From the NCBI GenBank assembly GCA_951406725.2, contig OX597815.1, positions 180,358,001 to 180,422,000 on the forward strand: a DNA stretch of 64,000 nucleotides, given 5' to 3'. The stretch's first letter is position 1; each line of letters begins with the position of its first letter. This stretch comes from Octopus vulgaris. Its lineage: Eukaryota. Positions 1-64,000 of this stretch are shown piece after piece. A model generated the notes under the pieces. It had not been told where the DNA came from and did no database searches. It worked only from the letters and a program-made list of their open reading frames with translations. Made by a program: the position numbers and the translations under genes.

Positions 1-1169
1 CTGCAGCCATGCTTGAGAATGGCCTTGAAGAATTTTTAGTCAAATCAATCAACCCCAGTTCATTTTTAAAGCCTAGTACTTATTCTGTCAGACTCTTTTG
101 CCAAACTGCTAAGTTATAGGCACATAAGCATGCCAGTACTGATTATCAAGTGGTGATGGAAACACACACACATACATGTATACATGATAACCTTTCACTT
201 TCTGTCTACCAAATTCACTCACAAAGTTTTGGTTAGCCCAAGATTATAGTAGAAGACACTTCCACACAGTGGGACTGAGCTGAGAACCATATGGTTGGGA
301 AGCAAGCTTCTTACCACACAGCCATGCTTGTGTAGTAAATAATGGGGAATTAATGCAACTGTGGATGGAAAAAAATCCATCCAATATAGAAGTGACATGA
401 AAACAAATATTTAAACGATATAGGAGGCCACAAAGTTCACTCTCTACTTGACCAAAAAGGTACCAGGAAGGTATTCTTGATTATTCTTGAAAGGTTCAAG
501 AATAATCTAAACTAATAGGCACAGGTTGCTTTCCAACTACATGGTTACAGGTTCAGTCCCACTGTGTGGCACCTTGGGCAGGTGTCTTCTAATATAGCCT
601 CAGGCCAACCAAAATCTTCTGAGTGGATTCGGGAGACAGAAACTGAGAGAAGCTTGATGTATATATATGTGTGTGTGTGTGTAGATGTGGCCATGTGGTG
701 AGAAGTTTGCTTTCCAACCACCCAGTTCTGGGTTCAGTCCCACTGTGTGGTAATTTGGGCAAGTAGCTTCTAATATAGCCTCAGGCCAACCAAAGCCTTG
801 TGAATGGATTTGGTAGACGGAAACTGAAAGAAGCCTGTCGTATATATATATATATATATATATAAATAAAATTTTATACTTGGTGTTAAATGGATGTACT
901 ATTAAATTAGTATCCAATTTTCTCCCCCTTATCAGTTAATTATATATATATATATATATGCGTGTGTGTGTCTTTGTTTGTGCTTCACCACTACTGGACA
1001 ACTGGTGTTAATTTTATTTGCATCCCCGTAACTTAGTCATTCAGCAAAAATAAGTACCAGGCTTTAAAATAAAAATACTGGGGTCAATTCAATTAATTAG
1101 AAGCCCTTCAAGATGGTGTCCAAGCATGGCCATAGTCTAATGACTGAAACAAGTAAAAGATAGAAGATC

Positions 1170-2310
1170 ATAGAATTGAAAGAGAAAAGCTAGTTCCAAT
1201 CTCCTTAGATGGCTCAACAAAGTTTGTACAAATAAACAGCTGAGTCACAAAATATACAACACGAGTTCTGTTTTTAAAGGCTGAGAAAATCACTTGGTGA
1301 CCTTGGTACAAATGACTTTTCAGTTACTGCCAAAGAAATGATCAATGTATCAGATTCCATTATGTAATCATTAGATCAACAAATGTTTGGTGACCAATAA
1401 GAAATTTCAGTATTTGTATTATTTACCAGACATAAATCTTCAACAATATTTGCAGTTACCGTAGGGTCTGCTCACAAAACTGCAACAACCGAAGTGTCTG
1501 CTTTGACAGAGCAAGCAATGTGTTTTGTAAAAGAATTTTGATTTGCCAAATGTTTTGAACAACTTCAGCTGAAGATGCTGTCGAGTACAATCGTTAGTGA
1601 AGAAAAACTACAAAATTTATAATGCAGTGTAAGACATTATCTGAAGAGAGGGAGAGAGAGTATTTCATCTCAGAACCTACATGACTGTGGAAGTCTTCTA
1701 GAAGAACTGAATTGAGAATTGAGGAAGGGACATTTCCATTGCCAGTTCAAGACCATTGCAGACATATGTATTTTCAGGCCACAGATAAAATAATCGCTTC
1801 TCCTGACAAATGATTTTGTTAAGCAGATTCCAAGGTATCTTTAAGGGCTGGAGACATTACTTCTAAAGGTAAGTGACAAAGAGTATTCTTCATCAGAAAT
1901 CAGTTTCATTAAGGATAGTTGCTTTGGTTACATTGTTTCCTAACTTAATTTCTGGTATTTCAAATTTCAATGAGAAAGATTTGTTTGTTATTTAGTAACA
2001 TTGTAGATCACCTGGATGATGATGATGATGATAATGAGACCACCTGAATGATAAAAAAATCAACCTAGGGTGAGCATTTAATATGAGATACTTCTAAAAT
2101 TTACCAGCTTTTAGTGTTAATTCCTGCAAAACTTGCTACAGCTGAAAGAACATTTTCTCAAGCAAAACTTTTGTAGAATGGCATATGAGAGATTAAATTC
2201 TTTGGCTATGCTTTCATTTCATTAAAAACAAGCAAACAAAGTAAATATCCTTACAGAAGCTGCAAAATTTGTTTCTCAAAATGAGAACCGACAAAAGAAT
2301 TTTGCTTGTG
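1170..2310 (+). mobile_element. Decayed hAT transposase fragment (ZMYM1/Zaphod-like C-terminal half)
   Basis: Manual translation gives QDHCRHMYFQATDKIIAS (~1745-1800). It also gives the hAT dimerisation motif LIPAKLATAERTFSQAKL...ERLNSLAMLSFH...VNILTEAAKFVSQNENRQKNF (~2110-2305). Multiple stops and frameshifts are present. Confidence 0.8.
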
Positions 2311-2889
2311 TCTGATTGGTTTGATGGTAAATTGAGTTGAATCATAAACTTTTGTCATCATCATCATCATCGTTTTAACGTCCGCTTTCCATGCTAGCAT
2401 GGGTTGGACTATTTTGACTGAGGGCTGGCGACCCAGATGGCTGCACCAGGCCCCAATCTTGATCTGGCAGAGTTTCTACTGCTGGATGCTCTTCCTAATG
2501 CCAACCACTCCGAGAGTGTAGTGGGTGCTTTTTATGTGCCACCGGCACGGGGGCCAGTCAAGTGGTACTGGCAATGGCCTTGCTCGAATCTTTTACACAT
2601 GCCACCGGCACAGGTGCCAGTAAGGCGACGTTGGTAACGATCACGCTCAAATGGTGCCCTTTTACGTGCCACTGGCACGGAAGTCAGTTGGCTGCTCGGA
2701 TGGTGCTCTTGGCACCCTACTAGCACAGGCACAAGTGCCAGTAAGGCAACACTGGTAACGTTCACACTCAAATAGTGCCCTTTTTATGTGCCACTGGCAC
2801 AGAAGCCGGTTAGCCGCTCTGTCAACGATCACACTCGTATGGTGCTCTTTGCACCCCACTAGCATGGATGCCAGTCATCGAATTTTGTA

Positions 2890-5660
2890 ACTCATGTATA
2901 TCCGTAGGACAATGAAGCAAGACTCGTCTACACAAGGCATTGAATATACTGGATTATGCAATACAACGACCCAGAAAACAGAAAATAAAAGAATGGCAAA
3001 TATGGAAATAATCAAGGAAACACTTGAAAACAACAAAAATCTTAAAACAAAACTAAGCAAAAGATGTCTATGGGACATAACTCAATAATTAGCCTAAATG
3101 ACAAAGATTGGAAACAACTTACAGAAGATGTACAAATATTAGAAAGAATCAAAGACTTCTACGGAAACCTCATTTAATCTAACAAAGAAGTTTCTTTAAC
3201 AGTAAAGGTCCCTGACATCTTGGAAGCAGAAATTAGAAGTGTTATAAAGGAAATGAGAAACAATAAAACTGCAGGTCCAGATGGGATTGAAATAGACATT
3301 ATTAAAGTGCTTGGACCAAGCACAGAGAAGAAACCAGCTAAACTCAATGCAAAATGCCTACACGAACTCAGGATACTGGTTATGTGGAAAGGTTCCCAAC
3401 TGATCCTTCTTTAGGAAAAAGGGATGCCAAAATTTTAAAGAACTTCAGACCAATCAGTCTACTATCATACATCATCTAAAAATTGATTTGAGAGAAAGCT
3501 GGATGAGAACACAAGAACAGAACAGGGAGGCTTCAGGAGAAACTACAGATGCTGTAAACCAAGTGAAGGGAAAATACCAGACTTACAACATACCATTATG
3601 CTTAATATTTGAAGAGTTTGAAAAAGCTTTTGATTCCATGGAAATCGATAATATACTAAGAGCACTAGAGGAAAAAGAAATCAAAGGAGACGGCGTGGAG
3701 TTTACAGAGAATTAGTAGACCAACTGTAGAACTAAAGCAACTATAAACAACAAAATGATTGATATCAAAATTGGGAAATGAGTTAGACAAAGAGACAACC
3801 ATATCACCCAAACTATTCACATCTGTTTTAGAAAAGGATTTTAAGAACTTGTATTGGTCAGATAAAGGAATAAATATAAATGGATGTATACTAAATCATC
3901 TCAGATTTTCTGATGATATTGTACTCAGTTCCAGCAGCATTAAAGGGTCGACAGAAATGCTCAGAGAATTAAAAGAAGAAAGCGAAAAATGTGGACTCGG
4001 AACTAATATTAGTAAAATGAGTCTAGTGAATTCATTGTTATGGTTGATGCCAGTACTGCTTGACTGGCTTCCGTGCTAGTGGCACATTAAAAGCACCATT
4101 CGAGTGTAGGTCGTTGCCAGTGCCTGAATGGCTCCTGTGCCGGTGGCATGTTAAAAATACCTGTCGAATGAAGGTTGTTGCCAGTGCCACCTGACTAGCT
4201 CCCGTGCCTGTGGCATGTTAAAAGCACGATTCGAGTGTAGGGCGTTGCCAGTGCCGCCTGAATGGCTCCTGTGTCGGTGGCATGTTAAAAGCACCATTTG
4301 AGTGTAGGGCGTTGCCAGTGCCGCCTGAATGGCTCCTGTGTCGGTGGCATGTTAAAAGCCCCATTTGAGCATAGGTCGTTGCCAGTGCTGCCTGACTGGC
4401 TCCTGTGCAGGTGGCATGTTAAAAGCACCAGTTGAGTGTAGGTCAATGCCAGTACCGCCTGACTGGCCTTCATGCTGGCGGCACATAAAAAAGCACCCAC
4501 TACACTCTTGGAGTGGTTGGCATTAGGAAGGGCATCCAGCAGTAGAAATCTTGCAAGTCCTCAATCAAACCGTCAAACCCATGCCAGCATGGAAAACAGA
4601 CATTAAACGACGAGGATGATGATGAAGATAATCTCCAACTGTCTAATCACAGCTGGAAATGTAGTAATGGATGTTGAAATAGTTGAACATGTCAACCAAT
4701 ACACTCATTTCAGACAAATTATCTGCTTAACTCTTTCGTTACTGTATTTATTTTGAGATGCTCTGTGTTTCTTTCAATTACTATATTTGGGCAGATGTAT
4801 TTTAGAACCAGTTGGAAGGGTGTAGATTGAAGGAGATTTAGGCTATTATTTCTAACATATAAAGCGACCACATTGATGTCTCCTTCTCGCATGTCTTCTG
4901 CTGATTATTTTTCTTCTTAACCCTTTTGTTACCATATTTCTGTTGAGATGCTTTGTGTTTCTTTCAACTAATTTTAAATATAACAAAGAATTTAATAAAA
5001 TAACTTAGTTATCATTCAGCTAGTGTTAAGAACATAAATTGTGACTACGGTTTGGTGGAAGATTTTAATTCAAAACTTATGGAAACAAGACATTTGTACT
5101 CAGAGCCAGAGCTGGATTCAGCTGGGTTGGTAATGAAAGGGTTAAAAGGATAAAAATCAGACCAAAGGAATTGAATGACGAATGCAGTTAGGATGAGCAT
5201 CCTTTGGTAAACTGATTCACATCATGAGTGGTGTGCCTAAAAGGAAAGGTCTTCAACCAGTGTTAGCTGAGCAGTATTATGTATGCATGAGAAACATGGA
5301 CTACCATCAAGGGCATTGAAAATATATTAAGATTAAAACAAAGAGTCATGGAAAGGAGAGTGCTAAAGATGAAGAAAATGGATAAGAATGGTAATAAGTT
5401 TAACGGATATTATCCAGAAAATAAAAATGCTGAAGTGGTCTTTCACAAGACATGTTTAGAAGACAGGATAATGGATGGAATAGCAAACTGATGGAGTGGA
5501 CACCATGTACAGAGGAAAGAAGGAAGGTAAGATTGTGGAGGACTTGGAATGAAGACTTTGTTCAATTCCTCAGCACCCAAACATGGATAAAGAAAATATT
5601 AGGCCATGGTTGGTGGAGGGAACACACTGAGGCCTTCGTCCAGCAGGAGACTGAACACGT
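2890..5660 (+). mobile_element. Decayed RTE-clade LINE ORF2 (RT to C-terminus), interrupted by an RTE-tail repeat and a piggyBac-type MITE
   Basis: Motifs MRNNKTAGPDGI, NFRPISLL, FEEFEKAFDS, ISPKLF, HLRFSDDIV and WREHTEAFVQQ occur in order across broken frames. Insertions lie at ~4045-4625 and ~4725-5145. Confidence 0.88.
4921..5141. mobile_element. piggyBac-type MITE
   Basis: TTAA at 4917-4920 and 5142-5145 flanks the TIR-like ends CCCTTTTGTTACC...GGTAATGAAAGGG. A partial copy lies at ~4725-4790. Confidence 0.75.
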
Positions 5661-5754
5661 GCAAGAATGGTGTATGTATGTACACTATGCAACACCTCAG
5701 GCTTTTAATAATAATAATAATATTAATGCTGATTATGATGATGATAACAATAAT

Positions 5755-6120
5755 AACGAGCACTCAGAGAGCAAAAACCTCCATCAAGGTAATGCCAATG
5801 TCCTCTTAATGATTAGCCAGAGATGATTTTTAAAATGAGAATATCTAAAATAAACTCGACTGCTCTCACAAACGAGAATACTAAAAATGAACCCGACTGT
5901 TCTCAAAAATTAAGTTAAAAAAACAGAAAAATAATCCAGAATCCTTGCCCGGTGCTGGATTGATCCCTCGAATCTAATCAGTTCATGCCTGTCACAAGGC
6001 CAAACATCCCTGAAAGTTTCATCCGAATCCATCCAGTTCTTGAGATATCTTGTCCATGGTCAAACAAACAAACACAACTGAAAATAATACCTCCACCTTC
6101 GCTAAGGCGGAGGCAATAAT
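5755..6120 (+). mobile_element. Non-autonomous Helentron/DINE-1-like element
   Basis: Starts AACGAGCACTCAGAGAGC...CCTCCATCAAGG and ends with the hairpin CCTCCACCTT-cgct-AAGGCGGAGG (6090-6113), within AAT repeats. A second copy lies at 44513-44859 on the opposite strand. Confidence 0.6.
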
Positions 6121-7959
6121 ATTTATAATAATAACTGTTTTTCACTCTTAGAATGTCATTGGAAATAATTGATACTTTACTTAATGTTAGAAATTTTAGT
6201 CAAACTTTCAAATGTCTCCGTGGTTTAGAGCAACTGATAAACCACCCCCTTTTTTCATGCCTCTTGGATTCATCTCTTGATATCAGTTTACTTTTTAAGG
6301 TAGAATTTGTTTCAGGTATTTATATTGAGTTTGCATTCCATTGACTTTTTCAATTTGCATTCCATCTTTGCTTTTCATCCTTTCAAAATCGATAAAACAA
6401 AGTATCAGTCAAGTGCTGGGGTTCATAAAATCAATTATATCCTTACTCCACCACACCCATCTGAAACTTCGTGCCTACATTGGAAGTCAAAATTAATTTA
6501 CATTTCAACAGTCAACTTTAAAGCTATGGACATCAGCAAATGTCTTGACCATCTTTGCTCTATACTAACAAATTTTTATTAGCCTATTCCACAAAAATAG
6601 TTCCATGCTGCCTGTTAGTGAGAGAGAGAGAGAGCGTGCAAGTATGTGAGTCAATATCTGGATTTCCATACATAAAGAATGGACACATTTAGAACCATAT
6701 GTTTTCATAAACTTCATCTATTGATTGCTTTTAATGAAACACTGGGATTAACATTAAAGAATGGAGAGGAAGTGATACAGTCGGGCGAATTAATTCCAGT
6801 TCATTATTAGTATTTAGTTTATCAACTTTAAATAGATGAAACGGAATATCAAAACCGAAAAGACATAATTGAATATTGTAATGCATTTAATGAGCATTCT
6901 CTTGTTTCTGCCGAGTCATTGCCCTTCTTAATTTCTTATGATTCATTCAGAATTTTAAGTGGTGAGAGGCAACAAAATAGAAAGAGACGGACATTGAAAT
7001 TGAGAAAGATAAGAATATATTATAAGGAAATTAGAATTGAAGAGTGAATTGGTCAATGTACGCTTCATGTGTGAAGTCATTCTTTTAACTGAACACTTTT
7101 GACAAGTCACAAACCCAGAAGGTTTAGAGAAACCAGATGTTCTGTGCCGGTGATACATAAAAAGCACCGTCCGAACGTGGCAGATGCCAGCACCGCCTGA
7201 CTGGCGTCCATGTCAGTGACATGCAAAAGCATCAACCGATCGTGGATGTTTGCCAGCCTCCTCTGGCCCCTGTGCTGGTGGCACGTAAAAAACACCCACT
7301 ACACTCTCAGAGTGGTTGGTGTTAGGAAGGGCATCCAGCTGTAGAAACACTGCCAAACCAGACTGGAGCCTGGTGCAGCCTCTATGGCTTACCAGACCCT
7401 GGTTGAACCGTCCAACCCATGCTAGCATGGAAAACGAACGTTAAATGATGATGATTAAAAGACTAAGAGGTATTAAATAGCTTTAAATGAGAATGGAAAC
7501 TGAATCCTAGCTCCATCTCAACTCAGAAGTTGCTTATTTCTTGGTTTCCATGGCCTCGTCATTCAACTTAGCCCAGGATTCAATTCCATTGCACGGTACC
7601 TCGGACAATTAGTACTTGTCATACTACCGAGTCTGATCTCACAACCTTGAATCTCTTGGAGATGACAAGGGACCAGGATGACTGACAATATACATTTCTT
7701 GAGAAGACCCACCCAACTCTGGGAACTAAATTTTGGAAGCAGCAAGTGTATGGGGTCATGAGGAGAGAATGCGTGCCGTTTCGGGGCCTACCTCTCGATG
7801 GCATCAATGCACACCAGCATCAATGCGCACTGATATGAGGCCCCGCTTGCTAGATCAGCTGGTTATCAAATAAAGTTTTAAGTTTTGTGGCTATTTTTTT
7901 GGCTGCAATGATTACATTGTTTAAAGCAAAATACTTTAGTTTTTTTTTTTTTTTTTGTT

Positions 7960-8330
7960 TTTGCATGTGTTGGAGATTGTGTTAGGAAGAAAGCAGTTAT
8001 AAGAGATTTTACTTATCTGGTAGCAGTTTCTTGTCCTGTCCGGTTTTACAAATATACTCAGGCTTGTTTTTAAGTGATTGATTTCTGTTTCATTTCTATT
8101 TGCAGTTTGTTGGTTTGATTGTTGAATGTTATTTGCCTGATTGTTGCGAATAGGTCATCTTCGAAGGGTTATAGCAGTGAGTTGGAAGGTGGACATTTGA
8201 CTGTCTTGAATCCATATTTGTTGGAGGATTTTTTCCTTTCCATCTTTTTCATAATGATCAATTTTTGTTTTTTGTAGTAGAGTTTTTGGGTGGTAGGTAT
8301 TGGTGTTTTTCAATTGGTTGTTGCCACATT
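7960..8330 (-). mobile_element. Penelope-like element ORF N-terminal remnant
   Basis: Minus-strand translation NKYGFKTVKCPP...PFEDDLFATIRQITF...IFVKPDRTRNCYQISKISY resembles the PLE pre-RT region (YGFK, FEDDL and ADKT-N-Y motifs). It is frameshifted. Confidence 0.6.
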
Positions 8331-8499
8331 TTTCCTCTTTTTCAGCTAACGTTACAAAAGCACTCACATGGGAGCAGAGCTGTTAATGCTTGGTTTTATG
8401 TCTAGTTAACCCAACAGAAAAGAAACAAGATTAATTCTTATATATCATAGTCCAATGTTGGCTTTAGCTGAAACTTCAATGTCACTAACGACAAGGCAC

Positions 8500-8855
8500 A
8501 GGAGTGGCTGTGTGGTAAGTAGCTTGCTTACCAACCACATGGCTACAGGTTCAATCCCACTTCGTGGCACTTGGGCAAGTGTCTTCTACTATATCCTCAG
8601 GCCGACCAAAGCCTTGTGAGTGGATTTGGTAGACGGAAACTGAAAGAAGCCTGTCATATGTGTGTGTGTGTTTGTATGTCTGTGATTGTCTCCCCAACAT
8701 CGCTTGATAACCGATATTGGTGTGTTTACGTCCCGTAAGCTAGCAGTTTGGCAAAAGAGACTGATAGAATAAGTACTTAGTTTGGGGTCGATTTGCTTGA
8801 CTAAAGGCGGTGCTCCAGCATGGCTGCAGTCAAATGGCTGAAACAAAGAAAAGAA
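8500..8855 (+). mobile_element. SINE family A (tRNA-like head, internal TA/TG microsatellite), representative copy
   Basis: Head GGCTGTGTGGTAAGTAGCTTGC...GGTTCAATCCC with A/B-box-like motifs, followed by a conserved 3' half ending GAAACAA. Other full or partial copies lie at ~1-325(-), 520-660, 688-1165, 26808-27226, 31500-31875(-), 32155-32558(-), 33018-33165, 34150-34350, 38622-39006, 39100-39320, 41240-41825, 48590-48745(-), 54090-54462(-), 59525-59850 and 63060-63300. Confidence 0.85.
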
Positions 8856-9479
8856 TATAGAGGGTAGGAAGCCAAGGAATATGACGAGTGAGAAACAGTG
8901 TTTGCTTTACATATATGAGGGCCAAGTTTGTAAGTAAGCCCTAAACTTTTGAGAGAGAGAAGAGAGAGAAAAACTATTAATGGGGATAGAAATATATCAG
9001 AAATAGCATAAAGGGGAAATTAAATATAGAACATAAAGTAATGAATATATACACACACACTTATGATGGCTTTCACAGAGTTGCTATCTATCCAATTTCT
9101 TTCTCAGAACTTTAGCTTATATGATTCAGAGTGGTTGGCATTAGAAAGGGCATCCAGCTGTAGAAACTCTGCCAGATTAAGATTGGAGCCTGGTGCAGCC
9201 ATCTGGTTTGCCAGCCCTCAGTCAAAATCGTCCAACCCATGCTAGCATGGAAAGCGGATGTTAAACGATGATGATGATTCTGTAGTGATGGAAGATTTGG
9301 CCTGATGTAATCAATCTTGAAATCATGGAGTCGAAGTAACATTTCTTAACCACATGATAATATGCAGTAATATTTCCATACAGCTGTATGCATAAATAAA
9401 TACATGCAAATATGCACATTACACCATGTAATATGTATCTTTCCTGTGCATTAGGAAATGCAGTGTAACCGTTAAGTGC

Positions 9480-9630
9480 AAACTCTGTACAGCTGTAAGC
9501 CAACAAATCAGATGGGTTGGCCATGTAACATGTTTAAAGAAATCGTCATTAACCAAATAAATTCTCTACAGGGAAATATCAGGTTGATAAATAAGGCATT
9601 GCTATTCTTCGACAGCAAACTTACAGAATA
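9480..9630 (+). mobile_element. Short RTE LINE fragment
   Basis: Translation QQIRWVGHVTCL...ILYREI resembles the RTE post-RT motif QLRWxGHVxRM...LLYGEL. Confidence 0.5.
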
Positions 9631-10517
9631 GGAGAATAAATAGAAAATGTTAGAATTCTTTATTATTAAACTAGAATTCCTGGAGACGACTATATTTCAC
9701 TAGGAATAAAATTTTCTCTGGGAATTGGATATAATTATCCCCAGGAATTGGAAATAATTGTCCCTAGAATTGGATATGAAATGAATAAATGCAGTGTTGA
9801 GGCATTCTTCTGAATCAGTGAAAAACAGCGCAGGCATGATCGTCATACAAATTTCTTGTAAGGTGGGAAAGTAGGAGAAAACAAGTTCACCGACAGAGAG
9901 AGAGAGGAACAGGATGAAAAGAAAGAGAATGAAGCTGAGAAAGAGGGAGGAGAGAGAGAGAAAAGAAAAAAAATGATGTGAAGACAATACATTTACACTT
10001 GGTGCCTTAAGAACCAGCTCATAATTGACATCAACATATGCAAAGGAATGTCAGTGACCTGGTTGCAAATGTGAGGCAAAAGACATTGATACATTGTGCT
10101 ATGTGTATTTTAATAATGTCTCTCCTGATTCTAAGGTAACGAATGCCGAATGCTGTTGGTTCAACTCCAGGTTGTGATCTCAGATAAAATTGTTTGTGAA
10201 ACCAGTTCGACTGAAGAAATAGATGTGTGTGTGTGTGCGTGCGAGCATGTATGTGTATAATATATGTGTTATCATCATTTTGTGTCCATTGTCCATGCTG
10301 GCATGGATTGTATGATTTGACCAGGGCTGGTAAACTGGAAGGCTGCTCCAGACTCCAGTCTGATTTGGCATGGTTTCTACAGCTGCATCCCTTTCCTAAT
10401 GCCAACCACTCCCAGAGTTGGGTACTTTTATGTGCCACCAGCATGGATGCCAGTTCACATGCCCCAGTATCTTTCACAACTATGATTTCACTTGGCTTGA
10501 TGGGTCTTCTTCTCAAG

Positions 10518-13080
10518 TAGTGCCGGTCAATTTGCCGTCATTTAATTTGTCCCCCAGTCAATTCATCATTGGTCAATTTGTTGTCAGTCAATTCGCTGCG
10601 ATCACAGGAAAATGGAAGAACGAATATCCAAATAAAAACCATTTATTTTCATGTTTGCTGTATTACATATTCATTTTTTAAATTAAAATTTAAGATGGTG
10701 TGCAATTGCTTTTAGTAAAATAATTTTTGTCTTGGATCATATTTTTCCATGACATTTTTTATATGCAGATTCATGTCTCTATATTTCTTCTGGCTTGGTT
10801 CTTCTTGCTTAAACTTCTGCAATTTGATACTGGCAAACCTTTCCGCACATTTAATCACATCAATAAGTTTCCAAATATTTGGATGACTATTATTTGCTGT
10901 GTTTTTTAGCATGCTGTGATAGGTTTCTAAACTATTTGTGGTACAAGCAATTCCTATTATTCATCGATCCCAAACATTCCATATAGGTAATAGAAATGGA
11001 GGTTCAAGGCATCGCCTCCTCTGTCCACTTCCTCTGGGTGGTCATCATCATCATTGTTTAACGTCCGCTTTCCATGCTGGCATGGGTTGGACGGTTTGAC
11101 TGAAGACTGGCAAGCTGGGAGGCTGCACCAGGCTCCAATGTGGTCTGGCAAATTTTCTACAGCTGGATACCCTTCCTAATGCCAACCATTCCGAGAGTGT
11201 AGTGAGTGCTTTATAAATTCCACTGGCACGAGGGCCACTCAGGCGGTTTTGGCAATGACCACGCTCAAGTGGTGTTTTTTACGTGCCATCTGCACGGGAG
11301 GGGGGAAATATCTTCATCATCTACAAGTTGTTCATATCCATCTACATCATCATCAACCAGCAAGAAGGCAAGGGAAACAAAACACTACATTTTTAGACTG
11401 AAACTGTCATTTTTGTGATATCTGCATTTTAGTCCTTCTTGCACAACATGCTTGTGCACATTTTGTCCTAAATGAAACAAGCAGTTTGCCAAATTCGACC
11501 CAGGAAACATCATCATCATCATTACTTAACATCTGCTTTCCATGCTAGCATGGGTTGGACGATTGACTGAGGGCTGGTGAACCTGATGGCTGCACCAGGC
11601 TTCTACGTGTCACCAGCATGGGGCCAGTCAGGCGGCCCTGGCAATGACCTCACTCAAATCTTTTACACATGCCACTGGCACAGGTGCCAGTAAGGCGATG
11701 CTGGTAATGATCATGCTCGAATGGTGTCTTTTATGTGCCACTGGCACAGGTGCCAGTAAGGTGATCCTGGTAACGATCAAGCTCGAATGGTGTCTTTTAT
11801 GTGCCACCGGCACAGGTGCCAGTAAGGTGATGCTGGTAACGATCAAGCTCGAATGGTGTCTTTTATGTGCCACCGGCACAGGTGCCAGTAAGGTGATGCT
11901 GGTAACGATCAAGCTCGAATGGTGTCTTTTACATTCCACCGGCACGGAGGCCAGATAGCCGCTCTGACAGTGATCATGCTCGGATGGTGCTCTTAATACC
12001 CTACTTGCACGGGGCTCCCATTACGGGCCGCTTTTTCGAAATCCATAATTATATTATCAGGTCCCTCATTCTACAGTAATTCATTAATTTTGACAAAAAG
12101 TCTACTATATTTGTCTTGACTTTTGTCAGAGAGCAATGCGAATAATCATGGGCATTAAAATTATCTTTTTGAATGTGAAGTATATATAACTGAAAAAATA
12201 TACTAGAGCAGCACTCAAATGTTCCATCTGCCACCCTGTTCTTGTGTTGTTTTAACTGTCGAAGTACTTCATCACTTGCAAATATTGGTATTCATTTTGA
12301 ATCTTCCACCCTGCTGTCATACTGTAAAAACGTTTCATCATCGTCAAGGTAGGAGTATTCACTTGGAATGGAAAACCCAACATTTATAAGTGGGGTGGCA
12401 TGACAGTTGGAATCAGCTTGCTTCCAACTTCTTAATATTCCTATTAAGCTGTGCAAACAGAGGCATTTGCGACAATGTACAGTCGTTTAAATTCTGAACT
12501 GTGTTAGCAATAACTGAGCGAGGGGCATCACAAGATGAACTAAACCTTTCTTTAATATTTGAAACTATTATTCTTGCATTTACCTCTGCAGCTGATGGAG
12601 TGTGTTTATGGATCCCAATCTTCTTAAGCTCTTTATAATATTCATCTGTATGAAATCTCGCTTTGCACACATGATTTTCGCACCTCCAGTATATCTTCAA
12701 CCCATCTGCATTCTGCTTATTTTTTGTGTATATATAATTTTCTTGATCGACCACTTTGATTTTTCCTTTCTCTGAAGTTATGATTTTGCAGGTAGTCATG
12801 TTGATGGGTTGGCATATTGAATAAATTTAATTTGATTTACTTGAAAATCTGTGTTCATAAACTGTTCAGCACAGATACTTGAGAGAGAGAGGTGGGGTTA
12901 AAGAAAGGAGAAAAAAATATCTAAAACTGTCCAACCACAATTTTAATTCTGAAGTGATTGTTCTAAACTTTCCCTCGAAAATCACATTTAAGAGTATTTT
13001 GGGACAAATTGGTCAGCGATGAATTGACCGGGGACAAATTAACTGATGATGAAATAACTGGGGTCGAATTGTCCTAACAG
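10518..13080 (-). mobile_element. Full-span decayed Mutator-like (MULE) transposon with FLYWCH zinc finger
   Basis: ORF 12413-12799 contains FLYWCH (YIY...YWRC-x4-CKAR...H-x-H). Downstream are ADGTFE...FFQLYILH (12234 onward), CLFHLGQNV (~11460-11490) and TTNSLETYH..HPNIWKLI (~10860-10945). Both ends are made of short GTCAATT subrepeats in inverted orientation. The 9-bp TSD CTTCTCAAG lies at 10509-10517 and 13081-13089. Confidence 0.9.
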
Positions 13081-15265
13081 CTTCTCAAGTGCAGCATATT
13101 GCCAAAGGTCTCAGTCATTTGTCATTGCCTTCATGAGGCCCAACACTCAAAAGGTGCTTTTTACATGCTACCAGCATGGATGCCAGTTACGTGACACCAG
13201 CATTGGCTACATTGCCTCCGCGAGGCCCAACACTTGTAAAGGTGATTTTTATGTGCCACCAGCATCAGCTACACTGCCTCCATGAAGCCCAACACTTGTA
13301 AGATTATTTTTATGTGCCACCAGCACAGGTGCCAGTTATGTGATACCGACAATGGCCACAACTGTGATTTCACTTGGCTTGATGTCTTCTCAGGCATAGC
13401 CACATCACTAAAGGGCTCAGTTTCTTGATATTGCCTCCATGAGACCCAACATTTGAAAATCATGCTTCACCACTTTGTCCCATGTCTTCCTGAGTCTCCC
13501 TCTTTCACAGCTTCCTTCCATCGATAGAGATTGGCACTTCTTCACACAGCTGTCCATAGTGTCATATACATCACATGATCATACCGGTGTAGTCACCTCT
13601 CTCGCACACCACATCTGATACCTCTTATGTTCAACTTTTCTCTCAGGGCACTTACACTCTGTTGCACGTGCACACCCACACTGCACATCCAGCGAAGCAT
13701 ACTGGCTTCATTTCTTACAAGCCTATGCATGCCCTCAACAGTCACAGCCTATGTCTCACTGCTGTGTAGCATGGTTGTTTGCACACTGGCATCGTACAGT
13801 CTATCATTCACCCTGAAGGAAATGGCTTTTATTAGCAACAGAAGTAGGAGCTCTCTGAACTTTGCCCAGCCTATTTTTATTCTAACAGCTATGCTCTCAG
13901 AGCATCCTCCTCCACTACTGACTTGGTCACTTCTAGTTTGCTCCCTTGGCATTTGATAGAATCTATTTTCTGTACATTTTTAGTGTTAATTATACCTGTG
14001 CACCTTCCACACACAAAATCTAGTTTCCCTGCTAACCTTCCTCTGATATTACTGCACCTCTTATGTGTCCATAGCTTACACCAAGTACATCTTATGGAAT
14101 TTTTACTGATGCCTTTCCTACAGATTGAGCAAGGCCATCTACCTGAACAGATTTATGATTTGTCTACTTTCCTACTTACTAAGACTTTAGTTCTTGCTAG
14201 GTTTACTCTAAGGCCCTTCAATTCTAGACCTTGCTTCCACACCTGAAACTTCTCTAGTTCTGGTAGTGATTCAGTTATAAGAACAAGGTCATCAGAATAG
14301 AGGTGCTCCCAGGAGCAGCCTGTCTTAAATTCCTCTGTTGTTGCCTGGAGAACTATTATGAACTAGACGGGGCTGAGGACTGATCCGTGGTGAACCTCTA
14401 CTTGTACTCTGAATTCTTCACTATACACATTACCTTACTGACAGTATCCTTGTACATGGCTTGTACAGCTCTCACCAACCACTCATCTATCCCTAGTTTC
14501 TGCATTGACCACCAGATACAGGTTTGGGGAATCTTGACAAAGGCTTTCTCCAAGTCATTAAAAGCCAAATACAGAGATTTATCTTTGGCTATGTATTTCT
14601 CCTGCAGCTGCCTTACCAGAGATGTAGCGTCAGTGATGCTTTTCCTTGGCACAAAACCAAATTGCATCTCGCCTAGACTAACTCTCTCCCTAATTACTTG
14701 GGCTATGACTCTCTCCAGGACATTTATCACCTGATCCAACAATTTGATACCACTGGAATTATTTCTATCTGAGGCATCATGGTTACCTTTGCAGCAATTG
14801 ATTATGGTACTGCTACACCAGTCATTGGGTACCACCTGGTTAACTATACAGGTGACTAGACCATAACCTACACCGCCATATTTTAAGCATCTCAGCTTTC
14901 TCTCTCTTCATCATCATCATCATCATCATTTAACATCCGCTTTCCATGCTAGCAAGGGTTGGACGGTTCAACTGGGGTCTGGGAAGCCAGAAGGCTGCAC
15001 CAGGCCCAGTCTGATCTGGCAGTGTTTCTACAGCTGGATGCCCTTCCTAACTCCAACCACTTCGTGAGTGTAGTGGGTGCTTTTTATGTGCCAGACGAGG
15101 CTGGCAACGGCCACGATCGGATAGTGCTTTTTACGTGCCACTGGCACGGAGGCCAGTCGGGGCTTAATTGCTTTATCTACCAAGGTACTGTCGATTTGGT
15201 TAACTGGTCCCTCAGTTGGGTCAACATTTGGCAGACCCTTCTCCCATTCATTCTCTTCATTTGGC
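13081..15265 (-). mobile_element. 5'-truncated RTE LINE ORF2 whose 3' UTR continues at 10270-10517
   Basis: Motifs EGPVNQIDSTLVDKAIK, AEMLKYGG, MQFGFVP, FNDLEKAF, HLYSDDLVL, a C4HC3 finger, and GRLRKTWDKVVKHD occur in order. The element is split from its (GAT)n tail by the MULE. Confidence 0.9.
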
Positions 15266-15621
15266 AGCCTGTACTTTTTCCTTTCTATTGTATAGCTGAA
15301 AGGTGTTCTGCTGTATGTAAATAAGTCTAGATTTCTCATTTTTGTTTTTGTTCTCGTTCTTGCATACATTCGTTTGCCTCCCCCAGAGGCTTAGTGCTTT
15401 TAGTTTAAGTCCCTGGCACCCGCTGGATTTGAGTAGTATCGGAGATAGGAGGACTTCCTGGACTCTGACTGATGAGGAAATTGGCTGCGAATGATCCGTG
15501 TATCTTTTTTTTACCCTGTTTGCTCTTTGTTGTGCTATCGTTTGCTTTTCCACATGCTGTGTTTTGTTGGTTTCCATTTGTTGTGTTTATTCTGTCCTAC
15601 CTTTGATTTATATATATATAT

Positions 15622-16110
15622 ATCATCATCATCATCATCATCGTTTAACGTCCGTTTTCCGCGCTAGCACGGGTTGGACGGTTTCGACCGGGGTCTGGGG
15701 AGCCAGGGGCTGCCCCAGGCTCCAGTCTGGTCTGGCAGTGTTTCTACAGCTGGATGCCCTTCCTAACGCCAACCACTCCGCGAGTGTAGTGGGTGCTTTT
15801 TACGTGCCACCTGCACAGGTGCCAGAGGGGTCTGGCATCGGCCACGGTCGGTTGGTGCTTTATATGTGCCACCTGCACAGAAGCCAGTCGGGGCGGTGCT
15901 GGCATCGGCCACGTTCGGATGGTGCTTTTTATGTGGGGGGGGGGTGCAGAAATATAGGGGAGCACCAGTGGGGAGAGGTGTTCGGAGTGTTCATGTACTT
16001 GACTCAACAGGTCTCCTCAAGCACAGCAGGACGATCTGGGATCCGGGGTACTTTGAATGGGCAGGGGCTATGCGGAACTGATGCAGGAAGCAGCCCGGGT
16101 CTTTGCAGTC
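15622..16110 (-). mobile_element. Repeat family B (RTE LINE 3' end/UTR or RTE-tailed SINE with 60-66 bp internal repeats and a (GAT)n tail), representative copy
   Basis: Conserved core GTGGTTGGCGTTAGGAAGGGCATCCAGCTGTAGAAA...GTCCAACCCATGCTAGCATGGAAAGCGGACGTTAAACGATGATG. About 25 copies occur, e.g. 2355-2880, 4045-4625, 7140-7455, 9128-9278, 11042-11300, 11508-12010, 14908-15165, 16140-16675, 33180-33520, 36185-36420, 37800-37975, 38460-38620, 39940-40140, 40505-41090, 42415-42650, 43515-43930, 45040-45655, 46120-46445, 48235-48560, 51090-51450, 58410-58690, 60260-60650 and 61990-62560. Confidence 0.88.
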
Positions 16111-16859
16111 ACAGCATATATATATATATAAAAATGACTCACCGAGGAAATGACTAGAGACCGAGACTTTTGGAAGTATGCTGTGCGTGAGAAGACCCGG
16201 CAGGACAAGTGAGGCCATAACCCATGGCCTCTACCTGGGATATAGCCAGCCCACTTATGCATTCCTTTCCTTCTTGGGACACAAAACTCTACTTGTGAAG
16301 ACCTGTTGTGAAAATCAAAATCGTAATCGATCAACATCAATGGAATTTGTAGCTGTGATACCAGTGCCGGTGGCACGTAAGAGAACCATCCAAATGTAGC
16401 TGTAGCCAGCGCCACCCTGACTGGCCTCCATGCCGGTGGCACGTAAAAAGCATCATTCGATCGTGGCCGTTGCCAGCCTCGTCTGGTCTCCATGCCGGTG
16501 GCACGTAAAAAGCACCCACTACACTCACGGAGTGGTTGGCGTTAGGAAGGGCATCCAGCTGTAGAAACACTGCCAGATCAGACTGGGCCTGGTGCAGCCT
16601 TCTGGCTTCCCAGACCTCAATCGAACTGTCCAACCCATGCCAGCATGGAAAGCAGACGTTAAACGACGATGATAATGAAGATATCCTTAGCCTGAAGAGT
16701 AGCCTGTGGTACACACCTCACTTGGATTTTACCACTTCTGAGGTTCCACTCACTATGAAACATGTGGCCCAGATTTTTCATACTCCATTCCCTAACTCTT
16801 GTATATGTATGTATGTGTGTTTGTGTGTGTATGTATGTATGTATGTATGTATGTAGTCA

Positions 16860-17430
16860 GTCAGTCAATCAGGTCACTTTCGAGTGCTACTGGTAACATG
16901 TAACCCAGTACAACCTGTTGCATGGTCGGGCCGATGACTAAACCGGCAACCCCACCAAGCTTGCTTGGTGAGGAGGGTGTTTATTGGACACCCTACGGGA
17001 TGAGAAACAAAACCTGTCAAAGGGCGGAGGAACTCTTGAGAGTCAACAGCCATCTAATAAATGTGTAATTTTTTTTTTCTTACGGCTTAAGGCTGTATCA
17101 TGTGCGGGGACATAGAAATAATCGGACTGACTACCCGATCGCGCAGTTAAACCAGTGAAGGACTCCTAGCCTTTGTTAGGGCATCCTTCTAGGAGAAGGT
17201 AACTCAGGTAACTGAGATAACTCTGACATAAAACCTGCAGCTCAGTGGTTACCGATGATGTTGACTTGTTCTTCTTTTCGGATTATGGCTGCTGTTACTT
17301 AGTGAGTGGGATTGACTCAGTGCACAGCCTTTCCTCACTTAAAAAAAAATCTTCTTGCACTGGTATAGCACGATAACAACATTAAGTTTCGTGCAATGGC
17401 CATACTCGATAACGAAGGGGCAGCCACCAT
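16860..17430 (+). mobile_element. Probable RTE-type LINE 5' region or non-autonomous derivative
   Basis: GC-richer block between microsatellites. It contains GGGCATCCTTCTAGGAGAAGGTAACTC...ATAAAACC, which resembles the RTE 5'UTR motif, and twin hairpins at 16952-16995. Confidence 0.4.
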
Positions 17431-17509
17431 ATATATATGTATACATACATACATATACTCACAAACACATGTATATATGTGTGTGTATGCGTATATATAT
17501 ATATACATA

Positions 17510-17574
<65 letters not shown>

Positions 17575-17735
17575 TAAAGCTTATTTGCCAATGTAAAATG
17601 GCAGTCCTGATTAGGATGGTGTTACTGCCTTTTTTAGCCCTAGGAAAACATCTTTTCCAGTTGGCTATCCACGCACAATTACGTTCTTATACCTCGAACA
17701 AGGAGGCTAAATTCCCCACTCAGCCTTAAATGGTA

Positions 17736-17781
17736 CCTGCGGACTAATGGTTTCTGGGTTATTTCACTTCATCGGCACAGG
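17736..17781 (-). ncRNA. Minimal type I hammerhead ribozyme motif (degenerate)
   Basis: CCUGUG-CCGAUGA-A-GUG aaauaa CCC-A-GAAA-CCAUUAG-UC-CGCAGG. Stem I pairs over 6 bp and the triplet is GUC, with a U4C change. The paralogous copy at 18088-18132 retains the GGG/CCC stem II and ACCAUUGGU stem III. Confidence 0.6.
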
Positions 17782-18181
17782 ATTACCATTGGCTAGAGGT
17801 GGCAGCACTAGGCCTTGTTCGAGGTATACACTTTTAAAGTGACACACAGTCACTGATCTCATAAGAAGATAAACAATTAGTTTTAATTCTCCAAGTGAGA
17901 AATAAGTAGTAAGAGTACTACAGAGTAAAGTCTAATTGCCAACGTAAAGTGGCAGTCCTGTTTAGGACAGTGTTACTACCTTTTTTTAGCCCCAGGAATA
18001 CATCTTTCCAAGCTGGCTATTGATGCACAACTGCATCCTTATACCTCGAACAAGGGAGTTAATGTCCCCACCAAGCTTTAAACAGTACCAGTGGACCAAT
18101 GGTTTCTGGGTATTTCCCTTCATGGGTACAAGATAACCATTGGCTTGAGATGGAGAGTTAGCTCCTTTGTTCGAGGTTTGA

Positions 18182-18401
18182 CCCTTTAGTATTCAGATTA
18201 CTCTGTTAAATGTAATAATTTTTCACTCAAATTGTTTTGAATTAATCAAGCATTATCTTATAGCTTTGAGGTTTCAATGATGTGATTGTTTATTTTTAGA
18301 ATGTCAATGTAGGTTAGGTGTGAGAGGCTGGATATGGCCAGTTTGAATATAAAACATATAGAATATTTGGGCCGGATATGGCCGGTTTAAACACTAAAGG
18401 G
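18182..18401. mobile_element. piggyBac-type MITE (second family)
   Basis: Ends are CCCTTTAGT...ACTAAAGGG, flanked by TTGA and TTAA. A near-identical copy at 30176-30396 is flanked by TTAA/TTAA, and a decayed copy lies at ~54465-54625. Confidence 0.78.
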
Positions 18402-20111
18402 TTAAGGGTGCAGTTGTGTCATGATAGCCAGCTGGAAAAGATGTTTTCCTGGGGCTAAAAAATGGCAGCAACACTGTCCTAGTCAGGACAGCAGAATTTT
18501 AATTTTAAGTACTTTTTAGTTTCCATTAGAGCTGACAAATAAGGCAAATTCTACTGTAGAAATGTTGTCCTGTACTTTTACAGTTGTAATAACTGAAGAA
18601 TATTAACATGCATTCGCCCACATTTTGTATTGTAATCCACTTTTTTTTCCAGGCAATGCAATAAAACTAATAAATATTCTTTTGTTAAAAAACATTAATT
18701 ATTTTTCATTGTTGATGATTGAATGAAAATAAGAATTTTATGTTGGGTTTTTTTAATTTTCAAATATTTTTTCATAAATTCTGAAAATAAAACAAAGTTA
18801 TCTGGACAGGGTTTTGTTGCATTGGCTAATATAAAGTTGATTTAAAAAATGCAAACCCAATGCATCCACCATAAGGCACAAGGGGCCACTTGCCTTTTTG
18901 CTTTTTCTAAACAGCATTACCAGAAACCTTCAGATCTGCCAATTGAAAGAAAGAAGCTATAATAATTAAATTTTGAGGAATAACGTTTTTTAAAATGAAG
19001 TTTTCACATATATGCTAAAATTCCATATTACAATCTAATTTTCATAAACCAATTTAAAGCTCCTAAATAAAATATAACCAACTTTCCATAAACTGATTTC
19101 AAGCTCATCTATAAAAAACACAAAAAAATTTATTAAAAAATTTACTTTTTAAAAATTTTTTAAAGATTTTTCTTTTTAATTTTTGGTTTAAAGCTGTAAT
19201 TTTCTAGGTTTCAATTTTTATGTAATTGAAAATATGAATTTTTTCTATTTTTCTTTTTCTTCTATATTTGTTTTAATTTTTCTTCTTCATTCAATTCACC
19301 CCCCCCCCCATATTATTCATTTTTTCTTCATTATTAGTATGTTTTGTAGTCAATGCCCCTACCCCAATGAGAAGCTTAAAAATTAAAGCATGCAAGGGAT
19401 ATTTATTATAAATAAATGAGTGCATGTTTTGTGTTAATTAAATGAAACCTGCCTGTATATTTATTTCCTTTAAAATTAATAATTTTTTAGGATAACGAGA
19501 AGTGTAATTGTAAAAAAATATTAGACCCTATATCTTCACTGTATAGAAATAATTTTATATTGAAACAAAGTGCATAATACGAACATGCCAAAAATGAAAG
19601 TGCGAAAATTCATTATGAAAAATAATCTTGTATATAATATTGAATATTAATGTAATACTAATTTTATTATAAAATCAAGAAATAAATTAGCTATATCTAT
19701 ATATATAGTAAGAAGGGAATCCGATCATATGAATAGTAAAGCCAAGGCTAATATAAAATTCTTTAAAATGCAAAAATAGCCGATGTATCCACCGTAAGGC
19801 AAGAAGGCAAAGTTAATATGTTAGTCAAAATTCAAGTAAAATAAATATAAAGCCTGCAATTTGGCTACTGTTCTTGTCAACTTGGTTGAAAATAAAAAAA
19901 ATTGGAATCCTGCTACTCAGAAAATCCAATCATACTATCTGAAAGCAAAAACCTTGTCGATTTACCCAAAGAGATAAAAATCTAAATTCTGTTACTCTTA
20001 ATATTGAATTAAAGTTTAAAAGCAAACAAAAAGCTTATTAAGACTTCAGAAGTTCTAACAACTTTGGTTGTCGTAATGCTTTGCTTTCGTTTGTTTAATA
20101 AAAATTCCAGA

Positions 20112-21004
20112 TCTTTTTGCTTTGACCGGCAGATTTTTAAAATAATTTCTTTGTAACCAAACACTTTTAAACTTCATATACTGATAGAATGTGTTTATAA
20201 AACATCTTTTTCTCTTGGCTTTCTTGAGAAAATTCTGCAGTTTGTAAGCTATTTGTTGTTTAATTGCTTGCATTTCAGCAATTTCAACCAATCAATGACG
20301 ACTATTGAGGTGAATACAATTTCTCCGGATCTTTGTCAACAACAATTATTTGCAGTGTCATATGAATTTATCACTGTTATTTATGAGAAAAAAGATACCC
20401 TGTGGCCATAAACTGAGGGGTCACTCGTAAACAGAGCTGGATAACAAAACCGTTCCCTCTTTAGTGTCCACCCATAATTATGACCCTAGTATCGATCTAT
20501 TGCATTTTAATCTGTTTTAGGGTTAGGGGTGGGGGAAGGGTATCTTTTTCTTCAGAAATGTAAATAAACCATATCTGTTTCTTAAACGAATATATGATAT
20601 GTAATGTGTGTATCTGTGCAACAGAGGGAAATTAAAACTGCATATGTTGTGAACTTAGAATATGTGTTTATTAACAAAAGTTTAATAACGATAATCTTTT
20701 ATTCATACGAACGTAACTGATATGAAATATGTCATAAATAACACTGATAAACTGAGTAGACACCACAAGAAATTGTTGACAAGGAACAGCAGAAATGGTA
20801 TTCACCTCAATAGACGTCATTGATTGGTTTAAATTGCTGAAATGCAAGCAATTAAACAACAAATAGCTTACAAACTGCAGAATTTTCTCAAGAAAGCCGA
20901 GAGAAAAAGATGTTTTATGTAACACATTCTACCAGTATATGAAGTTTAAAAGTGTTTAGTTACAAAGAAATTATTTTTAAAATCTGCCAGTCAAAGCGAA
21001 AAGA
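20112..21004. repeat. Long inverted repeat (~275-bp arms 20112-20386 and 20732-21004, 345-bp spacer)
   Basis: For example, TTTCTTGAGAAAATTCTGCAGTTTGTAAGCTATTTGTTGTTTAATTGCTTGCATTTCAGCAATTT in the left arm is exactly reverse-complemented in the right arm. Confidence 0.92.
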
Positions 21005-21194
21005 ACCAAAATTACTCCTCGTATAATGATTTTGCTTTCATTTTGTGATAGATATGTATCATTCAGAAAATGCCTGCTTCTAAATCCTGTTTTGTGGTTA
21101 ATTGTAAATGATTAAACTTTAAAATTCAGTAACATCTCTCTACAATAAGTATGTATGTATGTATATATATATATATATATATATATAGGGGGGG

Positions 21195-21750
21195 GATTCA
21201 CGAAAAAACAAAAGGCGAAGACAGGTGGTGTAGATAATAAACAGATGTATTAGTATAACACTCAGGAATAGAAAAAGTCTTTTACGTTTCGAGCCTACAC
21301 TCTTCTACAGAAAGGAACACAGAAAGAAACAAGGAGGTTTAGAAAGTATAAAAATAATAGTAATAATAATAATGATAATAATAATAATAATAATAGTTTT
21401 ATGTAAAGTTCAAAGGTTTAGATGTCATGGTGTATTGCAAGGATTTTTCATCAAGAGTCCACAGTAATCCATAAGCAGGAGAGGTGTAGCCGGAGGGTAA
21501 ATGTCCAAAAGAGAATCCGTAAAAGGTGGAAAGTCCAGTGGAGAATTTTGTGTGTGATAAGAGGTGACAGGATCAACTGGTGCGACCACGTGAGAGTGTG
21601 ATATATGAGGAGAATTCACGTAAAATACAAAAGATGAAGACAGGTGGTGTAGAAAACAAACAGATGTATTAGTATAAAGCTCAGGAATTAAAAAAGTCTT
21701 TACATTTTGAGCCTATGCTCTTCTACAGAAAGGGACACAGAAAGAAATGT
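21195..21750 (-). mobile_element. Penelope pLTR-like/retrozyme-like element: two ~130-bp direct repeats, each with a hammerhead-like motif
   Basis: Direct repeats lie at ~21200-21335 and ~21620-21748. A third copy is inverted at ~31955-32105. Confidence 0.65.
21279..21314 (-). ncRNA. Variant minimal hammerhead motif (CUGUAGA core)
   Basis: CUUU-CUGUAGA-A-GAGU guag GCUC-GAAA-CG-UA-AAAG. Stem I is CUUU/AAAG, stem II is 4 bp, stem III is the palindromic ACGU, and the triplet is GUA. Confidence 0.5.
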
Positions 21751-21959
21751 TCGTGTGTGTGAGTGTTTATTTACGATGAACAGCAGAAAAGAGTCCACTT
21801 GTCATCAATTGTCAACTTGCCCCTTCTCTCCTTAAAGCTACGTATTCATCATACCTTTGTTTCCCTTCATGGGCATCTTAAAAGTTGCTTATGTGTATGT
21901 GTGTGTTAATTGATTATTTGTGTGTATGCGTGTGTGTTTACGAAAGTATATATGCAGCG

Positions 21960-24900
21960 TCGTTAATAAAAAAGCCTAGAACTGGTCGTGAGTGAGTAAA
22001 TGTAGGGCTTGAGAATATTATTCACACACTACTGTATGTGAATGAAATTGTTTGGAAAAATTAGCACCATGACACTCGTTTTGATGAGTTCTATCATATG
22101 AAGTATTAGAAAAATAATTTCCAGATTTTGAATTTCATTTTAGGTGTTACCACATTTTTCAACAAATTTGGCCCCACTAGTTTTTTATTTCAAAATTTGT
22201 ATTGATGCAATCAGCATCATCTGATTTCTCTAGTGGAGGTCTATCTGGAAAGTTGAATTTAAATATAGTTTTCTTTTGAAACGAGAATATCTGGAGTCGA
22301 ATTTTGATTTCAGGAACATTTGGCACCTCAGTACTTTTATTTCTACTGAATATTTTTACATAACATGGATAGATTCCTCTCGCCGAGATCTGTCATATAG
22401 GCTGACTCAAATCAATTTCAGGTGTTACTCTCCCATTTTTGACCTCACATATTTTACTGAAACTTTTTTACAACTGTTTCAATTTTCAAATTTTCTAGGT
22501 GAAAATGTAGCTTAGGATGGGACCATTCAAAAAATGTAAACATCTAATTTGGTTAAAAAGTGAGTTAGTGACAAAGCCTTGGTCGTGAGTGAGTAAATGT
22601 TGACCTTAAGAATAAAATTCACACACTCCCATATGTGAATATTTTTTGGAATGATTAGCACCATGACACTCGTCCCGATGAATTCTATCATATGAGGTAG
22701 TAAAAAAATAAGTTTTTAGGTGTCACCACGTTTAACAGCACATTTGGTCACAGTAGCTTTTTTTATCTTGCTATATAATTGATGTCATTGGGTTCCTCTA
22801 GTGGAGATCTCTCTGAAAAATGGAATTCCAATATAGTTTTCTTTATAAATAAGAATAGTTGGAGTCAATTTCAGTTGTTAATCTCTTATTTTTCACTGGT
22901 TTTTACCTCAGTACTTTTTTTCTACTGAACATTTTTGCATAGAAGTAACATGGATAGATTCCTCTCACCAAGATCTATCATATAAGCTAAAATAAATAGA
23001 TTTCTTGAAGAAAAAACAAAACATATTTGGACTCAAAGTCGATTTCATGTGTCACTCTCCCATTTTTGATCTCACATAATTTGCTGAAACATTTTTTCCT
23101 ACTGAAGGAATTTTCAAATATTTTAGCTGAAAATGTAGCTTATGATGTGACCAATATAAACATGTAAACATCATTTAATGTGGCTTAAAACTGAGTTAGT
23201 GACAAAGCCTAGAAGTGGTCCTTAGTGAGTAAACGTTGACCTTAAGAATATTATTCACGTGCTCCTGTGTATGAATGATATTTTTTTGAAAGATAATACC
23301 ACAATACTTGTCCTGATGAGTTCTATTATATAAGGTATTAAAAATAGTTTTAGGTTTTGAATTTTATTTTAAGCGTTACCACTTTTTGGGGCACATTTGG
23401 CCCCAGTAGTTTTTTTTTTATTTAAATTGTTTCTGAGTATAATTGGCATCATCGGATTCCTCTAGTGGAGATCTATCTGAAAAATTGAATTTCAATATAG
23501 TTTTCCATTCAAATAAGAACAATATTTGGAGTTAAAATCGATTTCAGGTGTTAATCTCCTCTTTTTTGCTGGTTTTTATCTGAGTACATTTTTTTTTCTA
23601 GTGAATATTTTTGCAAGTAACATGGATAGATTCCTCCAGCTGAGATCTATCATACAATCTACAATAAAATATAGGTTTCTTGAAAAAAGGAATATTTGGA
23701 CTCAGTCAATTTCAGGTGTCACGTTTTTGATCTCACATGTTTTGCTGAAACATTTTTTTCTACTGAAGACATTTTCAATGTTTGTAGCTGAAAATTTGAT
23801 TTCAGGCGTTAACCTCCTTTGTTTTTTCACTGGGTTTTACCTCAATACTTTTTTATACTGAATATTTTTGCAAATAAGTAACATGGATCTATCATATAAA
23901 CTAAAATAAAATACAGATTCCTCTAAAAAAAAAAAAATTGAAATCAAAGACTATTTCAGGTGTTACTCTTTCATTTTCCATCTCATATTTTATGGAATCT
24001 TTTTTTTCTACCATAGCAATTTTCAGATTATGTAGCTGAAAACCTAGCCTAGGATGTGACAAATCTAAAAACGTAAACATCATCTAATTTGGTTACAGAG
24101 TGGGTTAGTGACAAGGCCTAGGAGTGGTCGTGTGTGAGTAAATGTTAACCTTAAGAATAATATTCACGCAATACTGTGTGTGAATGATATTTTTTTGGAA
24201 AGATGAGTACCACGTCTTGATGAGTTCTATTCTTTTTTTTTTTCTTTTTTTTTTTTCCAGAAAAATCTATATTTCATTTTAGCTTATATGATAGCTCTCA
24301 GTGGGAGGAATCTATACCTTTGTTACTTATTTGCAAAAACATTCAGCAGGCAAAAGTACTGAGATAAAACCTGGTGAAAATAAAAAGGAGATTAACATCT
24401 GAAATCGAAATTTGACTCCAAATCTTATTCTTATTTCAAGCAAAAACTATATTTCAATTCAAACTTTCCTATAGATCTCCACTAGAAGAATTTGATGGTA
24501 TCAATTATTTGAAGGAAATTTTAAAATAAAAAACTGCTGGGGCCAAATGTACCAAAAAAAGTGGTAACTCTGAAATCAAATTGGAAACCTGAAATTTTTC
24601 TTAAAAACCTCATATAATAGAACTCAAGACAAGAGTCATGGTGCTAATCTTTCCAAACAAATTTTCACACATGGTAGTATGTGAATAATATTCTTATGGT
24701 TAACATTTACCCCTGACCAGTTCTAGGCTTTTTCATTAACTCAGATTTTAGCCAAATTAGATGATGTTTACATTTTTAGATTGGTCACATCCTAACCTAT
24801 ATTTTCACCCTCAAAATTTTTTAAATTGGTACGGTAGAACAAAAGTTTCAGTAAAATATGTGAGATCAAAACTGGGAGAGTAACACCTGAAATCGACTTT

Positions 24901-26969
24901 GATTCCAAATATTCTGTTTTAGAGGAATCTATATTTTATTTTAGCTTATATGATAGATCTTGGCGAGAGGAATCTATCCATGTTACTTATTTGCAAAAAT
25001 ATTCAGTAGAATAAAAAGCACTGAGTTAAAACCCGGCAAAAAACATAGATTAAAGCCTGAAATCGAAATTTGTCTTGAAATATTTTCATTTCAAACAAAA
25101 GTAAAAATTCTCAAAATCAGTTTCAGATGTAACTCTCCCGTTTCTCACATATTTTACTGAAACTTTTTTTACTACTGTAACAATTTTCAAATTTTGTAGC
25201 TGTAAAGATAGCTTGGAATGTGACCAACTGAGAAATGTAAACATCATCTAATTTGGTAAAAGACTCAGTTAGTGAGAAAGCCTAGAAGTGGTGGTGGGGG
25301 AGTAAATGTTAACCTTAAGGATATTGTTCATGCACTTGCATGTCTGAATGATATTTTTTGGAAAGATTAGCTCCACAACAATCGGCTTCATAAGTTTTAT
25401 CATATGTGGTAGTAAATAAAAAAATTGTTAGGTTTTGAATTTCATTTTAGGTGTTAGCTCTTTTTTTTGGCACGTTTGGACCCAGGAGTTTTTTATTTGA
25501 AATTGTTCATGATATAATTGGCATCATCGGATTCCTCCAGTAGAAATCTCTGAAAAGTTGAATTTAAATATAGTTTTCGCTTAAAATAATATTTGGAGTC
25601 AAAATTTGATTTCAGGTGTTAATCGGGGGGTTTTTTGTTGGTTTTTTTTTTGGCTAATTTTCACATTAGTACTTTTTTTATACTGAATATTTTTGCATAT
25701 AAGTAACATGGATAGATTCCACTCACTGAGATCCTACATATAAGTTAAGATAAAATATAGATTTCTGTCATATGTGGTATACAAAAAATATCAGGTCTTC
25801 AATTTGATAATAATATTTCAATTTCAGGTGTTAATCTCCATTTGTTTTTCACCAGGTTTTTACCTCAGTACTTCTTTTTGCTACTGAATAATTTTGTAGA
25901 TAAGTAACATGGATAGATTCCTCTTGCCAAAATTTATCATATAAACTAAAATTAAATGTAGACTTCTTTAAAAAAAAAAAAGGAAAAAAATTTGGATTCA
26001 AAATCGATTTCAGGTGTTACTTTCACGTTTTTGATCTTACATGTTTTACTGAAAGTATTTTTCTACCAAAACAATTTTCAGATTTTGTAGCTGAAAATAT
26101 AGCTTGTGATGTGACCAATCTAGAAATGTAAACATCGTCTAATTTGAAATCGACTTTGGGTTAAAAATTTTTTTTTCTTTAAAGAAATCTATATTTTATT
26201 TTAGCTGATATGATAGACCTCGGCAAGAGGAATCTATCCATGTCAATTAGATGCAAAAATATTCTGTACAAAAAATGTACTGAATTGAAAACTGGCAAAA
26301 ACAAAAAAAAAAAGAGTGATGCTGGAAATCAACATTGACTCCAAATATTATTCTTATTTCCAAAGAATATTATATTGAAATTCAACTTTTTACAGACATC
26401 TCCGCTAGAGGAATCCAGTAATGCCAATTATATCAAGACGAGTGTCTTGGTGCTAATATTTGCAAAGAGTATCATTCACACATGGTAGAGTGTGAATAGT
26501 ATTCTGAAGGTCAACATTTACTCACTCATGACCACTTCTAGGATTTGTCACTAACTCTTTTAACCAAATTAGATTTGTCACATCACAAACTACATTTTCA
26601 GCTACAAAATTTGAAAATACCTTCAGTAGAAAAAACTTTCAGTAAAATATGAGAGGTCAAAAATGGATGAGTAACCCCTGAAATAACTATTGAGTTCAAA
26701 TATTTTTTTTAAAGAAATCTATAATTTCGATTATATGATGGGTCTTGGCAAGAGAAATCTATCCATATTACAAAGATGCAAAAATATTCAGTAGAAAAAA
26801 ACTGTGGAAGGCTGTGTGGTAAGTAGCTTGCTTACCAACCACATGGTTCCAGGTTCAGTCCCACTGCATGGCACCTTGGGCAAGTGTCTTCTACTATAGT
26901 CTCGGGCTGACCAAAGCCTTGTGAGTGGATTTGGTAGACGGAAACTGAATGAAGCCCGTCGTATATATA

Positions 26970-27020
<51 letters not shown>

Positions 27021-29578
27021 GTGTGTGTCTGTTTGTCCCTCCCCCAACATCATTTGACAACCGATGCTGGTGTGTTTATGTTCCCATAACTTAGTGGTTC
27101 GGCAAAAGAGACCGATAGAATAAGTACTAGGCTTATAAAGAATAAGTCCTGGGGTCGATTTACTTGACTAAAGGTGGTGCTCCAGCATGGCCACAGTCAA
27201 ATGGCTGAAACAAGTAAAAGAGTAAGCAAAAAAAAAAAAAAGAAAGAGATTAACGCCTGAAATTGAAATTTACTTTAAATATTATTCTTATTTCGAAAGA
27301 AAACTATATTTAAATTCAACTTTCCAGGTAGATATCCACTAGAGGAATCCGATGATGCCAATTACATTAAGAGAAATTTTTAAATTAAAAATTACTGGGG
27401 CCATAAGTGCTGAAAAATGTGACAACACCTAAGATCAATTCAATGCCAAATTTTTTTTTTTTAATACCTCATACAATAGATCTTATTAAGTGATGTGGTA
27501 CTAATCTTTCCAAAATATACCATTTATACACAGTACCATTCACAGGTGATAATCTCCTTTTTTTTTGCGCCAAGTTTTACCTCAATACTTTTTTCCTACC
27601 GAATATTTTTGCATCGCTTCTTGTCTTGATGAGGTCTATGATATGAGGTATTAAAAACAGAAAAATGTTGGTATTTAATTTAAGGTGTTACCACTTTTCT
27701 CGGTACTTTTGGCGCCAGCAGTTTTCAATTTTAAAATGTTGCTTGATATAATTAGCATCATCGGATTCCTCTAGTGAATATCTATCTGAAAAATTTTGAA
27801 ATAAGAATAATATTTGGGGTCAGATTTCGATTTCATGTGTTAATCTCCCATTTTTTTCACCAAATTTTATCTCAGTACTTTTTTCTACTGAATAATTTTG
27901 CCAATAAGTAACATGGATAGATTCCCCTCACCAAGCGCTATCGTTTAAACTAAAATAAAATATGGATTCCTTTAAAAAAAATATTTGGACTCAAAGACTA
28001 TTCCAGTTGTTACTCGCTTGTTTTTGACCTCGCATATTTCACTGAAAGCTTTTTCTACCGAAGGAACTTTCAAAATTTTCTTTTAGCTGAAAATGTGGCA
28101 TAGGGTGTGACCAATCTAAAAATGTAAACATCATCCAATTTGGTTAAAAACGGAGTTAGTGACAAAGCTTAGAAGTGGCCATGAGTGAATAAATGTTGAC
28201 CTTCAGAATATTATTCACTCATTAACATGCTGGAATGATATGTTTTGAAAAGATTGGCACCACGACACTCGTCTTGATAAGCTCTATCATATGAGGTATT
28301 AAAAAAACAGAATTTTTATTTTTGAATTTGTTTTTAGGCTTTACCACTTCTTTCAGCATATCCGGCCAGAATAGTTTTTTATTCAAAAATTGTTCTTGAT
28401 ATAATTGGCATCATCGGATTTTTCTAGTGGAGATCTATCTGAAAAGTTGAATTGAAATATAGTTTTCTTTTGAAATAATAATATTTGGTATCAGATTTTG
28501 ATCTCATGTCTTAATCTTTTTTTTTTTATGCTGGGTTTTACATCAGTACTTTTTTCTACTGAATATTTTTGCAAATAAGTAACATGGATAGATTCCTCTT
28601 GCCAAGATCTATCATATAAGCTAAAATGAAATATAGATTCCTTTAAAATAAAATATTTGGACTCAATATTTATTTCAGGTGTTACTCTCCCGTTTTTGAC
28701 CTCACATATTTTACTGAAACTTATTTTCTACCGAAGGAATTTTCAAATTTTTTTTAGCTGAAAATGTAGCTTAGGATGTGACCAATCTAAAATTGTAAAC
28801 ATCATCTAATATGGTTAAAAAGTGAGTTAGTGACAAAGCCTAGAATTGGTCGTGAGTAAGTAAATGTTGACCTTAAGAATATTCATGCATTACCGTATTT
28901 GAATGATATTATTTGGAAAAATTAACACCACAACTCTTGTGTTGATGAATTCTATCATATAAGGTAGTAAAAAAAAAATAGATTTTTAGGTTTTGAATTT
29001 GAATTTAGGTGTTAATCTCTTTTTTCAGAACATTTGGCGCTGGTATTTTTTTATTTAAAATTGTTTCTTGATATCATTGGCATCATTGGATTCCTCTAGT
29101 GGCAATCTATTTGAAAAGTGGAATTTAAATATAGTTTTCTTTTGAAATAAGAAGAATATTTGGAGTCAAATTTCGATTTCAGGTGTTAATCTCCTTCTTT
29201 CTTCCACTGGGTTTTACCTCAGTACTTCTTTTCTACTGAATATTTTTGCAAATAAGTAACGTGGATAGATTCCTCATGCCAAGATCTATCATATAAGCTA
29301 AAATAAAATAAGTGACTCCAAATCTTTTTCAGGTGTTACTCTCCCTATTTTGACATCACATATTTTATTGAAACTTATGTTCTACTGAAGCAAGTTTTAA
29401 ATTTTGGCGTTGAAGATATAGCTTTGGATATGACTGATTTAAAAAGGTAAACATCATCTAATTTCAATTCTACATTTAAGAGATGAGAAATTATGTACAA
29501 TATTTACATTTGACAGATATTTATCCTCATCTTATTTCAAACCTGGGTTCTCATTCCTAAGGTATCATTCCTAAGGTA

Positions 29579-29634
<56 letters not shown>

Positions 29635-29970
29635 GCCATGGATATATGGTGTAGTAGTTAAGAGCATGGGCTACTAACCCCAAGATTCCAAGTTCGATTC
29701 CAGGCAGTGACCTGAATAATAATAACATTGAAAAATATCTGAGGAATGAGAACCCAGGTTTGAAATTTTCCCAAGACACCTGATGAAGGCTGGAGGGTAT
29801 ATCAGCCGAAACAGTGTGATAACAACAAACAAGATGAGGACAAATATCGGTCAAATGTAAATAATATCTAATTTTGTTAAAAACTGGGTTAGTGACAAAG
29901 CCTAGAATTGGTTGTGAATGAGTAAATTTTGACCTTGAGAATTTTTTGTTCTCACATGGTAGTGTGTGAA
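21960..29970. repeat. Complex AT-rich satellite, ~630-670 bp unit, about 10 diverged copies in alternating orientation blocks
   Basis: The anchor GAGTTAGTGACAAAGCCTAGAA occurs at ~21975, 22562, 23193, 24102, 25265, 28153, 28824 and 29886 (forward) and at ~24740 and ~26555 (reverse). The 28153 to 28824 spacing is 671 bp. Confidence 0.9.
29465..29865 (+). mobile_element. Non-autonomous element with tRNA-like head, hammerhead motif and inverted repeats
   Basis: Interrupts a satellite unit, with the 9-bp duplication ATCTAATTT at 29456-29464 and 29866-29874. It contains (ATT)n, a tRNA-like segment at 29640-29713, CTGATGA-a-GGCTG..CAGCC-GAAAC at 29780-29812, and the inverted pairs 29501-29537/29827-29862 and 29535-29565/29735-29765. 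Confidence 0.75.
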
Positions 29971-30175
29971 TGATATATATATACATTTATGCATATGTAT
30001 TCACAGATTATTAGTTATAGGGTTCATTAGAACCTTTACATATCAACATGTGGTATGCCAGAACTGGCTAGGTACTATAACATGGGATTCACTGTGAGAT
30101 AAAGCAACCATGAGATATCATGTGTTGATAGGATACTGCATGTATGTTAATATGTAACTACCAAATCCAGTTTAA

Positions 30176-30396
30176 CTCTTTAGTGTTCAGATTACTCTGT
30201 TAAATGTAATATTTTTTTACTCAAATTGTTTTTAATTAATCCTGCATTATCTTTTAACTTTTGAGGTTTCAGTAATGTGATTGTTTATTTTTAGAATGTC
30301 AGTGTAGATTAGGTGTGAGAGGCCAGATATCACCAGTTTGAATATAAAACATATAGAATATTTTGGCCGGATATGGCTGGTTTAAACACTAAAGGG
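30176..30396. mobile_element. piggyBac-type MITE (same family as 18182-18401)
   Basis: TTAA flanks at 30172-30175 and 30397-30400. The sequence is collinear with the 18182 copy. Confidence 0.78.
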
Positions 30397-31459
30397 TTAA
30401 ACTAGATCTGATTTAGGGTTGGTTTCAGGTGCAGCATAGGTTTAAGAAGTAGAACATAAATGGGATTGAAAATTTACTACAGCTGTTTCGAAAGAACTTT
30501 ACAGGTGTATTCGTAGATTACATCATAGGATAAACTCAGCCTCCTACGGTAGAATTTTAAACAGGTATAAACTGGTGAGGTGGAACCTTGATTGTGACAT
30601 ATCCAATGACTTATTGGATAAGTGATATTTTAGAAAAGAGCATGTGATTCTGTAAAGAAATGAGAAGTGTAATGGGTATGCAACAGGCAAAGAGGTCAAA
30701 CACCTCTAGTATTTTGAAACAGTTACTTTAATTAGTTTATAGCCACAACTTGCTATGAAGCAATGCAATACACACAAACAGGTTGTAGCCAACATATGTG
30801 ATCTGTGTGTGTTGAGAGAGAGAGAGAAAGAGATAAGTCGAGGCATTTATATTGCAAGATTGTGGGTTCGATTCCTAGACTGGGCATTGTGTTGTGTTCT
30901 TGAGCAAAGCACTTCATTTCGTGTTGCTCTGTGATCATTTCGACATCTGACGTGTGGCACCCAGTTGCACCTGTACAGGTAATGTCGATTATGTCTACAC
31001 AAACATTTCCTCACTATAAACAAATCATCTGTGTGGTTGTTCAGTAAGAAATTGTCAAACCCTCACATGTCGTCTAATGATGGGAGAGTCCATTATATAT
31101 TTATACACATACAAACACCCGCCTATATGTGTGCCTTTGTGTTTGTCTTTGTTCCCCACTACAACTTGTGAAACTGTTGGTTTGTTTATGTCCCTTCTAC
31201 CTAGTGATTTGGCAAAAAGAGACTGATAGAATAAGTATCAGGTTTTAAAAAAGGTATAAGTACTGGAGTTGATTTGCTTGACTAAAGATTTCAAGGCGGT
31301 GCCCCAGCATGGTCGCACTCAAGTGACTGAAACAAATAAAAGACAAAATAAATAAAAATTGAAAATTAGGAATATGCATATACAAACAGATATCCATATA
31401 TATGCGTGTGTATATATGTACAAAGCCATAAACATGTATAGACACACCCATACACACTC

Positions 31460-31491
<32 letters not shown>

Positions 31492-32101
31492 ATATATATT
31501 TTTTTTTCTTTTATTTCTTTCAGTCACTCTGGCCATGCTGGACCACTGCCTTTAGTTGAACAAATTGACCCCAGGACTTATTCTTTGTAAGCCCAGTGCT
31601 TATTCTATCAATTTCTTTTACTGAACTGTTAAGTTACGGGGATGTAAACACACCAACATCGGTTGTCAAATGATGTTGGAGGGACAAACACAGACACGCA
31701 AACACACACACACACATACACACATATGACAAGCTTCTTTCAGCTTCCATGTACCAAATCCACCCACAAGGCTTTGGTCAGCCTGAGGCTATAGCAGAAG
31801 ACACTTGCTCAAGGTGCCACACAGTGGGACTGAACCTGGAACCATGTGGTTGGTAAGCAAACTACTTACCATGGCCACTCTTGTGTGCTCTCTCTCCCTC
31901 TCTCTCTCTCTATATATATATAGTCGCCACATTAGCCACCACACACATTTTTTTCTCTCCTTGTTTTTTTCTGTGTCCCTTTCTGTAGAAGAGCGTAGGC
32001 TCAAAATGTAAAAGACTTTTTCTATTCCTGAGTGTTATACTAATACATCTGCTTATTTTGTACACCACCTGTCTTCATCTTTTGTTTTTTTCGTAAACTC
32101 T

Positions 32102-32143
<42 letters not shown>

Positions 32144-32655
32144 TCTCTCTCTTTAATCTTTTACTTGTTTCAGTCATTTGACTGTGGCCATGCTGGAGCA
32201 CCGCCTTTAATCGAGCAACTCGACCCCGGAACTTATTCTTTTGTAAGCTCAGTACTTATTCTATCGGTCTCTTTTGCTGAACCGCTAAGTAATGGGGACA
32301 TAAACACACCAGCATCGGTTGTCAAGCAATGCTAGGGGGACAAACACAGACACACAAACACACACGCATATATATATATATATATATACATATATATGAC
32401 GGGCTTCTTTCAGTTTCCGTCTACCAAATCCACTCACAAGGCTTTGGTCGGCCCGAGGCTATAGTAGAAGACACTTGCCCAAAGTGCCACGCAGTGGGAC
32501 TGAACCCGGAACCATGTGGCTGGTAAAATAGCTACTCACCACACAGCCACTCCTGCGCCTATATATATATATGCTATATATATATTTGCTATATATATAT
32601 ATGCTATATATATATATATATATATATATATGAATAGATAGACAGATATGTGTGC

Positions 32656-32697
<42 letters not shown>

Positions 32698-33749
32698 AAG
32701 AAAATTATACACACACACACACACATATATATAGGCATTTGTGAATAGCTAGATAACCAAATGTCATGCCGTAGAATTTCAATATATATTTTTGTTTTTC
32801 ATTCTTTCATTATCTGCTGACGTCATCTTAAGTTCAAGTACTAAACTGACTTTCCTTAGAATATTCTGTTTCTATTTAATGTTTATTTTTTTAGTTTTTT
32901 ATGCATTCAAGTATTATAGATATTATTTCAGTTCACTTTGAGTCTAACCTGTTTTGGCTTCCTTTGATAACATTGTGTTAATATAAATTTGCATATATAA
33001 ATTTTCATCTATCATAGGCACAGGAGTGGCTGTGTGGTTAGAAGCTTGCTTCCCAACCACATGGTTCCAGGTTCAGTCCCACTGCATGGCACCTTGGGCA
33101 AGTGTCTTCTACTATAGACTTGTGAGTGGATTTGGTAGACAGAAACTGAAAGAAGCCTGTTGTATATACATATATATATCATCATTATCATCATCGTTTA
33201 ACGTCCGCTTTCCATTCTAGCATGGGTTGGATGATTCGACCGGGGTCTGGGAAGCCAGGAGGCTGCACCAGGCTCCACTCTGATCTGGCAGTGTTTCTAC
33301 AGCTGGATGCCCTTCCTAACGCCAACCACTCCATGAGTGTAGTGGGTGCTTTTTACGTGCCACTGGCACAGGTGCCAGGGGAAGCTGGCAGCAGGTACGA
33401 TCGGTTGTTGCTTTTTACGTGCCACCAGCACAGAAGCCAGTCAAGGCGGTGCTGGCATCAGCCATGTTCAGATGGTGCTTTTTACGTGCCACCAGCATCA
33501 CAACTACAATTTCCATTTGATATTTATTTTGATCTATATATATACACCTACATATATGTACATACCTACATATATTTGTATATATACATGCATATATGGG
33601 TACAGAATGTCAAGAAAACATTAACAAAATGGCAAACAAGAACATGTAAACACTTTTGTTTTTGAACAACGAAAGAAACGAATAGTGAAACAAGACAGGC
33701 AACATCAAGGACATTCCCTTCATCAGTTGTCCCCTGTTTTATCTACTCC

Positions 33750-33892
33750 ACGTTGGGTACAACATATTTCAACTCGTTCTGGGTCTCTTTAGGTACATCA
33801 ATAAAAAATCTCACTAGAGATTTCTTGAGTCGGCTGAAGTACTGCTATATGTCCATCAAATTTGAAACGGGTCGAAACTTGTGTTGTACCCA
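33750..33892. repeat. Short inverted repeat, Penelope-like terminal remnant
   Basis: TTGGGTACAACATATTTCAACTCGTT is mirrored by AACGGGTCGAAACTTGTGTTGTACCCAA, followed by AATAAA. Confidence 0.4.
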
Positions 33893-34050
33893 ATAAAGTC
33901 TATTGTACATTCCCTCTCCTGTTTTATTAATATTGTTACCCCGACTGCCACTACGAAGTACCTGTAATAAATCTACGGATAACAACAGGTAATTGAAACT
34001 GTGGCAGTGTTTTACTCATCATCCACTTGTACATTTTGTACAATTTCTCC

Positions 34051-34090
<40 letters not shown>

Positions 34091-34830
34091 TATACATATG
34101 TATGTGTGTGTGTGTGTGTATATATACACACATATATATATATATGTGTGTATTTGTGTGTCTGTGTTTGTCTCTCCAACCATCACTTGACAACTGATTT
34201 TGGTGTATTTATGTTCCTATAACTTAGCGGTTCAGTAAAAGAGAATGATAGAACAGGTACTAAGCTTACAACGAGTAGTCCTGGGGTTGATTATTTTTCG
34301 ACTAAATGCGGTGCTCCAGCATGGCCACAGTCAAATGCCTGAAATAAAAGAATATTGGTTTGGCCGGTATTTTGTACCATTCTTCTGTATCGAAATATGC
34401 CACCAAAATAGAAACGACTATCTGTAATTAATCGTGTAATCATCAATTAAACGGGTGAGATTCTCCCTTCTCGTTGCTGTTGTTGTAGACTCTGGATTCT
34501 TGTAAGCGATATTTGGATTTACTTATCGTACATGAGGAATTACGTCGGATGTTAATTCTATATGAATTTATTGGTATCTGATTGTTTCATGTTATTAACC
34601 AAGTTTGCTTAACCACTGAGTGCTTTCTAGATATCTACCTGGGTTTATTAATCCATTTTACCTCTTGATATCTAGACATATACACACACACAGACACACA
34701 TATATACATATACATACACACATATACATAGACACACACACATATATATATACACACACACACACACATGCATATATATGTATAACAAACACACACATAT
34801 ATTCATCATGTATATATATATATTTATGAA

Positions 34831-35060
34831 GGCGGCGAGCTGGCAGAAGCGTTAGCATGCCGGATGAAATGGTTAGTGGTATTTCGTCTGCTGTTACGTT
34901 CTGAGTTCAAATTGCGCCGGGGTCGACTTTGCCTTTCATCCTTTCGGGGTCGATAAATTAAGTACCAGTTACGCCCTGGGGTCGATGTAATCGACTTAAT
35001 ACCTTTGTCTGTCCTTGTTTGTCCCCACTATGTTTAGCCCCTTGTGGGTAATAAAGAAAT
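34831..35060 (+). mobile_element. SINE family C (tRNA-like head), representative copy
   Basis: GGCGGCGAGCTGGCAGAAGCGTTAGC...GAGTTCAAATT (B-box-like)...CCTTTCATCCTTTCGGGGTCGATAAA. Related copies lie at ~37985-38140(-), 41420-41637(-), 51815-52030, 55685-55905, 56378-56560, 56760-56950(-) and 63720-64000(-). Confidence 0.8.
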
Positions 35061-35083
35061 ATATATATATATATTTATGTGAA

Positions 35084-35414
35084 GGCGCATGGCTCAATGG
35101 TTAGAGCGTTGAGCTTATGATCGTGAGATTGTGAGTTTGAATCCCGGACCAGGCTGCATGTTACGTTCTTGAGCATGACACATTTTCACGTTGCTCAGCT
35201 GTTCACTCAGCTGTTGAAATGAGTTGCGACGTCACTGGTGCCAAGCTGTATCAGCCTTTGCCCTTCCCTTGGATAACATCAGTGGTGAGGAGAGGGGAGG
35301 CTGGTATGCATGGGCGACTACTGGTCTTCCACAAACAACTTTGTCCGGAATTGTGCCTCGGAGGGTAACTTTCTAAGTGCAACCCCATGGTCAGTCATGA
35401 CCGAAGGGGGTCTC
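35084..35414 (+). mobile_element. SINE family D (tRNA head plus CORE-like central domain)
   Basis: A-box TGGCTCAATGG and B-box GTTTGAATCC, then CTTGAGCATGACAC...CACTCAGCTGTTGAAATGAG. A related head/core lies at ~30840-30940. Confidence 0.7.
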
Positions 35415-35417
35415 AGC

Positions 35418-35482
35418 CTATGTGTGTGTGTATACGTATGTATATAAATATGTGCGTGTATATATGTATATATATGTATGAG

Positions 35483-35514
<32 letters not shown>

Positions 35515-35780
35515 TATATATATATATGTGTGTGTGTGTGTATGTATGTGTGAGTATATATGTGTGTGTGTATGTATGTGTGAGTATATATATATGTGTG
35601 TGTGTATGTGTATATAAATATGTATGTATATATGTATATATATGTGTGAGTATATATGTATATATATATATATATATATATGAGTATATATGTGTGTGTA
35701 TGTGTGAGTATATATATATGTGTGTGTATATGTATATATAAATATATAAGCATACATATATAAACACTGAGACACATATA

Positions 35781-35821
<41 letters not shown>

Positions 35822-35930
35822 TGAGATGAACAGAGATGCAAGAACATTCATACACATCTGCACACACACACACACACATCCATGAATCTGTGCATACATA
35901 ACATGCATACATACGCAGCACCCATACACA
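35418..35930. repeat. Compound (TA)n/(TG)n/(CA)n microsatellite
   Basis: About 500 bp of interleaved dinucleotide tracts, which produce spurious YI/HT-rich ORFs. Confidence 0.95.
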
Positions 35931-36424
35931 CATAACTTCATTTAAAATCATAACTACTTTTTCCATTCCATTTAGTAAAATAAATGATGCATTGTAAGCA
36001 GCGAGTAGAATCTACATGGACTTTTTTGTGTTTGCAGCTAATAATATTTTTAATACGTAATTAGTAAATTGCTGCAAGTGACTACAAAGAAAATAACGGA
36101 GAAGATTGAAATATAATAACTAGACTAACAATAATAAAAAAAAGAGGCTGAAAATAGAAATTTGGAAATAATCAGAATGTCATCACCATTGTCGTCATCG
36201 TCATCATCTAACGTCGGTTTTCCTTGCTGACATGGGTTGGATGGTTTAGTAGAAGCTGGCAAGCTGAAGAGCTGCACCAGGCTCTAGTTGTCTGTTTTCT
36301 GGCATGGGTGTCATGGCTGGATGCCCTTTCTAGTGCCAACCACTTTACAGAGTGTACTGGGTGTTTTTTCAGGTAGCACCAGCACAAGTGCTTTTTACAC
36401 ATGGCACCTGCTTCATGCCTTTTA

Positions 36425-37582
36425 CATGGTATGAGCATGGCATGAACATGAGGTTAGCATGAGTGTGGGCTGAGCATAGTATGAGCTTGGCATGAGCATG
36501 AGCTGAGCATAGTATGAGCTTGGCATGAGCGTGAGCTGAGCATAGTATGAGCTTGGCATGAGCGTGAGGTTGGTATGAATATGGTATGAACATGAGCTTA
36601 GCATGGTATGAGCTTGGCATGAGTGTGAGCTGAGCATAGTATGAGCTTGGCATGAGCGTGAGGTTGGTATGAATATGGTATGAACATGAGCTTAGCATGA
36701 GCATGAGCTTGGCATGAGCATGAGCTTGGCATGAGCATGAGCTGAGCATAGTATGAGCTTGGCATGAGCGTGAGCTGAGCATAGTATGAGCTTGGCATGA
36801 GCGTGAGGTTGGTATGAATATGGTATGAACATGAGCTTAGCATGGTATGAGCGTGAGCTGAGCATAGTATGAGCTTGGCATGAGCGTGAGGTTGGTATGA
36901 ATATGGTATGAACATGAGCTTAGCATGGTATGAGCTTGGCATGAGCGTGAGCTGAGCATAGTATGAGCTTGGCATGAGCGTAAGGTTGGTATGAATATGG
37001 TATGAACATGAGCTTAGCATGGTATGAGCTTGGCATGAGCGTGAGCTGAGCATAGTATGAGCTTGAGGTTGGTATGAATATGGTATGAACATGAGCTTAG
37101 CATGGTATGAGCTTGGCATGAGCGTGAGCTGAGCATAGTATGAGCTTGAGGTTGGTATGAATATGGTATGAATATGAGCTTAGCATGTTATGAGCTTGGC
37201 ATGAGTGTGAGCTGAGCATAGTATGAGCTTGGCATGAGCGTGAGGTTGGTATGAATATGGTATGAACATGAGCTTAGCATGGTATGAGCTTGGCATGAGC
37301 GTGAGCTGAGCATAGTATGAGCTTGGCATGAGCGTGAGGTTGGTATGAATATGGTATGAACATGAGCTTAGCATGGTATGAGCTTGGCATGAGCGTGAGC
37401 TGAGCATAGTATGAGCTTGGCATGAGCATGGTATGAACATGAGTTTAGCATGGTATGAGCTTGGCGTGAGCTGAGCATGGTATGAGCTTGGCGTGAGCTG
37501 AGCATAGTATGAGCTTGGCATGAGCGTGAGGTTGGTATGAATATGGTATGAACATGAGCTTAGCATGAGATGAGCATAAGCT
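36425..37582. repeat. Higher-order minisatellite built from GCATGAGCTT/GGTATGA-like short motifs
   Basis: Alternating blocks GAGCTTGGCATGAGCGTGAGCTGAGCATAGTAT (33 bp) and GAGCTTGGCATGAGCGTGAGGTTGGTATGAATATGGTATGAACATGAGCTTAGCATGGTAT (~61 bp). Confidence 0.93.
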
Positions 37583-37587
37583 TAGCC

Positions 37588-37786
37588 TGAAGAAAATTCT
37601 AACTGGGCCCCACCTGCAAGGTCATGCGCTGCTTATCTTGATATGAGATAACCATGTTGCGCACATATGGTTGTGATGCATGTGCCTGGTGTACCCTTAT
37701 CAGACTGGTAGTCATGGTGGTTATACTGGGTTTCGTATATTTTACCGCAATGTCTCTTTGATGGCATGCACTGCTCTCTTACTCAA
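37588..37786 (-). mobile_element. Interspersed repeat family E
   Basis: Reverse complement of 56028-56190 (GAGTGAGAGAGCAATGCATGCCATCAAAG...GACCTTGCAGGTGGGGCCCAGTTAGAATTTTCTTC). Confidence 0.7.
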
Positions 37787-38768
37787 TAACAACAATAATC
37801 ATCATCATCGTTTAGCGTCCGCTTTCCATGCTAGCATGGGTTGGACGTTTCAACTGGGGTCTGGGAAGCCAGAAGGCTGCACCAGGCCCAGTCTGATCTG
37901 TCAATGTTTCTACGGCTGGATGCCCTTCCTAACGCCAACCACTCCGTGAGTGTAGTGGGTGCTTTTTACGTGCCAATAACAACAACCACAGATTCAAATT
38001 TTGGCACAAGGCCAGCAATTTTAGTGGGAGAGGAATTAGTTGATCACATTGACTCCCAGTATTTGACTAGTACTTTACCTTTTTCAACCCTGAAAGGGTG
38101 AAAGAGAAAGTTGGCCTTTGCAGGATTTCAGCTCAGAACCTAAGCCCATGATTAGAATGCTCTTGATCAGAGGATTCTAATAGTTGAGTCAGTCAGCCTG
38201 AAGGGAAACGTCATCACCGAGAGCACATGACTACAAATAGCTGGCTTTTATTGGAAAAGAGGCACTAAGGGACAGAACCAAATGAAATAATAACCACTTG
38301 CAGTCATTTTATCAGTTTCTGTTGCTGGACTGCTATGTTACGGTGACATAAACACATCTACACCTTGACAATCTCTGTTGTATGTATATTTATACACACA
38401 CACACACACATACCTTGTTTGTTGTTCTCTCGCCTGTCTCTGTCTTCTGTTTTTTTTTTTGTACACTCTCAGAGTGGTTGGCGTAAGGAAGGGCATCCAG
38501 CTGTAGAAACCTTGCCATATCAGATTGGAGCCTGGTGCAGCCTTCTGGCTTGCCGGTTCTCAGTGAAACCATCCAAACCATGCCGGCATGGAAAACAGAT
38601 GTTAAGTAATGATGATGATGATGTGGTAAGTAGCTTGCTAACCAGCTACATGGTTCCGGGTTCAGTCCCACTGCATGGCATCTTGGGCAAGTGTCTTCTG
38701 CTATAGCCTTGGGCCGACCAAAGCCTTGTGAGTGGATTTGGTAGACGGAAACAGAAAGAAGCCTGTCG

Positions 38769-38799
<31 letters not shown>

Positions 38800-41700
38800 A
38801 TATGTTTGTGTGTGTGTGTTTGTCCCTCTAGCATTGCTTGACAACCGATGCTGGTGTGTTTATGTCCCCGTCACTTAGCGGTTTGGCAAAAGTGACCGAT
38901 AGAATAAGTACTGGCCTTACAAAGAATAAGTCTCGGGCTCGATTTGCTCGACTAAAGGTGGTGCTCCAGCATGCCCGCAGTCAAATGACTGAAACAAGTA
39001 AAAGAGTATATCATCATCATCATCATCATCATCATCGTCGTTTAGCGTCCGTTTTCCATGCTAGCATATATATATATATATACACATTCACACACATACA
39101 TGTGTGTGTATCTGTATTTGACCCCCACCACTGCGTGACAACCAGTGTTGGTGTGTTTGCATCCCCATAACTTTAGCAGCTCAGCAAGAGACTAACAGAA
39201 TAAGTACCAGGCTTTACAAACAGAAAAACAGTATCAGGGTTGACTCATTTGACTACAAATTCTACAAGGTGGTGCTCCAGCATGGCCGCAGTCTAAATGA
39301 CTGAAACAAGTAAAAGATAAAAAATATTCTCTGCATTAGATTAGATTATTTGTTTATCTTTATTTATATTTTTTAGTTACTGGAACAGGTTATGTGAATT
39401 TCTGACACTTCTATTGGCAGTGAACATATAAGGCTCCTTGCCAACAATTAGCTTTGTTACGACATTCAATTGTTATTGGTAACATCTTCCAAACCGTGTC
39501 TAACATGATTCGAAAATAAGGATACTTAATGGGTTTATATGAAGTCTAAGCAGACAACAAAAAAATATTTCCATTGAGATTTCATAACCGTGACAATTTA
39601 AAGAGCATTTATATTTAAGAATCTATTACAAGGCAAATGTCATAGAGGAACAGAAGGTAAGCTTCTAAAAGCTGTGTCTGCAAATTGGTTTTGATTATTT
39701 CTTAGAAGTTACTTCAGTTTATGCCATGAACACATTAGGAATGGATTGAAGGTCAAAAAGTCAGAAATTCCTCTTTTTCCACCTTTATGTAGTTATAGAT
39801 GCCATCCATGTATCTGCTCTACAGCAATATACCTTAAATCTCTCAACTGGTGTAAGGGCACAGACCCCTCAATACAACTCCCCTCACCCCCAGTTGAAAG
39901 ACTTTTCTTTTTTTTTGTCTTACTAAGCACTTGGTGATTCTATTGGTGTCACATGAAAAGCACCCAGTACACCATGTAAAGTGGTTGGCATTAGGAAGGG
40001 CATCCAGCCATAGAAACCATAGAAAAACAGACAATGGAACCTGGTGTGGGTTTTGGCCTTGCAAGATCTGGTCAAATTGTCCAATGTGTTCCAGCATGGA
40101 AGACAGACATTAAACGATGATGACGACATTAAATGATGATAATGATGACAACAATGATGATGACAATGGTATGAGAGTTATCTTCTTTATATACGAACGA
40201 TATGTATATATGCATAGTGAATGATATGCATAGATAAGTGAGTTTGTTGTTTCCATTTTCTATGATATTTCTTCTAATAACAATGCTGTCAAGTGATATT
40301 TAAAGAATGAACACGAGTGCAAAGGCATGTGACTCTGCACAGCTCAGTCTGACATGAGGCTTTTCTTCTACTTAACATTTAAGAGGTAAGAAAGTATCCA
40401 ATTATACATTTAGAGCAATGGATTACATTGGATACAGGACAAGAATTCGTGATGGTATTTAGTTTGGTGAATAAAAACCAGGACCCAAGGAAACTGGTGG
40501 TAGTCATCATCATCATCACCGTTTAACATCCGCTTTCCATGCTAGCATGGGTTGGACGATTTTGACTGAGGGCTGGTGAACCAGAGGGCTGCACCAGGCT
40601 CCAATCTTGATCTGGCAGAGTTTCTACAGCTGGATGCCTTTCCTAACACCAACCACTCTGAGAGTGTAGTGGGTACTTTTTACGTGCCACCAGCACAGGA
40701 GCTAGTCAGGCGGTACTGGCAATGACCTTGCTCGAATCTTTATACCCATGCAACCGGCACAGGTGCCAGTAAGGCGATGTTTGTAATGATCACACTCGAA
40801 ATGGTGCTCTTTTATGTGCCACCGGCATGGAAGCTAGGTGGCTGCTCTGGCAACGATCACACTCGGATGGTGCTCTTGGCACCATACTAGCATGGGCACA
40901 AGTACCAGTAAGCTGACACTGGTAACGATCACATTCGAATGGTGCCTTTTATGTGCCACTGGCATGGAAGCCGGTTAGCCACTCTGTCAAGGATCACACT
41001 CATATGGTGCTCTTTGCACCCTGCTAGCACGGATGCCAGTCATCGAATTTGAATTTGATTTCACTTGCTTCAACAGGTCTTTGCAAGCAGTTTAGTGGTT
41101 AGAAATTATTTTGTAAGTTTTGGGAAAGTTTTGGGAAAGTTTGAAAGCTATGAAAAGATATGAACACTGATATTTCAGGCAAAACTGTTTCATTTAATGT
41201 TTGCCAAACTGAGTTCAAATTTTTCACCATACAGGTACAGGCATGGCTGTGTGGTAAGAAGCTTGTTTCTCAACCACATAGTTCTGGGTTCATTCCCACT
41301 GCGTAGCACATTGGGCAAGGGCCTTCATCCAACCAAAGCCTTGTGAGTGGTGGATTTGGTAGACAGAAAATGAAAGAAGCCTGCCTTTCTGTATGTCCCT
41401 CACCTCTTTCTTTACTACCCACCAGGGGCTAAACACAGAGGGGACAAACAAGGACAGACAAACGGATTAAGTCAATTATATCGACTCCAGTGTGTAACTG
41501 GTACTTATTTAATCGACCCCGAAAGGATGAAAGGCAAAGTCAACCTCGGCAGAATTTGAACTCAGAACGTAACGGCAGATGAAAAACCGCTAAGCATTTC
41601 GCCTGGCGCGCTAACCTTTCTGCCAGCTCGCCGCCTTATGTCCCTCACCATCGCATGACATCTGATGTTGATGTATTTATGTAACTGTAACCTAAAAGTT

Positions 41701-42659
41701 CAACAGAAGACTCCTACAATAAGTACCAGGCTTAAAAGGAAAAAATCAATTCATTTGGCTAAAAACTTTTTCAAGTTTGTGCCCCAGCATGGCCACAGCC
41801 TAACGACTGAAGCAAGTAAAAGGTAACAAATTAAAGATGTATTATTATGAAGTAGTTATTAGTAACGTAGAGCCACATCTAACATCACTATGATAACTTA
41901 GTGTAGTGGAGCCCCACCCAAGGGAGCATTTTTGTGTTTACACGACTTGTTAGAAATAACGACCAAATTTCCCTCAAATCACAAGGAAGGCTGTTTTCAC
42001 AGAGACAATATTTCACTCTGTCTGAGTGACAAACCAGTCGAACCAATTTTTTGCATTTTTTGCAAGGATGGTAAACCAGAGACCATTCTAAGATAATCTG
42101 CAGTTCCCTTTTCATTCATTCCTTGTTTTCCTACAACCACAGGTATTGCAACCACCTCGTGATGCCAGTAAGGAAAACCTTTATATATTCTGAGCTAGTC
42201 AAATTCTCTTGCCACAATATTTTGATCACAAGGGATACACATGTCGATCATTAAACAGATTTTACTATTTTGGTCTTTTACAACAATATCCGGTTAATTA
42301 ACTTTTAAGGTTCTATCTGCGTGTACTGCAAATTCCTAAAGAATCATTACATTTTTTCCCTCAGTTACAGCCTCAGTGAGATGTTTATGCCACTTGTCAG
42401 TTTTGACTTTATAATGCCGGTGGCACGTAAAAAGCACCAACCGATCATGGCCGTTGCCAATCTCACCTGGCACATAAAAAGCACCCACTACACTCACTGA
42501 GTGGTTGGCGTTAGGAAGGGCATCCAGCTGTAGAAACACTGCCAGATCAGACTGGAGCCTGGTGCAGCCTCCTGGCTTCCCAGACCCTGGTCGAACCGTC
42601 CAACCCATGCTAGCATGGAAAACGGACGTTAAACGATGATGATGATGATGACATATTAA

Positions 42660-43325
42660 GCCGTGTAGATATTGGTCAATTCTGTTACATGCCTTGATTT
42701 ATGCTCTTCCAGTGTTAGACTGAAGATTAAGTGGTCCAGTGTTTCAGTTTCAGTCACTTCATTGCAGAAGCAGCACTTTGGATTTACTCTGTTTTTTTTT
42801 TATCACTTTGGCTTGGTAGCTCCTGGTCAATAAGCTTTGATCTTGATCAGCTAAGATAAACTCTTCGTTCTCTGTCCTCAGTTCCATAGCCATTGATGGG
42901 TGTGCTTCTGGTCAACATCAGCTTGTTTGCTATGGACCACACATTTGCTGTGCAGAGGTTTCTATTCCCACCTTCCAGCCAATTGTTCATGCGTTTTTTT
43001 CTTTTTTTTGTTGCCATTAATTTCACTTTCTTTGCAACAACAGTTACTGCCAGACTTCTTGTAGGCTGTTCAGCACTTGAGTATCATGCATGAAACCAGT
43101 AGTAGACTTTTTGCTCTCCTTCAAAACAGAATGAAAGTTCTTATGCCTCTCATGATTTTCAACAAGTTTAAGCATCCAGTTTTTAGTTGTTTCAAGATAT
43201 TTGGCCAGTCCAGTTGTGGTGATTCTGTAAGAAAGTTCAAACTGGATCAAGCTTCAATCTCTCTGGGAAGGTAAAGGTGATACATGATTGCCTTTGGGTG
43301 GTGCATCTTATTACATGTTATTAGT
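42660..43325 (-). mobile_element. R4/Dong-like non-LTR retrotransposon fragment
   Basis: Translation includes MHHPKA..LYLPR, IQFELSYRITTTGLAKYL...WMLKLV, and DQSLLTRSYQAKVIK..PKCCFC..ETLDHL (CCHC knuckle region). A further C-terminal piece (WQLKTKIIPLVVVVGTLG) lies at ~44880-45040. Confidence 0.7.
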
Positions 43326-44512
43326 AATAAGACGGTGGACTAATAAAAATTATTAGAGCATCAGACAAGATGCTTTGTGATATTTAGTTGTAACCTTTTA
43401 TATTTTAAGTTCAAATTTGCTTTTTTGCATCGTTCAGTGATAAATCAAAATACCTGTCAAGAATCGGAGTCACGGCTGTATCCTTCACCAGTTTTGCATA
43501 ACCAGCCCCAGCCCATTCAAAAATACCTTGGATCGTAGGGTGACATGCTGTGCTTGAGGAGACCTATTGAGTCAAGTACATCAAAATCAAATGGAAATTG
43601 TTGTTGTGATACCCATACTGGTAGCACGTAAAAAGCACCATCTGAATGTGGTCGATGCCAGTGCTGCCTTGACTGGCTTCCATGTCGATGGCATGTAAAA
43701 TGCACCAACTGATTGTGGTCGTTGCCAGCCTCCTCTGGCCCCTGTGCCAGTGACACGTAAAAAGCACCCACTACACTCTCAGAGTGGTCGGCATTTGGAA
43801 GGGCATCCAGCTGTAGAAATATGGCCAGATCAGACTGGAGTCTGGTGCAGCCTCCTAGCTTCCCAGACCCCAGTTGAACTGTCCAACCCGCACCAGCATG
43901 GAAAGTGGATGTTAAACGACGACGATGATGATAACTATTCCCAGCCTCCTAATTTGAAGCATTCTACCTGTTATTATTGTTGCAAATAGTTTTGGCATTG
44001 ACTTGTAAAGTAAGAACGAACATTAATCTTTTCAAATATTCTTATCTACTTTTATGCTTCATTCTCTGGAATGCTTTATTCTAATGAAGAAATGAAATTT
44101 CCCAAACAAACTGTCTGAAAATTATAGAGAAGATAAATGCTAGATTTAAAAATTGAATTATTAAAAGTAGACACAGAAAAACAACAGAGTATTTCATAAT
44201 TATTTCATGAAGAGAAGAGAGAGAAAAGTGAACATAATTTCCAGCGAGGCTTCTCTCTTGAATAAAGAACATGAGTAAGTCAATGAGTGTGCATTACATG
44301 GAAGATTCTAACCAAGAAATACAATCTATTATTTGGTATGACAATGGTGATTCATTTGGTTTCTTGGAAGACAACAGTCACACAAATTCAACAAAGCAGC
44401 ATGTAGAAAAGCAACCCCAACATACACTTCACTACACACAGATTTGGCTGGGATTAAAGCATTTTCCTTCATATTTCCTACATTATTATTATTATTATTG
44501 TTATTATTATTA

Positions 44513-44859
44513 TCTCTGCCTTAGCAAAGGCAGAGGTATGTTTTCAGTTGTGTGTGTTTGTTTGTCCATGGACAAGATATCTCAAGAACCACTGGATGGA
44601 TTCAGATGAAACTTTCATGACGGGCACAAACTGATTAGAGTTTGGGATCAATCGGGTACCAGACAAGGATTCTGGATTATTTTACCTTTGTTTTTTCCTT
44701 AATTTTTGAGTATGGTCAGGTTCATTTTTAGTATTCTTGTTTGTGAAAGCAGTCAAGTTTATTTCAGATAGTCTCATTTTAATAATCCTCTCTGCCTGAT
44801 CATTGAGAGGACATTGGTGTTGCCTTGGTGGAGGTTTGCACTCTCTGAGTGCTCTTGTT
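44513..44859 (-). mobile_element. Non-autonomous Helentron/DINE-1-like element (second copy)
   Basis: Reverse complement of 5755-6120, embedded in (ATT)n. Confidence 0.6.
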
Positions 44860-46449
44860 ATTATTATTATTCTTTAGACTCAATGTAGATTGTTGGTTTC
44901 CCTTGGATCTCATAAAAAAAACATTTGTCAGTATCTTGCTTCATCATTCCCAGGGTACCCACAACAACAACAAGAGGGATAATTTTGGTTTTTAATTGCC
45001 ATGTCATAGATATCACAATGTCAAGGTCCTTGTGTTTCAATCATCATCATCATCATCATTGTTTAATGTCTGCTTTCCATGCTGGCATGGGTTGGATGGT
45101 TTGACTGAGGACTGGCAAGTCAGAAGGCTGCACCAGGCTCCAGTCTGATCTGGCAAAGTTTCTACAGCTGGATGCCCTTCCTAACACTAACCACTCCAAG
45201 AGTGTAGTAGGTGCTTTTACATGCCACTAGCATGAGGGCCAGTCAGGCGGTTCTGGCAATGACCACGCTCAAATGGTGTTTTTTATGTGCCAGTTAGGCG
45301 ACGCTGGCAATGATCATGCTCGAATGCTGCTTTTTACATGCTACCTGCACAGGACCCAATCAGCCGCCCTGGCAATGATCACACTCGGATGGTGCTTTTA
45401 ACATTACACAGGCATGGGTGCCAGTCAGGCAGTACTGTCATTGGCCACATCAGCGATTTTGATTTGACTTGCCTCAACAGGTCTTTGCAAGCAAAGTTTA
45501 TTGTTCAATGAATGAGGCGTACTCATAAGTGGGCTAGTTACACCCACTGGCATAGGCCATGGGTTATGGTCTCACTTGGCTCGTTGGGTCTTCTCAAGCA
45601 CAGCATGTCTCCAAAGGTCTCAGTCGGTAGTCATTGCCTCGGTATGACCCAATGTTTGTTATCTTTTAATCTGGTGAAATAATTATAATATGCTAAGCAA
45701 TAGCGAAAGAATGAAGAGGTCATGTGACAGACTACTTGTCTATGGATTATGAATATGTGGCAGGGATTCAACCATTCAGCATCAAGCCATCATGTGATCC
45801 AGTCTTCTTGAATCTTCTCCTCCTTATGTCCTATAAAAGGTCACTTTTGGCAGTGATTAATTGCAGAATGTTGAGGCAGCAGTGGATAATGTGTCTCCAT
45901 TCTTGCCACATCAGACGGTCATGAATAGAGGCACATTATCAGCCAAGATAGATGACAGGGACCTCCATCCCCATAAATATAGCATAATTGTTTTCAGCTA
46001 TGTTGGGCAAGCCGTATGTTGCTGTATCAATAGCTTGTCGTAAACTCCAAACAGTATTTCTCTCCCAATCTGGAATTGTTGCTGTTGTTATCTGTAAAAG
46101 ACCCGCACAGTATCACTTTATCATCATCATCATTGTTTAGCGTCCGCTTTCCATGCTAGCATGGGTTGAACAGTTTGACTTAGGGCTGGTGAACCAGATG
46201 GCTGCACCAGGCTCCAGTCTTGATCTGGCATGGTTTCTACAGCTGGATGCCTTTCCTAATGCCAACCACTCCGAAAGTGTAGTGGGTGCTTTTACGTGCC
46301 ACTGGCATGGGGGCCAGTCAGGTGGTACTGGCAACGACCTTGCTCGAATCTTTTTACACATGCCAACGGCACAGGTGCTAGTAAGGCGACGTTGGTAAGG
46401 ATCCCACTCGAATGGTGCCTCTTACATGCCACCAGCACGGAAGCCATGT

Positions 46450-46990
46450 GAAATGTTGACAGTTGTTGCTCATTTAATTCTTTATGCAGCCCATGAAATA
46501 TATTTTCATTCATCAACTCAACCAGTTATCTCCACGGATCAGCCAACAACAACACTCAACTAATATCCCAAGCGACCAATACGTGTTTTGTCGATACCAG
46601 CTGATAATCGGTGCGACACCAGTGCAGAATCACCTTCCTCCGACAAGTCATCCTAGCGAGATGTCTGCGTTAGCTGGGTCATGCCCTCCGTCGTCAACCA
46701 GGAGAATTCATCTACGAAGCAATTGCCCCAGCTCCCCTTCAGGGTTGGCAAAAGCGATGTGGTGGACAACGAAAAACCTGGCTAATGACAGTCAAGGCTG
46801 ACCTGGAACCCAGCCTAGGCCCCCATGTCTACGGCATTCGCCGCTGGAATAAGGAGTGGTTGGAGATCACGTGGTCATTAGCCTCAAATTGCCAGGCCTG
46901 GTCGGCATTTGTGAGAGATGCAGCATTGAGGATGAATGAAGCCAGCTCAACCCACCCTGGGTGAATGTTGTCTCAAGTCAAGTCAAGTCA
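46450..46990 (+). mobile_element. 3' end of a distinct RTE LINE family with a (TCAAG)n tail
   Basis: RRCLR*LGHALRR...GGQRKTWLMTVKADLEPSLGPHVYGIRRWNKEWLEI...QAWSAFVRDA...STHPG*, then TCAAGTCAAGTCAAGTCA. Confidence 0.82.
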
Positions 46991-49777
46991 GCTGATAATC
47001 CTTCAGTTAAAACCTAACTCTTCCACTGCAACTACAGTGGCTTTGACTTCTCAGAACTAATAAGCCAGTTGTTACCCATGTAACCCAAGGCTACTCTTTC
47101 TCTTGTCATCTGTATTGTCGCTCACATCATATAAATAAACTGAACTTCAACCACATTTATATAACCCCTCTAGGAATGCATGAAAGGGCCTTCGATGCTG
47201 CCTCTCTTCCTCTCACAAAACATGGAAGCAAGCACTGAGTGTATAGCGAAAGGAAAACCGTTTCACCAGGAATTGATAATAGATCAGACGCTAGTCTTTT
47301 AACTCCATGGCAACTCATTGGTTAAATAGTCAATAGAATAAACAGAAATATTAACTTATTTCCAATTTCGTATTTCCACAATTCTAGACATGCAAAAGTC
47401 TGTTTCCTTTTGTTTTTTGTCTGTCTCAATAATGCAATGATCATTACATCAGCCTAATAATACTCTTAAAATAAATATTTCTATATGGTAAAAAAAAAAA
47501 AAAAAATTATTATTATTATTATTGGGTTCAATATACAATGTTAAAAGCAAATATTTATTGTTATAACTAAAGTGAAGTAAATCGAGATTTGTAGACTTGC
47601 TTTTAAAGAATCGTATAAATATAAAAAAGATTGTTATAAATTGTAAAAAATTGTTATTATGAGATCATTGTCATCAACCCTGCCACCACCATCCTCCTTC
47701 ACTTCGTCATCTTCTTCATCATCATCATCATCGTCATTAGTTAGAGAGTGGGCTAAATAAAAAAAATTTTGGATAAATGCTTTCTATTTGTTATCAGCAT
47801 ATATAAATACGAATGTACGCCTGTCTCATAGCGTAAGTAAACAAAACTGTTCTATTGTAATTATAGGAAATGATTTTAAAGATAACACTAAAATTATCAA
47901 TTCAAGGGAAAAATAAAACGTAAACTTTGTTATGAGGAGAAGCAAAAAAAAAAAAAAATGTTTAAGTAAACATTAGAATAAAATACATAAAAGTAGCGAT
48001 AATGTATGTTGCATCTTGGATAAGATAGATCTCTCTAATTGGTTTGGTAAAACATTTACCACACTCATTTCATGGATGGGTTGTTTCTAATAATAAGGCA
48101 AATTTAATCACCGAAACACTTTGTTGTACCTTACTTTAACTCTAAGTGGCTCAACTCGTAAACACTAATTTCTTCAGAGCAAAATGTGCTAGCATATCGA
48201 AAGTTTGTTTCAAATTCATAGCTTTTCCGATCATCACCATCATCATACGTTTGTTTTCCATGCTGGCATGGGTTGGACAGTTTGACTGGGGACTGGCAAG
48301 CCAGGAGGCTGCACCAGGCTCCAGTCTGATCTGGCAATGTTTCTACAGCTGGATGCCCTTCCTAATGCCAACCACTCCGAGAGTGTAGTGGGTGCTTTTT
48401 ACATGCCACCGGTACAGGAGCCAGTCAGATGGCACTGGCATCGGCCACATTCGGATGGTGCTTTGCTGGCATTGACCACGTTCTGATGGTGCTTTTTATG
48501 TTCCACTGACATGGGGAGCCAGTGACCCATGCATGAATGGTGCTTATTGCATGCCACCAGCTCTGGTTATATGTATATACACACGTACATGATAAGCTTT
48601 TTTCAGTTTCCATCTATCAAATCTATTCACAAGGCTTTGGTCTACCCAAGATTATAGTAGAAGACACTTGCCCAAGGTGTCACAAAGTGGGACTGAACCT
48701 GGAACCATGTGGTTGGGGAGTAAGCTCCATGTCACACAGCCACACTTTTACCTATGTGTGGAGGATGGTTTTTAGGGGACTTCAAGAGAACATTGCAGTT
48801 CTTGCAGACATGTAAACTCATAAAGTACCTCAATTAAGCCCTTAAAGAAACTTCTAAGTAGTCAATTAACTTGCTAGAAATAACAGGAAAATGACCCTCG
48901 GCTTACACTCTACCATATTGAAAACAGATAACATAGTATGAGGTATGCTGTGCTCAGGCAGATAAGGTGTTCATGGTAGGAATGTCTTTTGTCATGAAGT
49001 AGACTCCATTAGGGTTTATCTGGAGCAAAACGACAAAGCATGTCAAGTGAGTTTAGTCAGAAGAAAGAAAACAGCTGCTGTCGCATGATGTACTGATACC
49101 ATGGATAGAGGCAAAGGTCAGAACATAAGAACCAACTGAATGTATTTGGTGAGGATTTACCAGCGAAGTTGCCAGTGGAGTTGCATGAGCATGCAGGTGC
49201 ACAGATGCAGTGGCAGGGGTCCAAAAACAGCAGAAATATGGAGACTTAGGGAGACAGCAGGAGGAGGAATTATAGTGAGATGTGGGACACCCCAACTTGA
49301 AGGATTGCAGAGTTGAAGGACATTGTGAGAGACTAAACCCACTGAGGCCAGAGGTGGATGTTGAGCCTTGCGCCTTGGTGTAGAATTGTGTGGATGAAGT
49401 GGTAAGTCATAATTTAATTAGAAACTGTGAAAACTGAAAAACATTTGGTTGAACTGTTTGGTTTTAAAAAGGAAAAGAAAATAAGTAAATCCTATATGAA
49501 CCTTTGTTTAAAAGGTTTATAATTGTAGGGTAAAAGGGAAGGGGTGGTTTTGCCTCAGGGTGAGGCTAGAAATTATTACGTAAAATGTAAAGGTTTAAAG
49601 AAAAAGGAATCCATGGTTTCATCTTGCAGCAGGAGTGAGATGGCCGTCTCATTTGCATTGTAATTTTATTCATTTGACATTCATACTTTCATGTATTTTT
49701 GTTCCCGCATGTCTTTGTATGTCCCCTCCGTAATTAGGCCTTGTGTAATAAAGAATTTAGCTAGCAAGCCATGCTAC

Positions 49778-49820
49778 TCCAGACTGATGATGAGCAATGA
49801 CTCTGAAACTAGTCTCTGGA
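49778..49820 (+). ncRNA. Minimal type I hammerhead ribozyme motif
   Basis: UCCAGA-CUGAUGA-U-GAG caauga CUC-U-GAAA-CUAG-UC-UCUGGA. It has a perfect 6-bp stem I, an intact core, palindromic ACUAGU stem III, and predicted cleavage 3' of GUC (49814). Confidence 0.75.
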
Positions 49821-52625
49821 TGCTGGCTTAGCTGGGTGGAGGTGCTTATCTCCTCCTTTGAAAACATAAGGACACAGGAAATGTGTCAAGTCCAACAGGA
49901 AACGGTGTTTCCTAGGGCTAAATAGCAGTGGCATTTTTTCCTTTCATGGGACAGTCACATTAAAGTTGACAACATACCATCACTTTAAAGATTCTTAGTT
50001 TAGATTCCAGTCTAGTGTTATGTGCAGATTCAAGAATGAAATACCTAATAGCAATCAGAAATCAAACTGAAAATATTGATCACTGACACTGGTACGATTT
50101 GGGGAGGAGTTACAGTGACCAGGACTTATTTTATCAACCGCAAATGAATGAAAGGTGCATATTACTTTTGTAAGATTTGAACTTAATGTAGAGGGCAGTA
50201 AGTATATACTGCCAGTCTGTTACACTAATGATTTTGGCAGTCCACTGCCATTAAAAGGAAAAGAATGTTTAACCTCTAACTATAAGGTTTAATAACATGA
50301 ATAATTTTTGCGTATTTCTTAACTTTTCTAGAATTTTCAGTTAAGAAGATGAAATTACGTTGGTACCAGAATAATCATTGGAAATATATTAAGGTAAAAA
50401 AAAACCCATTTTTATGTATTAAAATAAATGTTATACATACATTAACTCTTTCAAAGTTCACCATCAATAGAATCCTGGAATTCATTATAATGAAATCCAC
50501 AGCTCAATACATGATAAATGCCTCGAGTTCCAATTGAATATATTCTTCAGTTATGAAAGATTCAGCCATGAAGGTTATACAAACGCTGTCATTTTATGAT
50601 TTCTGAATTTAGTTATGCGACAAAATTTGTTGTAATCCTTAATAATAATAGTTTATATTGAATTCTCAACTACAAGCATCATCATCATCATTTAATGTCC
50701 GTTTTCCGTGCTGGCATGGGTTGAATGGTTTGATAGGGAACTACACCACGTTCCATTGTCTGCTTTGGCACGGACAATGGAACAGTTTCCATAAATATGT
50801 ATTAACCTTAGCATTGACCTTTTAACCTGAAAATATGGCACTTTTATTCCAGTCACTGTGTCAGCTGAAGCAGTGGATAATAAAATGCTCTGTCCAGAAA
50901 TGAGATAAAGATGTCAGATTTGAAGCGGCTACCAATAATAAACTAGTAGCTGCATCCCTTAGCTATTGCACTTCAACTCTAATCATATGCATAATCAATA
51001 GAGTCGCATAATCTTCTGAAGCTTTCAGTTCCTTGCAAACTGTTGCTTTTCACAGAGTGATTCATGGAAGTATATCTGTAGTTTCCAACTCATCATCATC
51101 ATCGTCATTGTTTAACGTCCGCTTTCCATGCTAGCATGGGTTGGATGATTTGACTGAGGTCTGGCGAACCAGATGGCTGCACCAGGCTCCAATCTTGATC
51201 TGGCAGAGTTTCTACAGCTGGATGCCCTTCCTAACACCAACCACTCTGAGAGTGTAGTGGGTGCTTTTATGTGCCACTAAAGGCACAGAGGCCAGATAGC
51301 TGCTCTGGCAATGATCACGCTCAGATGGTGCTCTTAACACCCTACTAGCAAGGGGTGCCAGTAAGGCAACGCTGGTAATGATCATACTCGAATGGTGCCA
51401 TTTAAGTGCCACTGGTACGGAAGCTGGTTAGCCGCTCTGTCAATGATCACAGACATCTGCAAAACCATGAGAAGGGAGCTCAGCACTGTAACGTAATGAA
51501 ACACTTGTCGATTATGTTACTGTGTAAAGCAGCAAGCTCATAGATTCATTAGCATGCCAGACACAATGTTTAGTGACATTTTGTCCGTTTTTATGTTCTG
51601 AGTTCAAATTTCACCCATGGGTCTGTTTTGGGTAGTCATTGCTGGTGAGGGTTTTACGAGGTCAGAGTGAAAATCCTACATTAACCCCTTTCAGTCAGCT
51701 TTTAAGGATGATAAAATATATACTAAGCAAGAAGAGGAATTGGTATCATCAACTGTCCCCTCATCCAGAATATGGAGCCTTATTCCCAGGTTATAAATCC
51801 TGATTATTATTATTAAGGCAGCAAGATGGCAGAACCATTAGCACACTGGACAAAATGCTCAACAGCATTTCTTTCTGCTTTACGATCTGAGTTCAAATTC
51901 CACCAAGTCTGACTTTGTCTTTTATCCTTTTGGGGGTTCATAAAATAAGTACCAATTGTGCACTGGGGGCAATATAATTGACAAACCCCTTCCCACAAAA
52001 TTTCAGGCCTTGTGCCTAGAGTAGATAATGAATTATACGACAATGTGATGTCGGCAATTGAGAACTGTCATATCTTTAATTAGGTGAGCTTGGACATTGC
52101 AAGGTAAGTGTTTTCTTTCTTTATCAATGATTGAATATAAAATTGTCAATTTTAGCTGATGGCACAACATCTTGCCATAAGAAGGTATCATCTCCAATGT
52201 CAAGGCTCAAAACAAGCCAAATCCCCCTCAGTTTAGTTCCCACCTTCTTAAGAAAAAGTACAGTGGATAATGCAATGAAGCCCTAGACACATTATGTTTG
52301 AAGAAGATGGGATGGTTATAAGTGGACCAACTTTGATCATGGCTGCTCAATCAGAGATAACCTGGGGTTGAACAATATGCTGCCAAGTTTGCTAATCCTG
52401 ATCTTCTTTATACATCATCATCATTTAACATTTATTTCCCATGCTGGTACGAGTTGACGACATGATTTCAGGATTAAAATTGTAAACAAGGAATAAGAAT
52501 TCAGATTGAAAGAGAGCTTTCTTCAGTTTGAAACTGAAAATGGGTGAAGCAGATATTTTCTTAAACAAGAATTGTTGTTGGTGACATGAATTGGAAATTT
52601 GTTATTTACTGAAACCTAATAGCCA

Positions 52626-53460
52626 TATGAGGTGTAGTCAAAGAGAATCCAGCCTTTGGCCAGAAAACGATATTAAAAAACACACCATTTTGATTTAGTC
52701 TCCTTCAAAGTATTCACACATCTGCCAGCATTTCTGGAAATCACTTTTTGGGATGTTGTAGAGCCATCGAATTTTGCTTAATGTCCTCTGTTGACTCAAA
52801 TCTTCTCCCTTTGAGTGGTTTTTTTTTTTTTTTTTTTGAGCTTTGGGAATAGCCAAGTCTTGGCAGTAGGAAGCCTGACGAACAAAGTGGTGTGTTTTGC
52901 TTGACGAGGAATGCTTGGATGACGTGGGCAGAATAACCTGACTAAACTGAGCCATGGCTGATTCCATCTTCAACAACAATCTTCTCAATAGTCCCACGAT
53001 GGTCTTCATAGATTATTCCTTGAACCTTTGCAATCATTTCGTCATTTCTGCTAGTCAATGGTCTGCCACAATGTGGCTCACTGTCCACTGATGTGTGGTC
53101 ATCTTTGAACCAGTTGTACCACTCTTTTATTTGTGTTTTCCCCATACCATCATCTCCAAAGGCCTTCTGAATCTTTTCAATAGTCTGGGCTTGCGTATCA
53201 CTAAGTTTTTGATAGAATTTGATTGAGTCTCTTTGCTCTATGCGTTTGGTCATCTTGACACAAAAAAGAAAAATTGCACAGCACATTCTTCATGTGTACT
53301 CAATGCATCACTGCAGGCGAATGGCGCTACCTACAGGCACAACAATTTTGAGGCATGCTCAGGAAGGACTCGGTCACCTAATACCCATGTGGATTTTGCT
53401 CACACATAATTATTTTGTGCAAAAATATCAAGCTCAGATACTTTTTGACTACACTTTGTA
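52626..53460 (-). mobile_element. Internally deleted mariner (Tc1/mariner) transposon
   Basis: The TIRs TATGAGGTGTAGTCAAAGAGAATCC and GATACTTTTTGACTACACTTTGTA have TA ends. ORF 52942-53286 is the mariner HTH region (EQRDSIKF...QKAFGD...KEWYNWFK...GRP). The C-terminal YFEGD* lies at 52695, and most of the catalytic domain is missing. Confidence 0.9.
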
Positions 53461-53719
53461 TATTAAATTATTTTAAGACTTTACAATGTCAAACTGATGA
53501 AATACTTTGATCAGATTCCTGATAGTGGGAAGAAAGTTTTGAGAAGAGACAGTACTTACACTGGGATTATTTCTTTTGTTCTTCTTGGTCAACATTCTCA
53601 TTGAAATTACAAAGAATAGAGACTTCCAGTATTTCAAAAGACTGTCAAGCATACTTATATTTTCCCAACTGGACCAGAAGCTGTAATCTAATTTATTCAA
53701 GATAATTCTCCAAATCCAT

Positions 53720-54060
53720 TTGCAGAAGATATCTTCAACTTGGTTTAAGGAATCATACTTCTGCAGCATTGATAAGCTATGGCACTTGTTTGTTGATGAT
53801 CCAAGTCAGACTACCATTTTGTAAGAACAAATTCTATATATGCCCTAAAGACTATTTTCCTCATTCTTATTGATAATTGCTTATGTGACAGTAAGTCTTT
53901 GATGCCACCAAAAGCAGCCTCCGCTTGTCTAATCCTTGATCTAATTATCTTTTATGATTTTTTTTCCATCCAATGTAATGATGGTTCCCAAATGTCTAAC
54001 TCTAATGATTTGTTTCAAGGTTGTTCCATTAATTCTTATACTGCAAATTGGTGATTCTTT
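53720..54060 (-). mobile_element. Old RTE LINE fragment
   Basis: HLGTIITLDG...RIRQAEAAFGGIKDLL...RKIVFRAYIE...INAAEV*FL. Confidence 0.7.
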
Positions 54061-56027
54061 CTCTGAGATTCAGTATTTTTTTTTCATCTTTTATTTGTTT
54101 CAGTCATTAGACTGCAGCCATGCTGGAGCACCACCTTAAGTTGAACGAATCGACCCCAGGACTTATTCTTGGTAAGCCTAGTACTTATTCTATCAGTCTC
54201 TTTTGCCGAACCACTAAGTTATGGGGACATAGACACACCAACATTGGTTGTCAAGCGATGGTGGGGGAACAGACTGACAAACATTATATATATATATGCA
54301 CACACACATAAACTGGGCTTCTTTCAGTTTCCGTCAACCAAATCCACTCACAAGGCTTTGGCCAGCCTGAGGCTATAGCAGAAGACACTTGCCCAAGGTG
54401 CCATGCAATGAGATGAACCCAGAGCCATGTGGTTGGTAAGCAAGCTCCTTGCCACACAGCCTAATCATTCACTATCTCATAGCTTTGCAATTTCAATGAT
54501 GTAATTGTTTTATTTGTAGAATGGCATTGTAGGACAGGCATGAAAGGCCAGATCTGGTGGTTTTTTAAAAAAATAAACCAAGTAGACTATTTGGGCTGGA
54601 TATGACTGGTTTGAATGCTGAAGCGACATAGGCCAAAGGGTAGAAAGCAAGAATTGTAAGAAAATAAAGATCAACTTTATTCAAAGTATTCTTCGGATAA
54701 TTAAACAAATTAAATCAAAACGAGTTTATAAATTTGGTGTCAGTTACAAATAAAGTGGAACATTTGAGTATTGGAACAACATTCACTCACCGAAAAAGTA
54801 ACTGCTGCTTTTTTTTTTTAATACTCTTTCAGAATTATTTTCTCTGATTTATAAAATATGCATACATTGCCAAACTAGGAAAAAGCTTTTTATTAAAAAA
54901 AAAAAATGGTAAAAGAATTAGTTTTGTTGAGAAAGACAAACTAAATCATACAGAATTATGATTCTTGCATCACTAATATTTTGGGAACATTGAAATCTGT
55001 TTTACACCAAATTTCTGGTATTAATATCCATTAATTCACTGAAAGCCTTCCTTTAAGTCTAGTTTGGCTTTGTAAAATATTCAGAGTATATTCTCAGTTA
55101 GAATATGAAAATGTCCATGTGATCAATGATGTGTTAATCAATCAATCACTGAAATTCTTTTTTTTAAAGCATGTATGTAATAAACAGATAATATTTTTTT
55201 TAAGTTATCGAGGTCATGAAAAAGTGATGGTGTTCATTTAATCACCTGAAGATAAAGCATCATGAGGTAAATATCAGATTTTTTTTTTGTCTTTTAGTAA
55301 AAAATAGTATTTTTTAAAAAATAAACAAAAACTTTTAAGTGAAATCAAATAAATGAAAATAAATTTGTAAATTAAAAACCTAACCGTGATAGGAATGCAA
55401 TAACATTTGAAAACGAAACTAAAAAGTCTCAGACAAATTTGTTCTATTTTATGATACATTTTGGAAGAATTTGTGAAACTTTTTGTCATGGAATTTCAGA
55501 ACACGTATGTCAATATCCTATTCAGAATGTTGTCATTATCATGGCCTTGGGTCTAAGTCAGTAGTAGTATGGGGGCATGTGCATCCACCATTCGTTAGTG
55601 ATTCCCTACACCTGACAGGTAACACCCTTGTACCATTCGGGCAACACCCCTGCAACCCATAGGTCTGTTTTAGGTTATTATTAAGGCAGCAAGATAGCAG
55701 AATCATTAGTACACTGGACAAAATGCTTAGCAGCATTTCTTTCAGCTTTACGATCTGAGTTCAAATTCCACCAAGGCCAGCCTTGCTTTTTATCCTTTTA
55801 GGGTTCCTAAAATAAGTACCAGTTGAGCACTGGGGGTGACGTAATTAACTAACCACCCTCCCACAAAATTTCAGGCTTTGTGCCTAGAGTAGAAAAGAAT
55901 TATTACAATTAATCTCATATTTTCGAGTGTTGATATATAAGCACCAGTCAGGTATTAGAGACAATTTAACCTACTCTGTCTAGCGTGCAATTTTCCAATC
56001 TTGTACCAATGCTGGAAATTATTATTA

Positions 56028-56345
56028 TTGAGTGAGAGAGCAATGCATGCCATCAAAGTGACACTGGGGTAAAATATACAAAGCCCAGTATACCCATCAT
56101 GCATCACAACCATATGTGTGTGACATGATCTCGTATCAAGACAAACAGCACATGACCTTGCAGGTGGGGCCCAGTTAGAATTTTCTTCTGGTCGAGTAGC
56201 CTATCCTATTCAAAAAAGGGTCATTGAATAAGGTTTGTTTTAAGGATGATGAACAAAACACCCATGTTTCCAGAGGTGAATTATTCAAACCTCAAAGAAT
56301 TCCTCTCACTATATGGCCATGATGCTCGTGATCAGAGATGCACAT
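56028..56345 (+). mobile_element. Interspersed repeat family E
   Basis: Homologous to 37588-37786 and flanked by ATT/ATC repeats. Confidence 0.7.
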
Positions 56346-57508
56346 ACTATTATCATCATCACCTCCATCATTATTTAGGGCAGTGAATTGGTAGAGTTAT
56401 AAGTGTGAGACAAATGGCTTGTGGTATTTGCTTTGGCTCCTCAGTTCTGAGTTCAAATCTGGCTAATGTCAACTTTACTTTTTATTCTTTCCGTTTCTAT
56501 AGATAAAATACCAGTCATGTATTTATTGACTAACCCTCCTCCAAATTTTTGATTTTGTATGTTCATACTAAAAACAATAATCATTATTGACTGTAAATTG
56601 TTAGAAAGAAAGAAATGCTGAACTAATTGCCTCACAACACTTAACTGTTATTTATATTGTTTTATTCCTCTATGTTCCAGCCCTAAGGCTGTGGCCATGC
56701 TGGGGCACTGCCAGTGTTCTTTTAAAAAATAGAAACTGATATGGAAAAAAAAAATACAAATAATTCTTTCTAATTTTGGTACAAGGAAAGGGAGAAGGAA
56801 GTTGATTACATGGTACTTTCATTCATTGACCCCCGAAAGAATGAATGGCATAGCTAACCTCAGTGACATTTGAACTCGGAACATAATGGGTTGGGAGAAA
56901 TGCCACCACACATTTTGTCACACTAATGGTTCTATCAGTTCACCACCTTTAACAATAATTTTTTCACATTGGCAGAAAAAAAAAAAAAACCCAAAGAAAA
57001 ATCAATTTCTAGAGAACTATAAATGACTGAATTAACCTCCATATACTTTTGGTCCTTTTGCTTCTTCTACAGACCCACAAGGGATTCAAGGAAATCGTGT
57101 TCAAGTTATTTGTTGTGAAAGAAAAGGTAAGTGCCATTATAAGTCAAAATGATATTATTCTAAACTAGTTTCTTAGAAGCAAATATTAAATTTTTACACC
57201 ATAAAGAATTCCCAGCAAATGGTAGTGCTGAATCACATTACAACTTCAGAATGGTTTCAATTTACAATGCAGAGGGATGATTCTAAATACCGTTTTTGGC
57301 ATTTAGTTTGATGCGGAGCAGTGCAGCCATTTCTATCACCTGATGAAAAACAATGGAAAGTTCCTTGCAAAAAAAAAAAAAAAAAAAAAAAAACTCAAAT
57401 CATTTGTGCATCACTTTCAAAACTTATTTCACTGAGGTAATTATGGATGTCTACATGTATGTGCTTTTATATATATATATATATACATACATACACACAC
57501 ACACACAT

Positions 57509-57732
57509 ACAATTGCAGCGTGGAAGGTGTTTATAAGCCATTTAAGAAACACGCAGGTCGCGGTCTCAAAGCGACGAAAATATTTTGACAAATTAAATTT
57601 AGATGTTGAAGCGAATCTAACAGTTTTTGTGTGTTTCTTAAATGGCTTATAAACACCTTCTAAGCTGCAATTGTTTTCATTCCTACACATGATCTCAGAT
57701 CAGGTCACTTGCTATGCAAGTACATCTCTGTA
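57509..57732. mobile_element. Palindromic MITE-like element (44-bp inverted arms 57509-57552 and 57631-57674)
   Basis: ACAATTGCAGCGTGGAAGGTGTTTATAAGCCATTTAAGAAACAC versus GTGTTTCTTAAATGGCTTATAAACACCTTCTAAGCTGCAATTGT (2 mismatches). It sits between TA/CA tracts. Confidence 0.75.
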
Positions 57733-58292
57733 ATATATATATATATATATATATAAAAATCTCACAGACACAAACTACTTATGCACTCAAAGTACATTCA
57801 TGAATCTCTCTCTCTCTCGCTTTCTCTGTGTGTGTGTGTATTATATACATATATGCTTGTGTGTGTGTATGCTTTTTACATATATATGCTTGTGTGTATG
57901 TCATCATTTAACGTCCACTGATGACAGTGATGTGTGCGTACATATACATCCTGGGCCAACGATTGTAACATTTTGGCTGCTCTTCATAGAATTGTTAATG
58001 TTTCAGGATAAAGTTTAATGCTTAGATTCAGTGGCACCACAAATTCCTCCAGTCTCACTTTGTTTTGTTTTCTCACTTTGCATAAGGCTTGATATAATTA
58101 CATCAAGTAAAACATATTCTGTACATGATTATCAGTGAACCATTTTGAAAAGGTGTGAAGCAAGTTTATGGCAGACTCCATAGGAATCAAAGTCACAAAA
58201 TTCCCATTCATGCAGGAATGAATGTAGCTAGACTGTCCATTTTAAAATATAAATATCCATCACCAGGAAGAAAAACTGTTTTTGTGTTTTAT

Positions 58293-58343
58293 TCAAAGGT
58301 TTGCGAATCTGGCAAGATCTTTCCGTGTCACAATACCACACAC
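58293..58343 (-). CDS. CLCN7: Last coding exon of ClC-7 (end of CBS2, stop codon)
   Basis: Acceptor ttttttcAG, then VCGIVTRKDLARFANL*, matching ClC-7 VVGLVTRKDLARY. It is in frame with the 61097-61177 exon across a 2753-nt GT-AG intron (58344-61096). Upstream exons were not found and presumably lie beyond 64000. Confidence 0.92.
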   Translation of the reverse strand: MCGIVTRKDLARFANL

Positions 58344-59631
58344 CTGAAAAAACAAAGGAAAAGAAAATTCAGTTATCGGAAACCATAATGTTGCATCACC
58401 TTTGATTTTCATCATCATTGTTTAACGTCTGCTTTCCATGCTGGCATGGGTTGGACGATTTGACTGGGGGCTGGCAAGCCAGGAGGCTGCAGCTTGATTT
58501 GGCAGAGTTTCTACAGCTGGATGCCCTTCCTAACGCCAACTGCTCTGAGAGTATAGTGGGTACTTTTTACATGCCACTAGCACGGGAGCCAGGCAGACAG
58601 CACTGGCAATGATCACACTCAAATGGAGCTTTTTTTTACATGCCACCTGCACAGGACCAGTCAGGCGGCACTGGCATTGACCACGCTAGCCATAGATAAA
58701 AGATATCACAGAATAGAGTTTATAGTCGTGCAGAGGGTAGGACAACCTCCGTAGTGCTGGTGCCATAAACAATACACATCCAATAGACATTGTTAATTTA
58801 TTGGCATTACAAAGGGGATTCGACTATAGGAACAATGCCAACATTTGATGTATGAGTGGGGTTAGTCAGCTAACTCCTTTAAAAGGATAGCAACTCTGAA
58901 TAAGAACCGATTCAAACTATAATCAATTTAAGCCAGGTGCGCATGAAATGTGGATGTATGACAATAACAATAATGAACACTTTTAAAACACGGAATCATC
59001 TGAAAGATAACAAAAACAAACAGATTCACAGTTAGTTCTTCATCCATAAACAATTTAGTTGGTATTTGTTTGCTTTTTTTTTTTTTTTTTTTTTTTGTTA
59101 TATAAACTGCTGTTGTGTAAAAGAGTTTTATCAGACAAAATGGACTTAGCTATGGTTCACTGTATTTTTCATGTATTATGAATGCAGATATTGCTGGCCG
59201 TCATTACCCAAATACTGAACAGTGTGGTAGAAACATTCCCCACACACAATTTGATCTCAAGGCCCCAGAAAGAGCCACGATACATTGTAAAACCACATGA
59301 TCAAAGATAGAATAATGCAGAGACAACAAAGTGTATATTATCTCCTCCATGACCCTCTACAATAAAGTGAAGGCAGATTTCTGGTACAATTTTGCAATAT
59401 CAGGTAAGAATTTACTTCTCAAGGATACAACTTTCAATGATTTTATCTCCAAGAATTGCAGACAAAGACAAATGAAATTTCAGGTTTTGCTTTTTCTAAT
59501 GCAAATAATTTAAATTTAATTTACTCCCACTGCGTGGCACCTTGGGCAAGTGTCTTCTACTATAGCCTCTGGCCGACCAAAGCCTTGTGAGTGTATTTGG
59601 TAGACGGAAACTGAAAGAAGCTCGTCGTATG

Positions 59632-59674
<43 letters not shown>

Positions 59675-61096
59675 ATGTATCACTTGACAACCGATGTTGG
59701 TATGTTTACATCCCTGTAACTTAGCGATTCGGCAAAACAGACCGATAGAATAAGTACTAGGCTTACAAAGAATAAGTCCTGGGGTTGATTTGGTCGACTA
59801 AAGGCAGTGCTCCAGCATGGCCACAGTCAAATGACTGAAACTAGTAAAGAGTAAGGCAAGAAAAGTTGAATTTCAGTATTTTATTTTATACATAGGATTT
59901 ATTTAATCCAATATAGGATTAAGAACATTCCTTTAATATTCAACAATGTCCCAGTGAATAGAATATGAATGAAATGTCTTGGTAGATAGATTACATTGGT
60001 CAAAAACAGAATTTCCATGGGAAAGGAACAGGGGTGGACCAGAAAGTACTTTATTTAATCCCTATTTTCAAAATACCTTCTGATTTTTCATTTGTATGCA
60101 TAATTTTTGAGATGAACTTAATTTTTCTAATAATTAAATCTGAAATATTTACTTAGATCATTGCTGCTTAATTAACATGCCTTCAGAATGAAAAAAAAAA
60201 ATTAAGAATTTCTGTAATGTTTGTGACTGTTCAATGACTAAGACACCAAAGGATTTTAAGATCATCATCATCGTCATTTAACGTCAGCTTTCCATGCTGG
60301 CATGGGTTGGACGATTTGACTGGAGGACTGGCAAGCCAGTAAGGCTGCGCCAGGCTCCAATCTGATCTGGCGAGGTTTCTACAGCTGGATGCCCTTCCTA
60401 ACACTGGAGAATGTAGTGGGTGCTTTTTACATGCCACCGGCATGGGAGCCAGTCAGGTGGCACTGACATTGACCAGATTCAGATGGTGCATTTTGTGTAC
60501 CTCCAGCACAGGAGCCAGTCAGGGGAGGGGGTGACTGACATCGACTATGTTCGAGTGGTGCTTTTTATGTGCCGCTGGCACGGGAGCTAATCAAGGGGCA
60601 CTTGCATCGACCCCGTTTGGATGGTGCCTTTTACGTGCCACCGACACAGGAAATGTTCGCTAAAATAGTGACATTACAAATTGCCTGCAGTAATGCATAC
60701 TCAGAAAGTAGTTTAAGATCCAACATTGGGCTGTTTCTTACTTTCCTTTTTAATACATCTGATATCAAGATGTAAGTTTGAGTACTAAAAAAAAAACAAG
60801 GAAATTTACTATAGTAAATTATTCAATTGAATAAGTTGCAAAGATTTTTTAAAATACATTTATATAGAGAAATGGTAAGCTCCACATATGGACATTCCAT
60901 CACACAGCTTGAGTCTTTGTTGCACCATTTTATTTCTTTTATTCCTAATCTTTGTAATTTCAGACCTTCCTTAATAGTTGGTCTGGAATGTTCCAACTAA
61001 ATGCTACGTGAATTTTTTTTTTTTTTTTGTAGAAATTATAAAGGCAAAAAAGAAAAAGATTTGTGGGGCATTTGATTTAATAAGAAGTAAGCTTAC

Positions 61097-61177
61097 CTGA
61101 TGTTCAGCATTTATAACTGTAACGTGCCGCAAGCCCAATGCCCGAAACAGCCGGAAGATTCGTGAGTATGTTGCACA
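61097..61177 (-). CDS. CLCN7: Penultimate coding exon of a ClC-7 H+/Cl- exchange transporter (CBS2 domain)
   Basis: 81-nt phase-0 exon on the minus strand, bounded by ...cacttctAG and GTaagc. It translates to CATYSRIFRLFRALGLRHVTVINAEHQ, matching the ClC-7 motif RVFKLFRALGLRHL (ClC-6 has FRTMGLRHL). Confidence 0.93.
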
Positions 61178-61695
61178 CTAGAAGTGAGGCATTGAAATAA
61201 GAAACATTTAGTGACAAATTAAAACAAAATTGGCTTTGGCATCAAAACTGGTAATATTAATATGGTAGCATAATTGCATATACTGTAACGGGAAAGGCAA
61301 AGAGAGAAAGAGGGGAGGAGGAGGAGAGAGAGAAAAGGATGTTTAGCAGAAGGGAATAATGAAAGGGTGAGAGGTAGAATAAAAGGAATGCTGTAATGTT
61401 TATATGGTCAGGTGGTTGGTTGAAGAAAGAGGAAGCAAAAAAGACGAAGAAAGAAAAGTGTTTACTGGAGAGAGAATGATAACGGTGAGAGGAGGAAGGG
61501 AAAATTACAGACATACAAGAACTATAGTAGCCATTGTGGTGGTGGTGGTATATGTAGGGATGTTCCTTAATGAAGCTAGATACAGAAGAATATGGGTTTT
61601 TTACTGAACTATTTTTTTTTTACAAAATATTCATGCACTTTAGAGTAATTAATTGTCGTCTGCTAAACGAACATTTCATATTTGTTTACCTATAA

Positions 61696-61745
61696 CAGTG
61701 GTTCCCAACCCTTTTATTTAAGAGTTTTCCCATGGACCTCTTTTA
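61696..61745 (+). mobile_element. hAT/Charlie-type MITE left terminus
   Basis: Begins CAGTGGTTCCCAACC, a typical Charlie-group TIR. No right end was found. Confidence 0.4.
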
Positions 61746-61793
61746 ATACGCTTAACCTTATGTATGTGTGTGTATATATATATATATATATAT

Positions 61794-62742
61794 CAGGAAT
61801 GTGCTGCCTGGGTAGGCAAGGTAGGCAGTGCCTACCCTGAATAAAATAGATCAACAGTAACATTTTCCTTTTATGGCAAAATATGCACCTAATTCCATAA
61901 AATTATGAAGGTTACTCTGATTACTCAGCATAAAATGCAAAATATTTTACTTTTTGTACATTAGGTAGGTATAATTTGCCCTGGCCTTTCATCATCATCA
62001 TCATCATCATCATCGTTTAACGTCCGCTTTCCATGCTAGCATGGGTTGGACGGTTCAACTGGGGTCTGGGAAGCCCGAAGGCTGCACCAGGCCAGTCAGA
62101 TGTGGCAGTGTTTCTACAGCTGGATGCCCTTCCTAACGCCAGCCACTCCGAGAGTGTAGTGGGTGATTTTATGTGCCACCGACACAGGTGCCAGACGAGG
62201 CTGGCAGACGGCCACGCTCGGATGGTGTTTTTTATGTGCCACCGACACAGGTGCCAGACGAGGCTGGCAGACGGCCACGCTCGGATGGTGTTTTTTATGT
62301 GCCACCGACACAGGTGCCAGACGAGGCTGGCAGACGGCCACGCTCGGATGGTGTTTTTTATGTGCCACCGACACAGGTGCCAGACGAGGCTGGCAGACGG
62401 CCACGCTCGGATGGTGTTTTTTATGTGCCACCGACACAGGTGCCAGACGAGGCTGGCAGACGGCCACGCTCGGATGGTGTTTTCTTATGTGTCACCGACA
62501 CAGGTGCTAGACGAGGCTGGCGGACGGCCACGCTCGGATGGTGTTTGTTACGTGCCCTCAGTATTTAAGCTAAGCATGATATTGCTGTAATACACGTGGT
62601 GCGTACATTCCTACAACACTGTTGTCTTTACGCGCTATAAAGGCAGAAGTAAATCAGCCTTCAACTCAATCACATGCCTGTATTCCACTCCATAAACATC
62701 ACCAACTGCCTACCTTGAGTAATTACTGACGACACATTCCTG
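61794..62742. mobile_element. hAT-like non-autonomous element containing a family B insertion
   Basis: 10-bp TIR CAGGAATGTG/CACATTCCTG, with subterminal GGTAGGCA/TGCCTACC motifs at both ends. The flanks ATATATAT/AGATATAT are only a weak TSD because the left one is in a microsatellite. Confidence 0.6.
62165..62560. repeat. Near-perfect 63-bp tandem array (~6 copies) inside a family B copy
   Basis: ATGTGCCACCGACACAGGTGCCAGACGAGG starts at 62171, 62234, 62297, 62360 and 62423, with a variant at ~62487. Confidence 0.95.
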
Positions 62743-62953
62743 AGATATATTTATATATACATATATAGGTTATGAGAGGTAATGCTGAGTAAGTGCTATG
62801 GATAGACTATAGTTAAGCTCCAGGTTTGGTGATTATGCAAATGTGGAGTCCAACGCAGGTCATATATTACCATGCATATATATATATATAAAATTAACAG
62901 AATGAGATAAAAACCGAAGGCTGTAAAAGATTTCAGAACATTTATAAAGAGAA

Positions 62954-63003
62954 GGTCTTACAGATGTTTCCGGGATATTTTATACATCCCTTCATCAGAG
63001 ACG
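62954..63003 (-). ncRNA. Minimal type I hammerhead ribozyme motif
   Basis: GUCU-CUGAUGA-A-GGGAUGU auaaa AUAUCCC-G-GAAA-CAUCUG-UA-AGAC. It has an intact core, a 7-bp stem II, near-palindromic ACAUCUGU stem III and a GUA triplet. Confidence 0.7.
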
Positions 63004-64000
63004 GTGCGAGACAATGGTTATGCTATAGTTATTATAAAGATATGAAATGTCTGTGTGTGTGTGTGTGTTTATTACCTGTCACCAGTTGACAACCCGTGTT
63101 GGTTTGTTTACAAAAGAAATCAATAGAGTAAGTACCAGGATTTAAAAAAGAACAACTACAGTGGTCAATTCACTTGACGAAAATTCCCCAGAGCAGTGCC
63201 CCAGCATGGCCACAGTCTAATGACTGAACCAGATCCTTTCACAAGGCTTTTGGTCTGTCTGAGGCTATAGTAGAAGACACCTGCCCAAGGTGCCACACAG
63301 CTATGCCTGGCACATGGAGAGAGAGAGAAATGTGATGATGATGAAATGAGACAGCATTATCTAAAATTCTACAAAATATTCAAAGAATTATGTTCTTTAC
63401 AAACTCATGCTCAATCATTGAAGAATTTCTCTTTCTGTGCATTTTAAATTATACATTTGTTTTCATTAACAAAACTTCGTTAAATTGTTGTGAAAATTTT
63501 ATCTAAAAAATGGGAAAAAAACTGTATTGTGAATGAGAAAAGTTGAGAGAGCTCCAATCATTTAAGTTGCTTAACTTGTCAGAAATAGCTGCAAAAATCT
63601 TCATCAGACTACACTATCTTAAAAGAGGAAAGGATACATTAGAATCACACTTCCTGAGAAAAAATGTGGGTATCTTTTAATCAGAGTTGATCTGGAGCTA
63701 AACAACAACAACAAACACATTCTTTTCTACTCTAGGCACATGGCCTGAAATTTTGGGGGAGGCAGCCAGTCGATTAGATCGACCCCAGTACACCACCAGT
63801 ACTTAATTTATCAACCCTGAAAGGATGAAATGCAAAGTTGACCTCGGCAAAATTTGAACTCAGAACGTAAAGACAGACGAAATAAAGGGACTAAACACAG
63901 AGAGGACAAACGGATTAAGTCGATTATATTGACCCCAGTGCGTAACTGGTACTTATTTAATCAACCCCGAAAGGATGAAAGGCAAAGTCGACCTCGGCGG

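Follow-up and report, generated by a model that had tools for sequence, protein, structure and literature searches.

The window analyzed here, a 64,000-nucleotide stretch of Octopus vulgaris DNA, contains at approximately 21.9–30.0 kb a cluster of degenerate repeat units, which lie in both orientations with a period of ~670 bp and share 70–85% identity. One of these units carried a 401-bp insertion at positions 29465–29865, flanked by a 9-bp target-site duplication (TSD), ATCTAATTT, at 29456–29464 and 29866–29874 (+ strand). When empty host units were aligned, the TSD motif occurred as a single copy in five of five units, which continued like the right flank of the insertion. This result bore out the preliminary description of this DNA, which had proposed an approximately 400-bp insertion with a 9-bp TSD in a repeat unit. 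The inserted sequence has decayed and belongs to an abundant mobile-element family of octopus type. A likeness of the target site to the element's own end was also considered and left as unproven; its score was reached by 1.7% of the background and by 7% of AT-rich windows.

The non-coding core of the insertion (29640–29865, about 226 nt) consisted, on the + strand, of a tRNA-derived head at 29640–29714, an (AAT)n linker at 29715–29729, and at 29730–29865 an end resembling the pseudo-LTR (pLTR) end of Penelope-like elements (PLEs), with a minimal type I hammerhead (29775–29820) and a putative RT-binding/initiation region. The left part of the insertion lay on the − strand. It comprised a 36-nt Penelope-type tail at 29465–29500; an inverted copy of 29827–29863, the 3' end of the element, at 29501–29537, with 92% complementarity across 37 nt; an inverted copy of 29730–29766 at 29534–29582 with a 14-bp internal duplication, fused straight onto the 3'-end piece (89% between 29534–29570 and 29730–29766); and an (AAT)17 linker at 29583–29634, longer than that of the right-hand copy. 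The left arm therefore lacked the 60 nt at 29767–29826, the part containing the hammerhead, and the joint replacing them showed a 3-nt AAA microhomology. For this insertion, the earlier reading of the left end as an inverted copy of the hammerhead flanks without the hammerhead itself was thus correct. The two arms met at 29630–29647, where a short palindrome derived from the 5' end of the element itself, now decayed, joins them head to head; it was identified from its hairpin fold and from loose ends in the family. The palindromic head corresponded to the loose-end consensus before 29644 in four of four runs (180, 164, 186, and 22 records). The tail occurred on one end only and was lacking in the right arm. 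It is family sequence and not filler: its translation ran on into the same residues of the protein match P0002, with 15 of 21 identical, and similarly in P0013 and P0019. Neither the tail nor the palindromic junction had been mentioned in the preliminary description.

The insertion or part of it was found in 22 of the 24 listed runs (13 studies), and 20 of these, with shares of 0.35–0.75, were assigned to organisms A–D. Three DNA runs contained 25,393, 24,895, and 20,232 contigs matching the insertion. No run listed as containing the insertion was labelled as RNA; run X15, the RNA origin of which is a guess, likewise consists of contigs, which carry no information on transcription, transcript ends, or cleavage.

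The tRNA-derived head and the hammerhead end

The head contained an A box (29647–29657) and a B box (29692–29700), which were correctly spaced near the 5' end and covered by family contigs in four of four runs. A tRNA-like cloverleaf had been proposed at this position. The two boxes were confirmed but the cloverleaf was not: ARAGORN reported no tRNA genes, an Rfam search gave neither a tRNA nor a hammerhead, whether at the gathering threshold or with the cutoff relaxed to E = 10, and the fold z-score was −0.82. The head is a promoter remnant and not a folding tRNA. The A+B pattern occurred at two sites in the 64 kb and at least once in 67 of 200 shuffles; taken alone, this pattern is weak. The 5' boundary of the family lay at the tRNA start, with contig depth climbing from 29638–29657 and loose ends at 29644, and a T4 run, which occurs only once inside the insertion on the + strand, was missing from the family majority, in which 29769 was C (90–97%). 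From these sequence features, we infer that the head acted as an internal Pol III promoter. The length of the following (AAT)n linker varied in the family, with AAT loose ends before 29715 and behind 29725 in four of four runs.

At the other end of the core, the contig depth of the family dropped 457- to 832-fold beyond 29865 in the three DNA runs. The hammerhead in this end was composed of stem I (29775–79 paired with 29816–20), the core CTGATGA (29780–86) with an extra base at 29787, stem II (29788–93 paired with 29802–07), GAAAC (29808–12), and the cleavage triplet (29813–15), all on the + strand. A descriptor of the core and stem II (29780–29812) matched one site in the window and gave a site in only 1 of 100 shuffles, which supported the original identification of core, stem II, and GAAAC. 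As had been suspected, the triplet was mutated in this copy: it reads AGT, which is not NUH, and stem I has only 3 bp, and the ribozyme of this copy is predicted to be dead. In the family majority of four of four runs, the letters were G at 29813 (63–79%), T at 29814 (93–98%), and T at 29819 (93–98%), and therefore GAAAC-GUU, a CG palindrome at 15.2/16.2, and a pairable 5-bp stem I were restored; the preliminary description had named a consensus GAAAC-GUH and a pairable stem I as checks. The family majority has all features that define the minimal PLE hammerhead (PMC4209133), namely the core, the extra base after A9, G10.1-C11.1, the palindromic 15.2/16.2 positions, a helix I of 4–5 bp, and an NUH triplet. 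All four non-CpG minor-letter sites in 29775–29820, two of them minor, were at free positions (N7 and loop II; p = 0.003). This family pattern suggests that the catalytic core is under constraint, and the hammerhead appears to have been constrained in the source copies. The hammerhead lacks a stem III loop, and cleavage would need a dimer or the help of a protein. The window contained one hammerhead and no head-to-tail hammerhead pair; for this reason the label "retrozyme hybrid" given to this copy was not upheld.

Family copies linking the head to the hammerhead

Co-occurrence of the tRNA head and the hammerhead in other copies had been put forward as a check, and such copies were found. Among 32 listed contig pieces, four started in the B-box region, crossed the linker, and reached or passed the hammerhead, with linker lengths unlike that of the copy at 29465–29865; one extended for 31 or more letters to either side of the middle of the linker. 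None covered the whole insertion. The joints 29694–29742, 29695–29745, and 29698–29791 likewise connected the head with the hammerhead part, and both parts adjoined the same (AAT)n linker in four of four runs. P0014 started with residues matching the frame of the head, followed by the frame of the hammerhead region. The hammerhead part was 1.7–2.4 times as deep as the head, which indicated that many hammerhead ends lack a head.

Five of the 15 listed joints (69 more exist) connected the head (29644–29646) with five distinct positions on the opposite strand, and inverted arms of varying length therefore recur in the family. The exact joint 29766–29827 was absent among these 15. Seven of them were skips, five of which crossed the cut site and had their ends at other positions. 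The lack of a hammerhead in the left arm thus appears to be specific to the copy at 29465–29865. A cluster of joint ends at 29814–29839, just 3' of the cut site, included 9 of the 15 listed joints (nominal p = 0.0003, with the range picked after inspection and the rows pre-selected); it was set aside and not used, because 5' truncation already favors short 3' pieces.

Exact-pattern scans of viral contigs and genome contigs gave no family copies. A metagenome scan gave 17 loci that had only the hammerhead pattern in common with the family: none of the 17 had an A+B box in the 400 nt upstream, none of the 15 scanned had a tRNA, and no long PLE-protein-like ORF was recognized by eye beside them. 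In 8 of the 17, an inverted copy overlapped the hammerhead region.

Copying of the element and alternative explanations

The element has the size (80–500 nt), non-coding sequence, high copy number, and TSD of a tRNA-derived SINE, with A and B boxes near the 5' end as in the definition of SINEs (PMC8969392). The combination of a tRNA-like promoter with a hammerhead end, an inverted arm, and a one-sided tail indicates that this SINE likely borrows the enzymes of a Penelope-like element and not those of a LINE. Insertions of PLEs are marked by an adjoining inverted 5'-truncated copy and a 30–40 bp tail at one end only (PMC8557442), and the copy at 29465–29865 has an inverted 5'-truncated arm and, on the left only, a family-encoded tail of 36 nt. 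This tail reaches to 86 nt beyond the cut site; for the anole PLE, subtraction of published positions places the main start of RT 85–92 nt beyond its cut site (PMC11167929). We consider it probable that the element is a Pol III-transcribed SINE with a PLE-type 3' end, mobilized in trans by the enzymes of that element. The earlier proposal of a Penelope-mobilized, Pol III-driven non-autonomous element gains support from the co-occurrence of head and hammerhead, the restored GUU and stem I, and the 36-nt tail.

In such a process, the A and B boxes would drive a Pol III RNA of roughly 230–270 nt, the 3' ~170 nt of which, captured from a PLE pseudo-LTR end, would recruit the PLE protein. Copying in trans would fall to an autonomous PLE, whose reverse transcriptase/GIY-YIG endonuclease may cut the two strands of the target at positions 9 bp apart and prime cDNA from both DNA ends. 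Two start sites on the RNA, 36 nt apart, would give one arm with the tail and the other without it; one cDNA would be full length and the other truncated, and the palindromic 5' end could be the point at which the two are linked head to head. For the anole PLE, both strands were cut and extended, and ribozyme cleavage was dispensable for insertion (PMC11167929). The template in octopus would be uncut RNA, since copies read through the cut site.

An unlikely alternative is that the insertion represents a non-autonomous PLE fragment copied by Pol II read-through, with the tRNA-like head as a passenger captured once and having no Pol III role. Such an origin would agree with a head that does not fold as a tRNA, with the approximately twofold depth of the hammerhead part, and with known non-autonomous PLE derivatives that have no Pol III promoters. 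Nevertheless, the family boundary lies exactly at the tRNA start, the A/B spacing is correct, and the majority lacks an internal T4 run, while the depth ratio is explained by 5' truncation and inverted arms.

The inverted arm might instead have arisen by twin priming, if an ordinary LINE-mobilized tRNA SINE had acquired a PLE-fragment body. We regard this as quite improbable. The one-sided, family-encoded 36-nt tail and the full head beside an inverted arm are marks of PLEs, the insertion has no poly-A end, and the hammerhead appears constrained; what speaks for a LINE is the SINE-like size with A/B boxes and TSD, and, in some copies (loose ends, P0010, and P0015), a 3' end with a repeated 9-nt unit, which resembles a LINE-type repeat tail.

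Multiplication through hammerhead-cut, possibly circular, RNA monomers released from tandem arrays, as in a retrozyme or Sm-alpha-like element, would account for a hammerhead that is intact and constrained in the family. The joint 29848–29775 (depth 1523 in run X2, strand not given) is possibly a short tandem of the hammerhead region, and a related family occurs in head-to-tail repeats of about 41 codons. Copies of the octopus element, however, begin at the tRNA head and pass through the cut site, and none of the 15 listed joints (of which 69 more exist) was a tandem joint of the 3' end to the head. The copy at 29465–29865 is a monomer with an inverted arm and shows no partial head-to-tail tandem of the pLTR kind, although go-back joints may provide such tandems elsewhere in the family. 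This explanation is very improbable. A Mutator-like MITE with a captured SINE head can be dismissed as highly improbable: Mutator-like elements produce 9-bp TSDs and the inverted arms are long, but the repeat on the left side starts only after the first 36 nt of the insertion, so that the terminal inverted repeats are not fixed, the arm length differs among copies, and the hammerhead and tail are PLE features.

For mobilization by PLE enzymes, a search was made for the autonomous partner. No long RT/GIY-YIG protein was found among the 24 protein matches, and Pfam detected neither an RT nor a GIY-YIG domain in P0014 and seven other protein matches scanned, in which the only Pfam families belonged to the host part of P0014. 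Word searches of protein records gave no partner element, and neither a LINE nor a PLE partner emerged from the protein matches. Named relatives are Octopus bimaculoides records. Of two published Octopus PLE types examined as candidate partners, neither agreed with the element: Hydra-1_Obim has another kind of hammerhead, and Naiads have none. The frame starting at ATG 29746 was considered as the start of a partner ORF. Both the family majority and P0002 keep it open across the hammerhead and tail, for which the chance probability is 0.02–0.06, and no long protein carries it; it was kept as a lead only. The share of PLEs in the O. vulgaris assembly is 6.83%. The element was not found in the supplement of PMC8557442 by a text search, which was a weak search across broken sequence lines.

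Relation to known elements and significance

The preliminary description had called the combination rarely described. That holds in part: a tRNA promoter with a hammerhead is already known from Sm-alpha of Schistosoma, whereas a tRNA SINE with a demonstrated use of Penelope machinery was not found in the literature covered, which lies outside repeat databases and the 1994 octopus SINE paper. In that paper, Ohshima and Okada reportedly described the octopus tRNA SINEs OK, OR1, and OR2, which resemble the present element in host and in having a tRNA-derived head. The family may be one of these three, although we consider it rather less likely than a separate identity. In the excerpts of PMC4824008 or PMC4758252, OR1 or OR2, respectively, is listed as a CORE-SINE with no mention of a hammerhead or a PLE link.

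According to excerpts of PMC2770079 and PMC6765202, Sm-alpha and Sj-alpha are high-copy, SINE-like elements in which a tRNA-related Pol III head is followed by a type I hammerhead, an order also present in the octopus element. The hammerhead of Sm-alpha is canonical and frees monomers from tandem transcripts, whereas that of the octopus monomer is of the minimal PLE type. The octopus element further differs in having its hammerhead 50 nt from the 3' end, in read-through of the cut site, and in the PLE-type inverted arms and tail; the same excerpts give no mobilizing partner for Sm-alpha. With endonuclease-bearing PLEs, including copies of these that are truncated or non-autonomous (Penelope/Poseidon, Neptune, Nematis; MRC1), the element shares a minimal hammerhead near the 3' end, an adjoining inverted 5'-truncated copy, a one-sided 30–40 bp tail, and an AT-rich target, but it has no RT/endonuclease ORF, and in place of the pLTR promoter it has a tRNA-derived head with A and B boxes. 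The non-LTR retrozymes of animals are similarly short and non-coding, with a type I hammerhead and a proposed dependence on PLEs. In the excerpted descriptions, they form head-to-tail tandems giving circular RNA, with no tRNA head or promoter of their own; the octopus copy is a head-to-head monomer with one hammerhead in contrast to their two or more head-to-tail units.

Penelope-like elements constitute a telomerase-related class of RT, and SINEs have been defined as parasites of LINEs. A high-copy tRNA SINE with PLE ends would extend the design of a head plus a partner's tail to a third RT class. We tentatively propose, at somewhat less than an even chance, that this octopus family, a major one, is the first clear classical SINE (a tRNA-derived Pol III head combined with the 3' end of an autonomous partner) with a Penelope-like partner, that its hammerhead, selected even though the template is uncut RNA, is a module for RT recognition or copy-number control, and that its palindromic head joins cDNAs head to head and so seeds the genome with dsRNA substrates. 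As a natural substrate of 230–270 nt in thousands of copies, the family would map the minimal cis sequence needed by the PLE protein, and it opens the origin of the inverted arms and tails and the purpose of the PLE hammerhead to testing. The element also bears on annotation, since none of the categories "SINE," "Penelope," and "MITE" of cephalopod repeat libraries fits elements of this kind cleanly. Cephalopods show extensive RNA editing; the inverted-arm copy folded into a long duplex (−138 kcal/mol, z = −10), and such duplexes are candidate substrates for this editing.

Structure of the insertion and its host repeat

The insertion at 29465–29865 was bracketed by two copies of ATCTAATTT. This motif occurred once in each of the aligned empty host units (5/5), which all continued like the right flank of the insertion; therefore, the clean 9-bp target-site duplication claimed in the preliminary description was real. 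The host was a degenerate repeat cluster at 21.9–30.0 kb with a period of ~670 bp, whose units were 70–85% identical and both direct and inverted, in agreement with the claimed ~400-bp insertion in a satellite unit.

In the right part (29640–29865, plus strand), the tRNA-derived head was followed by an (AAT)n linker and then by a hammerhead-containing end of 136 nt. On the minus strand, the left part comprised a short head remnant, (AAT)17, a copy of 29730–29766, a copy of the last 37–39 nt, and a tail of 36 further nt beyond the 3' end copy (29500–29465, minus strand), which was absent from the right copy. Between the two copied segments the left arm skipped 60 nt containing the hammerhead, which confirmed that the left end was an inverted copy of the hammerhead flanks without the hammerhead itself. 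Both 3' ends faced outward, and the whole insertion was predicted to form a long duplex of −138.2 kcal/mol, as stable in 0/100 shuffles.

Copy number and linkage of the head and the hammerhead

The element was real and of high copy number. The stretch was wholly or partly present in 22/24 listed runs from 13 studies (one run possibly being the source of the window itself), and the 20 runs with shares of 0.35–0.75 came from four organisms. Contigs aligned to 29628–29900 numbered 25,393, 24,895, and 20,232 in three DNA runs; depth over the head and hammerhead was in the millions in three DNA runs and fell 457- to 832-fold past 29865. When the 35-residue translation of 29764–29868 was searched against 1.84 billion proteins, 24 matched, and we regard these for the most part as spurious translations of further element copies; two of the 20 looked up carried an organism name, both Octopus bimaculoides, which points to an octopus as the host of the window.

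A pattern scan found both an A box and a B box in the head, a combination that on its own often arises by chance in a 64-kb sequence (67/200 shuffles). ARAGORN detected no tRNA gene, an Rfam search matched neither a tRNA nor a hammerhead, and the fold z-score of the head was −0.82. Of the tRNA-like cloverleaf proposed earlier, the boxes were thus retained, but the head is without a folding tRNA structure. The family's palindromic head (29630–29647) could fold into a hairpin with a 7-bp stem, whose four-base loop we take to be of a stable tetraloop type; it starts ~17 nt upstream of the A box, where Pol III could plausibly initiate. The loose-end consensus was this short palindromic head in 4/4 runs. 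Other B-box SINE-like heads in the window, at 8549 and 30866, carried different bodies.

The listed pieces and joints from the alignment of run contigs to the element supported the head and the hammerhead travelling together, as proposed. Four of the 32 pieces began at 29687–29700 and reached into or past the hammerhead; these differed from the window copy by 10–24 letters and in linker length, one had at least 31 letters on either side of the linker centre, and none of the 32 covered everything. Three more joints connected the B-box region with the 3' body, AAT repeats stood at loose ends on both linker sides in 4/4 runs, and no further body was present among the 24 loose-end rows listed. One protein match, P0014, opened with residues matching the window's head frame, followed by the hammerhead-region frame. 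Depth over the hammerhead part was 1.7–2.4 times that over the head, a ratio that 5' truncation and inverted arms would produce but that headless fragments of a Penelope-like element (PLE) would produce too. P0014 is XP_052825882.1, an O. bimaculoides dystrobrevin beta isoform model, in which the two frames were fused directly over ~33 N-terminal residues before an EF-hand match; this start would be either an exonised, internally deleted element copy or a gene-model artefact.

Sequence and state of the hammerhead

The claimed hammerhead core was borne out as the sole descriptor match for core and stem II in the window (match in 1/100 shuffles). The family majority letters were G at 29813 (63–79%), T at 29814 (93–98%), and T at 29819 (93–98%), which restored GAAAC-GUU, consistent with the anticipated GAAAC-GUH, with a CG palindrome replacing stem III and a pairable stem I of four Watson–Crick pairs and one GU. 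With an extra base after the core and a G-C pair opening stem II, the family-majority sequence matches the minimal PLE hammerhead in the accessible text of PMC4209133, which reports that dimers were weakly cleaved and monomers not at all. Because the window copy had lost the cleavage triplet (29813–29815), described earlier as mutated, and one stem I pair, its ribozyme is predicted to be dead. The non-CpG minor-letter sites in 29775–29820 all fell at N7 or loop II (4/4; free positions, 11/42; p=0.003), and this small test of four sites suggests constraint on the hammerhead in source copies.

In X2, one sequencing run aligned to the element, a joint 29848–29775 (strand not given) had a depth of 1523, far above other joints (68–333), and may be a 74-nt tandem with the hammerhead, which would permit dimeric cleavage. 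A related second hammerhead-end family with ~41-codon head-to-tail repeats and a different 5' part (protein matches P0001, P0003–P0008, P0012, P0017, and P0022–P0024) could depend on the same putative PLE as the element or could form a retrozyme-like array. Metagenome loci L001–L003, L007, L009–L011, and L014 were unrelated minimal-hammerhead elements with an identical stem II start, an inverted copy nearby, and no A and B box upstream.

Proposed mobilization and relation to known elements

PLE insertions, in the accessible text of PMC8557442, have an inverted 5'-truncated copy beside the 5' end and a 30–40 bp tail that is often confined to one end; the window insertion showed both marks, an adjacent inverted truncated copy and a one-end tail. 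P0002 continued beyond the 3' end with 15/21 residues identical to the left-arm translation, and P0013 and P0019 likewise read on into tail residues, which indicated that the tail is family sequence. The head led to the opposite strand in 5/15 listed joints (at 29703, 29774, 29814, 29820, and 29834); inverted arms thus recur with varying length. The inverted truncated arm and the 36-nt family tail argue that this is probably, as suggested earlier, a Penelope-mobilised non-autonomous element.

According to the available part of PMC11167929, a PLE protein cleaves and extends the two strands of the target, has two start sites bracketing the tail, prefers AT-rich DNA, and does not require hammerhead cleavage, which it aids. 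By subtraction, its main start lies 85–92 nt past the cut site; the tail end of the window element lies 86 nt past. We consider it rather likely that a short RNA would be made by Pol III from the A and B boxes, that its 3' part would be bound by a PLE protein cutting the target with a 9-bp stagger, and that two cDNAs would be primed, one per start site, one reaching the 5' end and the other truncated, before head-to-head joining in which the palindromic head may take part. The 60-nt gap would likely reflect a reverse transcriptase jump over the hammerhead at a 3-nt microhomology; similar skips with different ends occurred in other copies. The family majority had no internal T4 run. That the head is a passenger with no Pol III role is unlikely.

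No autonomous PLE partner with the same 3' end was found among the protein-search matches, including the 24 from 1.84 billion proteins; of the published candidates in the texts available, the Octopus Hydra element carries a hammerhead of another kind and Naiads carry none. SINEs are defined by LINE dependence in the accessible part of PMC8969392, which names retrozymes as a possible exception; beside the arm and tail described here, a LINE-driven SINE is quite improbable. Animal retrozymes are proposed PLE dependants arranged in tandem, and the available portions mention no tRNA head (PMC7761336, PMC7229834, bioRxiv 10.64898/2026.07.22.740005), whereas the window copy has a tRNA-derived head and is head-to-head; the suggested retrozyme hybrid was not adopted, and a retrozyme-type cycle is still less probable. 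A Mutator-like MITE is barely credible.

A tRNA-related SINE with a hammerhead is known in Schistosoma Sm-alpha (PMC2770079, PMC6765202); by the descriptions available, its ribozyme is canonical and its units tandem, whereas the octopus hammerhead is of the minimal PLE type, and membership was not adopted. SINE and Penelope classes are listed for octopus repeats with no link between them in the accessible texts (PMC13282606, PMC8967140, PMC6962438). Full-text literature gave no account, for octopus or any other organism, of a tRNA SINE that carries PLE ends, most subscription papers and repeat databases lying outside this search; the family sequence may well be catalogued already, for example in the 1994 octopus SINE paper or in such databases. 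In its predicted working the element is likely SINE-like at the 5' end and PLE-like at the 3' end, and we file it among non-autonomous PLE dependants as a new variant. The preliminary description is supported, with corrections.

Elsewhere in the window, a nested tandem array (36447–37590) had periods of 11, 33, 83, and 94 bp. Fragments at 14398–14907 and 12413–12826 (both minus strand) matched Pfam RVT_1 and FLYWCH, respectively, and represent a broken LINE-type reverse transcriptase and, likely, a Mutator-like transposase piece. Tandem units of 62–67 bp occurred in a very abundant interspersed repeat at 4048–4467, 11670–11945, 15792–15935, and 62167–62556.
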